Shown here: positions 1 to 64,000 of the stretch, one piece after another | How the letters are laid out: every line of letters begins with the position of its first letter | How positions within the stretch are numbered: position 1 is the stretch's first letter | NCBI GenBank assembly: GCA_005222975.1 | Contig: NJBI01000003.1 | Coordinates: 70,962 to 134,961 of the forward strand | DNA length: 64,000 bases | From: Promethearchaeota archaeon Loki_b31 | GTDB taxonomy: Archaea > Asgardarchaeota > Lokiarchaeia > Sigyniarchaeales > SOKP01 | Direction of reading: 5' to 3' | Position numbers and translations under genes: made by a program | The notes under the pieces: generated by a model | What the model was told of the DNA's origin: nothing | Database searches by the model: none | Seen by the model: only the letters and a program-made list of their open reading frames with translations

Positions 1-2
1 CT

Positions 3-116
3 GAAAAAAATAACATGGCTTCTTTTGGCGAAATATCGAGTAAATCAGGTCAAAATGTAGACAAAACCTTTGAAGTTCTCACAGAGCTTACATTAGATAA
101 AATTGAAAATAGGTGA
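3..116 (+). CDS. Small GTPase (Rab/Ras-like), C-terminal fragment; gene starts before the window
   Basis: Frame 3 reads EKNNMASFGEISSKSGQNVDKTFEVLTELTLDKIENR*. EISSKSGQNVDKTF matches the G5 motif and last helix (ETSAKxGxNVxxxF) of Ras-superfamily GTPases. Not in the ORF track. Confidence 0.75.
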   Translation, partial: EKNNMASFGEISSKSGQNVDKTFEVLTELTLDKIENR

Positions 117-120
117 TTAA

Positions 121-1083
121 ATGGTCGAACGTGAATTTTTGACTCTTAACTCTTTATTTGATTCTATAGGACTTATCGAAAAAGGTATTGAAAAAGTTTA
201 TCACTATTTATTACAACACCAGAAAATTGATAATTTAAAGGAAGTCAGTACGGAATTTAATCTTACATTGAAAAGAGGCTATAAAATTTGTGCCGTTTTA
301 AACGACTTAGGATTAGTTCAAATTTACGATAGACCAATGAAAATACATTTATCTACTCCACCTGTGGCGATTTGGCAAAGAATTATAAACGAGCGTATTG
401 TGGAGTTATCACAGCTTTTTCAAGAAAAAAAAGAGGACGCGGAAAACGCGTTAAAAGAATTCATAAAAACTTATAACTTTATCGAACAAATAACTCAAGA
501 ATTCGTAGAGTTTATTAGTTACGACCTAACCAACTTCGATGAAACATATCATTCATTTCTAGCAGAAAAAGAATGTAAAATAGCCTTAGGAATAAGATAT
601 GAAAATGATTTAACTTCAATTATAAAAAAATATGGAATTTCGAATATTCCAGAGGATTTAAATAAATCCATGAGAGCTGGGATGATTAAAATTAAAGAAA
701 ATCTAATAAATATCAATATTCAAGTTATATTTAGTACCGAGTTGATTAATGAATTATTATCAAACGAGGAATTTAACCTTATTTCAAAATACATTGATTT
801 ATATGATTTAGAATTTAAAAGTATTGATGTACATGTCACTGACGAAGTTTTTAGTAATTTTAGTTTAACTGATAATGAATTAATTCAACCCAGTTTTGAT
901 CCAACTAATAAATTGTTTGGATCTTTTATCTCGCGAAATGCGAATATTTACCAAATTTTTTACGATAAATTTAATGAATTGTACGAAAAAGGAATTCCCT
1001 TGGTTCAATTTTTAAAAGAGCATAAATACATTACGATTGATTCTTTTTCTGAGAGCCAACTGTTTGGATTATGTTTGTTATAA
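121..1083 (+). CDS. Putative TrmB-like transcriptional regulator (N-terminal wHTH, coiled linker, C-terminal sensor domain)
   Basis: LFDSIGL..IEKVYHYLL..GYKICAVLNDLGLVQIYDRPMK resembles a TrmB N-terminal HTH. AGGTGA RBS overlaps the GTPase stop. Confidence 0.5.
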   Translation: MVEREFLTLNSLFDSIGLIEKGIEKVYHYLLQHQKIDNLKEVSTEFNLTLKRGYKICAVLNDLGLVQIYDRPMKIHLSTPPVAIWQRIINERIVELSQLFQEKKEDAENALKEFIKTYNFIEQITQEFVEFISYDLTNFDETYHSFLAEKECKIALGIRYENDLTSIIKKYGISNIPEDLNKSMRAGMIKIKENLININIQVIFSTELINELLSNEEFNLISKYIDLYDLEFKSIDVHVTDEVFSNFSLTDNELIQPSFDPTNKLFGSFISRNANIYQIFYDKFNELYEKGIPLVQFLKEHKYITIDSFSESQLFGLCLL

Positions 1084-1246
1084 AAAAACAAAAACAGTAT
1101 CAAAGGTAATTATATAAATTTAATTTATTTAGATAATAATTTTATAAATTAAACTCTAAATTGTTGTTTTGAATTAATAAGAAAAATTTTTTAAATTTCT
1201 AAGACAATTTAGTGGTAACTATTGATTTTTTCAATTTCAAGAAGAA

Positions 1247-2233
1247 ATGAAAAACTTCTTATCGCCAGATAAAATTTATTCTAACGTGGAAAATGGAAAA
1301 TTTAGTAAAGCTATAGCTGCTGAGCTGTTGATCTCATTAATCGAAGGAAGCGATAACCCAACAACTCGTGCTGAATCAATTAAAATTTCTGAGAAATTGA
1401 AAATTCACGATCAAAAAATCTTTAAAATCTTACAAAATTCTCTATTATCCGACGAGAGCCCATTAGTTAGGAAATCAGCTGCGAAATTCATTGGACAAAT
1501 TTTTTTAAAAAAAGGTTTAAACACGCTAATATGGGTTGTACAGCACGATAAATCTCCACGAGTTCTAAAAGCTATTTCTGATTTGAATAGCAGACTTAAT
1601 AAAGCCCGATTTAAGTCGTTAAGTAAAGAAATAAATATGTATTTGGCAGAAGTAGCGTTATCCGTTGGTATAGTTCAAAATGAAGCAAAATTTATATTAG
1701 ATTTGGAGGCTTTATTTGCTCAAAACGAAACTGATTATGAGCTTGAGTTAAAAACTTATCAATTCTACAAAAAATTAAAAGATAATAAACTTGGAGAATC
1801 TTGGCTTACGATAAGGAATAAACGCATTGAATCCTTGAGTTTCAATTATTATAATTGGAAATATTTGAAAGAAATCCCTAGTATGTTTAGCTCAATTTCT
1901 AAATTGCAAGATCCCCTGGTTTATTTAAATTACTTAGGAAAGATTGGTCTTAAAAGCAATAAAATTCTCAAAATACCCGACTCACTAGCGTTACTCACAA
2001 ATCTTAAAAAATTGAATATTAGTAGAAATAATATTAAGGAATTTCCAAAATCAATTTTATCACTTTCTTATCTTAAGTATTTAGACATAAGTCATAATAA
2101 AATTTCTGATATACCTGTGGAAATTAAAGATTTAAACTCATTGGATGTTCTGAGAATTCACCATAATAAATTTCGAAATATCCCAAATTACTTAAGAGAA
2201 TTCTTGCTTACACTTCAAGATTTTAAAATTTAA
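1247..2233 (+). CDS. HEAT-repeat + leucine-rich-repeat protein
   Basis: N-terminal HEAT-like units (DESPLVRKSAA, HDKSPRV). C-terminal LRRs of the type LxxLxxLxLSxNxIxxxP. Confidence 0.8.
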   Translation: MKNFLSPDKIYSNVENGKFSKAIAAELLISLIEGSDNPTTRAESIKISEKLKIHDQKIFKILQNSLLSDESPLVRKSAAKFIGQIFLKKGLNTLIWVVQHDKSPRVLKAISDLNSRLNKARFKSLSKEINMYLAEVALSVGIVQNEAKFILDLEALFAQNETDYELELKTYQFYKKLKDNKLGESWLTIRNKRIESLSFNYYNWKYLKEIPSMFSSISKLQDPLVYLNYLGKIGLKSNKILKIPDSLALLTNLKKLNISRNNIKEFPKSILSLSYLKYLDISHNKISDIPVEIKDLNSLDVLRIHHNKFRNIPNYLREFLLTLQDFKI

Positions 2234-2320
2234 ATATTTCTACACTTTTATCTGAGATAATTATTTAAGGAATAAAATAGAAAGTAAAATAAAAATAAAT
2301 TTAGAATTATGGTGTGAAAT

Positions 2321-4033
2321 TTGGAAGAAAAGAAAAAAGTATTGAATGGTGGCGATGTTCTAATAAAATGTTTACTCGAAGAAGACATTAAATATCTGTT
2401 TGGAATTATTGGTGGGCAATTCTTAAATATGTTTGATGCAATTTACAGATGGGGTAAAGAGAAGGGCATTGAAACCGTGATGTTTAGACATGAACAGGCT
2501 GCTGCCCATGCAGCCGATGCTTGGGCAAGAGTAACTAATAAACCAGGAATCTGTTTTGGAACAGTTGGTCCGGGCGCAACTCAACTCGTTCCGGGTGTTG
2601 GTGCGGCATGGAGCGATAATATGCCTATGATTGTAATTGTACCTCAAGTAAATAGTAAATTTGCAGATTCCTTCACTTTACAAGGAAACCTCGACCAAAT
2701 TACAATGTTCAAACCGATTACTAAATACCAAAAAAGTATTAGAACAATTGAAGAAATTCCTAACGCCGTCCAAAAATGTTTTAGAGAAGCTACAAGTGGT
2801 CGTCCAAGACCTGTCTTATTGGAAATATACGAAGATGCTTTTCTTGCTGAGGCTGAAGAAGACAAAATTTCTATTCTCACTTCAAATAAATACAGGGCTC
2901 TTGTGAAACCTGCTGTTGATAATGCATTAATTAAAGAATCGTTGGAATTACTATTAAAAGCAGAAAAACCTTTAATTGTTGCTGGAGGGGGTGTTTCTCG
3001 AGCAGAAGGAGGGAACGAGCTTCAAGAATTTGCTGAGTATTTAAAAATCCCTACGCTAACATCTATTATGGGTATGGGTACTATTTCAAGCGATTCAAAA
3101 TCTTTTGTCGGATCAACTATAGCTGGTGCTGGTTTAAAAGCAGCCGCAGAAGCAGATGTAGTTTTAGTTCTTGGTTGTAAATTTACTCATATTATGGCCC
3201 ATGGTCAGGAACCATTTTGGAAGGATTCACAAAAAATGATCCAAGTCGATATCGATCCAACCATTATAGGTCGAGCTAAACCAATTACTTTAGGTATTAT
3301 AGGAGATTGCAAGCAATTTTTAAAACAGATCCTTGAAGAAGCAAAGAAAGCGCAAAAAATTGAACAAAGAGATTGGTTGGAAGAAATGGTCAAAGCAAGA
3401 GAAAATTACATAACGACTATGATAAAAAAGGCATCGAAAGATAAAATACCAATTGTTCCTCAACGATTAATAAAAGATGTTTTAGAAAGTATAGATGACG
3501 ATGCAATTTTAGTTTTAGATGGCGGAGATATTGTATGCTACGCTATGGAACAAATAGATATTCACAAACCAAGGCCTCCACTTTCTACTGTAGAAGCAGT
3601 CGGTATGGGCCATTTAGGTACTGGAATTCCTTACGGTATTGGTGCTAAATTAGCAAAGCCTGATAAACAAGTTGTAGCAATAACTGGAGACGGATCATTT
3701 ATGATGAACATTCAGGATCTTGAAACAGCCGCTAGATTGGGATTAAAAAACCTAATATACATAGTTGCCAATAACAGTGCGTGGGGCATGCTTAAATCAG
3801 GGCAAAAGCTCTTCGTAGGTAAGCGTTATATCGATGTGGAACTCCCACCTTTTGACTACGCTAAATGTGCCGAAGGATTTGGTTGTTATGGAGAAGTAGT
3901 TACCGATCCTAACGAGATTAAACCCGCCTTCGAGAGAGCAAAAAACTCGGGGAAACCTGCTGTAATAGATATAAAGATAGCTTGGAGTATTCCCGATTCA
4001 ACTAAGCTTTTAGGTAGTATGGGAATTTTATAA
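2321..4033 (+). CDS. Thiamine-diphosphate enzyme, acetolactate synthase / 2-hydroxyacyl-CoA lyase family
   Basis: RHEQAAAHAADAWAR, GPGAT and the TPP motif GDGSF..NNSAWG. TTG start after GGTG. Confidence 0.9.
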   Translation: MEEKKKVLNGGDVLIKCLLEEDIKYLFGIIGGQFLNMFDAIYRWGKEKGIETVMFRHEQAAAHAADAWARVTNKPGICFGTVGPGATQLVPGVGAAWSDNMPMIVIVPQVNSKFADSFTLQGNLDQITMFKPITKYQKSIRTIEEIPNAVQKCFREATSGRPRPVLLEIYEDAFLAEAEEDKISILTSNKYRALVKPAVDNALIKESLELLLKAEKPLIVAGGGVSRAEGGNELQEFAEYLKIPTLTSIMGMGTISSDSKSFVGSTIAGAGLKAAAEADVVLVLGCKFTHIMAHGQEPFWKDSQKMIQVDIDPTIIGRAKPITLGIIGDCKQFLKQILEEAKKAQKIEQRDWLEEMVKARENYITTMIKKASKDKIPIVPQRLIKDVLESIDDDAILVLDGGDIVCYAMEQIDIHKPRPPLSTVEAVGMGHLGTGIPYGIGAKLAKPDKQVVAITGDGSFMMNIQDLETAARLGLKNLIYIVANNSAWGMLKSGQKLFVGKRYIDVELPPFDYAKCAEGFGCYGEVVTDPNEIKPAFERAKNSGKPAVIDIKIAWSIPDSTKLLGSMGIL

Positions 4034-4089
4034 CCAATAAAAATATATTCTATTTTTTTTTAAATTATAATTAATAGAGTGTGAGATAT

Positions 4090-5109
4090 ATGAAAGGAGC
4101 AGTATTTGTAGGAAAACATCAAATTGAAATAAGAGACGATATACCTAAACCAGAGGTTCTTTCTGACGAGGTATTAATAAAGGTAAAATATTGCGGTATA
4201 TGTGGTTCTGGAATTGAATCTTACGAATCTGGGGGGATGTATTTGCCTGGAATCGTTATTGGTCACGAGTTTTCGGGAGAAATCGTGGAAATAGGCGATA
4301 ATGTAAGAAAAAGGAAAATAGGTGATCGAGTAACGGTAAATCCTAATGTTCCGTGCCACGATTGTTATTGGTGCAACCATTACCAAGAAAATATGTGCAA
4401 ATTAAGTAATAATGGTTTAGGTACGACTCAAAATGGTGGAATGGCAGAATTCATAAACTTAAAGGCGGAGCGGTTACACGCCTTACCAGACTCAATGTCG
4501 TTCAAAGCAGGAGCTACAGTAGAACCATTAGCAAACTGTGTGTACGCAGTTCAACAATCGGGTTTAAAAATTGGTGATAGCGTTGCAGTTATTGGAGCGG
4601 GAACAATAGGATTAATGACGATTCAAACGCTAAAAGTTGCCGGTGCTGGTAGTATTTACGTAATAGAACCCGTTGAATCAAAACAAAAAAAAGCGCTTGA
4701 AGTAGGTGCAGAAAAGGCGTTAAAACCAAACGCTTGGAATAAGATCGTTAGATTAACTAATAAAATTGGACCTGATCACGTTTTTGATTGTGTAGGGCTT
4801 CCAGAAACTTATATGACATCAATGAATTTAGTTAAAAGAGGAGGCCAAATAACACTTATTGGAATACATGTAGAATCTTTCGAAATGAAAGGGTTTATGC
4901 AGCTAATGCTCAAAAACATTTCAATGAAAGGAGTGTTTAGTTTTAACCAAGAAGTTTTCGCAACCTCGTTAAATTTAATCGCTGAAAGTAAAGTAAATGT
5001 AGACCCAATAATTACAAAAACGATAAAAATAGACGAAGTACCCGCAATGTTTAAAACATTAGCTAATCCGCCACATGAAGAGATAAAAGTACTTGTAGAG
5101 TTCGATTAA
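4090..5109 (+). CDS. Zn-dependent medium-chain alcohol/sugar-alcohol dehydrogenase
   Basis: CGICGS, GHEFSG, structural Zn site CHDCYWC..C, GAGTIG. ATG 4090 preferred over GTG 4081. Confidence 0.9.
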   Translation: MKGAVFVGKHQIEIRDDIPKPEVLSDEVLIKVKYCGICGSGIESYESGGMYLPGIVIGHEFSGEIVEIGDNVRKRKIGDRVTVNPNVPCHDCYWCNHYQENMCKLSNNGLGTTQNGGMAEFINLKAERLHALPDSMSFKAGATVEPLANCVYAVQQSGLKIGDSVAVIGAGTIGLMTIQTLKVAGAGSIYVIEPVESKQKKALEVGAEKALKPNAWNKIVRLTNKIGPDHVFDCVGLPETYMTSMNLVKRGGQITLIGIHVESFEMKGFMQLMLKNISMKGVFSFNQEVFATSLNLIAESKVNVDPIITKTIKIDEVPAMFKTLANPPHEEIKVLVEFD

Positions 5110-5266
5110 TTTTTAATTAATTATTATTTTTCCTATTTTTTTAGTTATTATTTTCAATCGAGCTATAGAAAAATTTTATAAATTCCCAAAATAATAATAA
5201 CGATACTTATTGATTTAGGAAATATCAAATCAATATGTAAGTAAAAAAAAAAGGTGTTAAATAAAA

Positions 5267-6999
5267 ATGCAAAATCAAAAATCTCCATATGATTCAAAAA
5301 TATGGTTAAAATCTTATGATAAGCATGTTAAACCCACTTTAGAATATCCCAAAGAAAGCCTTGGCAAATTATTCGATAACGCAATGGCGAAATTTCCTGA
5401 AAGACCTGCCTGCTTTTTCATGGAAAGAGAAATGCCTTTTAAAGAGCTTAGAGATTATGTACATAGATTTGCAACTTTTTTACAGAAAAATGGTTTGAAA
5501 AAGGGAGATCGTGTTTGTATAAACTTACCTAATTGCCCTCAATATTTAGCGGCACACTTTGGAACATTATTAGTTGGTGGTGTAGCCTCAGGGTGTTCAC
5601 CTCTTTTAAGTCCTCCTGAAATTGCTTATCAAATAAATGACAGTGAAGCTAAATTTTTCGTAACTTTAGATGCGGTATATGCGAAGGTATTAATAAAAGT
5701 CTTAGAAAAAACACCAAATCTTAAGTGCATCATAACCACTAATATCGCAGATTATATGGGACTTCCTAAAGTCAAAGTAATTCTTGGTAAATTAATAGGA
5801 AAAATTCCAAAAGGAAAAGTTACACCATATGAAGGAAAAATGGTTATTGATTTCCTAGAAGTGATGAAAACACCAATCGATTTTAAAGAAGCAGAAATAG
5901 ATGTGAAAAAAGATCTTGCTTTACTTCAATATACTGGTGGAACTACAGGGCTGCCTAAAGGTACGGAACTTACTCATGCCAACATAGCAGCTAATATAGT
6001 TCAAGTTGCAAATTGGCTTGATACAGATGAAGCAAAAGAGGGAGAATTTAATTTATCTGCTTTTCCACTCTTTCATTTAGCAGGTCTATTTATGGGTATG
6101 TCAACCCTGTATACTTCAGCTGGGCAAATATTAATTGCTAACCCTAGGGATACAGACCATATTATAAAAGAAATGATGGATAAAAATCCTAAGATAGTGG
6201 TGAATGTACCAACATTATTTTTAGCTATAAAAAATAATCCAAAAATAAAGGATGTTTCCAAGTCCACCTTTGATAATGTTGATGTTTATGTTTCTGGTGC
6301 TGCACCATTTCCCGCGGAAGCAATTCACGATTTCGAAGATTCGATGTTTGCGAAAAACAAATTATTGGAATTATATGGTATGACCGAAACATCACCCGTG
6401 CTTACCATGAATCCTTTTTATGGTAAAAAAAAAATAGGCACTGTTGGTTTACCAATGCCAGATACCGAAATACGCCTTGTTGATGTTGAAACTGGAGAAC
6501 AAGTGGAGCTTGGCAAACCCGGGGAAATAATTTGCAAAGGGCCTCAAGTTATAGAGGTTACTATAACAAACCAGAAGCAAATGCTCAAACTATTATTGAT
6601 GGATGGCTTCATACTGGAGATGTTGGTGAAATGGATGAAGACGGATTCATTACAATTGTAGATCGAACTAAAGATATGTTAATCGTAAGCGGATATAAGG
6701 TTTATAGCGTTCATGTTGAGGATATTTTAACAAAACACCCAGACATCGAATTAGTTGCCATCATTGGATTAAAAGATCCCGATCGACCGGGTAGTGAAAT
6801 TGTCAAAGCAGTCGTTCAACTTAAAGAGGGGATCGAACCAACTGATTCTGTAAAAGAGACTTTAAAAAAATATGCTTCTGAACATCTCTCGAAATATGAA
6901 AACCCTAGAGTTTGGGACTTTAGAGAAGAGTTACCTCTCACATTAGTGGGTAAAATATTAAAAAGAGCACTTCGAGAAGAAGAAACTAAAAATGATTAA
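5267..6999 (+). pseudogene. Long-chain fatty-acid-CoA ligase split by a 1-nt frameshift at ~6552
   Basis: AMP-binding QYTGGTTGLPKG and YGMTE lie in ORF 5267-6661. GYYNKPE, GWLHTGD and the final lysine motif (TLVGKI) lie in ORF 6532-6999. The two join at KGPQV|xRGYY. Confidence 0.85.
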
Positions 7000-7090
7000 T
7001 TAAAACTTTTTTTTTCTATTTTTATAAAATTATTTTAAGGACTTCATCAAATACTAAATATAGTTATAAAATTATTTCTAACTCAAAGAG

Positions 7091-8383
7091 TTGATGTTAT
7101 TGAATAATAAAAAAGGACAAGTTCAATGTATAAATGATGAAATTCTCGAAAAAATGCAACTAAAATTTCGATATAAATTTCTAAACAATAATTTAATTGC
7201 CGTATTAAAACCAGAGGATTATAAATTTCTTCGAGAGGTTGAGAAATTTTATATTAATTTTGAAAAAAAATATAATATTACTCATAATGAGGATTTTTAC
7301 GAGTGGTTTCCAGAAATAGGTAAAGCAGGGCTTCTCACAAGAATAAATCATTTCAACAATTTTGATTTAAATTATGAGCCATATGGATTGAAGGCAGAAT
7401 TTCTAAGATTGCTTGCAACTGATTTTTTTGATCCTCAAATGACGATGAGCATGGGAGCATGCGTTCTTGCAGTAAATCCACTCTTACTTCACAATGAAGG
7501 TGTTGATGTTCGTTTAAAAGCACTTAAAGAATTGGTAACTGGAGAGAAAATAGGCTGTATTTGTATTACAGAACCAGAAAGAGGTTCCGATGCCGTTCAT
7601 ATGGAAACTACCTGTGATGAACAAGAAAATGGGGATTATTTAATAAATGGTCAAAAGATTTATCAAACAAATGGACCCAAAGCAGATTGGGCAATTATTT
7701 ATGCATGTTCAGAAAAAGATAATGGAAATACAATGGCTCAATTTTTAGTAGATACATCATGGGAAGGATGGAATGTTGAAAAAATTAATATTCCTTGGGT
7801 ACCAAGAATATCTCTTGGAAAAGAGACATTTAAAAATTTAAAAGTACCTAAAGAATATGTTTTGGGAGCACCTGGTTTAGGGCGTGAATATCTTTTTGAA
7901 GGTTTAAATTTAGAGCGATTAGGAGGTTGTTCTTTATATATTTCGGAAGCTTGGAACGCTGTTACACACGCAGTAATTTATACTAACATGCGAAAACAAT
8001 TTAACCAAGAAATCTTAAAATTCCAAGGAGTTGGATTTACATTATCAGATTTATGGGCAAAAACAATGAATTTAACTTTAGCTCTCTTATATATATCTGA
8101 ACTGGTTGATAATACTCTAAAAAAAAATGATGGAATCCTTCCTAAAGCTTTTAACTTATCTTTAGGAGTTTATGTGTCTCAACTAAAGTATCAATGTGCA
8201 AAGTTAAGTGAAAGAGTATGCTATGAATCTGCAAATCTTATGGGTGGAGCGGGAGTCTGTGATAATACATTAATGCAAGATTTGCTCGGAATCTCAAGAA
8301 TACAGGAAATTGGGGCTGGAACAAGACAAATCCAACAATATATTATGAGCTATAGCTTAAGAAGGCTATTTAAGATGCTTTAA
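7091..8383 (+). CDS. Acyl-CoA dehydrogenase
   Basis: ITEPERGSDA, INGQKIYQTNG, RKQFNQEI, MGGAG, IGAGT. True start may be ATG 7154. Confidence 0.9.
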   Translation: MMLLNNKKGQVQCINDEILEKMQLKFRYKFLNNNLIAVLKPEDYKFLREVEKFYINFEKKYNITHNEDFYEWFPEIGKAGLLTRINHFNNFDLNYEPYGLKAEFLRLLATDFFDPQMTMSMGACVLAVNPLLLHNEGVDVRLKALKELVTGEKIGCICITEPERGSDAVHMETTCDEQENGDYLINGQKIYQTNGPKADWAIIYACSEKDNGNTMAQFLVDTSWEGWNVEKINIPWVPRISLGKETFKNLKVPKEYVLGAPGLGREYLFEGLNLERLGGCSLYISEAWNAVTHAVIYTNMRKQFNQEILKFQGVGFTLSDLWAKTMNLTLALLYISELVDNTLKKNDGILPKAFNLSLGVYVSQLKYQCAKLSERVCYESANLMGGAGVCDNTLMQDLLGISRIQEIGAGTRQIQQYIMSYSLRRLFKML

Positions 8384-8558
8384 TGTTTTTATTGATTGAA
8401 TTTCTTTAAAAATAATTTTATTCTTCTCTTCTTTTTTTTCTTTTGGCTAAGATTAAACTTAGATTACTTCTAAATTCAAGTTGTAAACAATTATAAATGA
8501 AAAAATCTAACTCTATATATTATAAGTTTATTCAAATTAATCATTTTGAGAATTTTAA

Positions 8559-9380
8559 ATGAAAATCGAAGATATTCAAGATATAATCTATGAAAAGGAA
8601 GAAAACGGAATCTGTACCGTTACAATTTACCAACCCAAAAGGAAAAATGCAATGTCATTTGTAACCTTTTTAGAAATTGAGACGGTGTTAGCAGATATGG
8701 AATCTGATAAAAATGCTAAAGTTTTAATTATTACTGGCTGCGAAGAAGCTAACGCGTTTTCGTCAGGTGGATATTTCAATATGAATATGATAACTTCAAT
8801 TCCCAAAGAAATATTGGAAGAAATTGATTTAACAGATATCGCGATAAAAAGATTGTCTATGAAATTTTGGAATTTTTCTAAACCGGTAATCGCTGCTATA
8901 AACGGATTAGCGGTAGGTGCGGGTTTTACTATGCCCTTAATAGGGGCTGATTTAATTTATATGTCTGAAGATGCTTGGATTGGTTTTTATTTTATAAGAC
9001 GCGCAGTAATAGCGGAATTCGGCGCCGATTTTTTACTTCCTTTTTACATTGGTTTTCAGAAAACCAAAGAATTGCTTTATTTTGGTAAAAAGATAACTGC
9101 TCAAGAAGCCTACGAGCTTGGACTTGTAAATAAAGTTTTACCAAAAGAAGAATTGATGCCATTTGTTAGAGAACAAGCGTTGAAACTTATTCCTCCTAAA
9201 GGTCCGTCTTTATCGTTAAAATTAATGAAAAAAACTATGCACGATTATTTTAAAGACATTTTATCAAGAACGCTAGACCTTGAAAACGAAGGTCTCAGAA
9301 CTCTTTTAAAAACCCACGACTTTAGAGAATCGTTGAAAGCATTAATTCAGAAACGAGATCCAACTTTTAAAGGAAAATAA
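8559..9380 (+). CDS. Enoyl-CoA hydratase/isomerase (crotonase) family protein
   Basis: AFSSGG, KPVIAAINGLAVGAG, ITAQEAYELGLVNKV, KRDPTFKG. Confidence 0.9.
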   Translation: MKIEDIQDIIYEKEENGICTVTIYQPKRKNAMSFVTFLEIETVLADMESDKNAKVLIITGCEEANAFSSGGYFNMNMITSIPKEILEEIDLTDIAIKRLSMKFWNFSKPVIAAINGLAVGAGFTMPLIGADLIYMSEDAWIGFYFIRRAVIAEFGADFLLPFYIGFQKTKELLYFGKKITAQEAYELGLVNKVLPKEELMPFVREQALKLIPPKGPSLSLKLMKKTMHDYFKDILSRTLDLENEGLRTLLKTHDFRESLKALIQKRDPTFKGK

Positions 9381-9425
9381 TAATTAAAGTCATAAAAATT
9401 GTTTTTACTAAGTTAGATTTGGACT

Positions 9426-10946
9426 ATGACTATTGATAAAATTGGTTTTGATAACGAAAAGTATCTAAAAGAACAATCTAAGAGCATCTTAGATCGATCA
9501 GCTCAATTTGGAAATAAATTATATCTTGAATTCGGCGGAAAGCTGGTCTATGATTATCATGCTTCGCGAGTCCTTCCAGGTTTCGACCCAAATGTGAAAA
9601 TGAAGCTTTTGAAGACTCTAAAAGATAAAATTGAAGTTATTATTTGTATATATTCTGGAGATATAGAAAGAAGGAAGATTCGCGCAGATTTTGGCATAAC
9701 ATATGATAATAATGCACTGAAATTAATCGACGATCTTCGAGATGGGGGTATTAACATATGTGCCGTGGTAGTGACGCGTTATAATGGTCAACAAGTAGTA
9801 AAACAATTCATGAATAAACTGGAACGCCGTGATATAAAAGTAGTTACACATCACCTAATTAGAGGTTATCCAACCAACATTGATTTAATTATAAGTAAAG
9901 AGGGGTATGGTTCAAATGATTATATTGAAACATCCAAACCTATAATCATAGTCACTGCACCCGGACCGGGTAGTGGAAAATTGGCAACTTGTCTTTCTCA
10001 AATGTATCACGAGCATATAAGGGGGATAGATGCGGGTTATGCAAAATTTGAAACTTTTCCAATTTGGAACTTGCCGTTAAAACATCCTGTAAATATGGCA
10101 TACGAATCGGCGACTGCTGACATCGGGGATTTTAATCAAGTTGATCCCTTTCATCTTGAAACTTATAATATTACCGCAATAAATTATAACAGAGATGTTG
10201 AGATTTTTCCGGTGGTCAAGAAAATTATGCTAAGGATTATGGGTAAAAAATTAGTATATAAATCTCCTACTGATATGGGTGTAAATAAAGCAGGCTTTGC
10301 TATAATTAACGATGATCTGGTGCAGCAAGCAGCAAAACAGGAATTGATCCGAAGATATTTTCGGTATAGCTGTGAATATGCAATGGGTGTTGCGGAAAAG
10401 AAAACTGTACAGAGAGCGGAATTGTTGATGAAAGAATTGAACCTCACAGTATTTGATCGAGAAGTGGTAAAAGAAGCTCGTCAAGCGTCTATAGATGCCC
10501 AAAAAAATGGTAAAGGAAATGAGGGTGTATTTGCTGGAGCTGCGTTACAATTGAGGAATGGAAAAATAATGACTGGTAATAATTCTCCACTGATGCATGC
10601 TGCTTCCAGTTTAGTCTTAAATACGATCAAAGAATTAGCTGGTATCCCTAAAAACATTCATCTTTTGTCTCCAAATATTTTAAAATCCATAAGTTATTTA
10701 AAATCGGAGATTTTTAATAACAAGCGATTGAGCCTTAATCTTGAAGAGACTCTTATAGCCTTAAGCATAAGTGCCGATTTCAATCCTTCTGCTAAAGTTG
10801 CAATAGAAAAACTTAAGGAACTTTATGGTTGCGAAACGCATTCGACCCATATACCCACTCCAGGAGACGAAGCTGGCTTGAGAAGATTAGGACTTAATAT
10901 AACATCAGATCCAAATTTTTCATCGAGAAGTCTTTTTATAACCTAA
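9426..10946 (+). CDS. DUF1846 (UPF0371) family P-loop protein
   Basis: KLYLEFGGKL, HASRVLPGFDP, TAPGPGSGKLATCLSQ, YAKFETFPIWNLPLKHPVN. Confidence 0.9.
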   Translation: MTIDKIGFDNEKYLKEQSKSILDRSAQFGNKLYLEFGGKLVYDYHASRVLPGFDPNVKMKLLKTLKDKIEVIICIYSGDIERRKIRADFGITYDNNALKLIDDLRDGGINICAVVVTRYNGQQVVKQFMNKLERRDIKVVTHHLIRGYPTNIDLIISKEGYGSNDYIETSKPIIIVTAPGPGSGKLATCLSQMYHEHIRGIDAGYAKFETFPIWNLPLKHPVNMAYESATADIGDFNQVDPFHLETYNITAINYNRDVEIFPVVKKIMLRIMGKKLVYKSPTDMGVNKAGFAIINDDLVQQAAKQELIRRYFRYSCEYAMGVAEKKTVQRAELLMKELNLTVFDREVVKEARQASIDAQKNGKGNEGVFAGAALQLRNGKIMTGNNSPLMHAASSLVLNTIKELAGIPKNIHLLSPNILKSISYLKSEIFNNKRLSLNLEETLIALSISADFNPSAKVAIEKLKELYGCETHSTHIPTPGDEAGLRRLGLNITSDPNFSSRSLFIT

Positions 10947-11068
10947 TTATATATCAATAATTTAATTTTTTATAATCTCGAAATTCTTATAAAATGTGGT
11001 TGCTATTTAATATATTTATAAAGACCAATTAATAATTATTATAAAAATCGGAGATGTGAAATATAGAA

Positions 11069-12754
11069 TTGACAGATGCCAATGAGAGTAATACACGTTT
11101 TATATTCATTACGGGAGGTGTAATGTCTGGTATTGGTAAGGGAGTTGTTACCGCTAGTATAGGAAAGGTGCTCCAATTCCGGGGGTTCAATATTTCGGTG
11201 GTTAAGATCGACCCTTACCTAAATGTTGATCCAGGAACGCTTAATCCAATTGAACACGGTGAATGTTTTATTACAGAAGATGTATGGGACTTTACACCTG
11301 TGCCAGAGTCAGACGAAAGATGTTATAAAATTTCTGAGATAGATCAGGACTTCGGGACTTACAGCAGATTTTTGGGTATCGAGATGCATCCTTCACATAA
11401 TATAACTTCTGGCCAGATCTATTTATCAACTATCTTAAGAGAAAGAAAAGGTAAATTCTTAGGAAAAACTGTACAATTAATCCCTCATGTGACTAGTATT
11501 ATAAAGAAAAGATTAATGGAAATTTCAGAAAGTGAGAATTTAGATGTATTATTAATAGAATGCGGCGGAACTGTAGGTGATTTAGAATCAAGTATCTTTT
11601 TGGAAGCTTTTCGACAAATTAAATTGGAGTACCCTCATCGTACGGCTTTAGTTCATGTAACTCTTGTTCCTTATTCTCGGGCAGTTGGTCAACAAAAATC
11701 AAAACCAACGCAACATTCTGTTAAAATGCTTCAAAGCGTGGGATTACAACCAGACATAATAATAGGTCGGACTGAAAAACCTTTAGCTGACGATATAAAA
11801 TCGAAAATCTCCCTTTACTCAAACATTCCAGAAGACGCAGTAATTTCAAATCCTGATTTAGATGTCGTATACGAATTACCTTTATTATTTGAGGAACAAG
11901 GATTAGGGGATTTTCTTTGTGAACTTATAGATTTAAAAGCAAAACTGGTTTCGAAACCAGTTTATTCCGAATGGGTAAAAATGGTAGAATTATACAAAAA
12001 CGCTAGTAAAACAGTAAGAATTGCGATGCCTGGCAAATATTTTAACATATCTGATTCGTATATTTCCATCAACAACGCCTTAGAACACGCAGCGGCTCAC
12101 CAAGGGTATAGGACTGAATTGAAAATGATAAATATTACCGAAGACACCAATATTGAAGAAGTATTAAGAGATTGTGATGGTATACTATTAACACCTGGTT
12201 TTGGAGAGAGGGCTGTTGAAGGGATGATTAAATCGGCGGAATATGCTATGGAAAAGAAAGTACCATTTTTAGGTATTTGTTTTGGTGCTCAGTTGTTTTA
12301 CATTGCCTTCTGTAGAAAATATTTAAGATTAACTGGAGCAAACTCCTCTGAAATAGTTCCTGATACGCCATATCCTGTGGTTGATCTTTTAGAAAGCCAG
12401 AAAGACGTGACTGAGAAAGGAGGAAGTATGAGATTAGGTTCTCATAAAATAATTGTTGAGAAGAATACTAAACTCTTTAACGCTTATAACCAAAAAGAAA
12501 TTAAAGAAAGGTTTAGGCATAGATATCATATTCAAGAAAGATTTATTACAGAAGAAGCCAAACTAAAAGGAATGATTGTATCAAGTAGAGATGAAACCGG
12601 GAAAATAATAAATAGCATTGAATTAAATCGAGACGACCATTGGATGGTTGGAACTCAATTTCACCCCGAATTTAAATCAAGACCATACGCTCCTAGTAAG
12701 TTATATTTTGATTTTATAAAAGCGTGTGTTGCTAAAAAAGCTGGAAATAAGTAA
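11069..12754 (+). CDS. pyrG: CTP synthase
   Basis: FITGGVMSGIGKG, KIDPYLNVDPGT, KSKPTQHSV. GATase motifs GICFG, RFRHRY, QFHPEF. Confidence 0.97.
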   Translation: MTDANESNTRFIFITGGVMSGIGKGVVTASIGKVLQFRGFNISVVKIDPYLNVDPGTLNPIEHGECFITEDVWDFTPVPESDERCYKISEIDQDFGTYSRFLGIEMHPSHNITSGQIYLSTILRERKGKFLGKTVQLIPHVTSIIKKRLMEISESENLDVLLIECGGTVGDLESSIFLEAFRQIKLEYPHRTALVHVTLVPYSRAVGQQKSKPTQHSVKMLQSVGLQPDIIIGRTEKPLADDIKSKISLYSNIPEDAVISNPDLDVVYELPLLFEEQGLGDFLCELIDLKAKLVSKPVYSEWVKMVELYKNASKTVRIAMPGKYFNISDSYISINNALEHAAAHQGYRTELKMINITEDTNIEEVLRDCDGILLTPGFGERAVEGMIKSAEYAMEKKVPFLGICFGAQLFYIAFCRKYLRLTGANSSEIVPDTPYPVVDLLESQKDVTEKGGSMRLGSHKIIVEKNTKLFNAYNQKEIKERFRHRYHIQERFITEEAKLKGMIVSSRDETGKIINSIELNRDDHWMVGTQFHPEFKSRPYAPSKLYFDFIKACVAKKAGNK

Positions 12755-12760
12755 AGCACT

Positions 12761-12952
12761 ATGATAGAAAAGAAATCAATTGATTACTGTTACCTTATAA
12801 GGAGCGGCCAATCATGCATAAAAGCACAAATATCAAAAAAATACTTACCTTATTACGAATGCGAATTATGTATATGGCGTATTCGGTCTGATAACCCACG
12901 TCATTTAAAAAGTCTTCAAAGAATTTATGAAAAATATAATCCTAATCTCTAA
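12761..12952 (+). CDS. Small Cys-rich hypothetical protein (possible Zn-binding)
   Basis: 63 aa, ATG 6 nt after the pyrG stop, Cys pattern C-x8-C-x14-CxxC. Confidence 0.55.
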   Translation: MIEKKSIDYCYLIRSGQSCIKAQISKKYLPYYECELCIWRIRSDNPRHLKSLQRIYEKYNPNL

Positions 12953-13166
12953 TTAATTTTTCTTGTAGTATCAACTAAATTTCTATAAACATATTCTCTA
13001 AAAGCCAGTTTTTTTAAAGAACATTTTTGTCTTAACCTAGAGGCGAAAAAAAGTTATTAATTATTTACCAAGCAGTTTTTATTTAACAGCTTAATAAATA
13101 TTCTTAAAAGAAATTAATAGCTATTTTTAATTTAAGGATATAAAATAAGAAGAATATATTTGTACA

Positions 13167-14312
13167 ATGCTTTATAAGAAAGAAAGACCCGCAATTTTAA
13201 TGCTTAAAGATGGTCGGTATTTTCAAGGAATTGGGTTTGGTGCGACAAAAACAATTTATGGCGAAATTGTATTTAATACTATAACGGGGGCAGGCTATAA
13301 TGAGACTTTAACGGACCCCTCTTATAAAGGACAAATCGTTGTAATGACACACCCACTTGTTGGAAATTACGGAGTTCCAGCCTGGGAAAAAGACGAATGT
13401 GGCATTAACAAATATTTTGAATCAGATTCAATTAAAGTAAGTGGATTCGTTGTAAACGAGTGTTGTAAAAATCCGAGCCATTACGAAAGCGTAAAGACCT
13501 TAAACGAATTTCTTTTAGAGGAAGATGTTCCTGGAATAGAATGGATAGATACTAGAGCGATAACTAAAATCTTAAGAGAAGAAGGTGTTCAAGTTGGATT
13601 ACTTGCGGTGTTTAATCCGGGTGAAAAACCCAAAATTGATGAGTTAAAAATAAAAGCCAAAAATGTGGCCGATCCGAATCTTAGACATTTAGCAAGCGAA
13701 GTTTCGACTAAAGAAGTCAAGAAATTTACCCCTCCTAATCCGAAAGGAAAAGTAATTGTAATTGATTTGGGAGTAAAACATAACATTCTTAGAAATTTAG
13801 TTAAAAGGAAAATAGAAGTAATTTTAGTTCCATATAACTATTCTTACGATCAAATTATGAGCTATAAACCAAATGGCGTACTCATATCCAACGGGCCAGG
13901 AGATCCAGCCATGTGCAAGAAAGCAATTGAAGTCGCTCGTAATTTAATCAAAAATAATATTCCAACAATGGGCATATGCTTGGGGAATCAAATAATTGGT
14001 ATAGCTGCCGGCGGATATTCTTATAAGTTAAAATACGGTCATAGAGGTGGAAACAAAACTGTTATTAATCCAATAACTAAGCAATGTTATATTACATCTC
14101 AAAATCATGGGTTTTGCGTAAAAGACTTTGAAAAGGGAGGTTTTAGCGAATTTCTTACTAACATAGATGATAAATCAAATGAGGGTATAATTCACGATAG
14201 TAAACCCATTTTTGCCGTTCAATTTCACCCTGAAGCCTGTCCAGGACCCTTAGATTCGTTGTATCTATTTGATAAATTTATCGAACAAATGGAGTTAAGA
14301 TTATGCCATTAG
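13167..14312 (+). CDS. carA: Carbamoyl-phosphate synthase small subunit
   Basis: TDPSYKGQI, SNGPGDP, GICLGNQ, SQNHGF, QFHPEACPGP. Confidence 0.97.
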   Translation: MLYKKERPAILMLKDGRYFQGIGFGATKTIYGEIVFNTITGAGYNETLTDPSYKGQIVVMTHPLVGNYGVPAWEKDECGINKYFESDSIKVSGFVVNECCKNPSHYESVKTLNEFLLEEDVPGIEWIDTRAITKILREEGVQVGLLAVFNPGEKPKIDELKIKAKNVADPNLRHLASEVSTKEVKKFTPPNPKGKVIVIDLGVKHNILRNLVKRKIEVILVPYNYSYDQIMSYKPNGVLISNGPGDPAMCKKAIEVARNLIKNNIPTMGICLGNQIIGIAAGGYSYKLKYGHRGGNKTVINPITKQCYITSQNHGFCVKDFEKGGFSEFLTNIDDKSNEGIIHDSKPIFAVQFHPEACPGPLDSLYLFDKFIEQMELRLCH

Positions 14313-17300
14313 ATAAATCGATAAAAAAAGTTTTAATTTTAGGCTCTGGGGGCATCCGAATTGGGCAAGCTGGAGAATTTGATTACTCCGGAAGTCAGGT
14401 TTTAAAAGCATTAAAAGAAGAAGGTATAGAAACAATATTAATTAATCCGAATATTGCTACTATTCAAACTGACCCTACATTATCTGATAGAGTATATTTA
14501 CTTCCCATTAACGTAAAATATGTTGAGGAAGTAATAAAAAAAGAGAAACCAGATGGTATTTTACTGGCATTTGGAGGTCAAACAGCTCTAAATGTCGGTG
14601 TGGAGTTAAAAGAACTTGGCATTTTGGAAAAATATAACATAAGAGTCCTTGGAACTCCTATAGAGGCAATTGAGGTCACTGAAGATCGGGAATTATTCGT
14701 AAAGGCTATGAATGAAGCAGATGCAAAAGTGTGTCAAAGTAAAGCAGTAACATCATATAAAAAGGCGATTGAAGTAGCTCAAGAATTTGGTTTTCCTTTA
14801 ATGCTCCGAGTAGCTTATACTTTAGGAGGTAGAGGTTCAGGTATCATTGATAATATGAAAGATTTCGAAAGAATGGCAAAAAAAGGGTTAGCCCAATCGA
14901 GGATTAATCAAATCTTAATCGAGGAATCCGTATGGGGTTGGAAAGAAGTTGAATACGAAGTGGTACGAGATTCTGCGGATAATTGCTTTATAAACTGTAA
15001 CATGGAAAATTTCGATCCTGTGGGAATTCATACAGGAGAGAGTATAGTGGTAGCACCGAGTCAAACATTAACTAACGAAGAATACCACATGCTTCGGTCT
15101 GCTTCAATTCGAGTTATTAGGGGTCTTGGGATCATCGGCGAATGCAACATTCAATACGCATTAAATCCTTTTTCAAAAGAATTTCGAGTTATTGAAGTCA
15201 ATGCTCGCCTTTCGAGATCTTCTGCGTTGGCCTCAAAAGCTACTGGGTACCCTTTAGCGTACATAGCTGCCAAATTAGCGATAGGATATACCTTACCAGA
15301 GCTTAAAAATAAAATAACGGGTATAACAACCGCTTGTTTTGAGCCCGCATTAGATTATTTAGTTCTAAAAATTCCACGATGGGATTTGACTAAATTTCAA
15401 AAAGTTGATAGACGCATTGGCTCTCAAATGAAAAGTGTAGGGGAGGTTATGGCAATAGGAAGAACATTTGAGGAAGTTCTTCAGAAAGCTATAAGGATGC
15501 TGGATATTGGAATGAAAGGATTAGTAGCAAATAATTTAGAACCAATTGAAGATGTCAATGAATTAAAATATACTTTAAGAAATCCTACGGATTTACGGCT
15601 ATTTAGAATCGCTGAAGCAATTAAAATAGGAATTTCAATCGATGAAATTTATCGTTTATCAAGAGTAGATAAATGGTTTTTGTATAAATTAAAAAATATA
15701 ATAGATCTTAACCGTCAAATCCAGGATATTGAATTGCTCGAATCAGATGATAATGAGAAAAAATATTGGTTAGAGCGCGCTAAAAGATTCGGCTTTTCAG
15801 ATGGTCAAATTGCTAAGATTATGGGCGTTGATACAATATTCATCCGACAAATGAGAAGAAGACTAAATATTCATCCGTATGTTAAAAGAATTGATACCTT
15901 AGCCGCCGAATGGCCCGCAGTGACTAATTATCTATATTTAACATACAGCGCATCGGAGCACGATATTAATTTTGAAAAAGAACATAATTCTAATCTTAAA
16001 AAAGTTATTGTATTGGGCTCGGGGACATATCGTATTGGCGCTTCTGTAGAATTTGATTGGGGCTCGGTCAATTGCTTATGGGGATTAAAGAAGTTGGGAA
16101 TCGACCAAGCAATAATGATTAATTATAACCCTGAAACAGTATCAACTGATTACGATATTTCAGATAAGCTTTATTTTGAGGAATTATCCGGAGAAAGAGT
16201 GTTAGATATCTGCGAACTCGAGAAAGCAGACGGTATCGTAGTATCCGCAGGGGGACAAATAGCTCAAAACTTAGCTTCAAAATTTTCTAAATATTCTGAA
16301 ATCTTTCGTAAAACAGGTATAAATATCTTGGGAACTCATGGAACCCGAATCGATATGGCGGAAAATAGGAGCAAATTCAGCACCTTATTAGATCAATTAA
16401 ATATAAAGCAACCTGAATGGAATGCATTGACAACAAACGAAGGAGCCATCGCTTTTGCGCAGAAAGTGGGGTATCCGGTACTCGTTAGACCTTCATATGT
16501 ATTAAGTGGTGCAGCTATGAGAGTTTCTTACGATGAAAATACGCTAAAAGATACTCTTGATCTCGCCGTATCCGTATCAAGTGAATACCCCGTTGTCATA
16601 ACTAAATTCTTTACAAATGCTAGGGAAATAGAGTGTGATGGTGTATGCGATGGTGAAAATGTATTTATCGGTGCTATTGTAGAACACATCGAGAATGCAG
16701 GAATCCATAGTGGAGATGCTACCATGACAATCCCTCCTCAAACAGTTTCCAATGAGGTTATTTCAAAAATTGAAAATTATACGAATAAAATTGCCTTAGC
16801 ATTAAAAATTCACGGTCCTTTTAATGTTCAATATCTCGTTAAAAATAGCGAAGTTTACGTAATTGAATGCAATTTAAGATCTAGTAGAAGTATGCCCTAT
16901 GTTTCGAAATCTCGAGGCATAAATTTAATGAGACTTGCAGCTGAAGTTATAATGGGAGAAAAGATTCCAAAAAGATTAATGAAACTTCCTATTGGAGATT
17001 ATGTATCAATAAAAGCTCCCATGTTTTCTTTCATGAGACTTGATAAAGCAGATCCGATACTTGGAGTTGAAATGGCGAGTACGGGAGAGATCGGTGTAAT
17101 TGCAGATGATTTTCCAGATGCCTTAATTAAAGCTCTTGAAGCAACGGAACAAATAATACCTATAGAAGGGGGAAACATTCTAATTTCAGTTGGTGGAAAC
17201 AAACTCAAGAAAGAAATTATTCCCTTAGCCAAAAAAATAAAAGATTTAGGTTTTACGATTTTTGCTACAGAGGACACGAAAAAAGCTTTAAACAAAAATG

Positions 17301-17614
17301 ATATTAAAGCTGTGAGACTTTATAAGGTCCATGAGCATGGATTGGAGCCTAATATCATGCAATGTCTGCAAGATGGGCGTATTGATATGGTCATAAACAT
17401 TCCTTTACCAACTACAATCGAGGAGAAATTTAAAACCATTATGGAAGACGAATATAAAATTAGACGCATGGCAGTAGACTACAATATTCCTGTAATAATT
17501 AATTTACAGCTAGCAAAAGCAGTTATCGACGCTATTAAAAACATGCGTGAAAAGAAAATTGAAATAAAGTCGCTTAACGAGTATCATCAAACGCTAAAAG
17601 AAGTGTATTGGTAA
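14303..17614 (+). CDS. carB: Carbamoyl-phosphate synthase large subunit
   Basis: IGQAGEFDYSG, two ATP-grasp halves and a C-terminal MGS domain. Overlaps carA by 10 nt. Confidence 0.98.
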   Translation: MPLDKSIKKVLILGSGGIRIGQAGEFDYSGSQVLKALKEEGIETILINPNIATIQTDPTLSDRVYLLPINVKYVEEVIKKEKPDGILLAFGGQTALNVGVELKELGILEKYNIRVLGTPIEAIEVTEDRELFVKAMNEADAKVCQSKAVTSYKKAIEVAQEFGFPLMLRVAYTLGGRGSGIIDNMKDFERMAKKGLAQSRINQILIEESVWGWKEVEYEVVRDSADNCFINCNMENFDPVGIHTGESIVVAPSQTLTNEEYHMLRSASIRVIRGLGIIGECNIQYALNPFSKEFRVIEVNARLSRSSALASKATGYPLAYIAAKLAIGYTLPELKNKITGITTACFEPALDYLVLKIPRWDLTKFQKVDRRIGSQMKSVGEVMAIGRTFEEVLQKAIRMLDIGMKGLVANNLEPIEDVNELKYTLRNPTDLRLFRIAEAIKIGISIDEIYRLSRVDKWFLYKLKNIIDLNRQIQDIELLESDDNEKKYWLERAKRFGFSDGQIAKIMGVDTIFIRQMRRRLNIHPYVKRIDTLAAEWPAVTNYLYLTYSASEHDINFEKEHNSNLKKVIVLGSGTYRIGASVEFDWGSVNCLWGLKKLGIDQAIMINYNPETVSTDYDISDKLYFEELSGERVLDICELEKADGIVVSAGGQIAQNLASKFSKYSEIFRKTGINILGTHGTRIDMAENRSKFSTLLDQLNIKQPEWNALTTNEGAIAFAQKVGYPVLVRPSYVLSGAAMRVSYDENTLKDTLDLAVSVSSEYPVVITKFFTNAREIECDGVCDGENVFIGAIVEHIENAGIHSGDATMTIPPQTVSNEVISKIENYTNKIALALKIHGPFNVQYLVKNSEVYVIECNLRSSRSMPYVSKSRGINLMRLAAEVIMGEKIPKRLMKLPIGDYVSIKAPMFSFMRLDKADPILGVEMASTGEIGVIADDFPDALIKALEATEQIIPIEGGNILISVGGNKLKKEIIPLAKKIKDLGFTIFATEDTKKALNKNDIKAVRLYKVHEHGLEPNIMQCLQDGRIDMVINIPLPTTIEEKFKTIMEDEYKIRRMAVDYNIPVIINLQLAKAVIDAIKNMREKKIEIKSLNEYHQTLKEVYW

Positions 17615-17641
17615 AATAAAAAAATCTAATTATTTGAATCG

Positions 17642-18127
17642 TTAATTTAGCGATTTTATTCTAAAATCTGTTTTAAATTTTTTAATTAAAATTTTTAAAA
17701 TTTCTTCTTTTGATTTCATTTTACCGTCATAAAAAATTTTGAACATTTTTTGTTGCGGATAGTATTCTATAGGATACTTAGAGCGATTGATATCGAAATA
17801 GAGCTCTAAATCTTCATAAATTCTTTTTATTATATATGTCCGATTTTCTATAGGTATTGGATTTAAAATTTCGAATTCTAAATCTTTTTTCTTTATAAGA
17901 TTCTCTAAAAAATGTTTTTCTTTCCTACTTAACCTTATTGACCTAAATTTCCAAAAATGCCCTATAGTCCACCAGCTAAAAGTATAAAGCAAAATAATCC
18001 ATAAAGAAGTAATATAAGCAGTTATTGGTGCACCCAAATTGAATAAGATCCAGTTAAATACGCCAAGGAAGAATCCACTAAAAACATAAGCTTTTATCGT
18101 CCACCATTTTTTCGACCTTTCCATCAA
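17642..18127 (-). CDS. Hypothetical membrane protein (2 N-terminal TM helices)
   Basis: Two hydrophobic segments followed by a soluble domain. GAGGGA upstream. Confidence 0.6.
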   Translation of the reverse strand: MMERSKKWWTIKAYVFSGFFLGVFNWILFNLGAPITAYITSLWIILLYTFSWWTIGHFWKFRSIRLSRKEKHFLENLIKKKDLEFEILNPIPIENRTYIIKRIYEDLELYFDINRSKYPIEYYPQQKMFKIFYDGKMKSKEEILKILIKKFKTDFRIKSLN

Positions 18128-18440
18128 CGAGTTCCCTCTATTTGTCGTTCTATATATTTCAAATTTAAGTTTAAATTTATTCCTTGCTTTTTAAATAATA
18201 TTATATCGGTTTTCTAATATTTATTAGTAAACCAAACTATTTATTTGTTTACCAAAAAAGAAACTTAAGGGTCTTTTTTTCATTTCGATTTTGGGTATTT
18301 GATAATTGGTGATAAAAGTATCTTATTTTATTGGATATGTTCTTTGAATAAGGCTTTGTCACGATCTTCATTCATTAAATTGTCAAATTGATAAGAAAAA
18401 TAAAAATTTTTATTTTTTTTTTCTTAGCATTTTTTTAAAT

Positions 18441-18456
18441 CGAAATCTTTTTAAGG
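18441..18456 (+). promoter_or_regulatory. Putative BRE+TATA promoter for the downstream structured RNA
   Basis: CGAAATCTTTTTAAGG, about 20-25 nt upstream of the first hairpin of the RNA candidate. Confidence 0.4.
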
Positions 18457-18473
18457 TTATGGTTTATTCTATG

Positions 18474-18855
18474 TGTTAGTTATTCAAAGTCATTCAAGCT
18501 AACAAATAATTTTGGTACGCCCCAGGTGTGGCAGATACCTCTGAAAAACATTGGCAGGACGGCGACAGAATGGACACCCTCCCATATCTTAAAACACTAG
18601 GCCATCGCTTTAGCGAGGAGCTTATAAATAAAAATTAGGGCACGACCCAGAGAGGCCGTCTAGTGGCTTTATAACTGATTCCATTTATATAATGGAATTT
18701 TTCGAAACATTGGCGCATGAGGGTAAGGATAAGGTAAATTTCAAACTAGGATTTACGGATGTAGCGGTAGCTATCAATTTTTTGAGGTTACAGCTCGTTT
18801 CAATCTAAGAAAAAAAGTTTAGTGATTAGAAGCGAACTTTAGTTCGCAAGGATTT
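18474..18855 (+). ncRNA. Unidentified large structured non-coding RNA candidate
   Basis: GC-elevated, ORF-poor island with many stems: 18474-81/18497-504, 18576-81/18719-24, 18595-603/18654-65, 18605-16, 18638-48, 18678-98, 18734-56, 18832-47. G-U wobbles favour the + strand. Ends in a long T tract. Confidence 0.6.
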
Positions 18856-18867
18856 TTTTTTTTTTTT

Positions 18868-19896
18868 TTATTGTTTTGACTTATTTAATTTAATCAAAAT
18901 AAACGGCACCAGATACGATAGAATGAACCCAATTATAGCATATCTTATATATCTGTAGAAAACTGAATCAAATACGCCTCTAAAAGCTTCAAGAGCAAAG
19001 TAAACTACAAAAATAATAACTAAACCGATTATTAAATTTATAATCTTCCATTTTAAAGTTAATTTACTCGGTTCGTAATTAATGTACTCATTCTCAAGTA
19101 CATATCCGATTCCAAGTCCTAACATTACTCCACAAACCTGAGCAAATCTACCTGTATCGGTAAAAGCAGGAGGTGTTGGAAGAAGGTTCAGATAGGATGT
19201 GGGAAATAAAAGTATCCCCAATAAAAAGAGAAATAAAGAGGTTATAATAACTATTATCAATTTCACTGGTAGATTTAATTTATTGAATTGTTTCGATCCA
19301 TAAGGCTCTAAATTAATAAATAACACTAAAATTCCTAATCCTATTAAAAATCCACCAATAACATCTTCAAGGTCATGCACGCCTATAATCATTCTTGATA
19401 TTGCAATTAGGAAAATGAGGATCCCCATAACTATAACGAAATAAAGCTTTTCTCGAAATTCATATGCGATATAGCCCCATGTTGCTACAGCAGATTGAGT
19501 ATGTGCTGAAGGAAAACCGTAGGAAGTTTCTATTAATCCATCAGGGTTTTCTGGTGTGATTTCTCCAGGATCAGTATTAGATAATGGTCGTGGATCCTGG
19601 AAAATATTCTTTAGGAATTCATTCAAATAGACAGTATATAATAAGCTCAATGCTAGATTTTTCGCAAATCGCTTATCATAGACGATAAAGAAAATTGCCA
19701 CCATTACTATGAATACAATTGGGTCTCCAAGAAAAGTAATTACTTTGAAAATAGAACGTACCGTAGAGGATTCACTATAAAACGCTTCATTGAAACCCAA
19801 AGCAAGAAATATAATTCCTATAATTAACACTGCAATAAAGATTACTCCAATAGTTATTAATTGTCTCTTACTTAGAATTTTATTACTTTCAGACAT
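18868..19896 (-). CDS. PAP2-family membrane phosphatase
   Basis: KNIFQDPRP, SYGFPSAH, SRMIIGVHDLEDV; multiple TM helices. Confidence 0.9.
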   Translation of the reverse strand: MSESNKILSKRQLITIGVIFIAVLIIGIIFLALGFNEAFYSESSTVRSIFKVITFLGDPIVFIVMVAIFFIVYDKRFAKNLALSLLYTVYLNEFLKNIFQDPRPLSNTDPGEITPENPDGLIETSYGFPSAHTQSAVATWGYIAYEFREKLYFVIVMGILIFLIAISRMIIGVHDLEDVIGGFLIGLGILVLFINLEPYGSKQFNKLNLPVKLIIVIITSLFLFLLGILLFPTSYLNLLPTPPAFTDTGRFAQVCGVMLGLGIGYVLENEYINYEPSKLTLKWKIINLIIGLVIIFVVYFALEAFRGVFDSVFYRYIRYAIIGFILSYLVPFILIKLNKSKQ

Positions 19897-20193
19897 AATT
19901 AATACCTTAATTTACATTGGTAAAATTAAATTGTTATAAGGATTAATAAATGTTTTGCAAAATAGATGAATAAAACAGAAAAAAAAGCTAAAACAATTAT
20001 TAATAGTTGGATTTTAATCGTTATTATATTTTGCCAACATTGAATTTTGTGTCCAATTCAAAATTTCTGCTTAAAATAAAAAACATTTTTATCGTTAATA
20101 GAAAGTTTGAAAAAGATTGAAAAATTAATAAAATTTTGCGTAAGTTAACGGTTTAAATATGAAGTAAAACAAAAACTATCAGGTGTCAGGCTA

Positions 20194-20475
20194 ATTTACT
20201 ATCGTGGATACATCTTAATTCGCTTGAAAATTATTGGAACGCAGTGGAAGATCGTAGAAAAATTAAATAATTTACAACCCAGAAAAGGTGAAGATTGGAG
20301 GATTACTTACGCATCCCCTACTTATGGCGGTTGGGATTTAATTGTAGAATGTATTTTTAATAATTTAGAAGATTTGGATAAAATCGTGTCCTTCTGTCGA
20401 ACTGATGAAGATTTAAAAGAGTGGATCGATGCTACAACAACTCTGATCAGCACAAAAAGAAATTTTGAAGAATAG
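20194..20475 (+). CDS. Stand-alone Lrp/AsnC ligand-binding (RAM) domain protein; probable ATT start
   Basis: YGGWDLIVE..LEDLDKIV..TTTLIS. The first beta strand (GYILIRLK) lies upstream of the TTG at 20224. AGGTG at 20181-85. Confidence 0.7.
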   Translation: MYYRGYILIRLKIIGTQWKIVEKLNNLQPRKGEDWRITYASPTYGGWDLIVECIFNNLEDLDKIVSFCRTDEDLKEWIDATTTLISTKRNFEE

Positions 20476-20498
20476 AGGTTTGTTTCTTATTTTATAAC

Positions 20499-21509
20499 TC
20501 AAATCAAATTATTAATAATTATCTCGGAAATGTCTGACGAGTATTCACCTGTTCTCCTGATGCTTTCAATTATAAATCCGATTTCAACCAGATACTCTGA
20601 ATTTGGATTAATTTTTATGGTATTACAGGCTTTTGTTAAGTTTTCAATGGATTCAATATTTTCATTTGCTAAATTTAAGTCATTTTGAAGCCATGCATCT
20701 AAACTCATATTTAATAAGTCCAAAGATATTTTACTTGCATTCATAATGTTTTTGTATAATCCCTTATCGATTTTTTGGTAATCTATAAGTAAAACATTTC
20801 GCGCGATTTTTACGGCGTGGTCCGCAATTCGCTCTAGAAATCGGCTTATGAATTTATAATTACTGGCATCTTCTAATGTAATATTTAATTTTTGGCACAA
20901 TATAATATCTCGTAATACAATATGAGCCTGACGCTCGACTAGCCAATTCAATCGATCAATTTCATCGTCACTTTCAATTACTTTTTCCGCTAGCCTTTTA
21001 TCCCCAGTTTCCAAGGCTTTAAGTGCGTCCTCGTGCATACCATTAGATAGGATATACATCCTCCTGATCGTTTTTTCAAATGGCATTTCTTTTGGGTCGA
21101 GTAAATCTTTTATTATAATATTATTATCTGTTTCCTCCATTATTTCAGTCCCTATTGTAATTTTTCTGAAATTTCTTATAGTATCTCTTATTTGTGACTC
21201 AATCTTTTTACTAGATTTCACTTCTATAATGTTATACCCCATGATATAAGCCCCAACTAATAATCGAAACAAGAAATCAGAGTCTTTAATCTCGTCAACA
21301 TCGAACTTCTTTTCTCTTACAAGTTTTTCTGAACTTATGTAAGGAGTAATAAGCAAATTACCATCTGGTTGTGAAAGGATTCCAATAGTATCTTTAGCCT
21401 GAATTCCGTGCTTATCAATCCATTCCCTTGGTAGACTAACGATATAAGTAGACCCACCCGTTTTTTGTACTTTTCTTGTTTCAATATTGAACGACATAAC
21501 TTTTTCCAC
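20499..21509 (-). CDS. phoU: AbrB-domain / PhoU phosphate uptake regulator
   Basis: ETRKVQKTGGSTYIVSLPREW (AbrB) plus PhoU repeats (DDEIDR, LERIADHA). Confidence 0.9.
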   Translation of the reverse strand: MEKVMSFNIETRKVQKTGGSTYIVSLPREWIDKHGIQAKDTIGILSQPDGNLLITPYISSEKLVREKKFDVDEIKDSDFLFRLLVGAYIMGYNIIEVKSSKKIESQIRDTIRNFRKITIGTEIMEETDNNIIIKDLLDPKEMPFEKTIRRMYILSNGMHEDALKALETGDKRLAEKVIESDDEIDRLNWLVERQAHIVLRDIILCQKLNITLEDASNYKFISRFLERIADHAVKIARNVLLIDYQKIDKGLYKNIMNASKISLDLLNMSLDAWLQNDLNLANENIESIENLTKACNTIKINPNSEYLVEIGFIIESIRRTGEYSSDISEIIINNLI

Positions 21510-21753
21510 TCAACATGTGTTTTATAAATATTATATTTATATAGATAATAAATATTTTTTATATATTCTATATATTTTTTGGTAGCATAAAAAAAGATGG
21601 TTTTTACAACACTTTTCCTCAAGAATTTATAGATTTGTTTTAATTTACAATTTATATTTTATATTATAAATTCTATTAATGAATGATTAATTTTGATATT
21701 TAGAGTTAAAACATCGATTTTAGCTTTTTTAGATTAATAATTTCTGACATGTT

Positions 21754-23589
21754 ATGGTGTTTAATAAGAAAGTATTAACAGCTGAGCCTGTGGTGGAGTT
21801 TTCTTCGGGAAAAGATCCGTATGTAAAATCGCGGAAAAAGGGGTCTACTAGATGGATTTTAGCTCATGTATTTCACGGCTCGAACAAGTTGTTTATAATT
21901 ATTATAATTATTATAATTATCCTTGGTGCTAATATATCCTCTATTACATATATTATAATAGGCGAAACAATATCAGCACTGTTGAGTGGAAAGACGGCTT
22001 TACTAGGAAATTATATCTTAACTTTATTTCTATTGGGGATAAGCGGTCCCGCAATGAGAATTGTGAGCCGAATGTTAATAGAGATTTTAGCGCAGAGGTT
22101 AGAAAGAGACGCACGAAGAGAGTTCTTCACAAATCTATTAGGAAAAAGTCAATCGTTTCACGACAGACAAAAAATAGGAGAGTTAATGGCAAGGGTTACA
22201 GATGATGTTAGGATGCTGAATTTCTTAATCAGCCCGGCTTTATCGTTAATTATAGAATCTTTTACATATCTATTTATCCCTATTATTTATATTGTTATGT
22301 ATTTCCCTTTTCAGTTAATAGTTGAACCTGTATTCTTTTCTATTTCATTCCTTATCTTATTGAAGTCTTATTCACGTAAAATTGGACCTGTAACGGCCCG
22401 TTTAAGGGCAAATTTTGGTTTAATGACTGCTTCTTTAAGTGAGACCTTATCGGGCATCGAAGTAGTTAAGGCTACAGTCCAAGAAGAAAAAGAGATGAAA
22501 AAGTATTCTACACATGTAGAAAATTATAAAAAGGCGTTTATTGAGCGAGGTAAGCTACAAGCAAAGTATCTCCCGATTTTAGTTCTAGCATTAGTTATAA
22601 CAGCAGGTTTTACTCATAGTATTGTGCTATTCAATTTCGGATTAATGAATATCGGGCAAATTATTGCTTTCTTAGGAATTTTGGGATTGCTCCGTTTTCC
22701 TACCAATATCTCTATGTTTGTTTTTGCTATCTTTAAATTAGCAGGATCGAGTGCAGATAGACTGCTCGAGTTAATGAATAAAAAAACTGAGATTGACGAG
22801 AATAAAGAAGGTAAAAAGAAAGTTTTTAATGGTAATATAATATTTGAGAATGTGGATTTTATCTACCCTGATGGTAAGATCTCTGTGTTAAAAGATATCT
22901 CGTTTGAAGTTAAACCTGGGCAGACAGTTGCGATAGTTGGTACAACTGGATCTGGAAAAACTACGCTAACTAAATTAATCTCGCGGCTATACGATGTTTC
23001 TAAAGGTAGAATTTTAATTGATGGGAGCGAAATTCGGGATTATGCTTTACAAACTTTGCGAGATCAAATTTCTTATATTGAACAAGATGTATTCTTATTC
23101 TCTACAACCATTTTTGATAATATATCTTTTGGGCGAGTAAGTTCATTGGAGCAAGTTATTAATGTAGCTCAACAAGCACAAGCACATGATTTTATCAGAG
23201 AGTTGCCTGAAGAATATCAGTCGAAGGTAGGAGAAAGAGGAGTTCAGCTTAGTGGAGGTGAAAGACAAAGAATTGCCATAGCACGAGCTTTTTTATCCGA
23301 TCCTCGGATTCTTATTTTAGACGATTCAACTTCAGCTATTGACTCTAACACAGAGGACAAAATTCAGTTTGCAATTAAAAACATTTTGAAAAATCGCACT
23401 ACAATTTTAATAACACACCGATTATCGCAAATTAGATGGGCTGATTTAATTATAGTTTTAAAAAATGGTGAAATCGCAGCTAAAGGGAACCATGAAGAAT
23501 TACTAAAAACATCTGAAGAATATCGCAAAATTTTCGTTAAGAAATTCGATATCGAAGAAGATCAATTACTTAAGGAGGTGAGAAAATAG
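21754..23589 (+). CDS. ABC exporter, TMD+NBD subunit 1 (degenerate Walker B, LILDD)
   Basis: GTTGSGKT, LSGGERQR, ILILDDSTS. Confidence 0.93.
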   Translation: MVFNKKVLTAEPVVEFSSGKDPYVKSRKKGSTRWILAHVFHGSNKLFIIIIIIIIILGANISSITYIIIGETISALLSGKTALLGNYILTLFLLGISGPAMRIVSRMLIEILAQRLERDARREFFTNLLGKSQSFHDRQKIGELMARVTDDVRMLNFLISPALSLIIESFTYLFIPIIYIVMYFPFQLIVEPVFFSISFLILLKSYSRKIGPVTARLRANFGLMTASLSETLSGIEVVKATVQEEKEMKKYSTHVENYKKAFIERGKLQAKYLPILVLALVITAGFTHSIVLFNFGLMNIGQIIAFLGILGLLRFPTNISMFVFAIFKLAGSSADRLLELMNKKTEIDENKEGKKKVFNGNIIFENVDFIYPDGKISVLKDISFEVKPGQTVAIVGTTGSGKTTLTKLISRLYDVSKGRILIDGSEIRDYALQTLRDQISYIEQDVFLFSTTIFDNISFGRVSSLEQVINVAQQAQAHDFIRELPEEYQSKVGERGVQLSGGERQRIAIARAFLSDPRILILDDSTSAIDSNTEDKIQFAIKNILKNRTTILITHRLSQIRWADLIIVLKNGEIAAKGNHEELLKTSEEYRKIFVKKFDIEEDQLLKEVRK

Positions 23590-23590
23590 C

Positions 23591-25396
23591 TTGTGGGTGG
23601 GTCTTGAAGCAGAAGAATACGATCGCAAATATCAAGATAAAGTTTTACTGAAACGGATTTTATCTTATTTCTCGCCTTATAAACGAGCAATGTTTCTTGT
23701 AATTTTCTTTCTTACTATCTCATCGCTTACTACCGCTTTTCAACCTATTATAGCTTCTCTAATTATTAGTAATTTAGAAACTGCTCCAGATTTAATCTAT
23801 GTTTTATTCTTAATCTTGATCATTTTTTTTTTTAATATTTCAAGCTGGGTTTTTAATTATATTAGACAGATATATTCTAATCGAGTAATTGGAAGCATAG
23901 TATTAGATATAAGAAAAGACGCTCACAAATCGGTTGTTAATCACGATTTGTCTTTCTTTGATAAAAATCCCTTAGGAAAAATATTTTCAAGAATTAACAC
24001 AGACTCAAGAGACTTCGGAGAAACTGTTGGGTTGTCAATTGATGTAGTTTCCTCTGTTGTAGTCTTAGTTCTTTTAGTAATTGTGATGTTTACTGTGAAT
24101 GTGGTTTTAACTCTCGTTCTCCTTATAACGCTCCCATTATTTTTCGTAGCAGCGTTGTCATTTAGGAAATTTGCGAGAAAGATGACTCTTCTTGGACAGC
24201 GTGCCCTAGCTTCAGTAAACGCCTATACAAAAGAAAGTTTTTCTGGCATCCAAATAGCAAAAACATTTAGGCGAGAAAAAAAAGTTTACGATGACTTCCT
24301 TCAAGTGAATAATCAATCCTATAAGGTAAATTTAAAAAGAGCTTTCTTGTTGAATGCTATCTTTCCTACTCTTGGTTTAATTCAAGGTTTTGTTACGATG
24401 TTATTAATTCTAATAGGCAGTAACTTGGTAATAGAAGGATTTGTTGGAGTAGGAGAATTAGTTCTCTTCATTCAAAGCATAAATCTATTATTTTTTCCCT
24501 TACTTATTATAGCATCTTTCTGGCCTATGTTTCAAACTGGTATGGCAGCTTCGGAGAGAATTTTTGCAATAATTGATACTCTCCCTCTTGTTGTTCAAAA
24601 TGACAGCATTAAACCTTCAAAACTAAAAGGTGAAATTGAATTCAAGAATTTATCATTTCGATACGATAAGGCTAAATTAGTATTTGATAACTTCTCACTG
24701 AAAGTTAACCCAGGAGAATCAATTGCTCTCGTTGGCCATACTGGGGCTGGTAAATCTAGTATTGCTAAATTAATCTCTAGATTTTACGAATTCCAAGGTG
24801 GAGATATTATAGTTGATGGCAAGAGTATTAGAGATTACGATCTTAAAGAATATAGGAAGCACATAGGTATTATCCCACAAACACCGTTCTTATGGGCTGA
24901 TACTGTAGAAAACAATACCAAATATGGACATGAATCTGCGACAAAAGAGGAAGTTATCAAAGCTTTAGAAATAAGTGGGGGATCTGAATGGATCGAGAGC
25001 CTTCCTGACGGTTTAGAGACAAATGTTAGAGAAAGAGGATCTCTTCTCTCAATGGGACAGCGCCAACTAATTGTTTTCGCTCGTGTTCTGTTAGAAAATC
25101 CATCAATTCTTATCTTAGACGAAGCAACGGCTTCAGTAGATCCATTTACTGAAACAAAAATTCAAGATGCTTTAGAAAAGACGATTGAAGGACGCACTTC
25201 AATTATTATTGCTCATCGCTTATGGACCGTTAGACGCGTTGATAGAATTGTCGTTCTGGATCATGGTAAAATAGTGGAAGAAGGAAATCACGATGAGTTG
25301 ATGAAACATGGAGGAACTTACGCCAATCTTTATAACACGTATTTCAGGCACCAATCTTTAGAGTATATTGAAGAAATGGGTAATTTAAAGATCTAA
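23591..25396 (+). CDS. ABC exporter, TMD+NBD subunit 2 (heterodimer partner)
   Basis: GHTGAGKS, LSMGQRQ, LILDEATA, IAHRL. Translationally coupled to subunit 1. Confidence 0.93.
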   Translation: MWVGLEAEEYDRKYQDKVLLKRILSYFSPYKRAMFLVIFFLTISSLTTAFQPIIASLIISNLETAPDLIYVLFLILIIFFFNISSWVFNYIRQIYSNRVIGSIVLDIRKDAHKSVVNHDLSFFDKNPLGKIFSRINTDSRDFGETVGLSIDVVSSVVVLVLLVIVMFTVNVVLTLVLLITLPLFFVAALSFRKFARKMTLLGQRALASVNAYTKESFSGIQIAKTFRREKKVYDDFLQVNNQSYKVNLKRAFLLNAIFPTLGLIQGFVTMLLILIGSNLVIEGFVGVGELVLFIQSINLLFFPLLIIASFWPMFQTGMAASERIFAIIDTLPLVVQNDSIKPSKLKGEIEFKNLSFRYDKAKLVFDNFSLKVNPGESIALVGHTGAGKSSIAKLISRFYEFQGGDIIVDGKSIRDYDLKEYRKHIGIIPQTPFLWADTVENNTKYGHESATKEEVIKALEISGGSEWIESLPDGLETNVRERGSLLSMGQRQLIVFARVLLENPSILILDEATASVDPFTETKIQDALEKTIEGRTSIIIAHRLWTVRRVDRIVVLDHGKIVEEGNHDELMKHGGTYANLYNTYFRHQSLEYIEEMGNLKI

Positions 25397-25502
25397 AATA
25401 AAAAAAAGAAACTTTAATATTTGATAACTTCGAAACTTAGATTAATTTAATTTAATTCTATATCTCAATTAAATTAATATCTAACAACTTAAAGGGATTA
25501 AG

Positions 25503-26417
25503 ATGAATGAAAAATATTTTAAAAATAAAAACGCAGTAATCACTGGAGCAGCAAGCGGGATTGGCCGATCTTTAGCCTTAGAACTTGCCAAAATGGGGAC
25601 TAACCTTGTGATTTCAGATATTAACTTGGAGCGATTAGAAAACGTAAAAGAAGAAGTGGAAGCTTATAAAGTTAAAGTGGTCTCAAAGAAGTGCGATGTC
25701 TCGAAAAAATCGGATGTTAAAAGCTTGCGAGATTTAACGCTCTCAAACATGCAGGATGTACATTTTCTTTTTAGTAACGCAGGAATAGCAGCAGGCGGAC
25801 ATCTTGAAAGCTTTTCAAACGAAATATGGAGGAATGTCATCAATGTAAACATATGGGGCATGATTAATTTAGTTTATGCGTTTATTCCTAAAATGGTAGA
25901 ACAAGGTTTTGGGCACATTATTGTAACCAGCTCTATTGCGGGAATAATTGGAGCTGGTGGATTAATTCCGTACAGCACCTCTAAATTTGCTAATTTTGGA
26001 TTCTGTGAAGCTTTGTACGGAGAATTTAAAGATAAAGGAATAGATGTTTCTATTATTTGCCCGTTCCCTATTAAAACTAATCTAATTGAGACAGCGAAAA
26101 TCAGTTTTTCTCCCGAATTACTTAATAAATATAGTCAAGAACAATTAGCTAAAGCCTTTGAAATTGGAAAGGAGCATTATTGGAACGAATTCACAAAAGG
26201 AGGATACGAATTAGAGCGTGCAATACACATCTATCTCAAAAAAATCGCTAAGAAGAAGCTTTATATAAGTGAACGTAAAATAGCAAGATTTCTCTTTTTT
26301 ATAAAAGGTCTGTGGCCAAATTTTTATAAAAAGCTCGTGAGGAAAGTAGGTGCTGAACACATTAATGTGTTGGACGAATCAACTCAAACAGCCATTGATT
26401 TCATAGAAAATATCTAA
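25503..26417 (+). CDS. Short-chain dehydrogenase/reductase
   Basis: TGAASGIG, NAGI, YSTSK. Confidence 0.92.
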   Translation: MNEKYFKNKNAVITGAASGIGRSLALELAKMGTNLVISDINLERLENVKEEVEAYKVKVVSKKCDVSKKSDVKSLRDLTLSNMQDVHFLFSNAGIAAGGHLESFSNEIWRNVINVNIWGMINLVYAFIPKMVEQGFGHIIVTSSIAGIIGAGGLIPYSTSKFANFGFCEALYGEFKDKGIDVSIICPFPIKTNLIETAKISFSPELLNKYSQEQLAKAFEIGKEHYWNEFTKGGYELERAIHIYLKKIAKKKLYISERKIARFLFFIKGLWPNFYKKLVRKVGAEHINVLDESTQTAIDFIENI

Positions 26418-26519
26418 ATAATTAAAGCAATAATTTTAAAAAATTGAATATAAGAAATTTGAGAAATAAATTTTTAAATTAATTTTTTTTATTTAGTAGA
26501 TTTAATTGAATTTTTAATT

Positions 26520-27026
26520 TTACAGGAATAATTCCATAAATATCTCATCATCGTAATTCCCATTTAACTTAACTTGTTTAGCTAAAACTCCTTTTTTAAT
26601 AAATCCTAATTTTTTATAGAAATTTTGTGCTTTATTATTGCTCCCTCGAACATAAATAATAATTTTTTCATAGCGATTCAATTTAGCAAAATTTATTGTG
26701 AAGCGTGCCAATTGTTCTCCAATTCCATTTCTCCTCCAATTAGGAAGGATAAAAGTACCAATAACGCCAACATGATCGAACGAGTTTGTATATTTTGCCC
26801 ATAGATCTAAAGATTGGAATCCTACTATTTGTTTTTTAATTTCTGCTAAAAAAATCCCTTCTCGATCGGAGAGTTGGGCTATATATGTTCTCTCTTGTTC
26901 AGATGTAAAAGGAATATTAACCGCAGTATAAATTTTTTCAGCACAAATAACTTTCCATATTGAAGAAATTGCTCTTGCATCGTCAATTGTTGCTTTATGT
27001 ATATTCAAGTCCATTATTTTTCTCAA
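26520..27026 (-). CDS. GNAT-family N-acetyltransferase
   Basis: ILPNWRRNGIG, NNKAQNFYKKLGF. Confidence 0.9.
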   Translation of the reverse strand: MRKIMDLNIHKATIDDARAISSIWKVICAEKIYTAVNIPFTSEQERTYIAQLSDREGIFLAEIKKQIVGFQSLDLWAKYTNSFDHVGVIGTFILPNWRRNGIGEQLARFTINFAKLNRYEKIIIYVRGSNNKAQNFYKKLGFIKKGVLAKQVKLNGNYDDEIFMELFL

Positions 27027-27140
27027 AACTATGATTTATATTATATAATATTAAATTGAATTATCATATTATGTTTTCTAAGTTAAGAAAATGTAAAAAT
27101 AATTGATATTATAAATAAAAGAAAAAAAAGAATAGTTTAT

Positions 27141-28499
27141 TTATAGGCGAGTAATATATCTGTTCCGTTCCCACTCGCTTACAACAACTCGATAGGCATC
27201 GTTTTCTTCTAACTTCGCGTAATAGAAGTTTTTAAATGGTTCTTCTCCAAACACTTCCTTCAAAAAATCTGAATTTCTAAACTCATTCAAGGCTTCGCTT
27301 AAACTTCCAGGTAGGGTGTTAATTCCTTCTTTTATCATCTCTTTCGTTGTCAAATTGTAGACATTTCTATCCGTTGGTTCAGTGATTTCTATATCGTCTG
27401 ATAAAATTCCGTCCAATCCAGCTGATAAAAGGACCGCAAATTGTAAGTATGGATTTCCAGCAGGATCAGGACATCTTATCTCGCATCGAGCAGCAGAAGT
27501 TTTACCGTGAAATTCGGGCACTCGTATTAAAGGTGACCTATTCCTAAAACCCCACGCAATATAAACAGGCGCTTCAAAACCCGGTACAAGTCGCTTGTAA
27601 GAATTAGGCCAACTGCTTAGAACCGCACACATAGCTTTCGCGTGTTTAAGTTGCCCAGCGATCCACTTCTTCATAGAATAAGAAATAAAAGCCGGATCGG
27701 ATTCATCGTAAAATATATTTACTCCGTTTTTCCAAAGACTCTGATGGACGTGCATCCCAGAACCATTTATGCCATCAAAAGGTTTGGGCATAAATGTTGC
27801 CGTCATGTTATTCTTTGCTGCGACTGTCTTGACTATCATTTTAATTATATTCGTATTGTCAGCAGTTTCTACTGCTTTACCATAGCGAAAATCGATTTCG
27901 TGCTGTCCTAATGCAACCTCGTGGTGTAAACATTCGATCTCAATTCCAAAAGCGTCGCAATATTCAGCAATCGTGTATCTCATTTTTTCGTTAATATCAT
28001 ACGGATCGTAATCAAAATAACCCCTCATATCTGACGGTTTAAACGCTGCCTCTCTTGATTGTTGTTCTAACATAAAAAATTCCATTTCTGGCGCGCAATA
28101 AAATGTGAATCCGTGTTTTTCCGCCTTTTTAACGGCTTTTTGAAGAATATAGCGAGGATCGCCCCCAAATCTCGTACCATCAGGATTATATATGTCGCAA
28201 AAAACGCGAGCAACCTTTCTATTGTCGTTCCTCCAAGGAACAATGTTAAATGTGCTAGGATCAGGAAGTGCGATTTTATCAGATTCCTCTATGGCTCCAT
28301 AACCCGTTATGGAACTCCCATCAAAGTTCTCGCCTATATCAAAAAATTCTTCGATCCTTTTAGAATTTATCTCAAAAGACTTAATAATACCTTGAATATC
28401 GGTAAACTGAAGGTATATAAATTTAATATCTTCTTCTTTAACCTTCTCAATTACAGCCTCACATAACCCTTTCCTCTTCGGATCTTCCTTTTCAATCAT
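27141..28499 (-). CDS. glnA: Glutamine synthetase type I
   Basis: FDGSSI, HHEVALGQHEI, FMPKP, NGSGMHVHQS, NSYKRLVPGFEAP, EIRCPDPAGNPY. Confidence 0.96.
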   Translation of the reverse strand: MIEKEDPKRKGLCEAVIEKVKEEDIKFIYLQFTDIQGIIKSFEINSKRIEEFFDIGENFDGSSITGYGAIEESDKIALPDPSTFNIVPWRNDNRKVARVFCDIYNPDGTRFGGDPRYILQKAVKKAEKHGFTFYCAPEMEFFMLEQQSREAAFKPSDMRGYFDYDPYDINEKMRYTIAEYCDAFGIEIECLHHEVALGQHEIDFRYGKAVETADNTNIIKMIVKTVAAKNNMTATFMPKPFDGINGSGMHVHQSLWKNGVNIFYDESDPAFISYSMKKWIAGQLKHAKAMCAVLSSWPNSYKRLVPGFEAPVYIAWGFRNRSPLIRVPEFHGKTSAARCEIRCPDPAGNPYLQFAVLLSAGLDGILSDDIEITEPTDRNVYNLTTKEMIKEGINTLPGSLSEALNEFRNSDFLKEVFGEEPFKNFYYAKLEENDAYRVVVSEWERNRYITRL

Positions 28500-28691
28500 T
28501 TTTTACATCAATCATTTTTTTAAGTTTTGATAATGGAAATTATTCCACTTTTTGAATAAAAATGTGATATGGAATTTATAAATTTACTGATTAACTAGCG
28601 ATTTATTTTAGAAAATGTATAAAAAACTAAAATTGTGGTACAACAAAAATCTATCTTCTTGATTTTTAAGAGCGAATAGAAATTTATGGAT

Positions 28692-29636
28692 TCAAAAAAA
28701 ATCCATATCATGACTTAACATAGGGTTTTTTTCCGTACATGGAACCCCAAATTGGCAAAATTCACAACCTACAAGGAAAATATCTTCTTTTAATTTCCAG
28801 TTAATACGGCGGGAATCAGGCTTCAGAATTGAACCAAGACGCGGTACCATTTTTCTTGCAACCTTCATACGATATTTATTACATTTTACTTTATTATGTC
28901 CTTTTACTGTAATCGCATTTGCAGGGCACTTGTTAATGCATTCTTTGCAAATTCCTTTTGCATAATATAAACAATTAGCGTAAGGTTCATCGCTCTTTCT
29001 TCGAGAAATTTTGATTGGGGCATTAGTAACCACGGAGGCTAATCGAATATTACATCCTACTTCAGTGATAAGTCCTTCGTGCAAACTAAAGGTTCCTAAT
29101 CCCGTAGCAAAAGCGATATATCTTTCAGACCAAGTAGAATAATATCCTCCTTTTAAAACAATTGTATAAGAATCACTAAACATCCCAGATATAGCATTAT
29201 AGCTTTTTTCTTTAAAGAAATTAATTGTTTGCTTTATTATATGCCTTTTGAATTCATTGCCATAATTTCTAGCAACGGAATAGATTTCAGCTGGCAATAT
29301 TATTTTAGGTAATACAATTCGGTTATTACTTTCCTTGCGAATCTTATCAGCAAAAGGAAACACTACTGATACTACATAAAGGTCCGACGCTGACAATTGA
29401 TCTTGACCACTTGCTATCCACATTTCTAGAGGTGTTAAATGTTTCTGACCTATAATTTTTTTAAACTTATGAAAAATGGGATCATTGCCTTGAGCAACGC
29501 CTACTAATGGATGAGAAAATATTTTTTCACCCCCATATTTCTCTGGAAGACGGTTAAGCTTGCTAATTTTAAATTCTTCTTCTAAAAATCTTAATAATTC
29601 ATCATTCATTAATTCTAAAGAATCAGATTGCTCCAT
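28692..29636 (-). CDS. Epoxyqueuosine reductase (QueG)/reductive-dehalogenase-like Fe-S protein
   Basis: WSERYIAFATGLGTF, GCNIRLASVVT, C..CKECINKCP, GCEFCQFGVPC. Confidence 0.75.
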   Translation of the reverse strand: MEQSDSLELMNDELLRFLEEEFKISKLNRLPEKYGGEKIFSHPLVGVAQGNDPIFHKFKKIIGQKHLTPLEMWIASGQDQLSASDLYVVSVVFPFADKIRKESNNRIVLPKIILPAEIYSVARNYGNEFKRHIIKQTINFFKEKSYNAISGMFSDSYTIVLKGGYYSTWSERYIAFATGLGTFSLHEGLITEVGCNIRLASVVTNAPIKISRRKSDEPYANCLYYAKGICKECINKCPANAITVKGHNKVKCNKYRMKVARKMVPRLGSILKPDSRRINWKLKEDIFLVGCEFCQFGVPCTEKNPMLSHDMDFF

Positions 29637-29786
29637 TTTTAAAATTTTATTAAATTTTCAATTTTCATTTATATTTTGAACCGTTTAATATATAGGAAAT
29701 ATTGATTTTTAAAATATTTCATAAAATAAAGATATTAAAACTAAAAGAAGATATAATTTTTCGAGTTCGATTTTAAAAAATGGATT

Positions 29787-30689
29787 TTAAAATTCAGACA
29801 TATACTTATAAAAATGCTTAAAAAATCCTTTAGTTTTGTGAGTAATGTAATTTCCTTTAATCTTTGGGTCGTCAATTACATTTTGAATATTGTAACCCTC
29901 TTTTATTACAAAAAAATTCATATATTTATTTGATATAGCCTTTTCTGGGCAAATGTAAACACAACGCATACAAAAAGTGCACTTATTTCCAAATATTATT
30001 TTCTCATTACTTATAGATATGTTTCCTGTGGGGCATTCTCTTATACATTTACCACATAAATTACATGAGTCTGTTGTTATTAGATATTTGCCAAAATAAG
30101 ACGCACCATTACTCTCTGCTTTATTGAACAAATAAGTTCCAATTTTTAGGCATAAATTATTTTTTTGAAGATTTATCTTTCCCAATAGTATTTCTTTGGT
30201 TCTCCTTTTAACCTTCTTAACAGCTACTTCGTATAACTGTTTAATTAAAGAATCATCGTATTTAAACATTACATTAGCAGGCATAACAATCAGGCTTTCG
30301 TGAAATACTTTATATCCCTTTTTACTAAGATGTTTTCTAACCAAGCTTGTAGACCCTCCATAACAGAGTGGATCTCCTGCTGTTTTGAAAGTAAATGTTT
30401 TTTTATCCTCTATATTTGGCAACCTGTCAAGAAAATCAAAAAATATTTTTGGAGCGCTAAACGCATGTACAGGGTGTCCAAAACCTAGAAGGTCGTAATC
30501 GCTTATAGAAAGCGCAAGTTTTTTATTTAAAACATCCTCAATAGGTATAAGCTTTGTACTGAACCCTTTCCTTTTGAACTCGTTTGCAAACAAATTCGCA
30601 ACTAATTTAGTATTTCCCGTTCCAGAAAAATAGAAAATTCCTATATTTTGAATATTCATTTTTATTTCATTCCATAAATTAAATCTCAA
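29787..30689 (-). CDS. EFR1-type flavodoxin-ferredoxin fusion
   Basis: YFSGTGNT plus two CxxCxxCxxxCP motifs. Confidence 0.9.
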   Translation of the reverse strand: MRFNLWNEIKMNIQNIGIFYFSGTGNTKLVANLFANEFKRKGFSTKLIPIEDVLNKKLALSISDYDLLGFGHPVHAFSAPKIFFDFLDRLPNIEDKKTFTFKTAGDPLCYGGSTSLVRKHLSKKGYKVFHESLIVMPANVMFKYDDSLIKQLYEVAVKKVKRRTKEILLGKINLQKNNLCLKIGTYLFNKAESNGASYFGKYLITTDSCNLCGKCIRECPTGNISISNEKIIFGNKCTFCMRCVYICPEKAISNKYMNFFVIKEGYNIQNVIDDPKIKGNYITHKTKGFFKHFYKYMSEF

Positions 30690-30875
30690 GTTATTCAGTT
30701 AAAGTTAATGAACTATTCTTTAATATTCTTTAAACTTGCGATTCATTTATGAAATAATTTTAATTGTTAAAAATTGGACTCAATATTTTTTAATAATGTT
30801 ATGTCATTTTACATTTTAAGAATCTCTTGCTAAAAGAGAATAAATGATAAGAAGAAATAAAGAGAGTGAAAAAAA

Positions 30876-31442
30876 CTGTCAAGTGAAAAGTATAAACATC
30901 GTTATTATTCTAAAAAGAAATACGAAGCTGCCATTAGCATTTTTGGGACTGGGCTTGTATTTCTATTAGTTGCGATTATGTCGTTAGTTTTTAGAGCGAT
31001 TAATTTTGACCTCATTGGCTTATCAAGTTGGGGATTTTGGTTGTTCATTCCTGCCTTTTTTATTACCATTGGTGGGTTCCAACAGATCTACACTAACATT
31101 CAATTCCAAAAAGCAGTAAGAGTTGCAATATTGGACCGTGGCAATCAGGGTGCTCATAAATTAGAAGATATAGCGCTTGAAGTCGGGATTAAACCTAAGG
31201 ATGTGCTTCGGGTCCTAATCGATTTGCGCCAAAAAGGAGTTATTAGTTATCGTTTTAATTCTGAAACTGGCGAGATTATCCTTGGAGAGAATGTCGTTTA
31301 CGCTCCTGTTGATAATTACATAGCCCCACCTAAGAATCTTGCAGAACCCTTATCAACAGAGGGAAAGAGTTATTGCGTTTATTGTGGTCAGCAACTTCGA
31401 AACGGATCCTTATTCTGTGAGAACTGCGGGTCCAAAATTTAA
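30876..31442 (+). CDS. Membrane protein with wHTH-like middle domain and C-terminal double zinc ribbon; probable CTG start
   Basis: Frame is open from 30870. CTG 30876 follows GAGAGTGA and adds a complete first TM helix to the 30978 ORF. C-terminal CVYCG..CENCG. Confidence 0.7.
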   Translation: MSSEKYKHRYYSKKKYEAAISIFGTGLVFLLVAIMSLVFRAINFDLIGLSSWGFWLFIPAFFITIGGFQQIYTNIQFQKAVRVAILDRGNQGAHKLEDIALEVGIKPKDVLRVLIDLRQKGVISYRFNSETGEIILGENVVYAPVDNYIAPPKNLAEPLSTEGKSYCVYCGQQLRNGSLFCENCGSKI

Positions 31443-31515
31443 TTTAAGTAACCAATACTTCAAAAAGCAATTTTATTTTATTTTTCTTTTTGCTAAACTT
31501 ATTTGATTTTAAATC

Positions 31516-31686
31516 TCAATGTATTGTTTTATTATTTCGACAGCTTTTACAGACTAATTCTATGTAATTACATGATTCTCTCAAGAACAATTTGTGATGT
31601 TTTAGTTCGCACTTATAACACTCCTTCTTTCGATAAAAGAAATTAGGAATAAGATGTTCATAAGATATTATTTTTAGACTATTCAT
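31516..31686 (-). CDS. Unannotated 56-aa zinc-ribbon microprotein
   Basis: MNSLKIISYEHLIPNFFYRKKECYKCELKHHKLFLRESCNYIELVCKSCRNNKTIH*; CxxC-x19-CxxC. Below the ORF-track cutoff. Confidence 0.5.
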   Translation of the reverse strand: MNSLKIISYEHLIPNFFYRKKECYKCELKHHKLFLRESCNYIELVCKSCRNNKTIH

Positions 31687-31846
31687 AGGGAGTTAAATAT
31701 CAAAGTTCTTTTTAAGTCCAACCACGGTAGAGATTTTTCGTTTGTAAATTACTTAATTGCGTTGTAGTAAAAGATTTATTATTACCTTCTAATTACTAAG
31801 ATAAGGATGATCAAAAAATTTTATTGAGAAAATAGAAGGCAATGTA

Positions 31847-32818
31847 ATGAATCGACAAAATCGCGGTGAAAATAGCAAGGTGCTAATAGAATTTCAAACC
31901 GTATCAAAAAGCTATAAGAATACTTTAGCTTTAGATAAAGTTTCTTTCGCTATAAACAAAGGAGATGTGTTTGGATATATTGGACCTAACGGAGCGGGAA
32001 AAACTACCACAATTAAGATTCTAGTAGGACTAATAAGAGATTATACTGGAGATGTGTATATCGCCGGGAAAAATATATCTAAATCTCGCCAAGAGATATA
32101 TAAAATACTAGGTTATCATCCACAAGAAGCGGGGTTCCAAAGATGGCGCACTATAAATCACGCTCTAAGAACTTTTGGGCGTTTATCGGGCTTAGAATCG
32201 ACTCTTCTTGAATCAAAAATTCGGGAAGTACTGGAATTTGTTAATCTACAAGATGTAAGGTATAAAAAGATAATTCATTTATCGGGAGGGATGATTCAGA
32301 AATTAAGATTAGCTCAAGCGCTTCTAAATGACCCTCAGATATTGGTGTTAGATGAGCCCTTATCCGGATTAGATCCGAGTAGTAGGTATCAAGTGAAAAA
32401 CCTAATAAAAAATCTGAGCCAAAAGGGAATTACTATATTATTTTCCTCTCACATTTTAACTGACATTCAAGATATCGCAAATAAGATCGGTATAGTGAAT
32501 AAAGGCAGAATTATTAAAATTGGCTCCCCTGATGAACTGCAAAGTGAGTTCCACATAGGTAACATTGTCGAAATTGTATATATTAAAGGAGGAAACCCTT
32601 GTCCAAATTTAGAGGATATAGACGGAATCGAAAGAATCGAAAAAGGCGCTTCTAATAAACAAATTGCTCATTTAAAAGGAGATGCTGATATAGACGATAC
32701 AATCCACGGGATACTTAAAAAAATAACAGAACACAAGTCTAAAATGCGCAATTTTAGAATTCTAACGCCAAGTTTAGAGGAAGTCTATTTAAAATATATT
32801 GAGGGTGATGTTAGATGA
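31847..32818 (+). CDS. ABC-2 type transporter ATP-binding protein
   Basis: GPNGAGKTT, LSGGM, LDEPLSGLDP, SSH. Confidence 0.93.
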   Translation: MNRQNRGENSKVLIEFQTVSKSYKNTLALDKVSFAINKGDVFGYIGPNGAGKTTTIKILVGLIRDYTGDVYIAGKNISKSRQEIYKILGYHPQEAGFQRWRTINHALRTFGRLSGLESTLLESKIREVLEFVNLQDVRYKKIIHLSGGMIQKLRLAQALLNDPQILVLDEPLSGLDPSSRYQVKNLIKNLSQKGITILFSSHILTDIQDIANKIGIVNKGRIIKIGSPDELQSEFHIGNIVEIVYIKGGNPCPNLEDIDGIERIEKGASNKQIAHLKGDADIDDTIHGILKKITEHKSKMRNFRILTPSLEEVYLKYIEGDVR

Positions 32819-33477
32819 GTTTAAAGATTTTATTCTTAGATGAATTGAAAGGATTCTATAAATCAAAAGTTATGATTATTTTGTGGGTAGGAATGCCCTT
32901 GTTATCGCTGCTATTCCATTATATCGTCCCAGACACTGAAGGTATTCCAATCTCTTCTATAGTTGCAATTATATTTTCTAGCATTGGTGGAATGCTTGCT
33001 TCTGCTATGTTGAGTACGTCTATTGCGAGTGAAAAAATACGGCATGTTTACGATTTATTTTTAATTCGACCAGTTAGACGTACAAATATACTTTTAGCGA
33101 AATTCTTTGCCGTGTATTTGTGTTTAATTATTGCTACAGGCATCTCTCTTGTAGTCGGACTTATTATTGATCAATTAACTATAGGAACTCTTCCTGAATA
33201 TGTTATAGATCAAACAATAGAGTCACTATCGATAAGTTTGGCAGCTATGGCAATCTCTTGTTCTATTGGAATATTTTTTGGCGTAATGGTTTCATCTGTT
33301 CCGGTTGCAGCAATATTGTCAGTCTATTTAGGCAATCAACTTTCAGCAATTTCCATTTTACCAACGCTCCTCATAGATTTTATTGATCCTATTATTTATT
33401 CTTTACTTTTAGGTTCTATCGTACCAGCAATCATCCTTATAATAAGCATAACAATATTTGCGCGGAAACAGTTTTAA
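32815..33477 (+). CDS. ABC-2 type permease
   Basis: About 6 TM helices, SIASEK..LLAKF. ATGA overlap with the ATPase. Confidence 0.88.
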   Translation: MSLKILFLDELKGFYKSKVMIILWVGMPLLSLLFHYIVPDTEGIPISSIVAIIFSSIGGMLASAMLSTSIASEKIRHVYDLFLIRPVRRTNILLAKFFAVYLCLIIATGISLVVGLIIDQLTIGTLPEYVIDQTIESLSISLAAMAISCSIGIFFGVMVSSVPVAAILSVYLGNQLSAISILPTLLIDFIDPIIYSLLLGSIVPAIILIISITIFARKQF

Positions 33478-33499
33478 TTGATCAATAAAATTGATTTTC

Positions 33500-35059
33500 T
33501 TATAACAAATATTCTTCTTTTTTAGCATAATTTACTTTAAAGAGATCAAGCCATTTATTGAATTTCTCTAATCGTTTTTGAAAAGATTTAAAATTCTTCT
33601 TGTTTTTAGGCGTCCAACCCGTTTCTGCAACAGCGATTAACCTTGGAAATGCTTGCCATTCTAGGTTTTTCTTATTTTTTACAAATTCCGTCCATAAACA
33701 TGCCTCAATTCCTAAAATTTTATCGTGATATTTTGCTTCTAATTCGTTTGGAATTGGTTCGTAATTATATGCCCTTTCTAAGGGGATTATTTTATAAGGG
33801 TAATTTAGATAAACCGCTGACATTTCAGACATCACTACTTTCCTTCCCAATCTTGCGTGCTCTAAAACTTGCTTTAAATTCATCGTCCAATAATGACATA
33901 TCGCGTTTTCGTTAAGTTTGTCGTTTAGAATTTCGTTCCATCCTATTACCTGTCTTCCTTTAGACCCTAAATAATCTGCAATTCTATTCGTAAAATATAC
34001 TTGTAAATTTTCTACGCTTCCAAGGCTCTCGTCTTTAATACGAGCTTGGCAATCAAGACATTTTTTCCACCTCTTTTTAGGAGCTTCATCGCCACCAATA
34101 TGAATTATGCTAGAAGGGAAAATCTCAATAATTTCGTTTAAAACATTTTGAGTAAATTCAAAAACCTTTTCTTTTCCTATACAAAGTACCTCTTTATGAA
34201 TCCCAAACCGAGTACTAACTTTAAAGGGTCCGCCAGTACAACTCAACTCGGGATAAGCCGCGAGAGCTGCCGTTGTGTGCCCGGGAAAATCTAATTCTGG
34301 AATAATTGTAATAAACCGCTCAGTAGCGTATTGAATCAGTTCACGAAGATCTTGTTGTGTGTAATAGCCTGATACAGGAATTCCATCTAGAGGAACTTTA
34401 TTTTTTTTATTACTTCTAAAAGATCGTTGAGAAGCTATTGTTCCCTCCCGTTTTGAGCCGATTTCTGTAAGTAGCGGATATTTCTTTATTTCTACCCTCC
34501 ACCCTTGATCATCAGTAAGGTGGAAGTGAAACTTGTTTAATTTTAATAAAGCCATAAAGTCGAGTACTTTTTTTATCTCATCTTTTTCAAAGAAGTGACG
34601 GGCTACATCTAGCATAAATCCTCGACACTGAAATCGAGGATAATCCTCTATTACCACACACGGAATAGATAATTTCAAACCTATGTTTTTGGTTCCAATT
34701 ATTTTAAGTGGAATTAACTGCCGCATCGTCTGGATGCCGTAAAATATTCCATTAGGTGTAGGAGCCAGAATCTCAATACGTTTTTGTGAAACTATTAAAG
34801 TGTATCCTTCGTGGTTTAGCTGTTTTTCGTTTTTAACTGTTTTAAGAATAATAATATTATTAGTTTCCTTAGTTTGTGAACCTTCCTTTATAACAAGATT
34901 TAATCCGAGCGTTGATAATAAAATCTGCTTTAGTTGCTCGGCAATTGCTTTTAATTTTAAATCTGTCAAAATTAGAGTTTTTTCGTTAAGAGTAAACGCT
35001 CCCTCTTTTGACGAGATATTAACAGGTTCCGGGATTATATTAAGCTCTTTTTGAGTCAT
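33500..35059 (-). CDS. Beta-N-acetylhexosaminidase (GH20)
   Basis: RGFMLDVARHF, FHLTDDQGWR, PELDFPGH, HIGGDE. Confidence 0.95.
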   Translation of the reverse strand: MTQKELNIIPEPVNISSKEGAFTLNEKTLILTDLKLKAIAEQLKQILLSTLGLNLVIKEGSQTKETNNIIILKTVKNEKQLNHEGYTLIVSQKRIEILAPTPNGIFYGIQTMRQLIPLKIIGTKNIGLKLSIPCVVIEDYPRFQCRGFMLDVARHFFEKDEIKKVLDFMALLKLNKFHFHLTDDQGWRVEIKKYPLLTEIGSKREGTIASQRSFRSNKKNKVPLDGIPVSGYYTQQDLRELIQYATERFITIIPELDFPGHTTAALAAYPELSCTGGPFKVSTRFGIHKEVLCIGKEKVFEFTQNVLNEIIEIFPSSIIHIGGDEAPKKRWKKCLDCQARIKDESLGSVENLQVYFTNRIADYLGSKGRQVIGWNEILNDKLNENAICHYWTMNLKQVLEHARLGRKVVMSEMSAVYLNYPYKIIPLERAYNYEPIPNELEAKYHDKILGIEACLWTEFVKNKKNLEWQAFPRLIAVAETGWTPKNKKNFKSFQKRLEKFNKWLDLFKVNYAKKEEYLL

Positions 35060-35221
35060 TTTACAAGGCTTCCTTCGAATTTTTTAAAATATGATATAGA
35101 ATTAATAAAAAGATTAGGTTAAAGAATTTTAAATTCCATTAAAATTTAAAGATTATTTTGATTACATCGATTAATTAGAAAATAATAAATCTTAAAATTC
35201 AATCGTACTTTTTTTTTTAAT

Positions 35222-35719
35222 ATGAAAGATAAGGATAAGGGACACACCTCGGGTGAATATATTGACCTCAATATTTTAGGAATTCTTAGCGAAAATAGTC
35301 GGGAAAATTATAATCAAATTGCCATCAAATTGGGAAATTCTCCAGTAACTATTAAAAAACATATCGAAGAATTAGAGCAAAAAGGTGTTATAAAAGGGTA
35401 CGGTGTACAAATTGATTTTGAAAAATTAGGTTACGATATTATCGCAACAATAGAAATCACGGTTTCAAAAGGTAAGATGATTGAAGTAGAAACAGATATC
35501 GCGGAAAATCCTAATGTTTTTGGGGTTTACGATATCACAGGAGATTACGATGCCCTCGTTTTTGCTCGTTTCAAAACTCGCACAGAGTTAAGTGAAATGA
35601 TTAAAAAACTTCATGCTTCTCCTTATGTAGAACGAACAAATACCCATCTAATTTTGAATGTAATTAAAGAAGGAAGTTCTTTCGTCAAATTGATAGATAA
35701 AGAGAAGAAAAAGAAGTAG
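35222..35719 (+). CDS. Lrp/AsnC transcriptional regulator
   Basis: HTH plus YDITGDYD, TNTHLIL. Confidence 0.93.
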   Translation: MKDKDKGHTSGEYIDLNILGILSENSRENYNQIAIKLGNSPVTIKKHIEELEQKGVIKGYGVQIDFEKLGYDIIATIEITVSKGKMIEVETDIAENPNVFGVYDITGDYDALVFARFKTRTELSEMIKKLHASPYVERTNTHLILNVIKEGSSFVKLIDKEKKKK

Positions 35720-35824
35720 AAACACATAAAATATTCAACACATAACTTTTTATACGGGATCTTGATAACTTAACATAAGATAAGGATATCAAAAATCAAC
35801 TTAAAAAAAAAAGAACTGATTTTA

Positions 35825-36259
35825 ATGAATTTTTGTCCTCAATGTGGAACAAAGATTGTAGCTTCGTGGAATGTGTGCCCTAATTGTGGACATAATTTAA
35901 AATTAGAGCGAGGATATCAACAACCTGCCCAACCGCAACCTCCCGTACAAATTTACACACAACAAAAACCCGAATATCAACCACACCAATATCGATCCTA
36001 TAATTCTCGTCCGAGAAGTAATAACACAAACGGAATAGTAGCACTCATCTGTGGGCTACTGGGATTATTTGGTGTTATTCCAATAGTTGGTTCAATCATT
36101 GGCATCGTTCTTGGCGCTGTTGGAAAAAAGAATGACGATGATCCTAGAATGGCTAAAGCAGGTTTAGTTCTTGGTATTATTGGAATTGTAATATGGATAG
36201 CCTTTTATATATTTTTATTTTCTTTTATCTTTATGATGTTTAGATATCCACCTGATTGA
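35825..36259 (+). CDS. Zinc-ribbon + Gln/Pro linker + DUF4190-like membrane protein
   Basis: CPQCG..CPNCG, QP-rich linker, ALICGLLG..AKAGLVLGIIG. Confidence 0.8.
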   Translation: MNFCPQCGTKIVASWNVCPNCGHNLKLERGYQQPAQPQPPVQIYTQQKPEYQPHQYRSYNSRPRSNNTNGIVALICGLLGLFGVIPIVGSIIGIVLGAVGKKNDDDPRMAKAGLVLGIIGIVIWIAFYIFLFSFIFMMFRYPPD

Positions 36260-36320
36260 ACTTTCTTTACCTGTAAAGGTTGAAATTTATTCTAAACATA
36301 AAACCCTCAATTTTCCTTTT

Positions 36321-36399
36321 TTACTAAATTTGTCGGGACTCTTTTTTTATTATTCTCATTATGGAAAAGGATCCCCACAAATAAAAAATAAAAAAAATA
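36321..36399. repeat. Composite intergenic element A+B (A repeated at 36920-36956, B at 38991-39039)
   Basis: TTACTAAATTTGTCGGGACTC is identical at 36321 and 36920. TATTYTCATTATGGRAAAGRATYCCCACAAATAAAAAATAAAAAAAATA occurs at 36351 and 38991. Confidence 0.8.
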
Positions 36400-36426
36400 G
36401 TTGATTTTAAGATAATTATTTCTAAA

Positions 36427-36687
36427 TTAATCTCTAACAACTAAGTAAATAATACAGCCAATACAACCAGTTAATAAAACGATTAGTAACCACATAGTTG
36501 CATTCATGTCTCTCTTTTTAGCATCTTTATATACCCAAATTGCTATGAGTAAACTAATAACTAAGCCGACTATGGCTATAATAATAATAAAAAGAAACAA
36601 AAATCCTCCAAAGATTGCAGTTGGATCAAAGGTTGGATCAGTTGGATTAAAAAATTGGGTCAAACTTTGGATCAAAGTAAATAACAT
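36427..36687 (-). CDS. Small membrane protein, PLDc_N-like domain
   Basis: AIWVYKDAKKRDMNATMWLLIVLLTGCIGCIIYLVVR. GAGGG RBS. Confidence 0.75.
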   Translation of the reverse strand: MLFTLIQSLTQFFNPTDPTFDPTAIFGGFLFLFIIIIAIVGLVISLLIAIWVYKDAKKRDMNATMWLLIVLLTGCIGCIIYLVVRD

Positions 36688-36975
36688 TTATTTTTCCCTC
36701 ATTTAATTTTGTTTATGTTTATACAAATTTTTTTAAATTTGTTATATTAACATATTCGCCCTTTTATTTATAAATATATATTTCTCGAAATAACCCATTC
36801 CTATAATTATATTTCAAATTATATCTTTTATCTGAATATAATATCTCTAATTTATCTTTTATTACCAAAATCGCTTAATACGTACAAATTTTTATTTAAA
36901 TCTCCAATTTTTACTTTTATTACTAAATTTGTCGGGACTCCATTTTTATTATTCTTGAATTTTATATCCATAACT

Positions 36976-37194
36976 ATGAGTTTAGAAATTATAGAAAAAA
37001 AAAATCCTGTACTAAAGGAAAATATTTATATCGTGCCAAATGACGATTTTTTTGATCTTTCTCGCGCCATCATCCCCTTTTCAGACTTATTTCAAAAATG
37101 TCCTCGCTTAGATGTATACGCAGGGATGGAAAACATACTTTTTGCTGATAGAGATCCAGAGTATAAAAATATTTTATTATCCGAGTTCTTATAA
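36976..37194 (+). CDS. Hypothetical protein (72 aa)
   Basis: ATG 36976 lies after a TTTATA box; protein-like composition; no motif recognised. Confidence 0.45.
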   Translation: MSLEIIEKKNPVLKENIYIVPNDDFFDLSRAIIPFSDLFQKCPRLDVYAGMENILFADRDPEYKNILLSEFL

Positions 37195-37235
37195 GTTATT
37201 TTACCCTCCACTTTTTTAACATAAAACAAAATTTT

Positions 37236-38285
37236 TTAAAATAGACTCATGTAAGTAAAGTCTTCTGACGCCTCTTCTAAAAATCCGCAACTGGGACATT
37301 TCTGTTTTCTCGGTTTAGATTTTCCGCACGACGAACATATTGCTGAATAAAAGGCAGATGTGAAAGCTTCACCTTGGAGTCCTTCCGAATTGATGACTAG
37401 TCCATCTAATTCAATTTGTCCTAGCGTGTCCTTGCCTTTCTTGAGCTTTGAAATCTTCTTAAACATTTTTTCCGCTTTATCTTGGGCATCTGAGAACGCA
37501 CCTTTACCAGTGGATTCCCACTTAACATTGGTTTCTAAAGATTCAAGGATAGTAGTTTTCCGCACATTGAAATTATGAGACGAACGATGAAGTTCTACAC
37601 CTTTGATCTCACCTTCAGCATCAACAACGACAATTCCGATGGTGTTTTTTGGAAAATTTAATTGCTTACTTCTTTTGATCACTTTTTCTCTCCTCGAATT
37701 TATACCTAATGTGTATTTAGTTTGGTCTTTTACTGTTTTTTTGCTCGCCATCTCCTCGTTCACTTTATTCCATATTCTTGCTTGATTTATTGTTGAGGCT
37801 CCATAACCTTTGGTCGCGCTACTGAACTTGAGTGAGCGCATCTCATTTAACATCCCGCGACTGGCTTTCCCACCATATGAAAAGTTAGCATTTGCCGAAA
37901 GATAATGAGGAGCATGCACGCATTTGACGCTGATTTCTTGCACGGCTCCGGGTTCAACCATAACAGTTCCCACGGAGATTCGGTCCTGCGTTCCTTTTCC
38001 CAAGAATATATCGCCTTCTTCGATGAGAATGGGAAGCTCCCCCAGATTTTTAAAAAGAATGTGAGCTACTTCCGTGCCTTTATCGATAATTTCACACGCT
38101 CCGATTTCCAGTGCTTCTGAAAGAGTGAGATAATCTCTTTCCTCTTTTGGAACTTCCTGTTTAATAATCGGCACGAATGAAATTTCTTCTAATACAATCG
38201 GTTCACCGATCTCCATTCCGTCCGAGTTGACTATTTGAGCAGCGACTTTTTTAATTACTTCTAACTCGGTCATAATATTTTTCAC
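37236..38285 (-). CDS. ARPP-1 (DUF6569)-like protein with C-terminal zinc ribbon
   Basis: DYLTLSEAL, LFKNLGELPILIEEGDIFLGKGTQDRI, EISVKCVH, QARIWNKV, CSSC..CPSC. AAGGTGA at the start. Confidence 0.7.
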   Translation of the reverse strand: MKNIMTELEVIKKVAAQIVNSDGMEIGEPIVLEEISFVPIIKQEVPKEERDYLTLSEALEIGACEIIDKGTEVAHILFKNLGELPILIEEGDIFLGKGTQDRISVGTVMVEPGAVQEISVKCVHAPHYLSANANFSYGGKASRGMLNEMRSLKFSSATKGYGASTINQARIWNKVNEEMASKKTVKDQTKYTLGINSRREKVIKRSKQLNFPKNTIGIVVVDAEGEIKGVELHRSSHNFNVRKTTILESLETNVKWESTGKGAFSDAQDKAEKMFKKISKLKKGKDTLGQIELDGLVINSEGLQGEAFTSAFYSAICSSCGKSKPRKQKCPSCGFLEEASEDFTYMSLF

Positions 38286-38462
38286 CTTTTTAATTTGATT
38301 AATTGATATGAATTGATTTAGAATTGTTTAATTATTAAATAATCAAACAGTGGAATTTTTCCTTCTAATCTTGTATCTTAAGATAATTTGAATATATAAA
38401 TCTATGTTTCCAACATGAGGAGGATGAAATTTAAGATGATTAGTTGCGATACATTTATATAA

Positions 38463-38732
38463 GATTTCACTCTCGACGAGCTTCTTGAGTGCTTTGCTTA
38501 TACCTATAAACGCTTAGGGATTAGTTTTGAATATCTCTTTTGCCCTCATCTTGCGTTTCCGCAGATTTATTATGGCAGGAAGCCGATGCATGGAATGGGA
38601 GTTGAATTTATTGAAAAACATAAGCTCATTCCTTCCCAATGTATAATGGTAGGTAATATTAAAGTCGCTAATACATTTGCAAATCGCTGTGGGCTTCAAT
38701 TCGTTCACGCAGAGGATTTTTTTAAGGGATGA
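38463..38732 (+). pseudogene. 5'-truncated HAD-IIIA phosphatase (GmhB/PNKP-phosphatase-like) remnant
   Basis: Start-less frame ..FCPHLAFPQIYYGRKPMHGMGVEFIEKHKLIPSQCIMVGNIKVANTFANRCG..AEDFF*. Motif-IV GDxxxD is mutated and the DxD N-terminus is absent. Confidence 0.7.
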
Positions 38733-39058
38733 TACTTGGAAAAAAAAAGTAAATAAAGCAACTGATTAAAAAAAATTTTAAAGTTTTACCTTTAAATTCA
38801 TAATCTGTATTATTTCTATCGATACGCGTTTTTGTGTGGTTAAAAAAATTTTAACGCAAAACAATAAGTTTATAAGCAAGTTACGCATGCTTTATAAAAT
38901 TTTTTAAAATTTCAATAAAAATTGAACTAATTTTACGATAAATCTCAAAGAGAAAAATATATAAAGATACAAACGCTATATTATTTAAAATATTTTCATT
39001 ATGGGAAAGAATTCCCACAAATAAAAAATAAAAAAAATATTTTGTATGTGAATTATGA

Positions 39059-39313
39059 ATGATGTTAGAAAAGTTAGAAAAAAACCCTGAGATTGTGATA
39101 ATCGCAACAGAAGAAGTATTTAAAACATATGAACTAATGTGCTTAGATAAGTTAAAGGAAATAGGGAGATCAACAGCGAAAGGCTGGTCTTTTGCAATGG
39201 GATACAACCATCGTAGTTCACTTGCTAAAATTATTCGAAGGATTAAAGAGAGATACCCTGAGAAGCTTAAAATTTATGAAGATAGATATCCACGCCTCTA
39301 CGAAGCAATGTAG
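39059..39313 (+). CDS. Small hypothetical protein, possibly HTH/wHTH DNA-binding
   Basis: TAKGWSFAMGYNHRSSLAKIIRRI helix-turn-helix-like segment followed by a wing (YPRLYEA). Confidence 0.6.
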   Translation: MMLEKLEKNPEIVIIATEEVFKTYELMCLDKLKEIGRSTAKGWSFAMGYNHRSSLAKIIRRIKERYPEKLKIYEDRYPRLYEAM

Positions 39314-39616
39314 AACTTTTAACAGAAAAGTTAGCGAAGATAATTTTATAATTCTTAACTTGAAAATGCAATGGTTAATAAATCCCGAAACCAATATTCC
39401 AATCACAACCAACGTGAGTGGAATTGCCCGCACGACACAGTAACCAAAATCCCTTGCCATGGAAGCCCTCTATGTTGAATACATAGCCATGGCAAGGGTA
39501 ATAACTATGGTTAGTAAGATATAACTGTGAAAAATATAGTTACTAACTTAACTAGCCCAATATCAACTAATGTAGTGAATAAATTCTAAAAATATAATAA
39601 ATATAAGAAAAAAAAA

Positions 39617-41416
39617 TTAATCCATTGCTTTTTCAAACTCGTTAACAAATTCTTCTATTTGTCTTATCCCTAGCTTCCAAAAGTCGGGCTTGGTTATATC
39701 TAGACCAACAATATCGCCTAGCTCAACAGGAGATAAACTTCCTCCGGCACTTAAAAGTTTCTTAAATTTGGGGATAAAAGCCTGACCTTCTTCTTTATAC
39801 TTGCGATATAAAGCGAATACAAAAAGTTGGGCGTATACATAGGGATAATTGTAAAATCGAAAATTCGGCTGATAATAATGGGGTTTCATAGTCCATTCCC
39901 ATATCATTTCATCGAACCACTCAACGGAATCCCCGTATATTCTATCTCTTCCAGCACACCAGTATTTCGAGATTGTTGGACCATCTAAATTTTCGCCGTT
40001 TTCGATCGCGTCGTATAAACTTTGTTCGAACCATACGCGCCCACTTACTTGAAACGCTGCTTGACCTGCGTCGTCTAACACGTGTGCTAAAAGAGCTCTC
40101 TTTTCTTCGTTACCTTCTGCCTTATTTAGTAAAAGATCTGTCATTAAAAGCTCGCCAAATGTAGACGCAGTTTCTGCAACCGTATATCCTGGGAGGAAAT
40201 TAAAGTACGATTGTTCGTTAAAAGCAAGATAAGCATGAATAGCATGACCAAGCTCGTGAGCGAGAGTATATATTTCATTTAAAGCACCTGTAAACGATTG
40301 TAAAATAAAAGCAGATTTCCCTTTGTACCAAGAGTCGCAGTACGCTCCATTTCTTTTTCCTTTCCTTACAGCAGCGTCTATATGGTTTTTTGTGAACATC
40401 TCATTGACATATTTCTCAAAATCTTTATCAACCTTTCCGTAAGCTTCTAAAACAAGCTCTTTTGCTTCAGTCCAAGAACGTTTTTTCATTGAAGACGCTT
40501 TAAGAGGTGCTCGAACATCAGCACAAGTTAATTTAGGTAAGTTCATTAGTTTTGCTTTAAGTCTTAAATATCTTCTATAAACGCCTATGTTTTCCTCTAT
40601 GACCTTCATCAAGTTGTCAATTATAATTTGTGTTGTATCGTTTGTAATAAGACTCTGATGCATTGCACTATCGTATTTACGCCTTTTAGTAATTTTAATC
40701 CAATCTGAACAGATATTTCTGAGCGCTGTAGAAAAAACGATTTCATTTTTCCCCAATAATCCATAAATCGCCTTGTTTGTAGAAATTCTCGTATCTCTAT
40801 CGGGATGAGTTATTAAACTGTTAGCCTTTCCATAAGATAAAATTTTCTTTTCTCCTTCTACTTCGACCTCAAATTCCCTTGTACTTAACCATTTACCCTG
40901 CAGATTGCTCCATGCTTTTATTCCATATTGGTCCTTTTCTAAAATCAACTGTTCCTCAATCTCTGAGAGTTGATGTGGAACATTCCTTCTAATTTTCTCT
41001 AAATAATGCTTGTAGCTTTTTAATATTGGATCATTTACCAATTCTTTTCGACTATAAACAAGTTTACCGATTTCCAATTCAAAGAAAGCCAGTTTCTTAG
41101 AGATATCAGTGTTAAAGTCATCAATTTTATTTTTTAGCGCCTCTAATTCTGGAATTTCCATGTTCGCATCGTACGACCTATGAGAAAATAACGCTAATTC
41201 TTCGAGATTTTCGTAAAACACTTCTTGCTTCTTAAACAACTCGTATAAATCTTTAGCTGAAAAACTTGGCACGTTAATTTTTCCTTTGTATGCCTTTACA
41301 AAATCTTCCACTTGTTTATGAAGCGAATCCATAGTTTTGGAAATTCTTGGATCATCGTGACCAGAAAAAATTTCAGATAAATCCCACGCAATTTCGTTTT
41401 CTTTCATAATAATCAA
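39617..41416 (-). CDS. pepF: Oligoendopeptidase F (M3B)
   Basis: WDLSEIF, GKRNGAYC, TLAHELGHAIH, AETASTFGE, PHYY..FYNYPY. Confidence 0.93.
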   Translation of the reverse strand: MIIMKENEIAWDLSEIFSGHDDPRISKTMDSLHKQVEDFVKAYKGKINVPSFSAKDLYELFKKQEVFYENLEELALFSHRSYDANMEIPELEALKNKIDDFNTDISKKLAFFELEIGKLVYSRKELVNDPILKSYKHYLEKIRRNVPHQLSEIEEQLILEKDQYGIKAWSNLQGKWLSTREFEVEVEGEKKILSYGKANSLITHPDRDTRISTNKAIYGLLGKNEIVFSTALRNICSDWIKITKRRKYDSAMHQSLITNDTTQIIIDNLMKVIEENIGVYRRYLRLKAKLMNLPKLTCADVRAPLKASSMKKRSWTEAKELVLEAYGKVDKDFEKYVNEMFTKNHIDAAVRKGKRNGAYCDSWYKGKSAFILQSFTGALNEIYTLAHELGHAIHAYLAFNEQSYFNFLPGYTVAETASTFGELLMTDLLLNKAEGNEEKRALLAHVLDDAGQAAFQVSGRVWFEQSLYDAIENGENLDGPTISKYWCAGRDRIYGDSVEWFDEMIWEWTMKPHYYQPNFRFYNYPYVYAQLFVFALYRKYKEEGQAFIPKFKKLLSAGGSLSPVELGDIVGLDITKPDFWKLGIRQIEEFVNEFEKAMD

Positions 41417-41519
41417 GTTGTCATAAATTCTAAAGAATAAAAATCTTATCTTTATAGAAAAACGATCCTAATAAATTGGTTAATTAAATTAAGCTAATCA
41501 ATAGAGTTTTGCAAACAAG

Positions 41520-43079
41520 TTATTCGTACTCAATTGTACTGGGAGGTTTATTTGAGATGTCGTAAACTACTCTATTTATTCCTTTTACTTCGTTAATTAT
41601 CCGGGTCCCAATTTTGTCTAAAAGCTCCCAATTTAATTTTGCAAAATTAGCAGTCATGGCATCTAACGATTCGACGACTCTTATGGCGCATATATACTCG
41701 TAGGTACGGAAATCGCCCATTATTCCTACTGTTTTTAAAGGTAAGAATACGCAAAAAGCTTGCCAAAGGGTATCATAAACGCCCGCTTTTTTGATCTCTT
41801 CAATTAAAATCTCATCTGCTTCTCTTAAAATTGTAAGTTTGTCTTTGTCAATCGCCCCGATAATCCTTACGGCCAACCCTGGACCGGGAAAAGGATGACG
41901 CTTTATAATTTCTTTTGGTAATCCTAGTTTTAGACCTATTTTTCTAACTTCATCTTTGTATAAATCTTTCAAGGGTTCAATAATTTTTAACTTCATATCG
42001 TCAGGTAAAGTCAAGTTATGGTGCGACTTTATTTTTACTGAAGTTTTACTTGTAGCGCTTGTTTCTACGCGATCGGGATAAATGGTTCCTTGAGCGAGAA
42101 ATTTAATGTTTGGATGTGCTTCTTCTAACTTAATTGTTTTTTTTTCAAAGACTTCGATAAAAGTATGACCAATAATTCTTCTTTTTTCTTCAGGATCCTC
42201 AATGTCTTTTAACCTTTCTAAAAATAAATCTTCAGCGTCAATGTAATGGAAGTTTTCAAATTTTAACGCGTGTTTGAACGTTTCTTGAACCTCAATTTCT
42301 TCGTTTTTTCTTAATACTCCATTATTTACAAAAATACTATGTAAACGATTTCCTATCGCTTTTTGGAGCAGAATCGCTACAACAGAGGAATCAACACCTC
42401 CACTTAACCCCAAAATCACTCTTTCGGTCGATCCAATTTCGCTTCTAATTTTTTCGATTGCACTTTCTATCCAATTTTCTAACTTCCATTCTTTCTTCGC
42501 TTTTACAACGTTCAAAACGAAATTTTTCAAAACTGTAATCCCCTTTTGCGTATGGATAACTTCAGGGTGAAATTGAACGCCGAATAAATTCAAACTTTCA
42601 TTTGCATACGCCGCAATGGGGCAAGTAATTGTTCTTGCTAATACTTCGAAACCGTCTGGCATAGATTCGACTTGGTCTCCGTGAGACATCCACACAGTCT
42701 CCCTCTTATCTAAAGATTCGAATAGTTTCTTAGGCCTGAGGATCTCTAACTCTGTTTTCCCGTATTCCTTCCGATTAAATGGCTTTATTTTTCCACCTAA
42801 TTGATGAATTATTAAGTGTAAACCATAGCAAATCCCCAAAACAGGTATTTTTTCCTCTTTTACAAAACTAAAGAAATTTTTTGTTAGTTGTGGACTGTCC
42901 TCCTCGTAGACGCTACTAGGGCCACCAGAAAGAATAATCCCTTTTGGTTCGACCCTTTTTAATTCTGCAATAGAGACATCGTATGGTAAAATTTCTGAAT
43001 ATACTCCTAATTCTCTAATACGTCTAGCTATAAGGTGCGTATACTGTGAACCCATGTCTATTACGCAGATTTTATCCAT
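41520..43079 (-). CDS. guaA: GMP synthase (fused GATase + ATP pyrophosphatase)
   Basis: GSQYT, GICYG, QFHPEV, SGGVDS, IKSHHN, KPPSTIEYE. Confidence 0.97.
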   Translation of the reverse strand: MDKICVIDMGSQYTHLIARRIRELGVYSEILPYDVSIAELKRVEPKGIILSGGPSSVYEEDSPQLTKNFFSFVKEEKIPVLGICYGLHLIIHQLGGKIKPFNRKEYGKTELEILRPKKLFESLDKRETVWMSHGDQVESMPDGFEVLARTITCPIAAYANESLNLFGVQFHPEVIHTQKGITVLKNFVLNVVKAKKEWKLENWIESAIEKIRSEIGSTERVILGLSGGVDSSVVAILLQKAIGNRLHSIFVNNGVLRKNEEIEVQETFKHALKFENFHYIDAEDLFLERLKDIEDPEEKRRIIGHTFIEVFEKKTIKLEEAHPNIKFLAQGTIYPDRVETSATSKTSVKIKSHHNLTLPDDMKLKIIEPLKDLYKDEVRKIGLKLGLPKEIIKRHPFPGPGLAVRIIGAIDKDKLTILREADEILIEEIKKAGVYDTLWQAFCVFLPLKTVGIMGDFRTYEYICAIRVVESLDAMTANFAKLNWELLDKIGTRIINEVKGINRVVYDISNKPPSTIEYE

Positions 43080-43344
43080 AGAATATTAACTACTTTGTAA
43101 TGTTGATTAAGTATTTATTAAATTGATATTTTAATTAACTTTTTCAATGTAAAATATATATTGATTATCATCGTAAAAAAATGAATAAGTAAAAGAAAAA
43201 AGGATAAAAAAATCAAATTGAATTGATTTATTGGTCTTTTTTATAATTTAAAGAAGTAATAATTAAATGCTTATTCATAAAGCAGTACTTATACTAATGA
43301 TATTTTTTTAAAATCATAGAAACTAAACTAAAGAAGAAAAAATC

Positions 43345-44595
43345 ATGAAAGAAAATCTAGATCCATTTCAGATCTCTCAAATACAACTTTATAATGCGTG
43401 TAAGATTCGAGGTTGTGATAGAGAAATTTATAATGCTTTAAGTCAACCTGAAAGATTCGTTGAAATAAAGCTAACAATTAAGATGGACGACAATACTCTT
43501 AAAACCTTTAAGGGTTTCCGTTCTCAATACAATTCTGCGAGAGGTCCAATGAAAGGAGGTATAAGGTGGCATCCTGATGAAACTGCTGCACTTGTAAAAG
43601 CATTGAGCGCTTGGATGACATGGAAATGCGCATGTGTAGATATTCCTTTGGGGGGAGCTAAAGGTGGTATCATTTGTAATCCAAGAGAAATGAGTAATAG
43701 AGAACTAGAAACGCTTGCAAGAAGTTATATTAGGAAATTAGCAGATTTTATAGGACCAAGTATTGATGTTCCTGCGCCTGATGTCTATACTAACCCCCAA
43801 ATTATGGCTTGGATGATGGATGAATATGAAATAATTGTACGTAAACATGCGCCATCTGTAATAACTGGAAAACCATTACCCTTAGGAGGTAGTGCTGGGC
43901 GTTCAATTGCAACAGCCAAAGGTGGATCTTATTGCATCAGAGAAGCTGCAAAAGATATTGGTTTAGATTTAAATGGAGCAAGAATTGTAATACAGGGATA
44001 TGGAAATGCTGGCTCTTGGGGTGCTAAAATCCTGCAAGATGATTATAATTGTAAGATAATTGCTGTTTCCGATTCAAAAGGGGGCATTTACAATAAAAAT
44101 GGAATTGATGCTTATGCTGCTTCAGAACAAAAAGAAAGAGCTTCCACGGTAGTAGGTTTGAAGGGAACGCAAGAAATAACAAATGAAGAATTATTAGAAT
44201 TAGAATGTGATGTTTTAGTTCCTTCTGCGCTTGAAAATGTAATTACACATAAAAATTCACAAAATGTAAATTGTAAGATTATAGCAGAACTCGCAAATGG
44301 ACCAACAACACCTGCAGGAGATCAAATTTTATTTAAAAATGATATTATTGTTATTCCTGATTTTTTATGTAATGCTGGAGGAGTTACTGTTTCATATTTC
44401 GAAATGGTGCAAGGTTATTATCAATACTTCTGGACTGAGGGAGAAGTATTTACTGCCTTGGATAAAATAATAACTAAAGCATATCATTCTGTTGTCCATA
44501 AAGCAAAAGAACATAATTCTAATTATAGAATGGGTGCATATTTAATAGCTATTGATAGGGTGATAAATGCCATGAAATTACGTGGTTGGTTATAA
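43345..44595 (+). CDS. gdhA: Glutamate dehydrogenase (paralogue 1)
   Basis: GPMKGGIRW, MTWKC, GGAKGG, DVPAPD, GGSAGR, QGYGNAG, ANGPTT. Confidence 0.95.
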   Translation: MKENLDPFQISQIQLYNACKIRGCDREIYNALSQPERFVEIKLTIKMDDNTLKTFKGFRSQYNSARGPMKGGIRWHPDETAALVKALSAWMTWKCACVDIPLGGAKGGIICNPREMSNRELETLARSYIRKLADFIGPSIDVPAPDVYTNPQIMAWMMDEYEIIVRKHAPSVITGKPLPLGGSAGRSIATAKGGSYCIREAAKDIGLDLNGARIVIQGYGNAGSWGAKILQDDYNCKIIAVSDSKGGIYNKNGIDAYAASEQKERASTVVGLKGTQEITNEELLELECDVLVPSALENVITHKNSQNVNCKIIAELANGPTTPAGDQILFKNDIIVIPDFLCNAGGVTVSYFEMVQGYYQYFWTEGEVFTALDKIITKAYHSVVHKAKEHNSNYRMGAYLIAIDRVINAMKLRGWL

Positions 44596-44775
44596 GCCAT
44601 ACATCACTCAATAATTTTTAACATAAAATGAAAAACTTTTCTTTTTTTTTATGTTTTTAATGAACAAAACAACATTTTTTATATACTAATAGATCATTTT
44701 ATTAAAAATAATTTAATTTTAAATACTATATTAAATTTTTAATATCATAATAAATATAATTTGGAGTTTAGAATT

Positions 44776-45024
44776 ATGTTACTAAACCCAAATGAGAGTT
44801 CTAAAGAAAAAATGGATATAGCTGCAGAATTAATTAATTTGCACTCTAATACTTTGGAATATCTAAAAAAGACGGAAAGAGCACTCATCAATTCTATTTC
44901 TATAATAAAGTTTAATGACCCTGTTAATATTTTTAAATGTTATCTAGTTCACCATTCTATTTTACGAAGTTAAGCATAAGGAGGCATTTTTTGACATCCA
45001 GATGAAAACACTGCGTTAGTAAAA
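44776..45024 (+). pseudogene. Chimeric gdh 5' remnant
   Basis: Near-identical to the 5' end of the gdh at 51155 (DIAAELINLHxNTLEYLKKTERAL). Then *A*GGIF*HPDENTALVK, which resembles the gdh at 43345. Three in-frame stops. Confidence 0.85.
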
Positions 45025-45094
45025 AGTCATATCAACATAATATAAAATTAAATAGTTTTTCCAAAAAAAAACCCATAAAAAATTGATATAAGCC

Positions 45095-45595
45095 ATGACA
45101 CAATCAAAAAAGAATTTAGAAGAGGTAAATATAATCATAGATGAAACTTTTCTTGATAAATCTATAAAAAAGCATGGTGATTTTCTTATTCCTATATTAC
45201 AAGATATACAGGAAAATTATAGATATTTACCTGAAGAGTGCCTCATCATAGTTGCAGAAAGATTGCAAATTCCACTGATAGAGGTGTATGGGGTGGCTAC
45301 ATTTTACCAGTCATTTAGTCTTATTCCTAAAGGCGAGCATATTATTACTGTTTGTTTAGGAACTGCATGTTATATACGTGGTGGAACAAATATGGTTGAT
45401 GTACTAACAAAAGAATTGAATATAAAACCTGGAGAAACTACAAAAGATAAAAAATTCTCGCTTGAAACGGTTAATTGTCTTGGTTGCTGTGCTATAGGAC
45501 CTATGGTTCTAATAGATGGTGAATATTATGGTGAGATGACACCACAAAAGGTAATTAAACTCATAAAAACTCTGAAGATGGAAAAAAATGACTAA
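45095..45595 (+). CDS. NuoE/HydC-like 2Fe-2S subunit
   Basis: VYGVATFY, VCLGTAC, VNCLGCC. Confidence 0.92.
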   Translation: MTQSKKNLEEVNIIIDETFLDKSIKKHGDFLIPILQDIQENYRYLPEECLIIVAERLQIPLIEVYGVATFYQSFSLIPKGEHIITVCLGTACYIRGGTNMVDVLTKELNIKPGETTKDKKFSLETVNCLGCCAIGPMVLIDGEYYGEMTPQKVIKLIKTLKMEKND

Positions 45596-48500
45596 ATTAC
45601 ATTCTATTAAAGAATTCGAGGAGTTATCTAAGAAGATTATCGAAAGTCAGGATTCTAAAAAACATATTATATCTTTATCTTCAGGTACATGTGGTTATGC
45701 AAGTGGTTCAATTAAGGTTGGAGAGGCATTAAAACAAGCAATTAAAGGATATGAAAATAAGATTAACCTAAAACTAACAGGATGCCACGGTTTTTGTGCG
45801 GCAGAACCCAATATAATAATATTCCCTGAAAAAATTTTCTATAAAAACTTAAAACCAGAAGATGCACCTAATATTATTCAATCTATATTAAAAGGAGAGA
45901 TAATTGATAACTTGGTTATTAGCGAGAATGGAACAAAATATGACCATATTTATGATATTCCATTTTATAAACTCCAAAAGCGTATACTTACAGGAGATAA
46001 TCCCCTTATAGATCCTACAAATATCGAAGATTATATAGCGATTGGTGGTTATAAAGCACTTGCTAAAGCTTTAAGTATGCATCCTAAAGAAATTATTGAA
46101 GAAATAAAGAAATCCGGATTAAGGGGTAGGGGTGGAGCAGGATTTTCGACAGGAATTAAATGGGAAATTGCGAGTAAACAAAAAAGTGATGTTAAATACA
46201 TAATTTGTAATGCTGATGAAGGTGATCCTGGGGCTTACATGGATAGAAACCTACTTGAAGGTAATCCGCAATTAATCATTGAAGGTATGATAATTGGTGC
46301 CTATTCAATAGGTGCAAATAAGGGATGGGTTTATGTTCGCGATGAATATCCACTTGCTGTGAAAAATATCACTATAAACATTAAGAAAGCAAGAGAAATG
46401 GGCGTTCTTGGTAAAAATATACTTAATACAGGTTTTGATTTTGATATAGAAATTACACGCGGTGCAGGTGCATTTGTTTGTGGTGAAGAAACGGCATTAA
46501 TCCATTCTATAGAGGGTAAGAGAGGTAATCCAAGTCAACGACCACCTTTTCCAGCTCAAAAAGGACTTTTTGGCCAACCTACAAATATAAATAATGTAGA
46601 AACATGGGCTAATGTGCCTAAAATTATTGAAAAAGGTGCAGACTGGTATGCAAATATCGGTACCAAGACGAGTAAGGGTACAAAAATATTCTCACTTGTT
46701 GGTAAAGTTGAAAATACTGGATTAGTTGAAGTACCTATGGGTATTACTATAAAAGAGATAGTATATGATATTGGTGATGGAAACTCAACTGGTAAAAATG
46801 TAAAAGCTATACAGACCGGTGGTCCATCTGGTGGATGTATTCCACAAGACCTTTTTAATTTGCCAATTGATTATGAATCACTTAAGCAGGCAGGTTCTAT
46901 AATGGGTTCAGGTGGAATGATTGTATTGGATGAAGATACATGTATGGTCGATTTTGCAAAATACTTCACAAATTTCTTACAGAATGAATCCTGTGGTAAA
47001 TGTTCAATATGTAGAGAGGGTACTCAACGTATGTTTGAAATACTTACAGATATAACCGAAGGTAAAGCAAATGTTGAATCCATTGATCTGCTTGAAGAGC
47101 TTGGTCATGTAATAAAAGATACTTCTTTATGTGGACTTGGTCAAACTGCTCCGAATTCAGTGCTTTCTACACTTAGATATTTCAGAAATGAGTATTTGGA
47201 ACATATTTTAGAACATTATTGTAGAGCAGGGGTTTGTACAAGCCTTTTAAAATCTCCATGCGAAAATAGTTGCCCAGTCCATCTAAATATTCCAGGATTT
47301 ATACAATTATTCAAAGAAAATCGTCTTGAAGAAGCATATGAATTGATTATGCTTGATAATCCTCTTCCCGCAACTACAGGGCGAATTTGTTTTGCCCCTT
47401 GTAATAATCGATGTAAAAGAGTATATATAGATGAAACTATCAATACAAGATCTCTTCATCGCTATATTTCAGACACTATATATAAAATGAAAAAGGATGA
47501 AGAAATTATAAAAAGGTTTATAGGTAAAAAATTACCAACAACAGGAAAGAAAATTGCAATAATTGGTGCTGGTCCTTCGGGTTTAACTGCAGCTTATTAT
47601 TTAGTTAGATTGGGTCATTTAATAGATGTTTATGATAAAAAATCTAAACCTGGAGGAAAATTATTATATAGTATTCCTGAATACCGGCTCCCTACAAATG
47701 TTTTAGAACATGAAATAGATATTATTAGAAAATTAGGAGTAAATTTCATATTAAAAACAGAAATTGGCAAGGAAATACAGTTAAATAAATTAATTGAAGA
47801 TTATGATGCAATATATATTACAACTGGTACTCAAAAAATAATACCTTTGAATGTTCCTGATTGTGATGCTCCTGGTGTACTTTTAGGAATTGAAGAATTA
47901 GAGAAAATTAAAAACAGTGATTTTAGTCAAAATAACGATAAAATAGTAATTATTGGTGGCGGAAATACTGCTATAGATGTTGCAAGATCATTAAAGAGAT
48001 TGGGAGGGGATGTTACTATCGCTTATCGTCGTACTTTAAGAGACATGCCTGCAAATGAAGAAGAAATAAAAGAGGCAATGAAGGAAAATATTGAATTTAT
48101 GTTCATGGTTTCTCCTCATGCTATTGTAAGTAATGATGATAATATAAAAGGAATTGAACTTATGAAAATGAAAGGTGGTATATATGATCCATCTGGCAGA
48201 AGAAAACCTATTCCTATAGGTGAAACAGTTATCATCCCTTGTGATAAAATATATACAGCAATCGGTGAAAGGATAAATATTAATTTTGTAGAATGCACGG
48301 ATGTTAGTATCAAGGGTACTGTGGAAATAAATCCGACTACTTTGCAGTCTAGTAATCCTAAAGTATTTGCAGGAGGAGATTTTATAACAGGGCCAACTAC
48401 TGTTGTAAATTCTATGTCAGAAGGCAAGAAAGCAGCTCGTAATATAAATAATTTCTTAATAGGTGATGATAACTTTTCCGAATTATACAAAGATTTTGAT

Positions 48501-48683
48501 TTTAAAGGTGAAATTCCTCTTGATTCTGAAATTTCTCCTAAAATTATGGAAATAGAAATTCCAGTGAAAGAAAGAATTTCCAATTTTAAAGAAGTTAGAA
48601 AAACTTTATCAAAAGAGCAAGCCTTAAATGAAGCTTTAAGATGTTTACGATGTGATTTAGAAATAATCGAAAAAAATAAATGA
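45588..48683 (+). CDS. NuoF/HydB-like FMN-NADH module fused to a GltD/NfnB-like FAD-NADPH module
   Basis: TGCHGFC, GLRGRGGAGF, ADEGDPGAYMDR, CGEETAL, ESCGKCSICREG, then CENSCP..GRIC..PC, GAGPSG, GGGNTA, AYRR, RCLRCD. Confidence 0.9.
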   Translation: MTKLHSIKEFEELSKKIIESQDSKKHIISLSSGTCGYASGSIKVGEALKQAIKGYENKINLKLTGCHGFCAAEPNIIIFPEKIFYKNLKPEDAPNIIQSILKGEIIDNLVISENGTKYDHIYDIPFYKLQKRILTGDNPLIDPTNIEDYIAIGGYKALAKALSMHPKEIIEEIKKSGLRGRGGAGFSTGIKWEIASKQKSDVKYIICNADEGDPGAYMDRNLLEGNPQLIIEGMIIGAYSIGANKGWVYVRDEYPLAVKNITINIKKAREMGVLGKNILNTGFDFDIEITRGAGAFVCGEETALIHSIEGKRGNPSQRPPFPAQKGLFGQPTNINNVETWANVPKIIEKGADWYANIGTKTSKGTKIFSLVGKVENTGLVEVPMGITIKEIVYDIGDGNSTGKNVKAIQTGGPSGGCIPQDLFNLPIDYESLKQAGSIMGSGGMIVLDEDTCMVDFAKYFTNFLQNESCGKCSICREGTQRMFEILTDITEGKANVESIDLLEELGHVIKDTSLCGLGQTAPNSVLSTLRYFRNEYLEHILEHYCRAGVCTSLLKSPCENSCPVHLNIPGFIQLFKENRLEEAYELIMLDNPLPATTGRICFAPCNNRCKRVYIDETINTRSLHRYISDTIYKMKKDEEIIKRFIGKKLPTTGKKIAIIGAGPSGLTAAYYLVRLGHLIDVYDKKSKPGGKLLYSIPEYRLPTNVLEHEIDIIRKLGVNFILKTEIGKEIQLNKLIEDYDAIYITTGTQKIIPLNVPDCDAPGVLLGIEELEKIKNSDFSQNNDKIVIIGGGNTAIDVARSLKRLGGDVTIAYRRTLRDMPANEEEIKEAMKENIEFMFMVSPHAIVSNDDNIKGIELMKMKGGIYDPSGRRKPIPIGETVIIPCDKIYTAIGERININFVECTDVSIKGTVEINPTTLQSSNPKVFAGGDFITGPTTVVNSMSEGKKAARNINNFLIGDDNFSELYKDFDFKGEIPLDSEISPKIMEIEIPVKERISNFKEVRKTLSKEQALNEALRCLRCDLEIIEKNK

Positions 48684-48709
48684 TTAAATGTTGGAAAAAT
48701 TGATTTAAT

Positions 48710-49423
48710 ATGCCAAAAATAAATATTGATGGAATTGAGGTTGATTGTCCAGAATATTGGACAATTCTTGATGCTGCAAAATTTATTGGAATTAATATAC
48801 CCACTCTTTGCTATCACGAGGGTCTTTCAACATGGGGTGGTTGTCGCCTATGTATTGTCGAAATAGGGAAAGAAAAAAATACAAAACTGGTTTCCTCATG
48901 TACATTCCCTGTTCAAGAAGGTCTTTACATCCGAACTGCAAGTAAAAAAGTAATCAAAGCAAGAAAAATGATACTTGAGCTTTTAATTGCACAAAATCCG
49001 ACTGCAAAAGTATTACAAGATCTTGCATCAAAAATAGGATTGAATAAAATCAGGTTTAAACCTAAATGGGAAAGCTGTATTTACTGTGGTTTATGTATCA
49101 GGATGTGTGAAGAACAGATGATGGCAAAGGCTATTGGATTTGTTAATAGAGGAAATAAGCTAAAAATAACCACCCCCTTTGATAAAAACTCGGAGGATTG
49201 TCGAAGATGTGGTGGTTGTATATATATTTGCCCGGCATGCACAATAAGATGTGATGGGGCCCATCCAGAAAGTGTGTTATGTAATGGCTGTTATAATATA
49301 CTCCAACCTACATGCTTGGATGTTCATGATAATTACGCATGTTGGATGGGGTTAGAAGGAGAATGTGGAATTTGTGTTACTACATCAACTAATCAAAAAA
49401 TAAATGAAAAAAAGGAGATATAA
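48710..49423 (+). CDS. NuoG/HydA N-terminal-like Fe-S subunit (2Fe-2S + 2x4Fe-4S) with extra Cys-rich tail
   Basis: PTLCYH..GGCRLCIVE..SSC, CIYCGLCIRMC, CRRCGGCIYICP, tail CNGC..C..C..CGIC. No H-cluster or molybdopterin domain. Confidence 0.88.
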   Translation: MPKINIDGIEVDCPEYWTILDAAKFIGINIPTLCYHEGLSTWGGCRLCIVEIGKEKNTKLVSSCTFPVQEGLYIRTASKKVIKARKMILELLIAQNPTAKVLQDLASKIGLNKIRFKPKWESCIYCGLCIRMCEEQMMAKAIGFVNRGNKLKITTPFDKNSEDCRRCGGCIYICPACTIRCDGAHPESVLCNGCYNILQPTCLDVHDNYACWMGLEGECGICVTTSTNQKINEKKEI

Positions 49424-49426
49424 AAA

Positions 49427-51007
49427 ATGGTAAACTTAAAAATAAATGCTTCGGCTGCCACTTTGACGAAAAATAGAACTGAGGATTCAATTGTACCTGA
49501 AAGTGGAATGTGTGCTACTTGCATAGATGGTTGTATCGGTATGTGTGATGTTGGAAAATCTGCATATAGGGGTTCAGAAGTATTATATCCAAAGCCCTTT
49601 GGTTTGATAACATCTGCTGGTGTAAAAAGTTATCCGGTGGATTTTTCTCAGTTTACAATACTAGGCTCATGTAGAGGTGCATATGGTATTGAAGCGGATT
49701 CTGATAAAGCTTTATTCACAAAAGTGAATTTAGAGCAAAGAATAGGGCGAGATAAAAAAATCAAGTTAAAACTTCCCTTTATTATTCCAGGACTTGGCTC
49801 AACAGCTGTAGCGAAAAATAATTGGGACGGACTTGCAATTGGAGCAGCGCTTTCAGGAATAATTCTTACAATTGGTGAAAATGTATGTGGTATGGACCCT
49901 AATTCAAAACTAGAAAAAGGAAAGATTGTGTATTCCGAAGATCTTGAAAATAGGGTTAAACTTTATAAAGAATGGCAGCAAGATGGTTATGGTGGAATTG
50001 TAGTTCAAGCAAATGTCGAAGGTACAAAACTTGGTGTGCAGGAATATGCATTAGATAAATTAGGTGTTGAAATCGTAGAACTTAAATGGGGGCAAGGAGC
50101 TAAAGATATCGGTGGAGAGGTAAAATTAAAAACTTTAAAGCGCGCCCAAGTGCTTAAAGATAGGGGATATTTCGTACTGCCAGATCCTTATGATCCAACA
50201 GTTATAAAGGCATTTGAAAACCATGTTTTTAATGAATTTGAGCGCCATTCAAGGTTAGGTATGGTAAGTGAGGAGAGTTTCTATAAAAGGGTAGAAGAAT
50301 TAAGATCTTTGGGAGCGAAATATGTTTTCTTAAAAACAGGAGCATATAGACCTAAAGATCTCGCTCTTGCAGTAAAATGTGCCTCTGAGGCTAAGATTGA
50401 CTTATTAACAGTAGATGCAGCAGGAGGCGGAACAGGAATGAGCCCATGGAGGATGATGAATGAATGGGGTGTGCCCCGTTTTGAGCTTTGGTCACTTCTT
50501 TATAAATATCTTGATATACTATCGAAGAAAGGAAAATTCATTCCTGATATTGCAATTGCCAGTGGTATTACTATGGAAGATCAGATATTTAAGGGTTTAG
50601 CATTAGGCGCACCCTATTTTAAACTAGCTGGTATGGCTAGAGCACCACTAGCGGCAGCAATGGTCGGTAAAACTATAGGCAATAGTATAGATGATGGTGA
50701 ATTACCTGTATATATTTCGCGTTTTGGAAGAAGAAAAGAAGAGATTTTTATAACAGCCCCTGAGCTTCGGCGTAAATTTGGAGATAAATTCGATTCAATA
50801 CCTCCAGGTGCAATTGGATTATATACATATATGACTAGACTTGAGCAAGGCCTTAAACAATTGATGTGCGGAGCAAGAAAATTCACATTAGAATATATTA
50901 CCCGAGATGACATCGCTTCATTAACAAATAAAGCTGAAGAAATAACGGGAATCCCCTTAGTAATGGATTGCGATAAAGAAGAAGCTGAAAAACTTCTTGA
51001 TTTTTAA
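49427..51007 (+). CDS. FMN-binding glutamate synthase family protein (GltB2/GltS-like)
   Basis: ELKWGQGAK, LKTGAY, DAAGGGTGMSP, GLKQLM; N-terminal CxxCxxxCxxxC. Confidence 0.85.
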   Translation: MVNLKINASAATLTKNRTEDSIVPESGMCATCIDGCIGMCDVGKSAYRGSEVLYPKPFGLITSAGVKSYPVDFSQFTILGSCRGAYGIEADSDKALFTKVNLEQRIGRDKKIKLKLPFIIPGLGSTAVAKNNWDGLAIGAALSGIILTIGENVCGMDPNSKLEKGKIVYSEDLENRVKLYKEWQQDGYGGIVVQANVEGTKLGVQEYALDKLGVEIVELKWGQGAKDIGGEVKLKTLKRAQVLKDRGYFVLPDPYDPTVIKAFENHVFNEFERHSRLGMVSEESFYKRVEELRSLGAKYVFLKTGAYRPKDLALAVKCASEAKIDLLTVDAAGGGTGMSPWRMMNEWGVPRFELWSLLYKYLDILSKKGKFIPDIAIASGITMEDQIFKGLALGAPYFKLAGMARAPLAAAMVGKTIGNSIDDGELPVYISRFGRRKEEIFITAPELRRKFGDKFDSIPPGAIGLYTYMTRLEQGLKQLMCGARKFTLEYITRDDIASLTNKAEEITGIPLVMDCDKEEAEKLLDF

Positions 51008-51154
51008 TCTTAAAACTTTTCTTTTTTTTTATTTTTACTGAATAAAAAACCGATTCTTACCTTCTAATAAATTGTTTAATTAAAAATAATTTAATTTTAA
51101 ATGCAATAGAAAATTGTTAGTAATCAGAATAATAATAATTTTGAGTTTAGAATT

Positions 51155-52405
51155 ATGATAATAAACCCATATGAGAGTGCTAAAAAAAAAATTGATATAG
51201 CAGCAGAATTAATTAATTTACACCCGAATACTTTGGAATATCTAAAAAAGACGGAAAGAGCGCTCGTTGTTTCTATCCCAATAATGATGGATGATGGTTC
51301 TCTCGAAATTTTTGAAGGATACAGAGTTCATCATTCTACTTTACGAGGTCCAGCAAAAGGAGGTGTAAGATATTCTCCCTTTGTGACTCTTGATGAGATG
51401 AAAGCTTTAGCTCTTTTGATGACGTTTAAGACTGCTTTATTAGGGTTACCTCTTGGTGGTTCTAAAGGTGGTATAAGAGTCGATACAAAAAAGTTATCGA
51501 ACAGAGAATTAGAGAAATTAACGAGAAGATATACAATGGAAATAATAAATATGATCGGACCAGATAGAGATATTGCCGCACAAGATATGTATACAGATTC
51601 GCGTATAATGGCTTGGATGATGGATACATATAGCATGCAAAAAGGTCGATCTATTCCTGGAGTAGTAACTGGTAAACCAATTGATATTGGAGGCACTATA
51701 GGAAGTATTGATGCTCCTGGTACAGGAATGTGTTATTTACTAGAACATTTATGCCAAAAACTAAATTATAATTTAAAAAAAATGAGTGTTGTAATTCAAG
51801 GTTTTGGAAAAGTGGGATCTGTTGTTGCTAAGCAATTATCCAACATATCTTGCAATGTTATTGCAATCTCTGAAGAAGAAGGGGGGATATACTCACCAGA
51901 TGGTTTAGATATAGACACATTAATTAAATGGAAACAACAAGGTAATTTATTAAAAGAATACGAGGGTAAAGGTACAAGATCAATAACTAATGATGAATTA
52001 CTAAGCATTAAATGTGATGTTTTGATTCCTGCAGCTATGGAAAATCAGATTTATAGTGGAAATGCAGATAAGATAGATTGTAAAATAATATTAGAAGGAG
52101 CAAATAGTCCAACGACTTCCCAAGCAGATAAAATCTTGGAGGAAAAAGAAATAATAGTTGTTCCAGATATTCTTGCCAATAGTGGAGGCGTATGTGTATC
52201 TTATTTTGAATATATTCAAGATATGCACAGTTATTTCTGGAAGTTAGATCGCGTTAATAGAGAAATGAAAACTATTCTTCTATACACATTTGAGGAAATA
52301 TTTAAATTTTCAAAAAAAACGGATTCATCACTCAGAACGGCAGCATATGCTATTAGCACAAATCGATTAGCCAAAGCACATGAATTGAGAGGTTTATTTC
52401 CATAA
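51155..52405 (+). CDS. Glutamate dehydrogenase-like protein (paralogue 2, divergent active-site loop)
   Basis: GPAKGG, TFKT and GGSKGG retained, but DIAAQD and GGTIGSIDAPG replace DIPAPD and GGSxGRxxATG. Confidence 0.88.
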   Translation: MIINPYESAKKKIDIAAELINLHPNTLEYLKKTERALVVSIPIMMDDGSLEIFEGYRVHHSTLRGPAKGGVRYSPFVTLDEMKALALLMTFKTALLGLPLGGSKGGIRVDTKKLSNRELEKLTRRYTMEIINMIGPDRDIAAQDMYTDSRIMAWMMDTYSMQKGRSIPGVVTGKPIDIGGTIGSIDAPGTGMCYLLEHLCQKLNYNLKKMSVVIQGFGKVGSVVAKQLSNISCNVIAISEEEGGIYSPDGLDIDTLIKWKQQGNLLKEYEGKGTRSITNDELLSIKCDVLIPAAMENQIYSGNADKIDCKIILEGANSPTTSQADKILEEKEIIVVPDILANSGGVCVSYFEYIQDMHSYFWKLDRVNREMKTILLYTFEEIFKFSKKTDSSLRTAAYAISTNRLAKAHELRGLFP

Positions 52406-52514
52406 ATGTGTGCATTTTAGTTTATGTGGAATAATTAATTATTAGATTTAGCAGAAATTATTATAAAAAATAAAATAAAAAAATAAAATAAAAAATAAAA
52501 AAAAGTGTAATATA

Positions 52515-53765
52515 ATGACCGTTAATCCTTTTGAAATGGCAAAAAAGCAGATTGATATTGTAGCAGAAGAGATGGATTTAGATCCAAATATTCATAAGTT
52601 TTTAAAAAGAGTAGAACGTTCTTTAATAGTTTCTATTCCAATTATGATGGATGATGGTACTTTAAAGGTTTTTGAAGGTTATAGGGTTCATCATTCAACA
52701 ATCAGAGGACCTGGGAAAGGTGGTTTACGATTTTCTCTAGGTGTTAATCTTGATGAAGTAAAAGCTTTAGCAACATGGATGACATGGAAAACTAGTCTTT
52801 TAAACTTGCCTTTAGGGGGCGCTAAAGGTGGTATATGCGTTGATCCTTTTAAATTATCTAAAAAAGAGCTAGAAAAACTTACAAGAAGGTTTACTGCTGA
52901 AATTATTAATATCATAGGACCAGATATTGATATTCCCGCTCCGGATGTTAATACTAACGCACAAATTATGGCATGGATTATGGATACCTACAGTATGCAA
53001 AAAGGACGGACGATTCCTGGCGTTGTAACTGGAAAACCAATAGAAATCGGTGGTTCTGTTGGCAGAGCAAATGCTACCGGAACGGGTTTGTATTTTGTAC
53101 TTCAAGCTTTAGTTGAAAAACTAAGATTAGACTTAAAGTCCTTAAAGATTGTAGTTCAAGGATTTGGTAATGTAGGAGGTACGATTGCCGATCTACTTTA
53201 TAAACACGGGTGTAAAGTTATTGCCGTCTCAGATATATCAACGGGCATTTACTGCGAAGATGGTTTAGATGTAGAAAAATTATTAGCATGGGCTAAACAA
53301 GGTAATTTATTAAAAGATTATAAAAACGATAAGTATAAGCTTATTGGTAACGACGAGCTACTTACATCAAAATGTGATGTATTAATCCCTGCAGCTATAG
53401 AAAATCAAATAACAGAAAAAAATGCGGAGAAAATAGACTGCAAAATAGTTTTGGAAGGTGCAAATGGTCCTACAACACCAGAAGCGGATAAAATTTTGTT
53501 AAAGAAAGAAATTTATGTAGTACCAGATATTCTTGCCAATAGTGGCGGAGTATGCGTCTCCTACTTCGAATATGTCCAAGATATTAATTCGTACTTCTGG
53601 AAACTTGATCGTATAAATGAAGAACTCAAAAGAATCATAATTGAAGCCTTCGAAGAAACATTTAAAATCTCAAAAGAAAGAAGCATTTCCCTTCGTACAG
53701 CTGCCTACATTATAGCGGTATCAAGAATCGCGAAAGCAATTGAGTTAAGAGGTATTTTCCCTTAA
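52515..53765 (+). CDS. gdhA: Glutamate dehydrogenase (paralogue 3)
   Basis: GPGKGG, MTWKT, GGAKGG, DIPAPD, GGSVGR, QGFGNVG. Confidence 0.95.
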   Translation: MTVNPFEMAKKQIDIVAEEMDLDPNIHKFLKRVERSLIVSIPIMMDDGTLKVFEGYRVHHSTIRGPGKGGLRFSLGVNLDEVKALATWMTWKTSLLNLPLGGAKGGICVDPFKLSKKELEKLTRRFTAEIINIIGPDIDIPAPDVNTNAQIMAWIMDTYSMQKGRTIPGVVTGKPIEIGGSVGRANATGTGLYFVLQALVEKLRLDLKSLKIVVQGFGNVGGTIADLLYKHGCKVIAVSDISTGIYCEDGLDVEKLLAWAKQGNLLKDYKNDKYKLIGNDELLTSKCDVLIPAAIENQITEKNAEKIDCKIVLEGANGPTTPEADKILLKKEIYVVPDILANSGGVCVSYFEYVQDINSYFWKLDRINEELKRIIIEAFEETFKISKERSISLRTAAYIIAVSRIAKAIELRGIFP

Positions 53766-53792
53766 ATCATTTTTTTTTATTCCCAATTTTTT

Positions 53793-55112
53793 TTATGAAG
53801 TAAAGGGGATAAGTATTAATAAATAAAGGCATGAAATTCCAATATGAATAAATGCAAACATAGCTCCTGTTTTTAACAACCTTTTGAATCCTAAATTTTC
53901 AACGCCACTATCTTTAGCTACTTTAAGCGTCATCATGTCTGCAGCAGCCCCAGAAGGTAGAATGTTTCCCCCTATATTTACAGCAACGATAAAGGCAAAT
54001 AGTAGAGGTATTGCTGGAAAAGCAAATTCCTCTATTAAAACGTCTATAATTGGCAAAAAGATAAGAGCTATTGGGGTGTTTGCAACGAAGCCTGACAGTA
54101 GGCTAACAAGAATAAGGATTATAAAAACTGTTAATATAGGTCCAAAAGATTCGAAAGGAATCAAAGCAATAATGTCACGAAATCCAGCTTGCAGCATGCA
54201 ATTAATAACCACATACATGGAAATGAAAAAGAATATAATTTCCCATTCAACATCTTTTAAGATTTTTCCCATTGGTTTCTTAGTATATTTTCCATTGACT
54301 AAAACTAATATTACTGCTGAAATTGCAGCTGTAAGATATAATAATGGCAAAATAACAAATAAGGCAATTGTAACGATTATCGCAAAGCTATTAAAGTAAA
54401 ACATTTTTTTATTTTTGATCATAACATCTGTACTTATTAGTTCTAACACGTATTCTTTCTGTTGCTCTTCAATTCTTGGCTCTTTTGAAAGCATTAATTT
54501 ATCTATTAGAAATATGGTTAAAAACAACAATGCAAAAGAAAAAACCCAGAAATATTGGATAAAAAAGACCGTATCAAGTGCAAACCAAGTAGAAATAATG
54601 ATATTTTCTCCGCTTGAGAAGGGCGTAATAATAGAACCGATATTAATACAAATTGTCATTCCTAATAAGTAAGTACCCGCTCTTATTTTTAAAAAATGAC
54701 AAAGGCGAACGACTATAGGTGCTAAAATAATAACCACGACTACATCACTGATAACGGCTGCCAATAATGTAGTAATTACACAAAGTAGATAAAGAAAATA
54801 TCGTTGATTTCCTTTTGAAATTTTAAAAATCTTTACAGCTAGATATTCTAACACATTTGAATCTTGAGCAATTTTAGATATAATACTCATGCTCATTATA
54901 ATAATTATTGCTTGCCATTCAATAGATAATACGAAATTATCAAACCAATTTTCAAAATTTAATGGTACTTCCAAAACCAAACCAGTCACAAAAGCCGCTA
55001 CGAACATAGAAATCAAGGAAACTGCTACGAAATCAACATTTTTCATAGAATAGCTTACAATAATTAGCGCAAAGACAATAAAAACAAAAATTAATAGAGG
55101 AAGATTAATCAT
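53793..55112 (-). CDS. ArsB/NhaD/SLC13 (IT superfamily) permease
   Basis: About 12 TM helices; NIGSIITPFSSGENI, SGFVANTP, NIGGNILPSGAAA. Confidence 0.85.
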   Translation of the reverse strand: MINLPLLIFVFIVFALIIVSYSMKNVDFVAVSLISMFVAAFVTGLVLEVPLNFENWFDNFVLSIEWQAIIIIMSMSIISKIAQDSNVLEYLAVKIFKISKGNQRYFLYLLCVITTLLAAVISDVVVVIILAPIVVRLCHFLKIRAGTYLLGMTICINIGSIITPFSSGENIIISTWFALDTVFFIQYFWVFSFALLFLTIFLIDKLMLSKEPRIEEQQKEYVLELISTDVMIKNKKMFYFNSFAIIVTIALFVILPLLYLTAAISAVILVLVNGKYTKKPMGKILKDVEWEIIFFFISMYVVINCMLQAGFRDIIALIPFESFGPILTVFIILILVSLLSGFVANTPIALIFLPIIDVLIEEFAFPAIPLLFAFIVAVNIGGNILPSGAAADMMTLKVAKDSGVENLGFKRLLKTGAMFAFIHIGISCLYLLILIPFTS

Positions 55113-55232
55113 TTCTCTAAATTAAAATGTTAGTTTTATATTAATATTGTTTAATATTGTTTAATTTTAATAAACCTAATTAAAATACATTTTCAAGGTT
55201 TTTAGAATACATAAACTATTTCCTAGATAAAA

Positions 55233-56081
55233 TTATTTTAATAAAAAAAGTTGTAAAAGAAATTTGAACAAATTTAGTTCATTTAGTAGAGAAATGTTAG
55301 AAATCAAATATTCAAAAATATTCTCTTCTATAAAATAATGTAGACTTACGTAATATCCTTCTTGGGTTTTTATCATTTCAACAATCCTTCTTATTAAATT
55401 TATAATTTGCTTTTCAACTACCAGCATGTCGCATTTAGTAGGGTCAATATTAATGATATTAATTCCAGTAGAGCGGCTAAATGAAAACTTACTTAATTCA
55501 GAATTATTCTTCACGTAATCATTACTTAAATAATGTGCAAACATAGATTCGATTTGAGAATTAATCGCTTCTTTTTTTTCAGCTGGAAAATGAGCTTCAA
55601 TTAGATTTGTAAGCAAATTTAATATCTGTTGAAACACACCTAAAATATCAAAATATTCTGCAATTGTTGTGATATTCTCAGCTGTTAACCACTGCGCATA
55701 GTATTCATCGATAACATTTTTAAAAGGGCTAAAAAGATCTGTATCGCCTTTCCATACAGAGGACCAGTTTTCTTTATTTCCAGAAACATATTGCTCAATA
55801 AAAGTTTGCATGATAACATTGAGCCGAGCTTTCAACATATTTGAACTTATATTTTTCTCAGATGCCGCAATAAACAACAACTTATACTCTTTATCTTCTA
55901 AATAGGACCATCGGAGTCCTCCCATTTCAATACTTTCTATACCTTGTTGAAATTCATAAGTAGTAAATTGATTTAATGCAGCTAAAAGACCACTAATGAG
56001 ATCTTCATCTAAAGCCAAGTCCATATACGGTTTATATAATAAGGTTATTCCGCTTTCAGAATCTAAAATCCAAACGTTCAT
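55233..56081 (-). CDS. Longin-like domain protein (Asgard eukaryotic-signature type)
   Basis: VWILDSESGITLLY..DEDLISGLLAALNQF..IESIEMGG..LLFIAA longin-like pattern, followed by a helical C-terminus. Confidence 0.6.
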   Translation of the reverse strand: MNVWILDSESGITLLYKPYMDLALDEDLISGLLAALNQFTTYEFQQGIESIEMGGLRWSYLEDKEYKLLFIAASEKNISSNMLKARLNVIMQTFIEQYVSGNKENWSSVWKGDTDLFSPFKNVIDEYYAQWLTAENITTIAEYFDILGVFQQILNLLTNLIEAHFPAEKKEAINSQIESMFAHYLSNDYVKNNSELSKFSFSRSTGINIINIDPTKCDMLVVEKQIINLIRRIVEMIKTQEGYYVSLHYFIEENIFEYLISNISLLNELNLFKFLLQLFLLK

Positions 56082-56281
56082 TTTTCCAAAAACCCAGTGT
56101 TATTAGAGGTTATCTCTAATTATCTCTAACTATATAGCTTATAAATTACGAACTTATAAATTATTTTTTTTAAATAAAATTCTAAATGTATTACAAAAAA
56201 TCTTTATTTCAACCGCTTGAACTTTAACTTTTTTTTTTAAGAAATTTTAGACTCAAATCTATTGGTTTTAGCTCATTTCTT

Positions 56282-56776
56282 TTATAAGAAATCTTTCAGA
56301 TCTTTTGTTTTGCAATATTTCTCAATATTTCTCATCATTTGGGTAATTTTAGTTTGAAGTGTAAAATCTGCAACACTGCCTATCAAACTGAGGAAATCGC
56401 CACTTAAAGCAAAATTTTCCACAAAGACTCCTAGTTTAGTTTTGGTAGGAGACAAGGCCTTAATTCGCATCCGACCTTCTAATTGTTTGATATCTTTATT
56501 ATTTCTAACGTTAAACTCAACTAATCGCCCCTTTCCTCCGATTTCACCTTTGTCTGAAAGCACTAATTCTCCTTCCATCTCAATTGGAATGTGAATTACA
56601 TCTATCTCGTCGTATATTTTAGTATACAACACATTGGGTGCTATAAAGTTAGCTTCCATTTTCTTAGATGGGTTAATAGTTTCCCAAAATTCGGCTTTAT
56701 AAAGTGCCTGAAAAAGGATATCCTTATTACAATTGTCAATTTCTAAAATCTTTGAAATTTTGGCCATTAATAACAC
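56282..56776 (-). CDS. Hypothetical protein, possibly SRPBCC/START-like fold
   Basis: Beta-rich core with a long C-terminal helix (MMRNIEKYCK). ATG ~56767 after AGGTG. Confidence 0.5.
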   Translation of the reverse strand: MLLMAKISKILEIDNCNKDILFQALYKAEFWETINPSKKMEANFIAPNVLYTKIYDEIDVIHIPIEMEGELVLSDKGEIGGKGRLVEFNVRNNKDIKQLEGRMRIKALSPTKTKLGVFVENFALSGDFLSLIGSVADFTLQTKITQMMRNIEKYCKTKDLKDFL

Positions 56777-56957
56777 CTAAATATCTATTTCTTATGATTC
56801 ATTAAAACATCGAAAGTTTATATTTTTTTATAATGCTAAAATAGAGTCAAGAAAGTTAACATCAGCCTTTCAAGTTTACTTCATAAAAATCATAAGTTAT
56901 ACTTATAAAAAGTGCTTGAAACAAGTTTTTTCCATAAATTAATTGTCTCGAAACAAT

Positions 56958-57179
56958 CTACTTTTTTCTATAATAATTATCTCGGAAAATTCTTGACTTT
57001 TCTTCATCTCGTTCCTCTTTGCAGTTAGGACAAATCCATGTGGTATCGTTCTTTTTTACAGAATTTAAGCAAACATCGCAAACAGTGATATCGCATATGC
57101 AATAATGGCATTTATCTAACATATCTTTACAATTCTTCCCGCATATGTAACAATTAGGAGGGCTTTTGGTTTTGGACAT
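56958..57179 (-). CDS. Stand-alone C4C4 RING-finger protein
   Basis: C-x2-C-x13-C-x-C-x4-C-x2-C-x12-C-x2-C. Confidence 0.75.
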   Translation of the reverse strand: MSKTKSPPNCYICGKNCKDMLDKCHYCICDITVCDVCLNSVKKNDTTWICPNCKEERDEEKSRIFRDNYYRKK

Positions 57180-57279
57180 TTCTAGTTTATATTTTAAATT
57201 CTTTTAATTATTATAATATTCATTATTATGATTAGTAGTAATTAAATTTAACAAAATTATTTTTAGCAAAATTAACAAA

Positions 57280-57462
57280 ATGGATAAACTAAAATCGCGA
57301 GTTCAATTGCTTTCGCTTTTTATAATTTTTTTTATATATAAGGTTATAGCGGCTATTGTTGATAACAATTACTCTGAATTCGTTTTATGGTTTATGTTTT
57401 CTATTGTTTATGCTATATCTCTTACGATCTTATATTTTGCTTTTAAAAAAAGGAAATTATAA
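57280..57462 (+). CDS. Small 2-TM membrane protein
   Basis: Two hydrophobic helices and a basic C-terminus. Confidence 0.55.
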   Translation: MDKLKSRVQLLSLFIIFFIYKVIAAIVDNNYSEFVLWFMFSIVYAISLTILYFAFKKRKL

Positions 57463-57524
57463 TAGTTTAATTAGTATTGACTTTGAAAATAAATAAATTG
57501 TTAAACTTCTTTGAAATGTTTCGT

Positions 57525-57803
57525 TTATTTCTTTGTCTTTTTTTTAAAAATGTCCGGAATTAAACCCTCAATCCCAAGACGGTTCAAAACAATATCACTA
57601 ATATCGACTTTAACTTTCATATCTTGCATAGCTTTTAACGTTTCTCCTAACATTTTGGTAAAACTTTCGTTCATTTCTTTAATAGTATCGGAAGTTAATT
57701 GAAGGGATTCCCGAATAGCAAGATTTGTCTCGTGTAACTCTGAAGTCATTTTTTCCATGCTTTTCCTCATTTCAGAGATCTCATCTTTTAATCCCATTAT
57801 CAA
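57525..57803 (-). CDS. Small coiled-coil protein
   Basis: Heptad-rich Met/Leu helix; basic tail. Confidence 0.65.
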   Translation of the reverse strand: MIMGLKDEISEMRKSMEKMTSELHETNLAIRESLQLTSDTIKEMNESFTKMLGETLKAMQDMKVKVDISDIVLNRLGIEGLIPDIFKKKTKK

Positions 57804-57973
57804 TCCAAATGTTAACTTATTTATTTTTTTTAATAGTTTTGTAAATGAATGAAGTACTTAAAGTTTTTATTTAAATGGAAAATAAATCTCGTATAATTAT
57901 TAAATATAACAAATACTCTTTTAAGATTGCTTAATTATATTCAAAATAACTAATAAAATAAAAATTAATCAAA

Positions 57974-58117
57974 ATGTCTGAATGGAAATACAAAGTTAAA
58001 AAACCTGTAGCCGAAGCAGATTTTTGTACAACCTCTGGTTGAGGAATCGTTGACGGAATAATTTCGTGTATTAGAAATCTAAAAAAAAAACGCAAAGAAA
58101 AAAAAAGCCAAAAATAA
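57974..58117 (+). CDS. Candidate seleno-microprotein 1 (Cys-x4-UGA; TGA at 58040-42)
   Basis: MSEWKYKVKKPVAEADFCTTSG(*)GIVDGIISCIRNLKKKRKEKKSQK*. Followed by the conserved RNA fold. Confidence 0.55.
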
Positions 58118-58121
58118 ACTA

Positions 58122-58184
58122 AATCTCGAGGAGTAAAGCAAAAATGTTAGGTTTTATTCCTTAGTTCCGCAAGAACTTGAGATT
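58122..58184 (+). promoter_or_regulatory. Conserved three-stem RNA element, copy 1 (candidate 3' recoding element)
   Basis: P1 AATCTC/GAGATT; P2 GGAGTAAAGC/GTTTTATTCC with loop AAAAATGTTAG; P3 AGTTC/GAACT. Confidence 0.65.
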
Positions 58185-58330
58185 AACTCTTACATTTTTA
58201 CTAAACATCGATCTTTTTATTATTATAAAAAATTACATAATTGCGCAGTAACTTTATTTTTTATAAACCTCATCCTTAATACCCCTGATTTTTATAATCT
58301 TAACAATAAATTTAATAGTGAGAAAAACAC

Positions 58331-58510
58331 ATGTCGGAAGAAGACGAATTTGATTTTGGATTTGATGACAATTGCTACGAAACTAGTTGATCGTTACTAA
58401 CTATGTGGTACTTAAGAGCTTTAAAAACGCAGAAAACTAAAGAAAAACCGGAAAAAAAAACAAATATAATAAAAATCTCTATGATTAAGTCGTTAAATGA
58501 TAGGATTTAA
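58331..58510 (+). CDS. Candidate seleno-microprotein 2 (Cys-x4-UGA; TGA at 58388-90)
   Basis: MSEEDEFDFGFDDNCYETS(*)SLLTMWYLRALKTQKTKEKPEKK... GTGAG upstream. Would end at TAA 58467-69 if the A9 run is 1 nt too long. Confidence 0.55.
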
Positions 58511-58539
58511 TCAATAAGTTCTATGCCAGAATTTGAGAT
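58475..58539 (+). promoter_or_regulatory. Conserved three-stem RNA element, copy 2
   Basis: P1 ATCTC/GAGAT; P2 TGATTAAGTC/GATTTAATCA with loop GTTAAATGATAG; P3 AAGTTCT/AGAATTT. Confidence 0.65.
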
Positions 58540-58586
58540 AGAATTTCTTATTACTTTTTTATTTGAAAAACAAACAGAGAAAAACA

Positions 58587-59951
58587 TTAATAGGGTTTTT
58601 TTGACCCTTCTCCAACCTTTCTGTAAATAAAACCTTTTTCTTCAACCAATTTCTTGTCAAATATGTTCCTTCCATCTATAATAATCGGCGTTCTTACTTT
58701 CTTCTTTAAATCATCAAGATCGATATTGTAATATTCCTTATGGTTTGTTGCAAAGATTAATACATCAGCTCCTTTCACTGCTTCATTAAAATCACTTGTT
58801 AACTCAGTAAGTCTATAATCCCTTTCGTTGACATAAGGATCATGGGAGACATATATAATGTTATGAGAATGATATCGATTTTGTAATACCTTAACAATAT
58901 TTTCAGTTGGTGTATTTCTCACATCATCTGTATTAGCTTTATATGATACTCCTAAAAGTACAATCTTTATATTATCTACTAGTTTATGTGATTCTCTAAA
59001 TACATCCTCCATTAATTCTACCATATGATATGGCATATAATCGTTTAAATTCCGTGAATTGGGAATTATCTTGATCTTAGACTCATTTTTTTTTTCGGTA
59101 TATTTATTAAACCCGTGTAGAAGTAACCACGGATCCTTTGTTAAACAATGCCCTCCAACGCCAGATCCGGGATAATGCATCATCCTATCATGCCGTTGAT
59201 TTATTAACTCGATAATTTCATAAATATTACGATCAAAATCTTCGCAAAGCAATGCCATTTCATTTGCAAATGCGATATTAACATCCCTATACGCATTTTC
59301 AATACATTTAGTTAATTCTGAAGTAAGTGTGTCAGTTATTTGAAGTTCTTTTTTGACCACTTTTCCATATAGAAAACTTGCATTTTCATTAGCTTTTTTA
59401 CAGCCTCCTCCAATAACACGGGGAAAATCAGTAATGTATTCTATTAACTTTCCCGGCATGACTCGTTCAAACGAAAAAACAAGATAAAAATCGTGACATC
59501 TTTTTAGTCCGCTTCCTTCTTCCAAGATTAACTGTACGGTATTATCTGTTGTTCCAGGAGCTACAGTAGACTCTATAATTATCGTTGTTCCCTTTTTTAA
59601 ATGTTTTGATATTCTCTGAGAAACCTCTATTAAGGATTCATATCTAGGTAATCTATTTTCATCGACGGGAGTCTGAACATCAATTAAAATATAATCTGCA
59701 TCCTCAACATTATCATAATTATCAGTAACCTTAAACTTTCCATTCTTTACTACCCTTTCAATTAACTCATCTAATCCAGGCTCATCCCCTTCAAAAGGAT
59801 TTTTACCCTTATTAAGCCAATCAATTTTCCAACTTGATCTTTGAGACCTTCGTTGAATACCCGTAACATAGAAATCGTCTACATCAGCTAACAGAACAGC
59901 CATGGGAATACCAACGTATCCCATACCAATAACAACGATATTAGTAGGCAT
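58587..59951 (-). CDS. UDP-sugar (UDP-ManNAc/GlcNAc-type) dehydrogenase
   Basis: GMGYVG, ESTVAPGTT, KCIENAYRDVNIAFANE, GVGGHCLTKDP, YKANTDDVRNTP. Confidence 0.93.
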   Translation of the reverse strand: MPTNIVVIGMGYVGIPMAVLLADVDDFYVTGIQRRSQRSSWKIDWLNKGKNPFEGDEPGLDELIERVVKNGKFKVTDNYDNVEDADYILIDVQTPVDENRLPRYESLIEVSQRISKHLKKGTTIIIESTVAPGTTDNTVQLILEEGSGLKRCHDFYLVFSFERVMPGKLIEYITDFPRVIGGGCKKANENASFLYGKVVKKELQITDTLTSELTKCIENAYRDVNIAFANEMALLCEDFDRNIYEIIELINQRHDRMMHYPGSGVGGHCLTKDPWLLLHGFNKYTEKKNESKIKIIPNSRNLNDYMPYHMVELMEDVFRESHKLVDNIKIVLLGVSYKANTDDVRNTPTENIVKVLQNRYHSHNIIYVSHDPYVNERDYRLTELTSDFNEAVKGADVLIFATNHKEYYNIDLDDLKKKVRTPIIIDGRNIFDKKLVEEKGFIYRKVGEGSKKPY

Positions 59952-60099
59952 TTTAATTACTCACTCTCTCTCTCAAAAAATTTTGATATTAAATTTATTA
60001 CTTAAATTCAAAAATAAACCATAATTGAAAAATTTTCATACTTTTCATTAGAAAAGAAATAAGAAAATAAAAAAATTACTAAATAATTTTAGATTAAGC

Positions 60100-60780
60100 T
60101 TATTTTTTCTTGTTCTTATATGATGTACCTTTTACTACTTTAAATAGACTTGCTATTACTGCTCCAGCAATGAACCCACCTACATGTGCAAAATGAGCTG
60201 TCTGACCAATGCTAAAGGGATCCATTAGCGAAACTATAGCATAAGTTAATTCCGCTATAAAATATGTTATTATGAAATAACCAGCACCTATTTTTCGCAT
60301 ACCTGTTGTACCCAGAAGATTAAATTTATTACCAGGATAAAGAATAGCATATACAGCCATAAGTCCAAATATAGCTCCAGAAGCACCCAACGAGGGGATA
60401 TCTGCTAGTATTGGTCCCCATACGGGAATAATTATTGTGCTCAATGCGTGAAGAAAACTACCAAATAACCCTGAGAGAAAATATGTAACTAAATATAATA
60501 AATGCCCCATAGCATGCTCGCAATTGTCAGTTATTACAATGAAAAACCACATGTTCATAAGTATATGCATAAAATCTCCGTGCATAAACATTGAGGTAAA
60601 TATCGTCCATAATTTTTCTCCGGCGAAAAATTCAGCAGGAACAAAAGCATATTCAATGTGCATCTGTAGCGCAGGGTCCAATATTTGCCATATGAAAACT
60701 AGAATGTTAGCAACTAAGATAATAACCGAGAAATATTGCTTCCTAAAAGAAATTTTATCGTCTGACGCTTCGAATACCAA
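60100..60780 (-). CDS. Rhomboid intramembrane serine protease
   Basis: TSMFMHG..HILMNM, LGASGAI, AHFAHVGG. Confidence 0.93.
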   Translation of the reverse strand: MVFEASDDKISFRKQYFSVIILVANILVFIWQILDPALQMHIEYAFVPAEFFAGEKLWTIFTSMFMHGDFMHILMNMWFFIVITDNCEHAMGHLLYLVTYFLSGLFGSFLHALSTIIIPVWGPILADIPSLGASGAIFGLMAVYAILYPGNKFNLLGTTGMRKIGAGYFIITYFIAELTYAIVSLMDPFSIGQTAHFAHVGGFIAGAVIASLFKVVKGTSYKNKKK

Positions 60781-60925
60781 TTTAATTCACACTTCCTATA
60801 TATTTATAAATTTATAAATGTTTTTGTAGAGTTAGATTTTAATAGTATTTAAGAATTTTTTTGATAATTAATAAATTTCTATAATTATTAGTAAATTTGG
60901 AAATAAAAACATTAAAAATTAGCAA

Positions 60926-62125
60926 GTGATAACAAGCACAATGCGATTAGGAGAATCTACTTTACGAGGTATTGCAAAAATCCACCCTGATACGGTAAAG
61001 AGGAAGCGAATTTCAAGTTACGACAAGACTGGTGGAAATACCGATTGGATTGATGTGCAACCTAGAGAAAAGGTAACAATTGGAAAAGAAGATTGTACTG
61101 GGTGTATAACCCATTTATGGTGTACAATAAAATGTAAAGACCGTTTTTATTTAAGAAACATTATAATTAGATTGTATTGGGACGATGAACAAGACGATAA
61201 ACCTAGCGTAGAGGTTCCTATTGGGGATTTTTTCGGCTTAGGTCACGCCAAACACAAAAATTTTGTTTCTTTGCCACTCCAGATGAGTCCACAATCGGGA
61301 AAAGGATTCAATTGTTGGTGGCCAATGCCATTTTCAAAAGGTTTTAAAATAACTATAGAAAATGATGCTTCTAAACCTATGAGATTTTTTTTCTACATTG
61401 ATTACGAAATCTACGAAGATGGATTCGAAAATGAAAGAGACTATGGAAGGTTCCACGCTCTCTGGCACCGTGAAAATCCTACAACTCCTAAAAAGAAAGA
61501 TAATGAAACTGGAAAAAAGTTTTATAAGGTAAGACCAAAGAAATTCTGTCATAAAGGGTGTAATATCGATAATCCTCTGATGGAAAATTACAAAATCCTT
61601 GAAGCAAGAGGTAAAGGTCAATTTGTTGGATGCCATTTAGATATTGATAACATTACATTTATGCCTTGGTATATTAATTGGCCCGGTGAAGGAGACGACA
61701 TGATATATATCGACGACGATGTCGAAAAAGGTGTCCCAACTTTACACGGAACTGGCACAGAAGATTACGTGAACCAAGCTTGGGCTCAACGGCAAAAGCA
61801 CTTTGCTCCTTATCACGGCACAATTACAACTGGTGGGTTAAACTGGTGGGGCAAAATCTCATATTATAGATATCATGTTGAAGACCCTATCTATTTCAAT
61901 AAGAGAATAGTGGTCACAATCGAGCACGGGCACGATAACCATCGTAAAGATGATTGGTCGTCAACGGCTTATTGGTACCAACGAGAACCACACGACCATA
62001 CTTTATTTCCAAAATTATTAGATAAAAAAGGAAGAAAACCGTGCGTTCATGTTGCTCATATGGTTAGAAAATCCTTATGCCTAGTTTTAATCGTAATCAT
62101 CCCACTTTTATGGTTAATTCTTTAA
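60926..62125 (+). CDS. DUF2961 / GH172-family protein with C-terminal hydrophobic anchor
   Basis: SSYDKTGGN, PSVEVPIGDFFG, MPF, GEGD, GTGTEDY, YRYHVEDPI, SSTAYWYQ. Confidence 0.88.
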   Translation: MITSTMRLGESTLRGIAKIHPDTVKRKRISSYDKTGGNTDWIDVQPREKVTIGKEDCTGCITHLWCTIKCKDRFYLRNIIIRLYWDDEQDDKPSVEVPIGDFFGLGHAKHKNFVSLPLQMSPQSGKGFNCWWPMPFSKGFKITIENDASKPMRFFFYIDYEIYEDGFENERDYGRFHALWHRENPTTPKKKDNETGKKFYKVRPKKFCHKGCNIDNPLMENYKILEARGKGQFVGCHLDIDNITFMPWYINWPGEGDDMIYIDDDVEKGVPTLHGTGTEDYVNQAWAQRQKHFAPYHGTITTGGLNWWGKISYYRYHVEDPIYFNKRIVVTIEHGHDNHRKDDWSSTAYWYQREPHDHTLFPKLLDKKGRKPCVHVAHMVRKSLCLVLIVIIPLLWLIL

Positions 62126-62237
62126 ATTTTCTTATAAAATTGTTTTTTATGAAGTTAAAAATAAAACGAGTGAAAATTAAAAGACTTAATAATTTTTAAT
62201 TAATATCTTGTCGTCTGATGATGATTTGTTATAATTA

Positions 62238-63230
62238 TTATATTGGTTTAATAGCCCCATCTTTTTCAATAGAGGTAGAGGATTTCTTGACATTCATCGT
62301 CTCAATTTCTGTTTGAAATCTTCCGAGCGTTGATGTTCCAATGAATATTAAAATGATCGCTAAGAAAAACAGAAAATAATTATTGAATGTTTGTTTAAAG
62401 ACTAGGGTTCCAGCAATTATAGGTATTGATAAACCAATTGAATCAAATATCGGAAATACTACAGCCATTCTACTTTTTTGGAAAGCACTTTGGTAAAACG
62501 CAAAACTAGCTAAATTACAAATCGCCAGGCCCCACCACCCAATAAAAACCCACAAATGAGGGTAATCACCCCAAAATATTCCAAAAAATATTTCTATCCC
62601 AAAATACCAAGTTAATTGTACATTTGCTTGCCCTATTGCTTGCGCTAGGATGTTCGTGAAGACCCCTCCAATTGCCAAGAAAAATGAACCGGTTAACATA
62701 ACAAAAAATCCTTCTAATTTCGTTCCTCTTTTCTTTTGAGAATATATAAAGCAACCAATGGTAATAGAAAACGTTATTATAAAAAAAATTGTTAATGGGA
62801 TGACCATTTCGTATAAATCAATTGCGACTTCTGAAATACCTGCCAAAGCAATTAATATAGGGGAAATTGTTAATACTGTTATTGCGATAAACTCATACCA
62901 AGTTACAGTTTCACCTAAAATACGGTTTGCGGCAATAACTACAATGATAATACCAATACTGTTAATTGGCTCTGCTACCATAAATCCAACTAATCCTATT
63001 GACATTATGTACGGAAACCAAGCAACAACACCCAAAATAGCGCCTAAAAGCCACCACTTGTTTTTTGCAATTTCTCTAAATGCTTTTAGTATTCCTACAA
63101 ATCCTTTATCGAAAGTAATTTCTGGACCTTGTCGTAAACCCATTTTCTGGAAGACAATCCCTAAGTTAAACATAGGAGTTGCGATTAACACTAAAATAAT
63201 TCCCAATGTGACTGTATATGTATCAACCAT
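62238..63230 (-). CDS. DMT-superfamily (NIPA-like) membrane transporter
   Basis: GIVFQK, NKWWLLG, ILGETV; about 9 TM helices. Confidence 0.7.
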   Translation of the reverse strand: MVDTYTVTLGIILVLIATPMFNLGIVFQKMGLRQGPEITFDKGFVGILKAFREIAKNKWWLLGAILGVVAWFPYIMSIGLVGFMVAEPINSIGIIIVVIAANRILGETVTWYEFIAITVLTISPILIALAGISEVAIDLYEMVIPLTIFFIITFSITIGCFIYSQKKRGTKLEGFFVMLTGSFFLAIGGVFTNILAQAIGQANVQLTWYFGIEIFFGIFWGDYPHLWVFIGWWGLAICNLASFAFYQSAFQKSRMAVVFPIFDSIGLSIPIIAGTLVFKQTFNNYFLFFLAIILIFIGTSTLGRFQTEIETMNVKKSSTSIEKDGAIKPI

Positions 63231-63349
63231 AATTCCCTAATTCTAATTAAAGGCTTATAATACTTAAGAAAATTATTCATCAATTTTAATCTTATTTGTG
63301 TAATAAGTATCGATTTCTCGAGAATAATTTTAAAACAATTAAGAAGTAG

Positions 63350-63748
63350 CTAATTAGTTTCTTTTTTTTTTTTCTCAAGTAAATTTTTTATATAGTTTAT
63401 AATTTCGTTTCCGGAAATTGCCTTAACTAAATAACCATCCGCACCGAGTTCTTTACCTTTTTTAATATCTTTAAAAAAATTTTTCACAGTAAAAAGAACT
63501 ACAAGGATATGGTTAAATTTTTCGTTGGATTTTATGGATTTAAGTACCTCGTAACCATTAAGATTTGGCATCATAATATCTAAAAGTACTAGTGCGATAT
63601 CCTCGTGTTTTTCTTCCATGATCTGTAACGCTTCACTTCCATTACTACAAGTAAGAGTTTCGTAATTCTCAAGTTGTAAAAACTTCTCGGTTAAATTGAC
63701 GATATCTTCTTCGTCGTCGACTATGAGAATTTTTCTTCCTACTGACAT
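63350..63748 (-). CDS. Stand-alone response regulator receiver domain
   Basis: ILIVDDE, LLDIMMP, FTVK, GADGYLVK. Confidence 0.93.
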   Translation of the reverse strand: MSVGRKILIVDDEEDIVNLTEKFLQLENYETLTCSNGSEALQIMEEKHEDIALVLLDIMMPNLNGYEVLKSIKSNEKFNHILVVLFTVKNFFKDIKKGKELGADGYLVKAISGNEIINYIKNLLEKKKKETN

Positions 63749-64000
63749 TTAGAACCCCAATTTATTGTAATATAATTTTTAATTCTAACAAATAAATGGT
63801 CTATTTGGTCATTTATAAATTGTATATAATTTTAACTAATTTCTTGATATTATCGAGAAAATTAACTTATAAATGAGTAAATTTTAATTTTTTTTGCTTT
63901 TACTCTTTTTTGGATTTCTTAAATCCTTCACTCGTTATATATATTTTCTATACAAGTTCATTTAATGTCGGATATTTTAAGACATATAACAAATTTAATT

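Follow-up and report, generated by a model that had tools for sequence, protein, structure and literature searches.

The window, the whole 64,000-nt stretch of Lokiarchaeia DNA that was analysed, holds an intergenic island between two ORFs on the − strand (17642–18127 and 18868–19896), and the window ORF list contains no ORF of at least 40 aa between 18372 and 18867. GC content is 0.35–0.47 across 18450–18800 compared with 0.16–0.25 on either side, in agreement with an earlier note on this DNA that described a GC-elevated island encoding a highly structured RNA with its own promoter and terminator. Two A/T-rich TATA-like boxes (18430–18439 and 18447–18456) make a plausible promoter, and the spacing of the second would place the RNA start near 18479. 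The proposed terminator hairpin, GCGAAC-TTTA-GTTCGC (18832–18847), shows changes on both sides in three of its six pairs among relatives. Past it, a T-run extends to 18869; this run overlaps the PAP2 stop codon and may double as the oligo-T stop of the RNA. Since both adjoining ORFs are on the − strand, the RNA is not the leader of either, as the note had also argued. The ends of the carbamoyl-phosphate synthase and PAP2 genes are ~40 nt apart in four relatives and 1.25 kb apart here, a comparison that is confounded by a second inserted gene. Coordinates are collected in Table 1.

Table 1. Feature map of the island and its junctions; functional names are predictions.
Feature	Position	Strand	Basis
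Left junction: AT-rich, LT-like target-derived flank, then probable TT core	18395–18409	+	homology among copies begins ~18401–18406
Left-end start (RD), DNA putatively read by donor guide	18404–18415	+	RNA/DNA complementarity
Putative promoter region, two TATA-like boxes	18416–18478	+	read from sequence; kept among window-type copies
Bridge RNA core closed by P1	18479–18675	+	RNAalifold, covariation
P1 strands	18479–83/18671–75 and 18487–94/18662–69	+	
Arm A, putative target-binding loop	18498–18555	+	covariation
P2 of arm A, enclosing the internal loop	18498–502/18551–55	+	
Arm A loop, 5' side CAAATAATTTT, candidate left target guide	18503–18513	+	
P3 hairpin of arm A	18514–18539	+	
Arm A loop, 3' side TCTGAAAAACA, putative right target guide	18540–18550	+	fixed-register complementarity
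Arm B, putative donor-binding domain	18557–18661	+	RNAalifold, covariation
P4, closing arm B multiloop with P5, P6, P6a and P7	18557–63/18655–61	+	
Long-range (pseudoknot) helix, 5' strand ACCCTC(C)	18576–18582	+	
P6	18598–602/18620–24	+	
P6a	18605–08/18613–16	+	
Arm B 3' loop TAAATAAAAATTA, putative right donor guide reading the element's own left end	18625–18637	+	
P7	18638–40/18646–48	+	
RNA 3' tail	18676–18806	+	equals bridge RNA-to-start codon stretch of full elements
P8 hairpin in 3' tail	18677–85/18691–99	+	
Second AAACATTGGC in 3' tail	18705–14	+	
GAGGGT in 3' tail, partner of ACCCTC	18719–24	+	
Variable hairpin in 3' tail	18734–56	+	
TAGC-GGTA-GCTA in 3' tail	18762–73	+	
Shine-Dalgarno-like GAGGT in 3' tail	18784–88	+	
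Deletion scar in 3' tail	18790–18806	+	
IS right end: A-run, hairpin GCGAAC/GTTCGC (18832–47), AAGGA(T)	18807–18853	+	post-stop homology
Right junction: probable TT core and target-derived T-run (RT)	18854–18872	+	

A Structured RNA Supported by Covariation

The island encodes a genuine structured RNA. Its 200-nt core contains 48 base pairs, and across 30 relatives 89.0% of alignment cells pair, compared with 27.5–43.8% when the partners are slid. Compensatory changes occur in 31 of the 48 core pairs, a level reached by none of 500 shuffles (30 sequences). The A6 alignment gives a similar picture (94.8% of cells pairing versus 28–44% slid; 14 compensatory pairs). The fold has two arms: arm A with an internal loop, in which the P3 hairpin shows changes on both sides in all five outer-helix pairs and both inner pairs, and arm B with a multiloop rather than a simple internal loop. 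Folding energy is unremarkable (z = −1.94 on the + strand and −1.14 on the − strand).

Several pairings in the earlier note had to be revised. The multibranch domain was said to be closed by CACTAGGCC/GGCCgtCTAGTG; covariation favors other partners, namely CTAGTGGCTT with the 5' end AAGTCATT (P1), GCCGTCT with GGACGGC (P4) and TAGGC with GCTTA (P6). The suggested TATCTT/AGGATA helix is weak, with 3–5 of 6 pairs present in relatives. On the other hand, the long-range ACCCTC (18576–81)/GAGGGT helix holds up, with 6–7 of 7 pairs kept in 20 of 23 relatives and a few compensatory changes. The 10-mer AAACATTGGC does occur twice, at 18546 and 18705, and does not mark two repeated modules: the first copy is the 3' strand of P2 and the second belongs to the conserved 3' tail.

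No Rfam 15 covariance model reached its gathering threshold anywhere in the window; the best sub-threshold match was SprC (E 1.2; 20.8 bits versus 100). RNase P RNA (contig C91, 125 bits) and SRP RNA (contig C65, 45.6 bits, below the family cut-off) were both located elsewhere in the genome, so the RNA is neither, as the note had supposed. A tRNA-like module was considered and dropped, as ARAGORN detects none.

Some Homologs Lie Upstream of an IS110-Family Recombinase

The covariance model R1 recovered the core in 24 of the 135 genomes of the taxonomic family, spanning 11 of its 13 genera, with one to five copies each. At 8 of 30 loci the core is followed, about 210–330 nt downstream on the same strand, by an ORF for an IS110-family recombinase (476–518 aa). 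This ORF matches PF01548 (E 1.9e-16) and PF02371 (E 8.1e-18), as well as the IS621 transposase (8wt6; E 1.4e-11) in the C-terminal domain only. Homologs of the core are therefore found upstream of a recombinase with DEDD_Tnp_IS110 and Transposase_20 domains, while the window copy is not. Another candidate partner, p161, was rejected, being single-copy in the genome and absent next to the other copies.

Both ends of the window copy are homologous to full elements. On the left, its core is 71–75% identical to the full-length loci across 123–196 nt, and the motifs of its 3' tail stand in identical order ahead of the recombinase start codon in L341–L347. On the right, 18807–18870 aligns directly past the recombinase stop codon in five of seven full-length loci (L342, L343, L344, L346 and L347; 76–89% identity over 39–91 nt). 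Because the core precedes a recombinase in relatives and the last 60 nt of the window copy match DNA that follows the stop codon, we read ~18404–18853 as a non-autonomous, recombinase-less mini IS110 copy with a bridge RNA in Lokiarchaeia, at a probability of roughly 80%. Its layout, as read from the sequence, is a left end encoding the bridge RNA fused to a short right end. Since it carries no recombinase gene, it is classed as a non-autonomous derivative and not as an IS. The structured RNA is the IS110 guide ("bridge") RNA of a copy without the enzyme gene rather than the stand-alone, new class of Asgard RNA that the earlier note had put forward.

Such minis account for at least 12 of the 30 loci, and in 10 of them the right end lies 341–371 nt past the core start. 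This genome has two full copies and two that are cut at contig ends (C40 and C93). Minis branch in more than one part of the core tree; built from a short alignment and read without support values, this tree favors neither a single origin of minis nor multiple ones. No autonomous element with a window-type left end was present among the sampled loci.

We recovered no empty site that would fix the ends to the base, either at the window site or at G086:C114, where synteny stops short of the element, or G085:C255, where the flank is a multi-copy gene family. The left cut position is uncertain by ~4 nt, and a TT core is probable.

No IS110 recombinase was detected in this assembly, which is 92% complete (no tblastn match; no hit to PF02371 or PF01548), and no cognate recombinase was hit in 14 of the 24 RNA-positive genomes. 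Thus, the window copy currently stands as an orphan guide gene that is idle or depends on a copy missing from the assembly. Persistence of the RNA in these 14 genomes, along with its own TATA-like boxes and oligo-T end, would fit an RNA adopted by the host for a cellular role independent of transposition. We consider this very unlikely, given that the RNA is patchily distributed (24 of 135 genomes) and multi-copy, sits in unrelated neighborhoods and breaks contigs, and that its loops spell out its own ends and flanks (next section), for which a cellular RNA has no reason.

Differences between copies peak over 18739–18808, where the summed contig depth is 18.9 compared with 68–297 elsewhere. 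A perfect 16-nt antisense match (BLAST E 0.045) between 18795–18810 and G000:C26:6058–6073, inside an ORF (5991–6848) whose translation looks pirin-like, could mean that the RNA targets a messenger RNA through its variable 3' segment. We give this antisense reading hardly any weight: the match is a single marginal one from two queries, the variable segment of copy C38 has no match longer than 13 nt, and the segment is a deletion scar left where the RNA tail meets the right end. The variable segment with the antisense match is shared by genome G023. A 15-nt match to the C47 locus was discarded as chance, being a same-strand match within coding DNA.

Loops of the RNA Are Complementary to Element Ends and Flanks

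The left end of the window copy carries the 8-mer TTTTATTT (18408–18415), then seven T and a C at 18423. The reverse complement of RNA positions 18626–18637 is TAATTTTTATTT, which matches the left end at 11 of 12 positions in the window and at 12 of 12 in copy C38. Across the family, an element's own 8-mers are perfect in 20 of 27 cases compared with 46 of 580 cross pairs, and 13 of the 20 fall in a single register, seven T before the C. RNA and DNA covary: five types were seen, AAAUAAAA/TTTTATTT, AGAUUAAA/TTTAATCT, AAAUUAAA/TTTAATTT, AGAUAAAA/TTTTATCT and AAAAUAAA/TTTATTTT. This covarying complementarity suggests that the arm B 3' loop is a donor guide.

For the putative right target guide, we compared the reverse complement of the loop with the 9 nt beginning 1 nt past GCAAGGA. 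In this fixed register the match is perfect in 8 of 18 elements (1 of 292 cross pairs) and reaches at least 8/9 in 13 of 18 (30 of 292). A free-offset test did not discriminate (own 13 of 18 versus cross 136 of 296 reaching 8/9) because the DNA is so T-rich, and the fixed register was used instead; guides and targets are all A/T-rich, so chance matches are common. We assign the 9 nt after GCAAGGAN to the flank and the left 8-mer to the element, an assignment read from sequence in which the flank status of the 9 nt rests on one near-identical element pair that diverges from the ninth base. Minis make up five of the eight perfect cases, and those five thus occupy sites that their own RNA specifies.

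The 5' side of the arm A loop is a candidate left target guide. It matches the left flank at 8/9 in the window copy, and in a weak family-wide test at least 8/9 was reached by 6 of 23 own pairs versus 42 of 486 cross pairs (best-register means 6.30 versus 5.86). Inspection by eye of the arm B 5' loop, its 3' loop and the tail found no left donor guide for the right end GCAAGGA. Three candidates were set aside for showing no covariation or full match to the right end, namely UGAGUU, with which the 5' loop of arm B begins, the loop AGAGAA, and a UAAGGAU stretch of the tail; since GCAAGGA is invariant, covariation is impossible there.

The guides also bear on whether the window copy is a dead relic, that is, a decaying IS110 remnant no longer transcribed or mobilized, whose structure is inherited and not maintained. 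Its target guide fits its own right flank at only 6/9, the assembly lacks a recombinase, and decayed copies are known (e.g., G023:C111 and G084:C85). Against this, minis of several genera hold the fold through compensatory changes, their length is constant in the 10 loci mentioned above, and five fit their own flank at 9/9. Between the two full copies of this genome there are nine core differences in the A6 alignment, and all three that fall in helices preserve pairing. The window core also scores 222 bits, a value biased by a model built in part from the window copy itself. On balance, a dead relic seems improbable to us.

Searches Beyond the Family

A loose-pattern scan returned at least 118 metagenomic and at least 120 viral stretches; the family HMM matched none of the DNA retrieved, with E values of up to 10 allowed, and with so loose a pattern genuine metagenomic relatives may have escaped. 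Viral origin was rejected, since the five viral matches to the first pattern share the pattern alone and a strict pattern gave none. None of the listed sequencing runs containing the stretch is recorded as RNA, and an RNA run from the sample of the best DNA holder yielded nothing.

Proposed Mechanism and Implications

By the mini IS110 reading, the RNA would probably run from its start near 18479 into the T-run past 18853 and fold into a two-armed core closed by P1. It may, by analogy with IS621, bind a DEDD/serine recombinase supplied by another copy. The internal loop of arm A would pair with a T-rich target site and the 3' loop of arm B with the element's own left end, and the paired loops could then unite donor and target DNA for recombination around the probable TT core.

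More tentatively, gene-less minis may form a self-addressed class of non-autonomous element, each with a complete bridge RNA that specifies the element's own end as well as the landing site; this is possible, though we hold it to be somewhat less likely than the alternative. If it is true, any compatible copy could lend a recombinase, which would move the mini to sites that the mini chooses. Guide-carrying IS110 parasites would then outnumber their autonomous parents in Lokiarchaeia, and minis would last in genomes without a detectable recombinase and aim at oligo-T tracts. The literature searched yielded no description of IS110 minis consisting of the bridge RNA only.

With this, a concrete, testable system takes the place of a putative new class of Asgard RNA. 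The gain is an archaeal bridge RNA family invisible to Rfam; it has about 40 copies and its own covariance model, and its 8–9 nt A/T guides can be read. The findings suggest that in a bridge recombinase system the RNA half could survive as a separate mobile element, which bears on how such elements spread and on RNA and enzyme acting in trans. Asgard IS110 elements and their RNAs are added material for the link from IS110 to Nop5 proposed in the available part of a preprint (10.1101/2024.06.21.599552). For annotation, IS110 minis break assemblies and resemble orphan structured RNAs.

Comparison With Known Systems

An IS621-type bridge RNA with its recombinase is also reportedly the subject of work by Hiraizumi and colleagues from 2024. 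The system here resembles IS621, as far as the excerpted text of Durrant et al. (2024; PMC11208160) describes it, in having the RNA in a long left end upstream of a DEDD plus Tnp recombinase and two arms with internal loops, the 5' arm more variable and the 3' arm more conserved. It also shares the lack of terminal inverted repeats, site-specific insertion, and 3'-side guides that are both complementary to the top strand of a "right" half. It differs in its archaeal host (Lokiarchaeia) and distant recombinase, in the common helix P1 that closes both arms, and in a 3' tail that reaches into the donor arm through a long-range helix. Furthermore, this arm forms a multiloop, the guides and targets consist almost entirely of A/T (T-runs), and here a left donor guide was not found, Rfam gave no match and the window copy has no recombinase gene.

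Two other IS110 systems are close in part. According to the accessible portion of PMC12288879, ISPpu9 of Pseudomonas putida leaves solo ssr9 RNA-gene modules without transposase, mobilized via transposase-made circles; like the minis, these are small gene-less RNA modules left elsewhere in the genome by an IS110-family element. In the same account, ssr9 acts as an accessory sRNA, lies downstream of tnp and is dispensable for transposition; it is not the bridge RNA, whereas the gene-less module here comprises the bridge RNA along with both IS ends. Compact IS110 elements of ~800 bp, as outlined in the part of a preprint at hand (10.64898/2026.08.14.744561), keep the recombinase and lack the 5' untranslated region. 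They likewise imply a bridge RNA and a recombinase from separate loci and are a mirror image of the minis, with the RNA missing there and the enzyme missing here.

The earlier note had seen a weak resemblance to HEARO and omega RNAs. The direction stands, in that both are structured guide RNAs of mobile elements, a few hundred nucleotides long. The partner here is an IS110 DEDD/Tnp recombinase and not IscB or TnpB, the RNA has no terminal guide segment, and HEARO was not matched in Rfam even with E values of up to 10 allowed. MITEs and gene-less TnpB/IS200-605 offshoots with a guide-RNA end are, like the minis, short, non-autonomous and intergenic, and outnumber their autonomous parents. Unlike them, the minis have neither inverted repeats nor a DDE transposase, and carry a complete two-specificity guide that would name both the element's own end and its landing site.

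A conserved RNA core in the intergenic island

The two minus-strand ORFs flanking the element enclose ~740 nt, and no ORF of at least 40 aa occurs across 18372-18867. The features listed by the earlier note (GC-elevated island, minus-strand neighbors, TATA-like boxes, end hairpin, T-run and both AAACATTGGC copies) are all present in the sequence, with GC at 0.35-0.47 over 18450-18800 vs. 0.16-0.25 on either side. Over the whole window, no Rfam match reached gathering score and E-value mode yielded only four (E 1.2-7.7, the best thus at 1.2), and folding energy alone was unremarkable (z = -1.94 on the + strand, -1.14 on the - strand). The RNA is neither RNase P RNA nor SRP RNA: other contigs of the genome carry the RNase P RNA and a candidate SRP RNA. 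The latter (G000:C65:10873-11177) scores 45.6 bits against the Archaea_SRP gathering score of 96.5 and is a divergent SRP RNA.

A core closed by helix P1 and containing helices P2-P7 emerged from alignments of first five and then six diverged copies, taken from four genomes. With all six aligned, 94.8% of cells pair, vs. 28-44% with partners slid, and both sides have changed in 14 pairs. The homologues and covariation on which the earlier note had made its claim depend were found: a covariance model of the core (R1), run on 135 genomes of the same taxonomic family, detected it in 24 (11 of 13 genera, 1-5 copies per genome). Across 30 matches, in an alignment that was fitted to R1 itself and favors the structure, 89.0% of cells pair (27.5-43.8% when slid), compensatory changes affect 31 of 48 pairs, and none of 500 shuffles reached the observed values. 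The long-range ACCCTC/GAGGGT helix ties the 3' tail to the interior of arm B; 20 of 23 sequences retain 6-7 of its 7 pairs, and a few compensatory changes are seen (A-U to G-C in genome G068, A-U to U-A in G081). The helix proposed to cross it, TATCTT/AGGATA, is weak, and the proposed closing helix CACTAGGCC/GGCCgtCTAGTG is unsupported, its 3' strand being divided between P1 and P4.

Features of the window element and its surroundings
Feature	Position	Remark
Upstream ORF	17642-18127	- strand; 161 aa
ORF plus spacer	17642-18400	270-nt AT-rich spacer
Inter-copy homology	~18401 to 18872	
Mini element	~18404-18853	
TATA-like boxes	18430-18439, 18447-18456	A/T-rich
RNA core	18479-18675	P1-closed
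Arm A	18498-18555	putative target-binding
Arm A 3' loop	18540-18550	candidate target guide
Repeated AAACATTGGC	18546 and 18705	
Arm B	18557-18661	putative donor-binding
Arm B 3' loop	18625-18637	candidate donor guide
Tail	18676-18806	in order: P8 hairpin, AAAYGCAAYGGC, GGAGGGT, variable hairpin, TAGCGGNAGCTAT, GAGGT-like site
Greatest divergence among copies	18739-18808	
Deletion-scar segment	18795-18810	
Right-end segment	18807-18870	
Hairpin GCGAAC-TTTA-GTTCGC	18832-18847	
T-run	up to 18869	
PAP2 stop codon	18868-18872	- strand
Downstream ORF	18868-19896	- strand

An IS110 element without its recombinase

Clustering of ORFs around the 30 loci recovered one recurrent family, found in 8 loci on the same strand and starting 210-330 nt after the core start. 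These ORFs (intact at 476-518 aa in six loci, broken in two) carry DEDD_Tnp_IS110 and Transposase_20 domains and, at E 1e-11 to 4e-12, match the IS621 and ISCro4 transposases of solved structure. Bridge RNAs, as described in the available text of PMC11208160, sit in the left end of IS110-group elements; with a recombinase ORF downstream, the core is therefore the RNA of such a left end. In 5 of 7 full-length loci, the right-end segment of the window aligns to the DNA immediately 3' of the recombinase stop codon, and the tail shows the same ordered motifs as the stretch before the recombinase start codon in full elements. Homology at both ends thus indicates that the window element consists of the two ends with the recombinase gene deleted. 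Such minis make up at least 12 of the 30 loci; in 10 of them, 341-371 nt separate the core start from the right end. Hence, while the structured RNA of the earlier note is largely real, its reading as a new RNA class is unsupported; judged from sequence, this is instead a recombinase-less mini IS110 with an archaeal, Rfam-invisible bridge RNA and a putative A/T-rich, covarying guide code.

The deletion-scar segment has a perfect 16-nt antisense match to G000:C26:6058-6073, in the 5' portion of an ORF (5991-6848) judged by eye to be pirin-like; given a BLAST E of 0.045, this is probably chance.

Neither tblastn nor either Pfam family revealed an IS110 recombinase in the window's genome assembly (92% complete). 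Cognate recombinases occur in 11 of the 135 genomes of the family (intact in ~6), and no match to one was found in 14 of the 24 genomes that carry the RNA. Recombinase copies may be hidden by MAG incompleteness and unassembled repeats; in the window's genome, two element copies end contigs.

Candidate guide segments

We compared loop segments to element junctions by the IS621 rules, as set out in the available text of PMC11208160. The arm B 3' loop shows complementarity to the top strand where the left end begins, with a perfect 8-mer in 20 of 27 elements vs. 46 of 580 cross pairs; 13 share one register (7 T before the first C), and five RNA/DNA types covary. Window-type elements have a longer match, of 12 nt (12/12 in the copy on contig C38, 11/12 in the window). 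The arm A 3' loop is complementary to 9 nt starting one base after GCAAGGA: in a fixed register, 8 of 18 elements match perfectly (five of them minis) and 13 at 8/9 or better, vs. 1 and 30 of 292 cross pairs, and eight distinct sequences covary. Allowing a free offset made this test non-discriminating, because all sequences are T-rich. The arm A 5' loop resembles the left flank weakly, and no left donor guide was found among the loop and tail segments compared to junctions. Position, strand geometry and one near-identical element pair, divergent at the right junctions from the ninth base on, suggest that arm A would bind target and arm B donor. An empty site fixing the element ends was sought in relatives and none was recovered.

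Copies and insertion site

A second full copy in the genome (C38) is 91% identical; in the six-copy alignment the two differ at 9 core positions, three in helices with pairing kept and three in arm A guide loops. Two further copies stop at contig ends after ~130 nt, within the P3 hairpin (G000:C40:1-127 and G000:C93:8922-9047), where the assembly is broken by the repeat. Another genome of the genus holds a lone 45-nt left-end piece (L039, G005:C82:35118-35161; T-run, CTTAGCA and TATA region; 98% identical) next to unrelated DNA, which may be a solo left-end remnant. Just upstream of a full-length element in genome G086 lies a short repeat with no relation to the bridge RNA (locus L342 1663-1779 vs. 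G086:C65:35175-35291, 91% over 117 nt).

Parts of the stretch are present in 20 DNA runs, drawn from 11 marine-sediment and cold-seep studies; no RNA run is listed among those containing it. Contigs from four runs (three DNA, one RNA) were compared to the stretch; in the best DNA run, summed contig depth falls from 68-297 over conserved parts to 18.9 over 18740-18793, so many variants have the scaffold in common.

The ends of the carbamoyl-phosphate synthase and PAP2 genes are ~40 nt apart in four relatives. At the window site, 1.25 kb is inserted between them, comprising the single-copy 161-aa ORF, the spacer and the repeat; ORF and spacer, together with the mini, are missing from the same site in these relatives. 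The ORF has two predicted membrane helices (by eye) and no Pfam match. The insertion abuts the 3' end of the PAP2 ORF, whose stop codon lies at the edge of the element-ending T-run.

Comparison with known systems

Bridge RNAs are established (PMC11208160, available text), and archaeal IS110 recombinases have been surveyed, Asgard genome searches included, according to the available portion of a preprint (10.1101/2024.06.21.599552). As far as its accessible text goes, large-scale clustering of bridge RNA loci retained only recombinase-adjacent sequences (preprint 10.64898/2026.10.21.760802). Literature searches, supplements aside, turned up no description of bridge-RNA-only minis; one may nevertheless have been published. 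Solo sRNA modules moved by an IS110 transposase are known (PMC12288879); these are not bridge RNAs, whereas the window mini is a bridge RNA carrier. Conversely, reported compact elements that imply a trans-acting RNA consist of the recombinase only (preprint 10.64898/2026.08.14.744561), while the window mini is without one.

Follow-up and report, generated by a model that had tools for sequence, protein, structure and literature searches.

The window analysed here is a 64,000-nucleotide stretch (contig C78, positions 70962-134961) of a 3.5-Mb MAG with 31.5% G+C and 92% completeness. In it, a gap between two minus-strand genes, encoding a 92-aa coiled-coil protein (57525-57803) and a UDP-glucose/GDP-mannose dehydrogenase (58587-59951), holds two small ATG-led frames on the plus strand, each interrupted by an in-frame TGA and each followed by a structured RNA. 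The first unit, u1 (57974-58117), has its Cys codon at 58025-27, the TGA at 58040-42 and a read-through stop TAA at 58115-17, giving 47 aa that start MSEWK and contain the motif FCTTSG-U-GIVDG and a Lys-rich tail. The second, u2 (58331-58510), has its Cys codon at 58373-75, the TGA at 58388-90 and a TAA stop at 58508-10, giving 59 aa that start MSEEDE and contain NCYETS-U-SLLTMWYLRALK.

An earlier note, made from the sequence alone, had pointed to two such units with a Cys exactly five codons before the TGA and a homologous three-stem element behind each, and these observations are confirmed. Some details differ. The ATG of u2 is at 58331, one base before the implied 58332, and its read-through product is 59 aa rather than about 46, because this copy has lost the usual stop and runs 35 nt into its own element, whereas relatives have 44-49 aa. 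The note also took the shared Cys-x4-UGA spacing to be selected, but this spacing is local to the window: of 49 distinct u1 sequences, 44 are CxxU and only 5 are Cx4U, the window copy carrying a two-codon insertion.

The u1 element (58121-58184, plus strand) is a three-way junction in which P1 pairs 58123-27 with 58179-83, P2 pairs 58130-39 with 58151-60 around the apical loop AAAAAUGUUAG at 58140-50, and P3 pairs 58163-67 with 58173-77 around the loop CGCAA. In the u2 element (58473-58540, plus strand), P1 pairs 58475-79 with 58535-39, P2 pairs 58482-91 with 58504-13 around the loop GUUAAAUGAUAG at 58492-503, and P3 pairs 58516-22 with 58528-34. The two elements align to each other and fold with z about -3 against shuffles (-3.1 for u1). 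They start 81 nt and 85 nt after the UGA of u1 and u2 respectively, the family median being 85 nt. Oligo-T tracts follow the u1 element (58195-58222) and a T6 tract follows the u2 element (58553-58558), all on the plus strand and likely to be archaeal termination signals, although this is an inference.

To ask whether the units are genes, we first searched the DNA of 40 relatives, which showed the locus in many genomes of the same genus; every copy keeps MSE, a Cys, an in-frame TGA and a conserved peptide after it. A profile of u1 finds it in 105 of 134 genomes of the same family of Promethearchaeia, across 11 genera, and every full-length match holds exactly one TGA, while only one weak hit appears in 19 genomes of the other families of the order. 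A profile of u2 finds it in 63 of 134 genomes of the family, with the TGA in 59 of these 63, and in 0 of 266 genomes elsewhere in the phylum. The pattern, which recurs in more than 100 species-level genomes, is far beyond chance, and no homologue has TAA or TAG, or a frameshift, at or right after the TGA codon.

Coding-type conservation continues beyond the TGA, with substitutions such as GGA/GGC/GGT/GGG, GAC/GAT, TCG/TCT/TCA, TTA/CTA and GCT/GCA/GCC. In frame, pN/pS after the TGA is 0.51 for u1 (49 distinct sequences) and 0.285 for u2 (19 distinct sequences), the latter equal to the 0.274 found before the TGA of u2. The other two frames give 0.88 and 1.43 for u1 and 0.88 and 1.08 for u2, and mostly contain stops, whereas the reading frame is open in 49 of 49 and 19 of 19 sequences. 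TGA is otherwise an ordinary stop in this genome, ending 154 of 1434 open frames of 300 codons or more.

The decisive result concerns four u2 homologues that carry TGT (Cys) exactly at the TGA position, within one uninterrupted ORF. Three of these genomes (G108, G103 and G082 in our numbering) are near-identical and count as one event, while the fourth (G129) is clearly different and counts as a second. In the clade of three the element behind u2 is gone: a covariance model of the micro-gene elements (R1), run with filters off, finds only the element behind the neighbouring u1, which keeps its TGA, and the spacer to the dehydrogenase gene is short and unrelated. In G129 an element remains but is weakened, scoring 41.5 bits against 51-80 for all others, with a mismatch in P1 and a bulge in P2. 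By contrast, all 19 distinct Sec-form u2 sequences have the element 83-91 nt after the UGA, and 47 u1 sequences have it at 68-97 nt; one further u1 element (locus L091) was seen only by the covariance model. Three u1 sequences, from genera g21 and g13, sit about 20 nt in front of u2 and share the single element behind it, 251-258 nt from their own UGA. This is the classical signature of a selenoprotein gene and its SECIS, although u1 itself has no Cys form in 154 genomes, in 5.8 billion clustered proteins or in 1.84 billion representatives.

The genome also has the machinery expected for selenocysteine. SepSecS is at C59:32358-33515 (383 bits), and two tandem SelD genes on contig C34 each have one in-frame TGA. 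A tRNA with a UCA anticodon, in a CUUCAAA anticodon loop, and a 31-nt insertion in the T loop lies just upstream of SepSecS, the intron being exactly as published for the Lokiarchaeota tRNA-Sec (PMC4989117); this Rfam candidate is better than the one that ARAGORN gave in intron mode at C59 c34501-34681. An EFSec-like GTPase on the same contig scores 227 bits, below the cut-off of the bacterial model but above the next-best GTPase at 89, and a PSTK-like gene scores 140 bits, also below its cut-off. A test by presence and absence of SepSecS was uninformative, since 146 of 154 genomes of the order have it: all carriers of u1 and u2 belong to a Sec-using lineage, but no Sec-less control group exists.

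The structure of the element is well supported. On a MAFFT alignment of 26 elements the three helices are 93% paired and 12 of 20 pairs show compensatory changes, which no shuffle reaches, and RNAalifold finds P2 on its own. On 50 distinct elements from 11 genera, 96.4% of cells are paired and 17 of 20 pairs show compensatory changes, including all 10 pairs of P2 and all 5 of P3, and 0 of 500 shuffles reach this; note that the second alignment was fitted to the model, which favours the structure. The three central pairs of P1 (U-A, C-G, U-A) never vary. In the own genome only the two units match model R1, at 80.1 bits for u1 and 75.9 bits for u2, and two hits of about 20 bits (C59:24328-24386 and C14:45631-45694) have no UGA micro-ORF upstream and are noise. 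Pairing of the P1 5' strand with the UGAGG of u1 does not hold for u2. There is no conserved structure in the 60 nt after the UGA, and hence no internal SECIS of the bacterial type. Rfam at a permissive threshold gave only weak snoRNA-like noise in 57000-59500, but as it also missed the genuine SelD SECIS this is uninformative.

To compare the element with known SECIS we searched this genome by pattern and found four canonical lokiSECIS, also called the Asgard eukaryote-like SECIS type I (Mariotti et al., 2016, PMC4989117; Huang, Xiao & Zhang, 2024, PMC11227280), with AUGA, a 9-bp stem, an 11-nt loop AAAAA..AG and then GA or AA. Three of them lie directly behind multi-UGA HdrA-VhuD pairs, while the SelD genes have the type II form. 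All of these also have a lower stem and a side hairpin between the core and the lower stem, and are therefore three-way junctions with the topology of the micro-gene elements; this third arm is not mentioned in the passages of the two papers that we consulted. The micro-gene elements share the lower stem P1, a P2 of 9-10 conserved pairs (up to 12 in the window's u1), an A-rich apical loop of 11 nt in u1 and 12 nt in u2, and the side hairpin P3 with a CGYAA-type loop. The loop is AAAAAUNUUAG in u1 and GUUAAAUGRUAG in u2, the latter A-rich but without the leading five adenines, and the terminal AG is nearly invariant. The single element shared by u1 and u2 in genera g21 and g13 matches the HdrA-VhuD pairs of Lokiarchaeota, which share one lokiSECIS (PMC4989117), whereas in this window and in most genomes each micro-gene has its own copy.

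What the element lacks is the AUGA/GA kink-turn core. AUGA occurs only by chance in the window's u2 copy, relatives having UAAGA, GAAGG, AUAGA or AAAAA, and the 3' side reads UC, UU or CU and continues the helix. The two bases at the foot of P2 pair with the opposite strand and covary (G-C 26, A-U 17), and in other genera they are simply AA. A three-way kink-turn (k-junction) using the GA of P1 and the GA at the base of P2 fails for the same reason, and the 5' GA is not conserved in other genera. Quantitatively the likeness to lokiSECIS is weak: R1 hits one canonical SECIS at 18.8 bits and one SelD SECIS at 12.3 bits, but a model built from four canonical cores of this genome (R2) does not find the micro-gene elements above noise in the window, scoring the u1 element at 10 bits (E about 10) and not listing the u2 element, and the apical module alone is as frequent in the reversed genome as in the real one (41 against 44). 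Nor does the element have the asymmetric GAA/A bulge of the euryarchaeal SECIS, P2 being a continuous AU-rich helix. The SECIS assignment therefore rests mainly on the linkage to the UGA, the fixed distance, the shared-element arrangement and the loss after Sec-to-Cys replacement.

The proteins have no Pfam or NCBIfam match at E up to 10. u1 reads MSEWK..., then F/Y-C-T-G-U-G-I-x-D-G in most species, and u2 has an acidic N-terminus followed by D-x-C-Y-x-T-S-U-S-L-I-x-M-W-Y-x-R-A-x-K, with C-Y-x-T-S-U in all sequences. AlphaFold with the family alignments predicts, at modest confidence (pLDDT 69 for u1 and 63 for u2), a disordered N-terminus and one long helix that starts at the Sec, from residue 22 to 46 in u1 and from residue 21 onward in u2; the first three turns are amphipathic and the rest is polybasic. 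The large protein collections hold only members of the same family, 45-66 residues long and printed with W at the Sec position. One of these, P0003, equals the u1 of locus L013 letter for letter except for W in place of TGA, so that these are calls made with a TGA=Trp code on short contigs. One database protein, P0033, shows Leu at the site. An hhalign comparison of u1 with u2 gave E 0.025 and a probability of 2%, so protein paralogy cannot be demonstrated, and their kinship is inferred from the shared 3' element, adjacency and common layout.

u1 shares with the Rdx-type selenoproteins (SelW, SelT, SelH, SelV) and other thioredoxin-fold CxxU/UxxC proteins a CxxU motif at the start of a helix, CTGU in 44 of 49 sequences, but those proteins typically have 85 residues or more and a thioredoxin-like beta-alpha-beta fold, which is not predicted for u1 or u2. 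VhuU, the 25-50 residue selenopeptide subunit of archaeal [NiFeSe] hydrogenase, is likewise a very small archaeal selenoprotein that gene callers overlook, and Asgard archaea have it (PMC11291895). However, VhuU appears to be the split-off C-terminus of the hydrogenase large subunit, with Sec before Cys in a DPUxxC...H motif, whereas here Cys precedes Sec and there is no hydrogenase context. A Cys/Sec couple at a helix N-cap would correspond to the arrangement of thiol-disulfide oxidoreductase motifs, and we therefore infer a minimal redox-active Cys/Sec (selenenylsulfide) couple, possibly working as a u1/u2 pair.

The explanation we consider most likely, and hold with fair confidence, is that the gap contains two separately transcribed micro-genes in which, as the earlier note had proposed, the UGA is decoded as selenocysteine, and that the element behind each probably acts as its SECIS, without a kink-turn. 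There is no direct evidence of selenium in the peptides, and that the RNA itself directs Sec insertion remains an inference. It is somewhat more likely than not that Promethearchaeia insert selenocysteine with a SECIS that has no kink-turn at all, the decoding factor reading the apical A-rich loop, the three-way junction and the invariant lower stem, so that the eukaryote-like AUGA/GA core would be dispensable in this lineage and the two micro-selenoproteins would be a dedicated Cys/Sec redox pair found only in one uncultured family.

Alternatively, the genes could be real selenoprotein genes while the three-way junction is a terminator, stability or localisation element of the 3' UTR, with Sec insertion directed by something else. 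The missing core, the failure of the canonical-core model, the undistinctive apical module, the oligo-T tracts and the element retained by the Cys-form u2 of G129 would all fit this explanation. We nevertheless consider it unlikely, because no other conserved structure follows the UGA, the element is lost in the Cys-form clade while the neighbouring u1 keeps both its TGA and its element, the distance is tightly held at 68-97 nt, the shared element mirrors HdrA-VhuD, and the three-arm architecture and loop signature are those of the proven-type SECIS of the genome. It is still less likely that the UGA is read with a standard amino acid (Trp, Cys or Arg by near-cognate decoding) stimulated by the 3' structure. 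Translation past the UGA is shown only by its evolutionary signature, which does not name the residue, and the SECIS core is missing, but the only sense codon found at the site in genomes is Cys TGT, the classic Sec/Cys exchange, a partner Cys sits 3 or 5 residues upstream in all copies, the Sec machinery is present, and more than 100 species keep TGA although one mutation would give a sense codon. A true stop yielding 22- and 19-residue Cys peptides, the alternative raised in the earlier note, would fit the ordinary use of TGA as a stop in this genome but is strongly disfavoured by the frame-specific pN/pS after the TGA, the open frames, the uninterrupted Cys-form ORFs and the absence of RNA structure in that stretch.

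The published Asgard selenoproteome lists seven families, all found by homology (PMC11227280), and a 2026 review counts eleven archaeal families (PMC13188914). The surveys we could read list HdrA, VhuD/FrhD, VhuU/FrhA, SelD, Prx-like, AhpF-N-like and DsbA-like for Asgard archaea, none of them a 45-60 residue CxxU/Cx4U peptide, and two further families, present in about 100 and 60 species-level genomes, would show that such lists miss micro-genes. The Loki SECIS was presented as the bridge to the eukaryotic SECIS because of its kink-turn core; a natural, conserved element that keeps the rest of the architecture but not the core shows which parts may matter for recognition in archaea, where no SECIS-binding protein is known, and explains why SECIS-first pipelines would not find these genes.

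The neighbouring genes, which encode UDP-glucose dehydrogenase, the 92-aa coiled-coil protein, a Zn-ribbon protein and a rhomboid, are syntenic across genera but on the other strand, and give no functional hint. Of three RNA-labelled runs compared with the locus, one covered only a poly-A-like 38 nt and one is probably DNA, so that neither is evidence. The third, a metatranscriptome that may itself hold DNA, contains a single 227-nt contig of a relative (the CTGU form) covering 57980-58210, i.e., the u1 ORF plus its element and nothing else, whereas DNA contigs run on beyond that. This is a weak hint of a short discrete transcript ending at the oligo-T tracts. Records of relatives carrying u2 are titled Promethearchaeia or Promethearchaeota MAGs, which fits the attribution to Lokiarchaeia in the earlier note, and include isolate bin41, named in the 2026 review as the largest known archaeal selenoproteome; one contig is labelled Nanopelagicaceae and is probably mis-binned.

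All canonical lokiSECIS of this genome (G000), on contigs C17, C61, C87 and C90 (loci L042:275-352:-, L043:275-352:-, L044:1485-1562:+ and L045:1485-1562:+) and in the SelD 3' UTRs (locus L005, minus strand, about 2880-2800 and 1356-1283), carry a lower stem plus a side hairpin 3' of the GA, with the loops CGUAA, GCAA, GCGA and CAGCA. They are therefore three-way junctions, although no such arm is described in the passages we consulted of the two SECIS papers (PMC4989117; PMC11227280). For one of these, the canonical AUGA...AAAAAUAUUAG...GA lokiSECIS on contig C87 around 31031 (L044:1501-1535:+), a crude scan of the 3 kb upstream revealed no recognisable known selenoprotein gene, and the element may serve another hidden small selenoprotein. 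The two SelD genes themselves lie in tandem at C34:55676-58070 (loci L005 and L006), each with one in-frame TGA and its own type II SECIS.

We also note that the Sec machinery is clustered: an EFSec-like gene (minus strand), tRNA-Sec with a 31-nt T-loop intron (C59:32015-32131, plus strand) and SepSecS lie within 6 kb at C59:27894-33515 (loci L004 and L100), which echoes the EFSec/tRNA-Sec linkage reported for Lokiarchaeota.

In the elements that follow the micro-genes u1 and u2, the central U-A, C-G and U-A pairs of P1 are invariant in 50 of 50 elements (alignment A7, columns 4-6 with 75-77), while all pairs of P2 and P3 covary. This hints at sequence-specific reading of the lower stem. The u2 copy of this window has lost the stop used by its closest relatives and runs 35 nt into its own element, through P1 and most of P2 (58473-58510), and in several relatives the stop of u1 or u2 also lies inside the 5' part of the element.

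Public protein collections hold this family (proteins P0001-P0034) only as calls with Trp at the UGA, made on short contigs; automatic use of a TGA=Trp code hides the Sec codon. A contig filed under 'Candidatus Nanopelagicaceae bacterium' (locus L113, DATKTW010000010.1) encodes u2, but is probably a mis-binned Promethearchaeia contig. Finally, a 60-aa hydrophobic ORF at 57280-57462 (+) of the window, for which there is no Pfam match, is conserved by tblastn in 41 of 65 related loci next to the micro-genes, and is probably a real small membrane protein gene.

Follow-up and report, generated by a model that had tools for sequence, protein, structure and literature searches.

A covarying three-way-junction RNA behind two very small UGA-containing genes of Lokiarchaeia is probably a lokiSECIS variant without the canonical core

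The genome of Promethearchaeota archaeon Loki_b31 carries two copies of a compact RNA fold, each associated with a very small open reading frame (ORF) that holds an in-frame TGA, and the question raised by this locus is what the fold does there. The window analysed here is the whole 64,000-nucleotide stretch GCA_005222975.1 NJBI01000003.1:70962-134961, which lies on contig C78 of an assembly of 3.52 Mb and 31.5% G+C. A first-pass annotation, made from the sequence, had put the fold down as an undescribed cis-element for recoding, stability or protein binding, unrelated to the eukaryote-like SECIS of Asgard archaea. The latter, called lokiSECIS or Asgard type I, were described by Mariotti et al., 2016 (PMC4989117) and Huang et al., 2024 (PMC11227280), and every SECIS model given in the main texts of these papers and of a 2026 review (PMC13188914) demands a GA_[G/A]A core. 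The features of the locus are listed below, numbered from the first letter of the window, with the boundaries of the two element copies taken from a covariance model.

57974-58117, plus strand: gene A, an unannotated 47-codon ORF with an in-frame UGA at 58040-58042 and the stop codon TAA at 58115-58117
58122-58185, plus strand: element copy 1, a three-way junction (P1 58123-58127/58179-58183; J1/2, GA, 58128-58129; P2, 10 bp, 58130-58139/58151-58160, with an 11-nt apical loop at 58140-58150; J2/3 58161-58162; P3 58163-58167/58173-58177, with a 5-nt loop at 58168-58172; J3/1 58178)
58195-58199, plus strand: run of five T, 10 nt past copy 1
58331-58510, plus strand: gene B, an unannotated 59-codon ORF with an in-frame UGA at 58388-58390 in the motif C-Y-x-T-S-U
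58474-58541, plus strand: element copy 2, a three-way junction (P1 58475-58479/58535-58539; J1/2 58480-58481; P2 58482-58491/58504-58513, with a 12-nt apical loop at 58492-58503; J2/3 58514-58516; P3 58517-58522/58528-58533, with a 5-nt loop at 58523-58527; J3/1 58534)
58555-58560, plus strand: run of six T, 14 nt past copy 2, at the 3' end of a convergent dehydrogenase gene

Drawn on the window sequence with these boundaries, the copies, helices, linkers and loops fall where the first-pass annotation had them, save that its P3 with a 5-nt loop in both copies holds as such for copy 1, while P3 of copy 2 can be drawn either as 6 bp closing a 5-nt loop or as 5 bp closing one of 7 nt. The three-way junction is the minimum-energy fold of copy 1 (RNAfold, -19.6 kcal/mol, z -3.64), and for copy 2 RNAfold recovers P2, with z -2.96 for the total fold. 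The reverse complements, representing the minus strand, give z-scores of -0.40 (copy 1) and -1.42 (copy 2), so that the plus strand is the functional one and the earlier argument that G-U wobbles fix this strand holds. Between the copies, four P2 pairs differ, three on both sides and one on one side, and a G-C pair of P3 becomes G-U, exactly the changes that had been reported before. The letters AUGA occur in copy 2 only (58481-58484), where the U, G and A lie inside P2, and the quartet-equivalent positions of copy 1 are Watson-Crick or GU paired. The oligo-T runs that follow copies 1 and 2 may be archaeal termination signals, judging by their sequence.

Gene finders cut both ORFs at the in-frame TGA, and each ORF belongs to a family of related small proteins. 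Family A proteins (CxxU, about 42-57 aa) start with MSEWK in most members and carry C-x-x-U in nearly all, gene A of Loki_b31 having a two-residue insertion that turns the motif into C-x4-U. Family B proteins (Cx4U, about 44-59 aa) have an acidic N-terminus, then C-Y-x-T-S-U and an M-W-Y-x-R helix, and members of both families end in a Lys-rich tail. Pfam and NCBIfam searches with both small proteins matched no family. DNA searches in relatives show the whole 620-bp unit to be kept at 65-90% identity in many species, with both ORFs in frame and the TGA conserved at those loci. A profile search with family A found it in 46 of 54 genomes of the same taxonomic family, all 47 matches having exactly one TGA, and in 0 of 196 genomes from other families of the phylum; no Cys homologue of family A was found among 251 sampled genomes of the phylum. 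Family B was found in 64 of 135 genomes of the taxonomic family, with one TGA in 62 matches and TGT (Cys) at that position in four. Downstream of the UGA, extra states at codon positions 1, 2 and 3 number 6, 5 and 17 in family B and 22, 12 and 28 in family A, the same pattern as upstream, and this third-position variation, together with conserved residues 3' of the UGA, argues that translation continues past the UGA.

At its 3' end (58440-58510), gene B of the window has a run of nine A where close relatives have seven, and UAU where they have the stop codon UAA in the P1-P2 linker, so that its frame enters the element by at least 10 codons and ends at 58508-58510, being translated through P1 and half of P2 before the stop. 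This extension is either a real variant or a homopolymer error of the assembly. Most gene B orthologues stop before or at P1, and many family A genes stop inside P1 or P2, as gene B of Loki_b31 does; reading into the element would be compatible with SECIS action 28 codons earlier, though untidy. A UDP-glucose/GDP-mannose dehydrogenase-like gene (58587-59951, minus strand) converges on gene B and keeps this position in many genomes of the taxonomic family, including those in which gene B is without an element, with no evident functional link.

A narrow pattern consisting of the loop and 3' arm returned as many matches across the genome as its reversed control, and covariance models were used instead: R1, built from eleven ungapped elements of the family A type, and a second model, R2. 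On the 3.5-Mb genome of Loki_b31, R1 scores copy 1 at 91.4 bits (E 6e-26) and copy 2 at 42.5 bits (E 2e-9), these two being its only significant matches (next match E >0.6); against R2, copy 2 reaches 71.1 bits. Rfam 15 gave 0 matches in the whole window at gathering thresholds, and with E up to 10 the interval 57900-58620 returned chance-level matches only (snoRNA, miRNA and lncRNA models, at most 23 bits), far below the cut-offs. With R2, the element was found in 101 of 126 sampled genomes of the Promethearchaeia (Lokiarchaeia) family, where 10 genera have matches and most genomes have one or two copies; it was found in 0 of 24 genomes from other families of the class. Within the genus of Loki_b31 itself, 38 of 42 genomes have one or two copies. 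The sole case seen of more than three copies is a closed 3.3-Mb contig (G114; L078, L079), whose five elements belong to two A-B pairs at separate loci and to an extra tandem gene B with an element of its own.

The search with R1 recovered 33 elements in 20 related loci, and a larger set holds 39 elements from ten genera. In the 33-element alignment, which like that of the 39 was fitted to the model and so leans towards the model structure, 97.1% of cells are paired and 10 pairs are changed on both sides, values that 0 of 500 shuffles reach. In the set of 39, the paired share of cells is 97.0% and falls to 24-58% if the 3' partners are slid, and double-sided changes occur in 16 of 20 pairs, a result matched by 0 of 500 shuffles. 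These include all ten pairs of P2 and all five of P3 (P3 was counted on the model-fitted alignments only, MAFFT being without P3 register across paralogues). P2 alone is 96% paired across the 39 sequences, and the inner four P1 pairs (UCUC/GAGA) are essentially invariant. A structure-blind MAFFT alignment of P1 and P2 gives 96.6% paired, with 7 of 10 P2 pairs double-sided. The fold is well beyond chance, and its structure is under selection.

Outside the helices, the conserved letters are those of AAA and UAG (P2 loop) and of YGCRA (P3 loop). In the P2 loop, which is 11 nt long in elements of the family A type and 12 nt in those of the family B type, AAA is kept and the UAG end is found in 38 of 39 variant sequences. 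The three junction strands are short and variable: J1/2 is AA in 24 of 39, GA in 5 of 39 and something else in the remainder, and J2/3 takes 20 different sequences among the 39, with no conserved GA or AA.

These data bear on the idea that the element is a functionless relic of a decaying canonical SECIS (or an independent small RNA or repeat) and that genes A and B are pseudogenes or chance ORFs, an idea to which the missing core and the frame of gene B, shifted by the length of the A-run and entering the element, lend some colour. It is brought close to refuted by the conservation data, namely an element that persists over 10 genera, its P1 invariant and each pair of P2 and P3 showing compensatory changes, two ORFs kept in frame with coding-type substitutions, and a copy number of one or two in most genomes, and we give it next to no credence.

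All 62 elements examined, from 10 genera, follow a gene of family A or B (one gene is masked by N), with the UGA 67-98 nt upstream of P1 (median 85 nt for A and 83.5 nt for B). None of the 62 lies behind a gene that lacks an in-frame TGA, and copy number together with this strict gene linkage excludes a mobile repeat and a generic terminator. The first-pass annotation had raised both of these, and a known Rfam family as a third option; the element is not multi-copy and has no Rfam match. In two genomes (G108 at L075 and G106 at L084), gene A, which ends about 20 nt short of gene B, lacks its own element, and a single one follows B, an arrangement which suggests that one element may serve both UGAs. 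According to the main text of Mariotti et al., 2016 (PMC4989117), hdrA-vhuD pairs likewise share one lokiSECIS.

TGT stands in place of the UGA in four family B genes (G112, G084, G095 and G097). In the first three, the Cys gene has no element behind it (with filters switched off, the best score left is <10 bits), while gene A, 200 bp upstream in the same genomes, keeps both its UGA and an element of 61-70 bits. The fourth, G097, is an independent substitution and has a weakened copy of 38.7 bits, compared with 62-72 bits for the other family B elements of its genus, in which an invariant C of P1 has become A, P2 is mismatched at its base and the P3 loop is altered. A truly decaying copy such as this looks different from the elements behind UGA genes and scores far lower, which speaks further against a relic. 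Loss or decay together with a Cys codon is what a SECIS, and nothing else, would be expected to show, seen here in a small sample of about two independent events only, as G112, G084 and G095 are close kin, and in family B alone, family A being without a Cys form. Of the roles that had been proposed at first, recoding is thus well supported, with 62 of 62 elements behind a UGA gene and the element lost where the UGA has become a Cys codon.

The other roles proposed can be put together as a gene-specific 3'-UTR element that acts in mRNA stability, in 3'-end formation or by binding a regulatory protein, the UGA being recoded by some other signal. In its favour, an oligo-T run follows each copy within 10-14 nt, an invariant P1 suggests a sequence-specific binder, and the kink-turn core of Asgard SECIS is missing. 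No other signal was seen: canonical SECIS are absent from about 1 kb around genes A and B, and folding over the 63 nt that follow the UGA is unremarkable (mean z -0.43 for A and +0.12 for B). Moreover, the element is gone or decayed exactly at the Cys-codon genes, where the gene, its neighbours and the 3' region persist, and its loop and P3 module are those of bona fide SECIS in the same genomes. We therefore consider a role outside decoding unlikely.

The SECIS in question were located by a descriptor scan of the Loki_b31 genome, which found nine canonical lokiSECIS (AUGA, a 9-bp stem, an 11-nt loop, and GA or AA) behind four VhuD genes with two UGA each, one VhuU gene and other UGA-containing ORFs, in agreement with the description in the main text of PMC4989117. 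Their loops have an invariant A at positions 3-5 and AG at 10-11, the loop of copy 1 satisfies all five of these positions, and in one family A orthologue the loop matches a canonical one letter for letter. By RNAfold, at least six of the nine are closed by a P1 helix and have a hairpin between the 3' GA and the 3' arm of P1. A covariance model of the canonical elements, R3, matched such elements in 31 of 31 genomes of the taxonomic family. Thirty of these canonical elements, drawn from 13 genera, all have the side hairpin, which reaches at least 5 bp in 23 (vs 19% when the flanks are shuffled); 26 have the closing helix, and in 25 the side-hairpin loop includes GC, in most cases within CGCAA, UGCAA or CGCGA, which are the pentaloops of the variant. 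The canonical lokiSECIS of this family are thus three-way junctions themselves, with a conserved YGCRA-type side hairpin. The canonical elements scored are on contigs C17, C23, C28, C34, C46, C61, C87 and C90 of Loki_b31 (L089-L097) and in relatives (L104-L133).

Some canonical elements, outside the window, follow further unannotated UGA ORFs (C34 near 17921, C28 near 15767, C46 near 32388 and C87 near 31031). These ORFs comprise a small single-pass membrane protein (GG-I-U-P-C), a zinc-ribbon-like protein with several in-frame UGA, a 175-aa protein with C-U-U and one that is unclear, and are candidate additional selenoproteins.

The elements behind genes A and B resemble lokiSECIS in their position, in the 3' region directly behind UGA-containing Lokiarchaeia genes, in a 9-10-bp stem with an 11-nt loop (12 nt in copies of family B), A-rich at its start and with (U)AG at its end, and, for the lokiSECIS of this family, in the closing helix and the 3' side hairpin with its YGCRA loop. 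They differ in having neither the AUGA...GA (or GA_[G/A]A) quartet nor an internal loop, and therefore no kink-turn at the base of the stem: the 10 Watson-Crick or GU stem pairs run straight into the junction. P1, too, sets them apart, its sequence being invariant in the variant but covarying in canonical elements. With R3, the nine canonical elements score 38.5-51.2 bits; copy 1 reaches 10.4 bits (E 0.31 in 2.5 kb), by a local match to the stem-loop alone (model positions 7-35), and copy 2 reaches 5.8 bits. The absence of the AUGA/GA core and of the methanogen GAA/A bulge, noted in the first-pass annotation, is borne out by the 39 elements and by R3, but the claim of no relation to the eukaryote-like Asgard SECIS is contradicted, three of four modules being common to the element and canonical lokiSECIS. 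What remains of the "undescribed cis-element" is a probable recoding element that has no Rfam match; it is a derived variant of lokiSECIS and not a wholly new kind. By its core feature the variant falls outside the published lokiSECIS family, yet it evidently works like a lokiSECIS and derives from one.

The model given in the main text of PMC11227280 has a 7-15 bp stem, an 8-20-nt loop and a GA_[G/A]A core. Coded as a loose rule (GA_[G/A]A plus 7-15 bp with at most 2 mismatches and an 8-20-nt loop), it accepted 34 of 58 variants and 7 of 9 canonical elements; the fits in variants lay at inconsistent, non-homologous sites across the covarying helices, and the rule, which does not discriminate in AU-rich sequence, was set aside.

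Eukaryotic SECIS have apical-loop adenines at a fixed helical distance of about 10 bp from an irregularity below the stem, as stated in the main text of PMC4989117. The variant is like them (Rfam SECIS_1, form 1) in its 3'-UTR location and in having unpaired apical adenines about 10 bp above a structural irregularity, and unlike them in that a three-way junction stands in place of the GA/GA quartet, the long helix I and the internal loop. In methanogen SECIS, an asymmetric GAA_A bulge separates the lower stem, which is GC-rich, from a short upper stem of GC pairs; with these euryarchaeal elements the variant has in common its 3'-UTR location in an archaeon, but it has neither the GAA/A bulge nor GC-rich stems, P2 being an uninterrupted AU-rich helix of 10 bp. 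Bacterial SECIS are hairpins within the coding sequence, their start falling some 11-30 nt 3' of the UGA. The variant can overlap coding sequence in part, as they do, but it lies 67-98 nt past the UGA; a bacterial-type hairpin right after the UGA was rejected as a candidate, as no stable hairpin was found in the 63 nt there, which fold no better than shuffles. A k-junction is said to be a kink-turn elaborated into a three-way junction. The canonical elements of the family look like just such a kink-turn in a three-way junction; the variant keeps the junction and, unlike a k-junction, is without conserved tandem G-A pairs in it.

Loki_b31 has SepSecS (383 bits; contig C59, 32358-33515). About 1 kb from it on the same contig (34501-34681, minus strand), Aragorn calls a putative tRNA-SeC once introns are permitted, its anticodon being UCA and its intron about 90 nt long. 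In this genome, Aragorn without introns gave no tRNA-Sec, BLAST with the tRNA-Sec of a relative found nothing, and Rfam RF01852 stays below its cut-off; in the relative G079, a tRNA-Sec with a 24-nt intron just reaches the Rfam cut-off. In both genomes, the intron causes intron-blind searches to miss the tRNA.

This machinery bears on whether the element might promote read-through of the UGA with Cys, Trp or Arg, by a near-cognate tRNA, and not with Sec. Such a reading can point to the lack of a Cys homologue of family A and to the absence of the SECIS core from the element. Weighing more heavily are the CxxU and Cx4U contexts, which are typical of redox selenoproteins, an organism with SepSecS, tRNA-Sec and canonical selenoprotein genes, a loop and P3 common to the element and the SECIS of those genes, and Cys, the usual counterpart of Sec, as the natural replacement; decoding by a standard amino acid is, to our mind, very unlikely.

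Selenocysteine is very probably what the UGA encodes in both genes. The structure of the element, its conservation, its exclusive link to UGA genes, its loss in Cys forms, the modules common to it and canonical elements, and the presence of Sec machinery are established here. The element itself is probably a core-less lokiSECIS variant that serves two new families of micro-selenoproteins, a function read from comparative sequence evidence. Placed at the 3' end of a very small transcript, each copy would act as a SECIS and direct Sec to the single UGA of A or B. The variant would have been derived from canonical lokiSECIS by keeping the P1 closing helix, P2 with its 11-nt A-rich UAG loop and the P3 YGCRA hairpin, with the roughly 9-nt 5' junction strand (AUGA) and the 3' GA replaced by 2-3-nt linkers, and with P1 having become invariant in sequence (UCUC/GAGA). 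It would recruit the archaeal Sec elongation factor and Sec-tRNA, directly or through an adaptor, and the contacts may be the common apical loop, the P3 loop or both, the invariant P1 or the junction geometry taking the place of the kink-turn. As a counterpoint, if the Loki machinery truly needs a kink-turn, core-less elements could not work in the usual way. It is possible, if somewhat doubtful, that this machinery has no need of one and reads the A-rich...UAG loop at a fixed distance from the junction along with the YGCRA hairpin, a contact with UCUC/GAGA replacing the kink-turn.

Seven Asgard selenoprotein families are listed in the main texts of PMC4989117, PMC11227280 and PMC13188914, and these same main texts, figures and supplements aside, mention neither small CxxU proteins nor a core-less element nor the side hairpin. 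Genes A and B would add two very small families (about 45-55 aa; CxxU and Cx4U) to the seven, families that homology-based and SECIS-based searches would both miss, and the side hairpin of canonical elements would improve SECIS search models. An element that lacks the quartet, covaries and tracks the UGA in two families amounts to a natural dissection of which parts of the signal matter, and archaeal reporter systems exist (PMC9622424). If the Loki machinery indeed has no need of a kink-turn, the quartet of Asgard SECIS would be an accessory module (e.g. an L7Ae-type docking site) and not the essence of the signal, and the published roadmap from archaeal to eukaryotic SECIS would need a three-way-junction stage.
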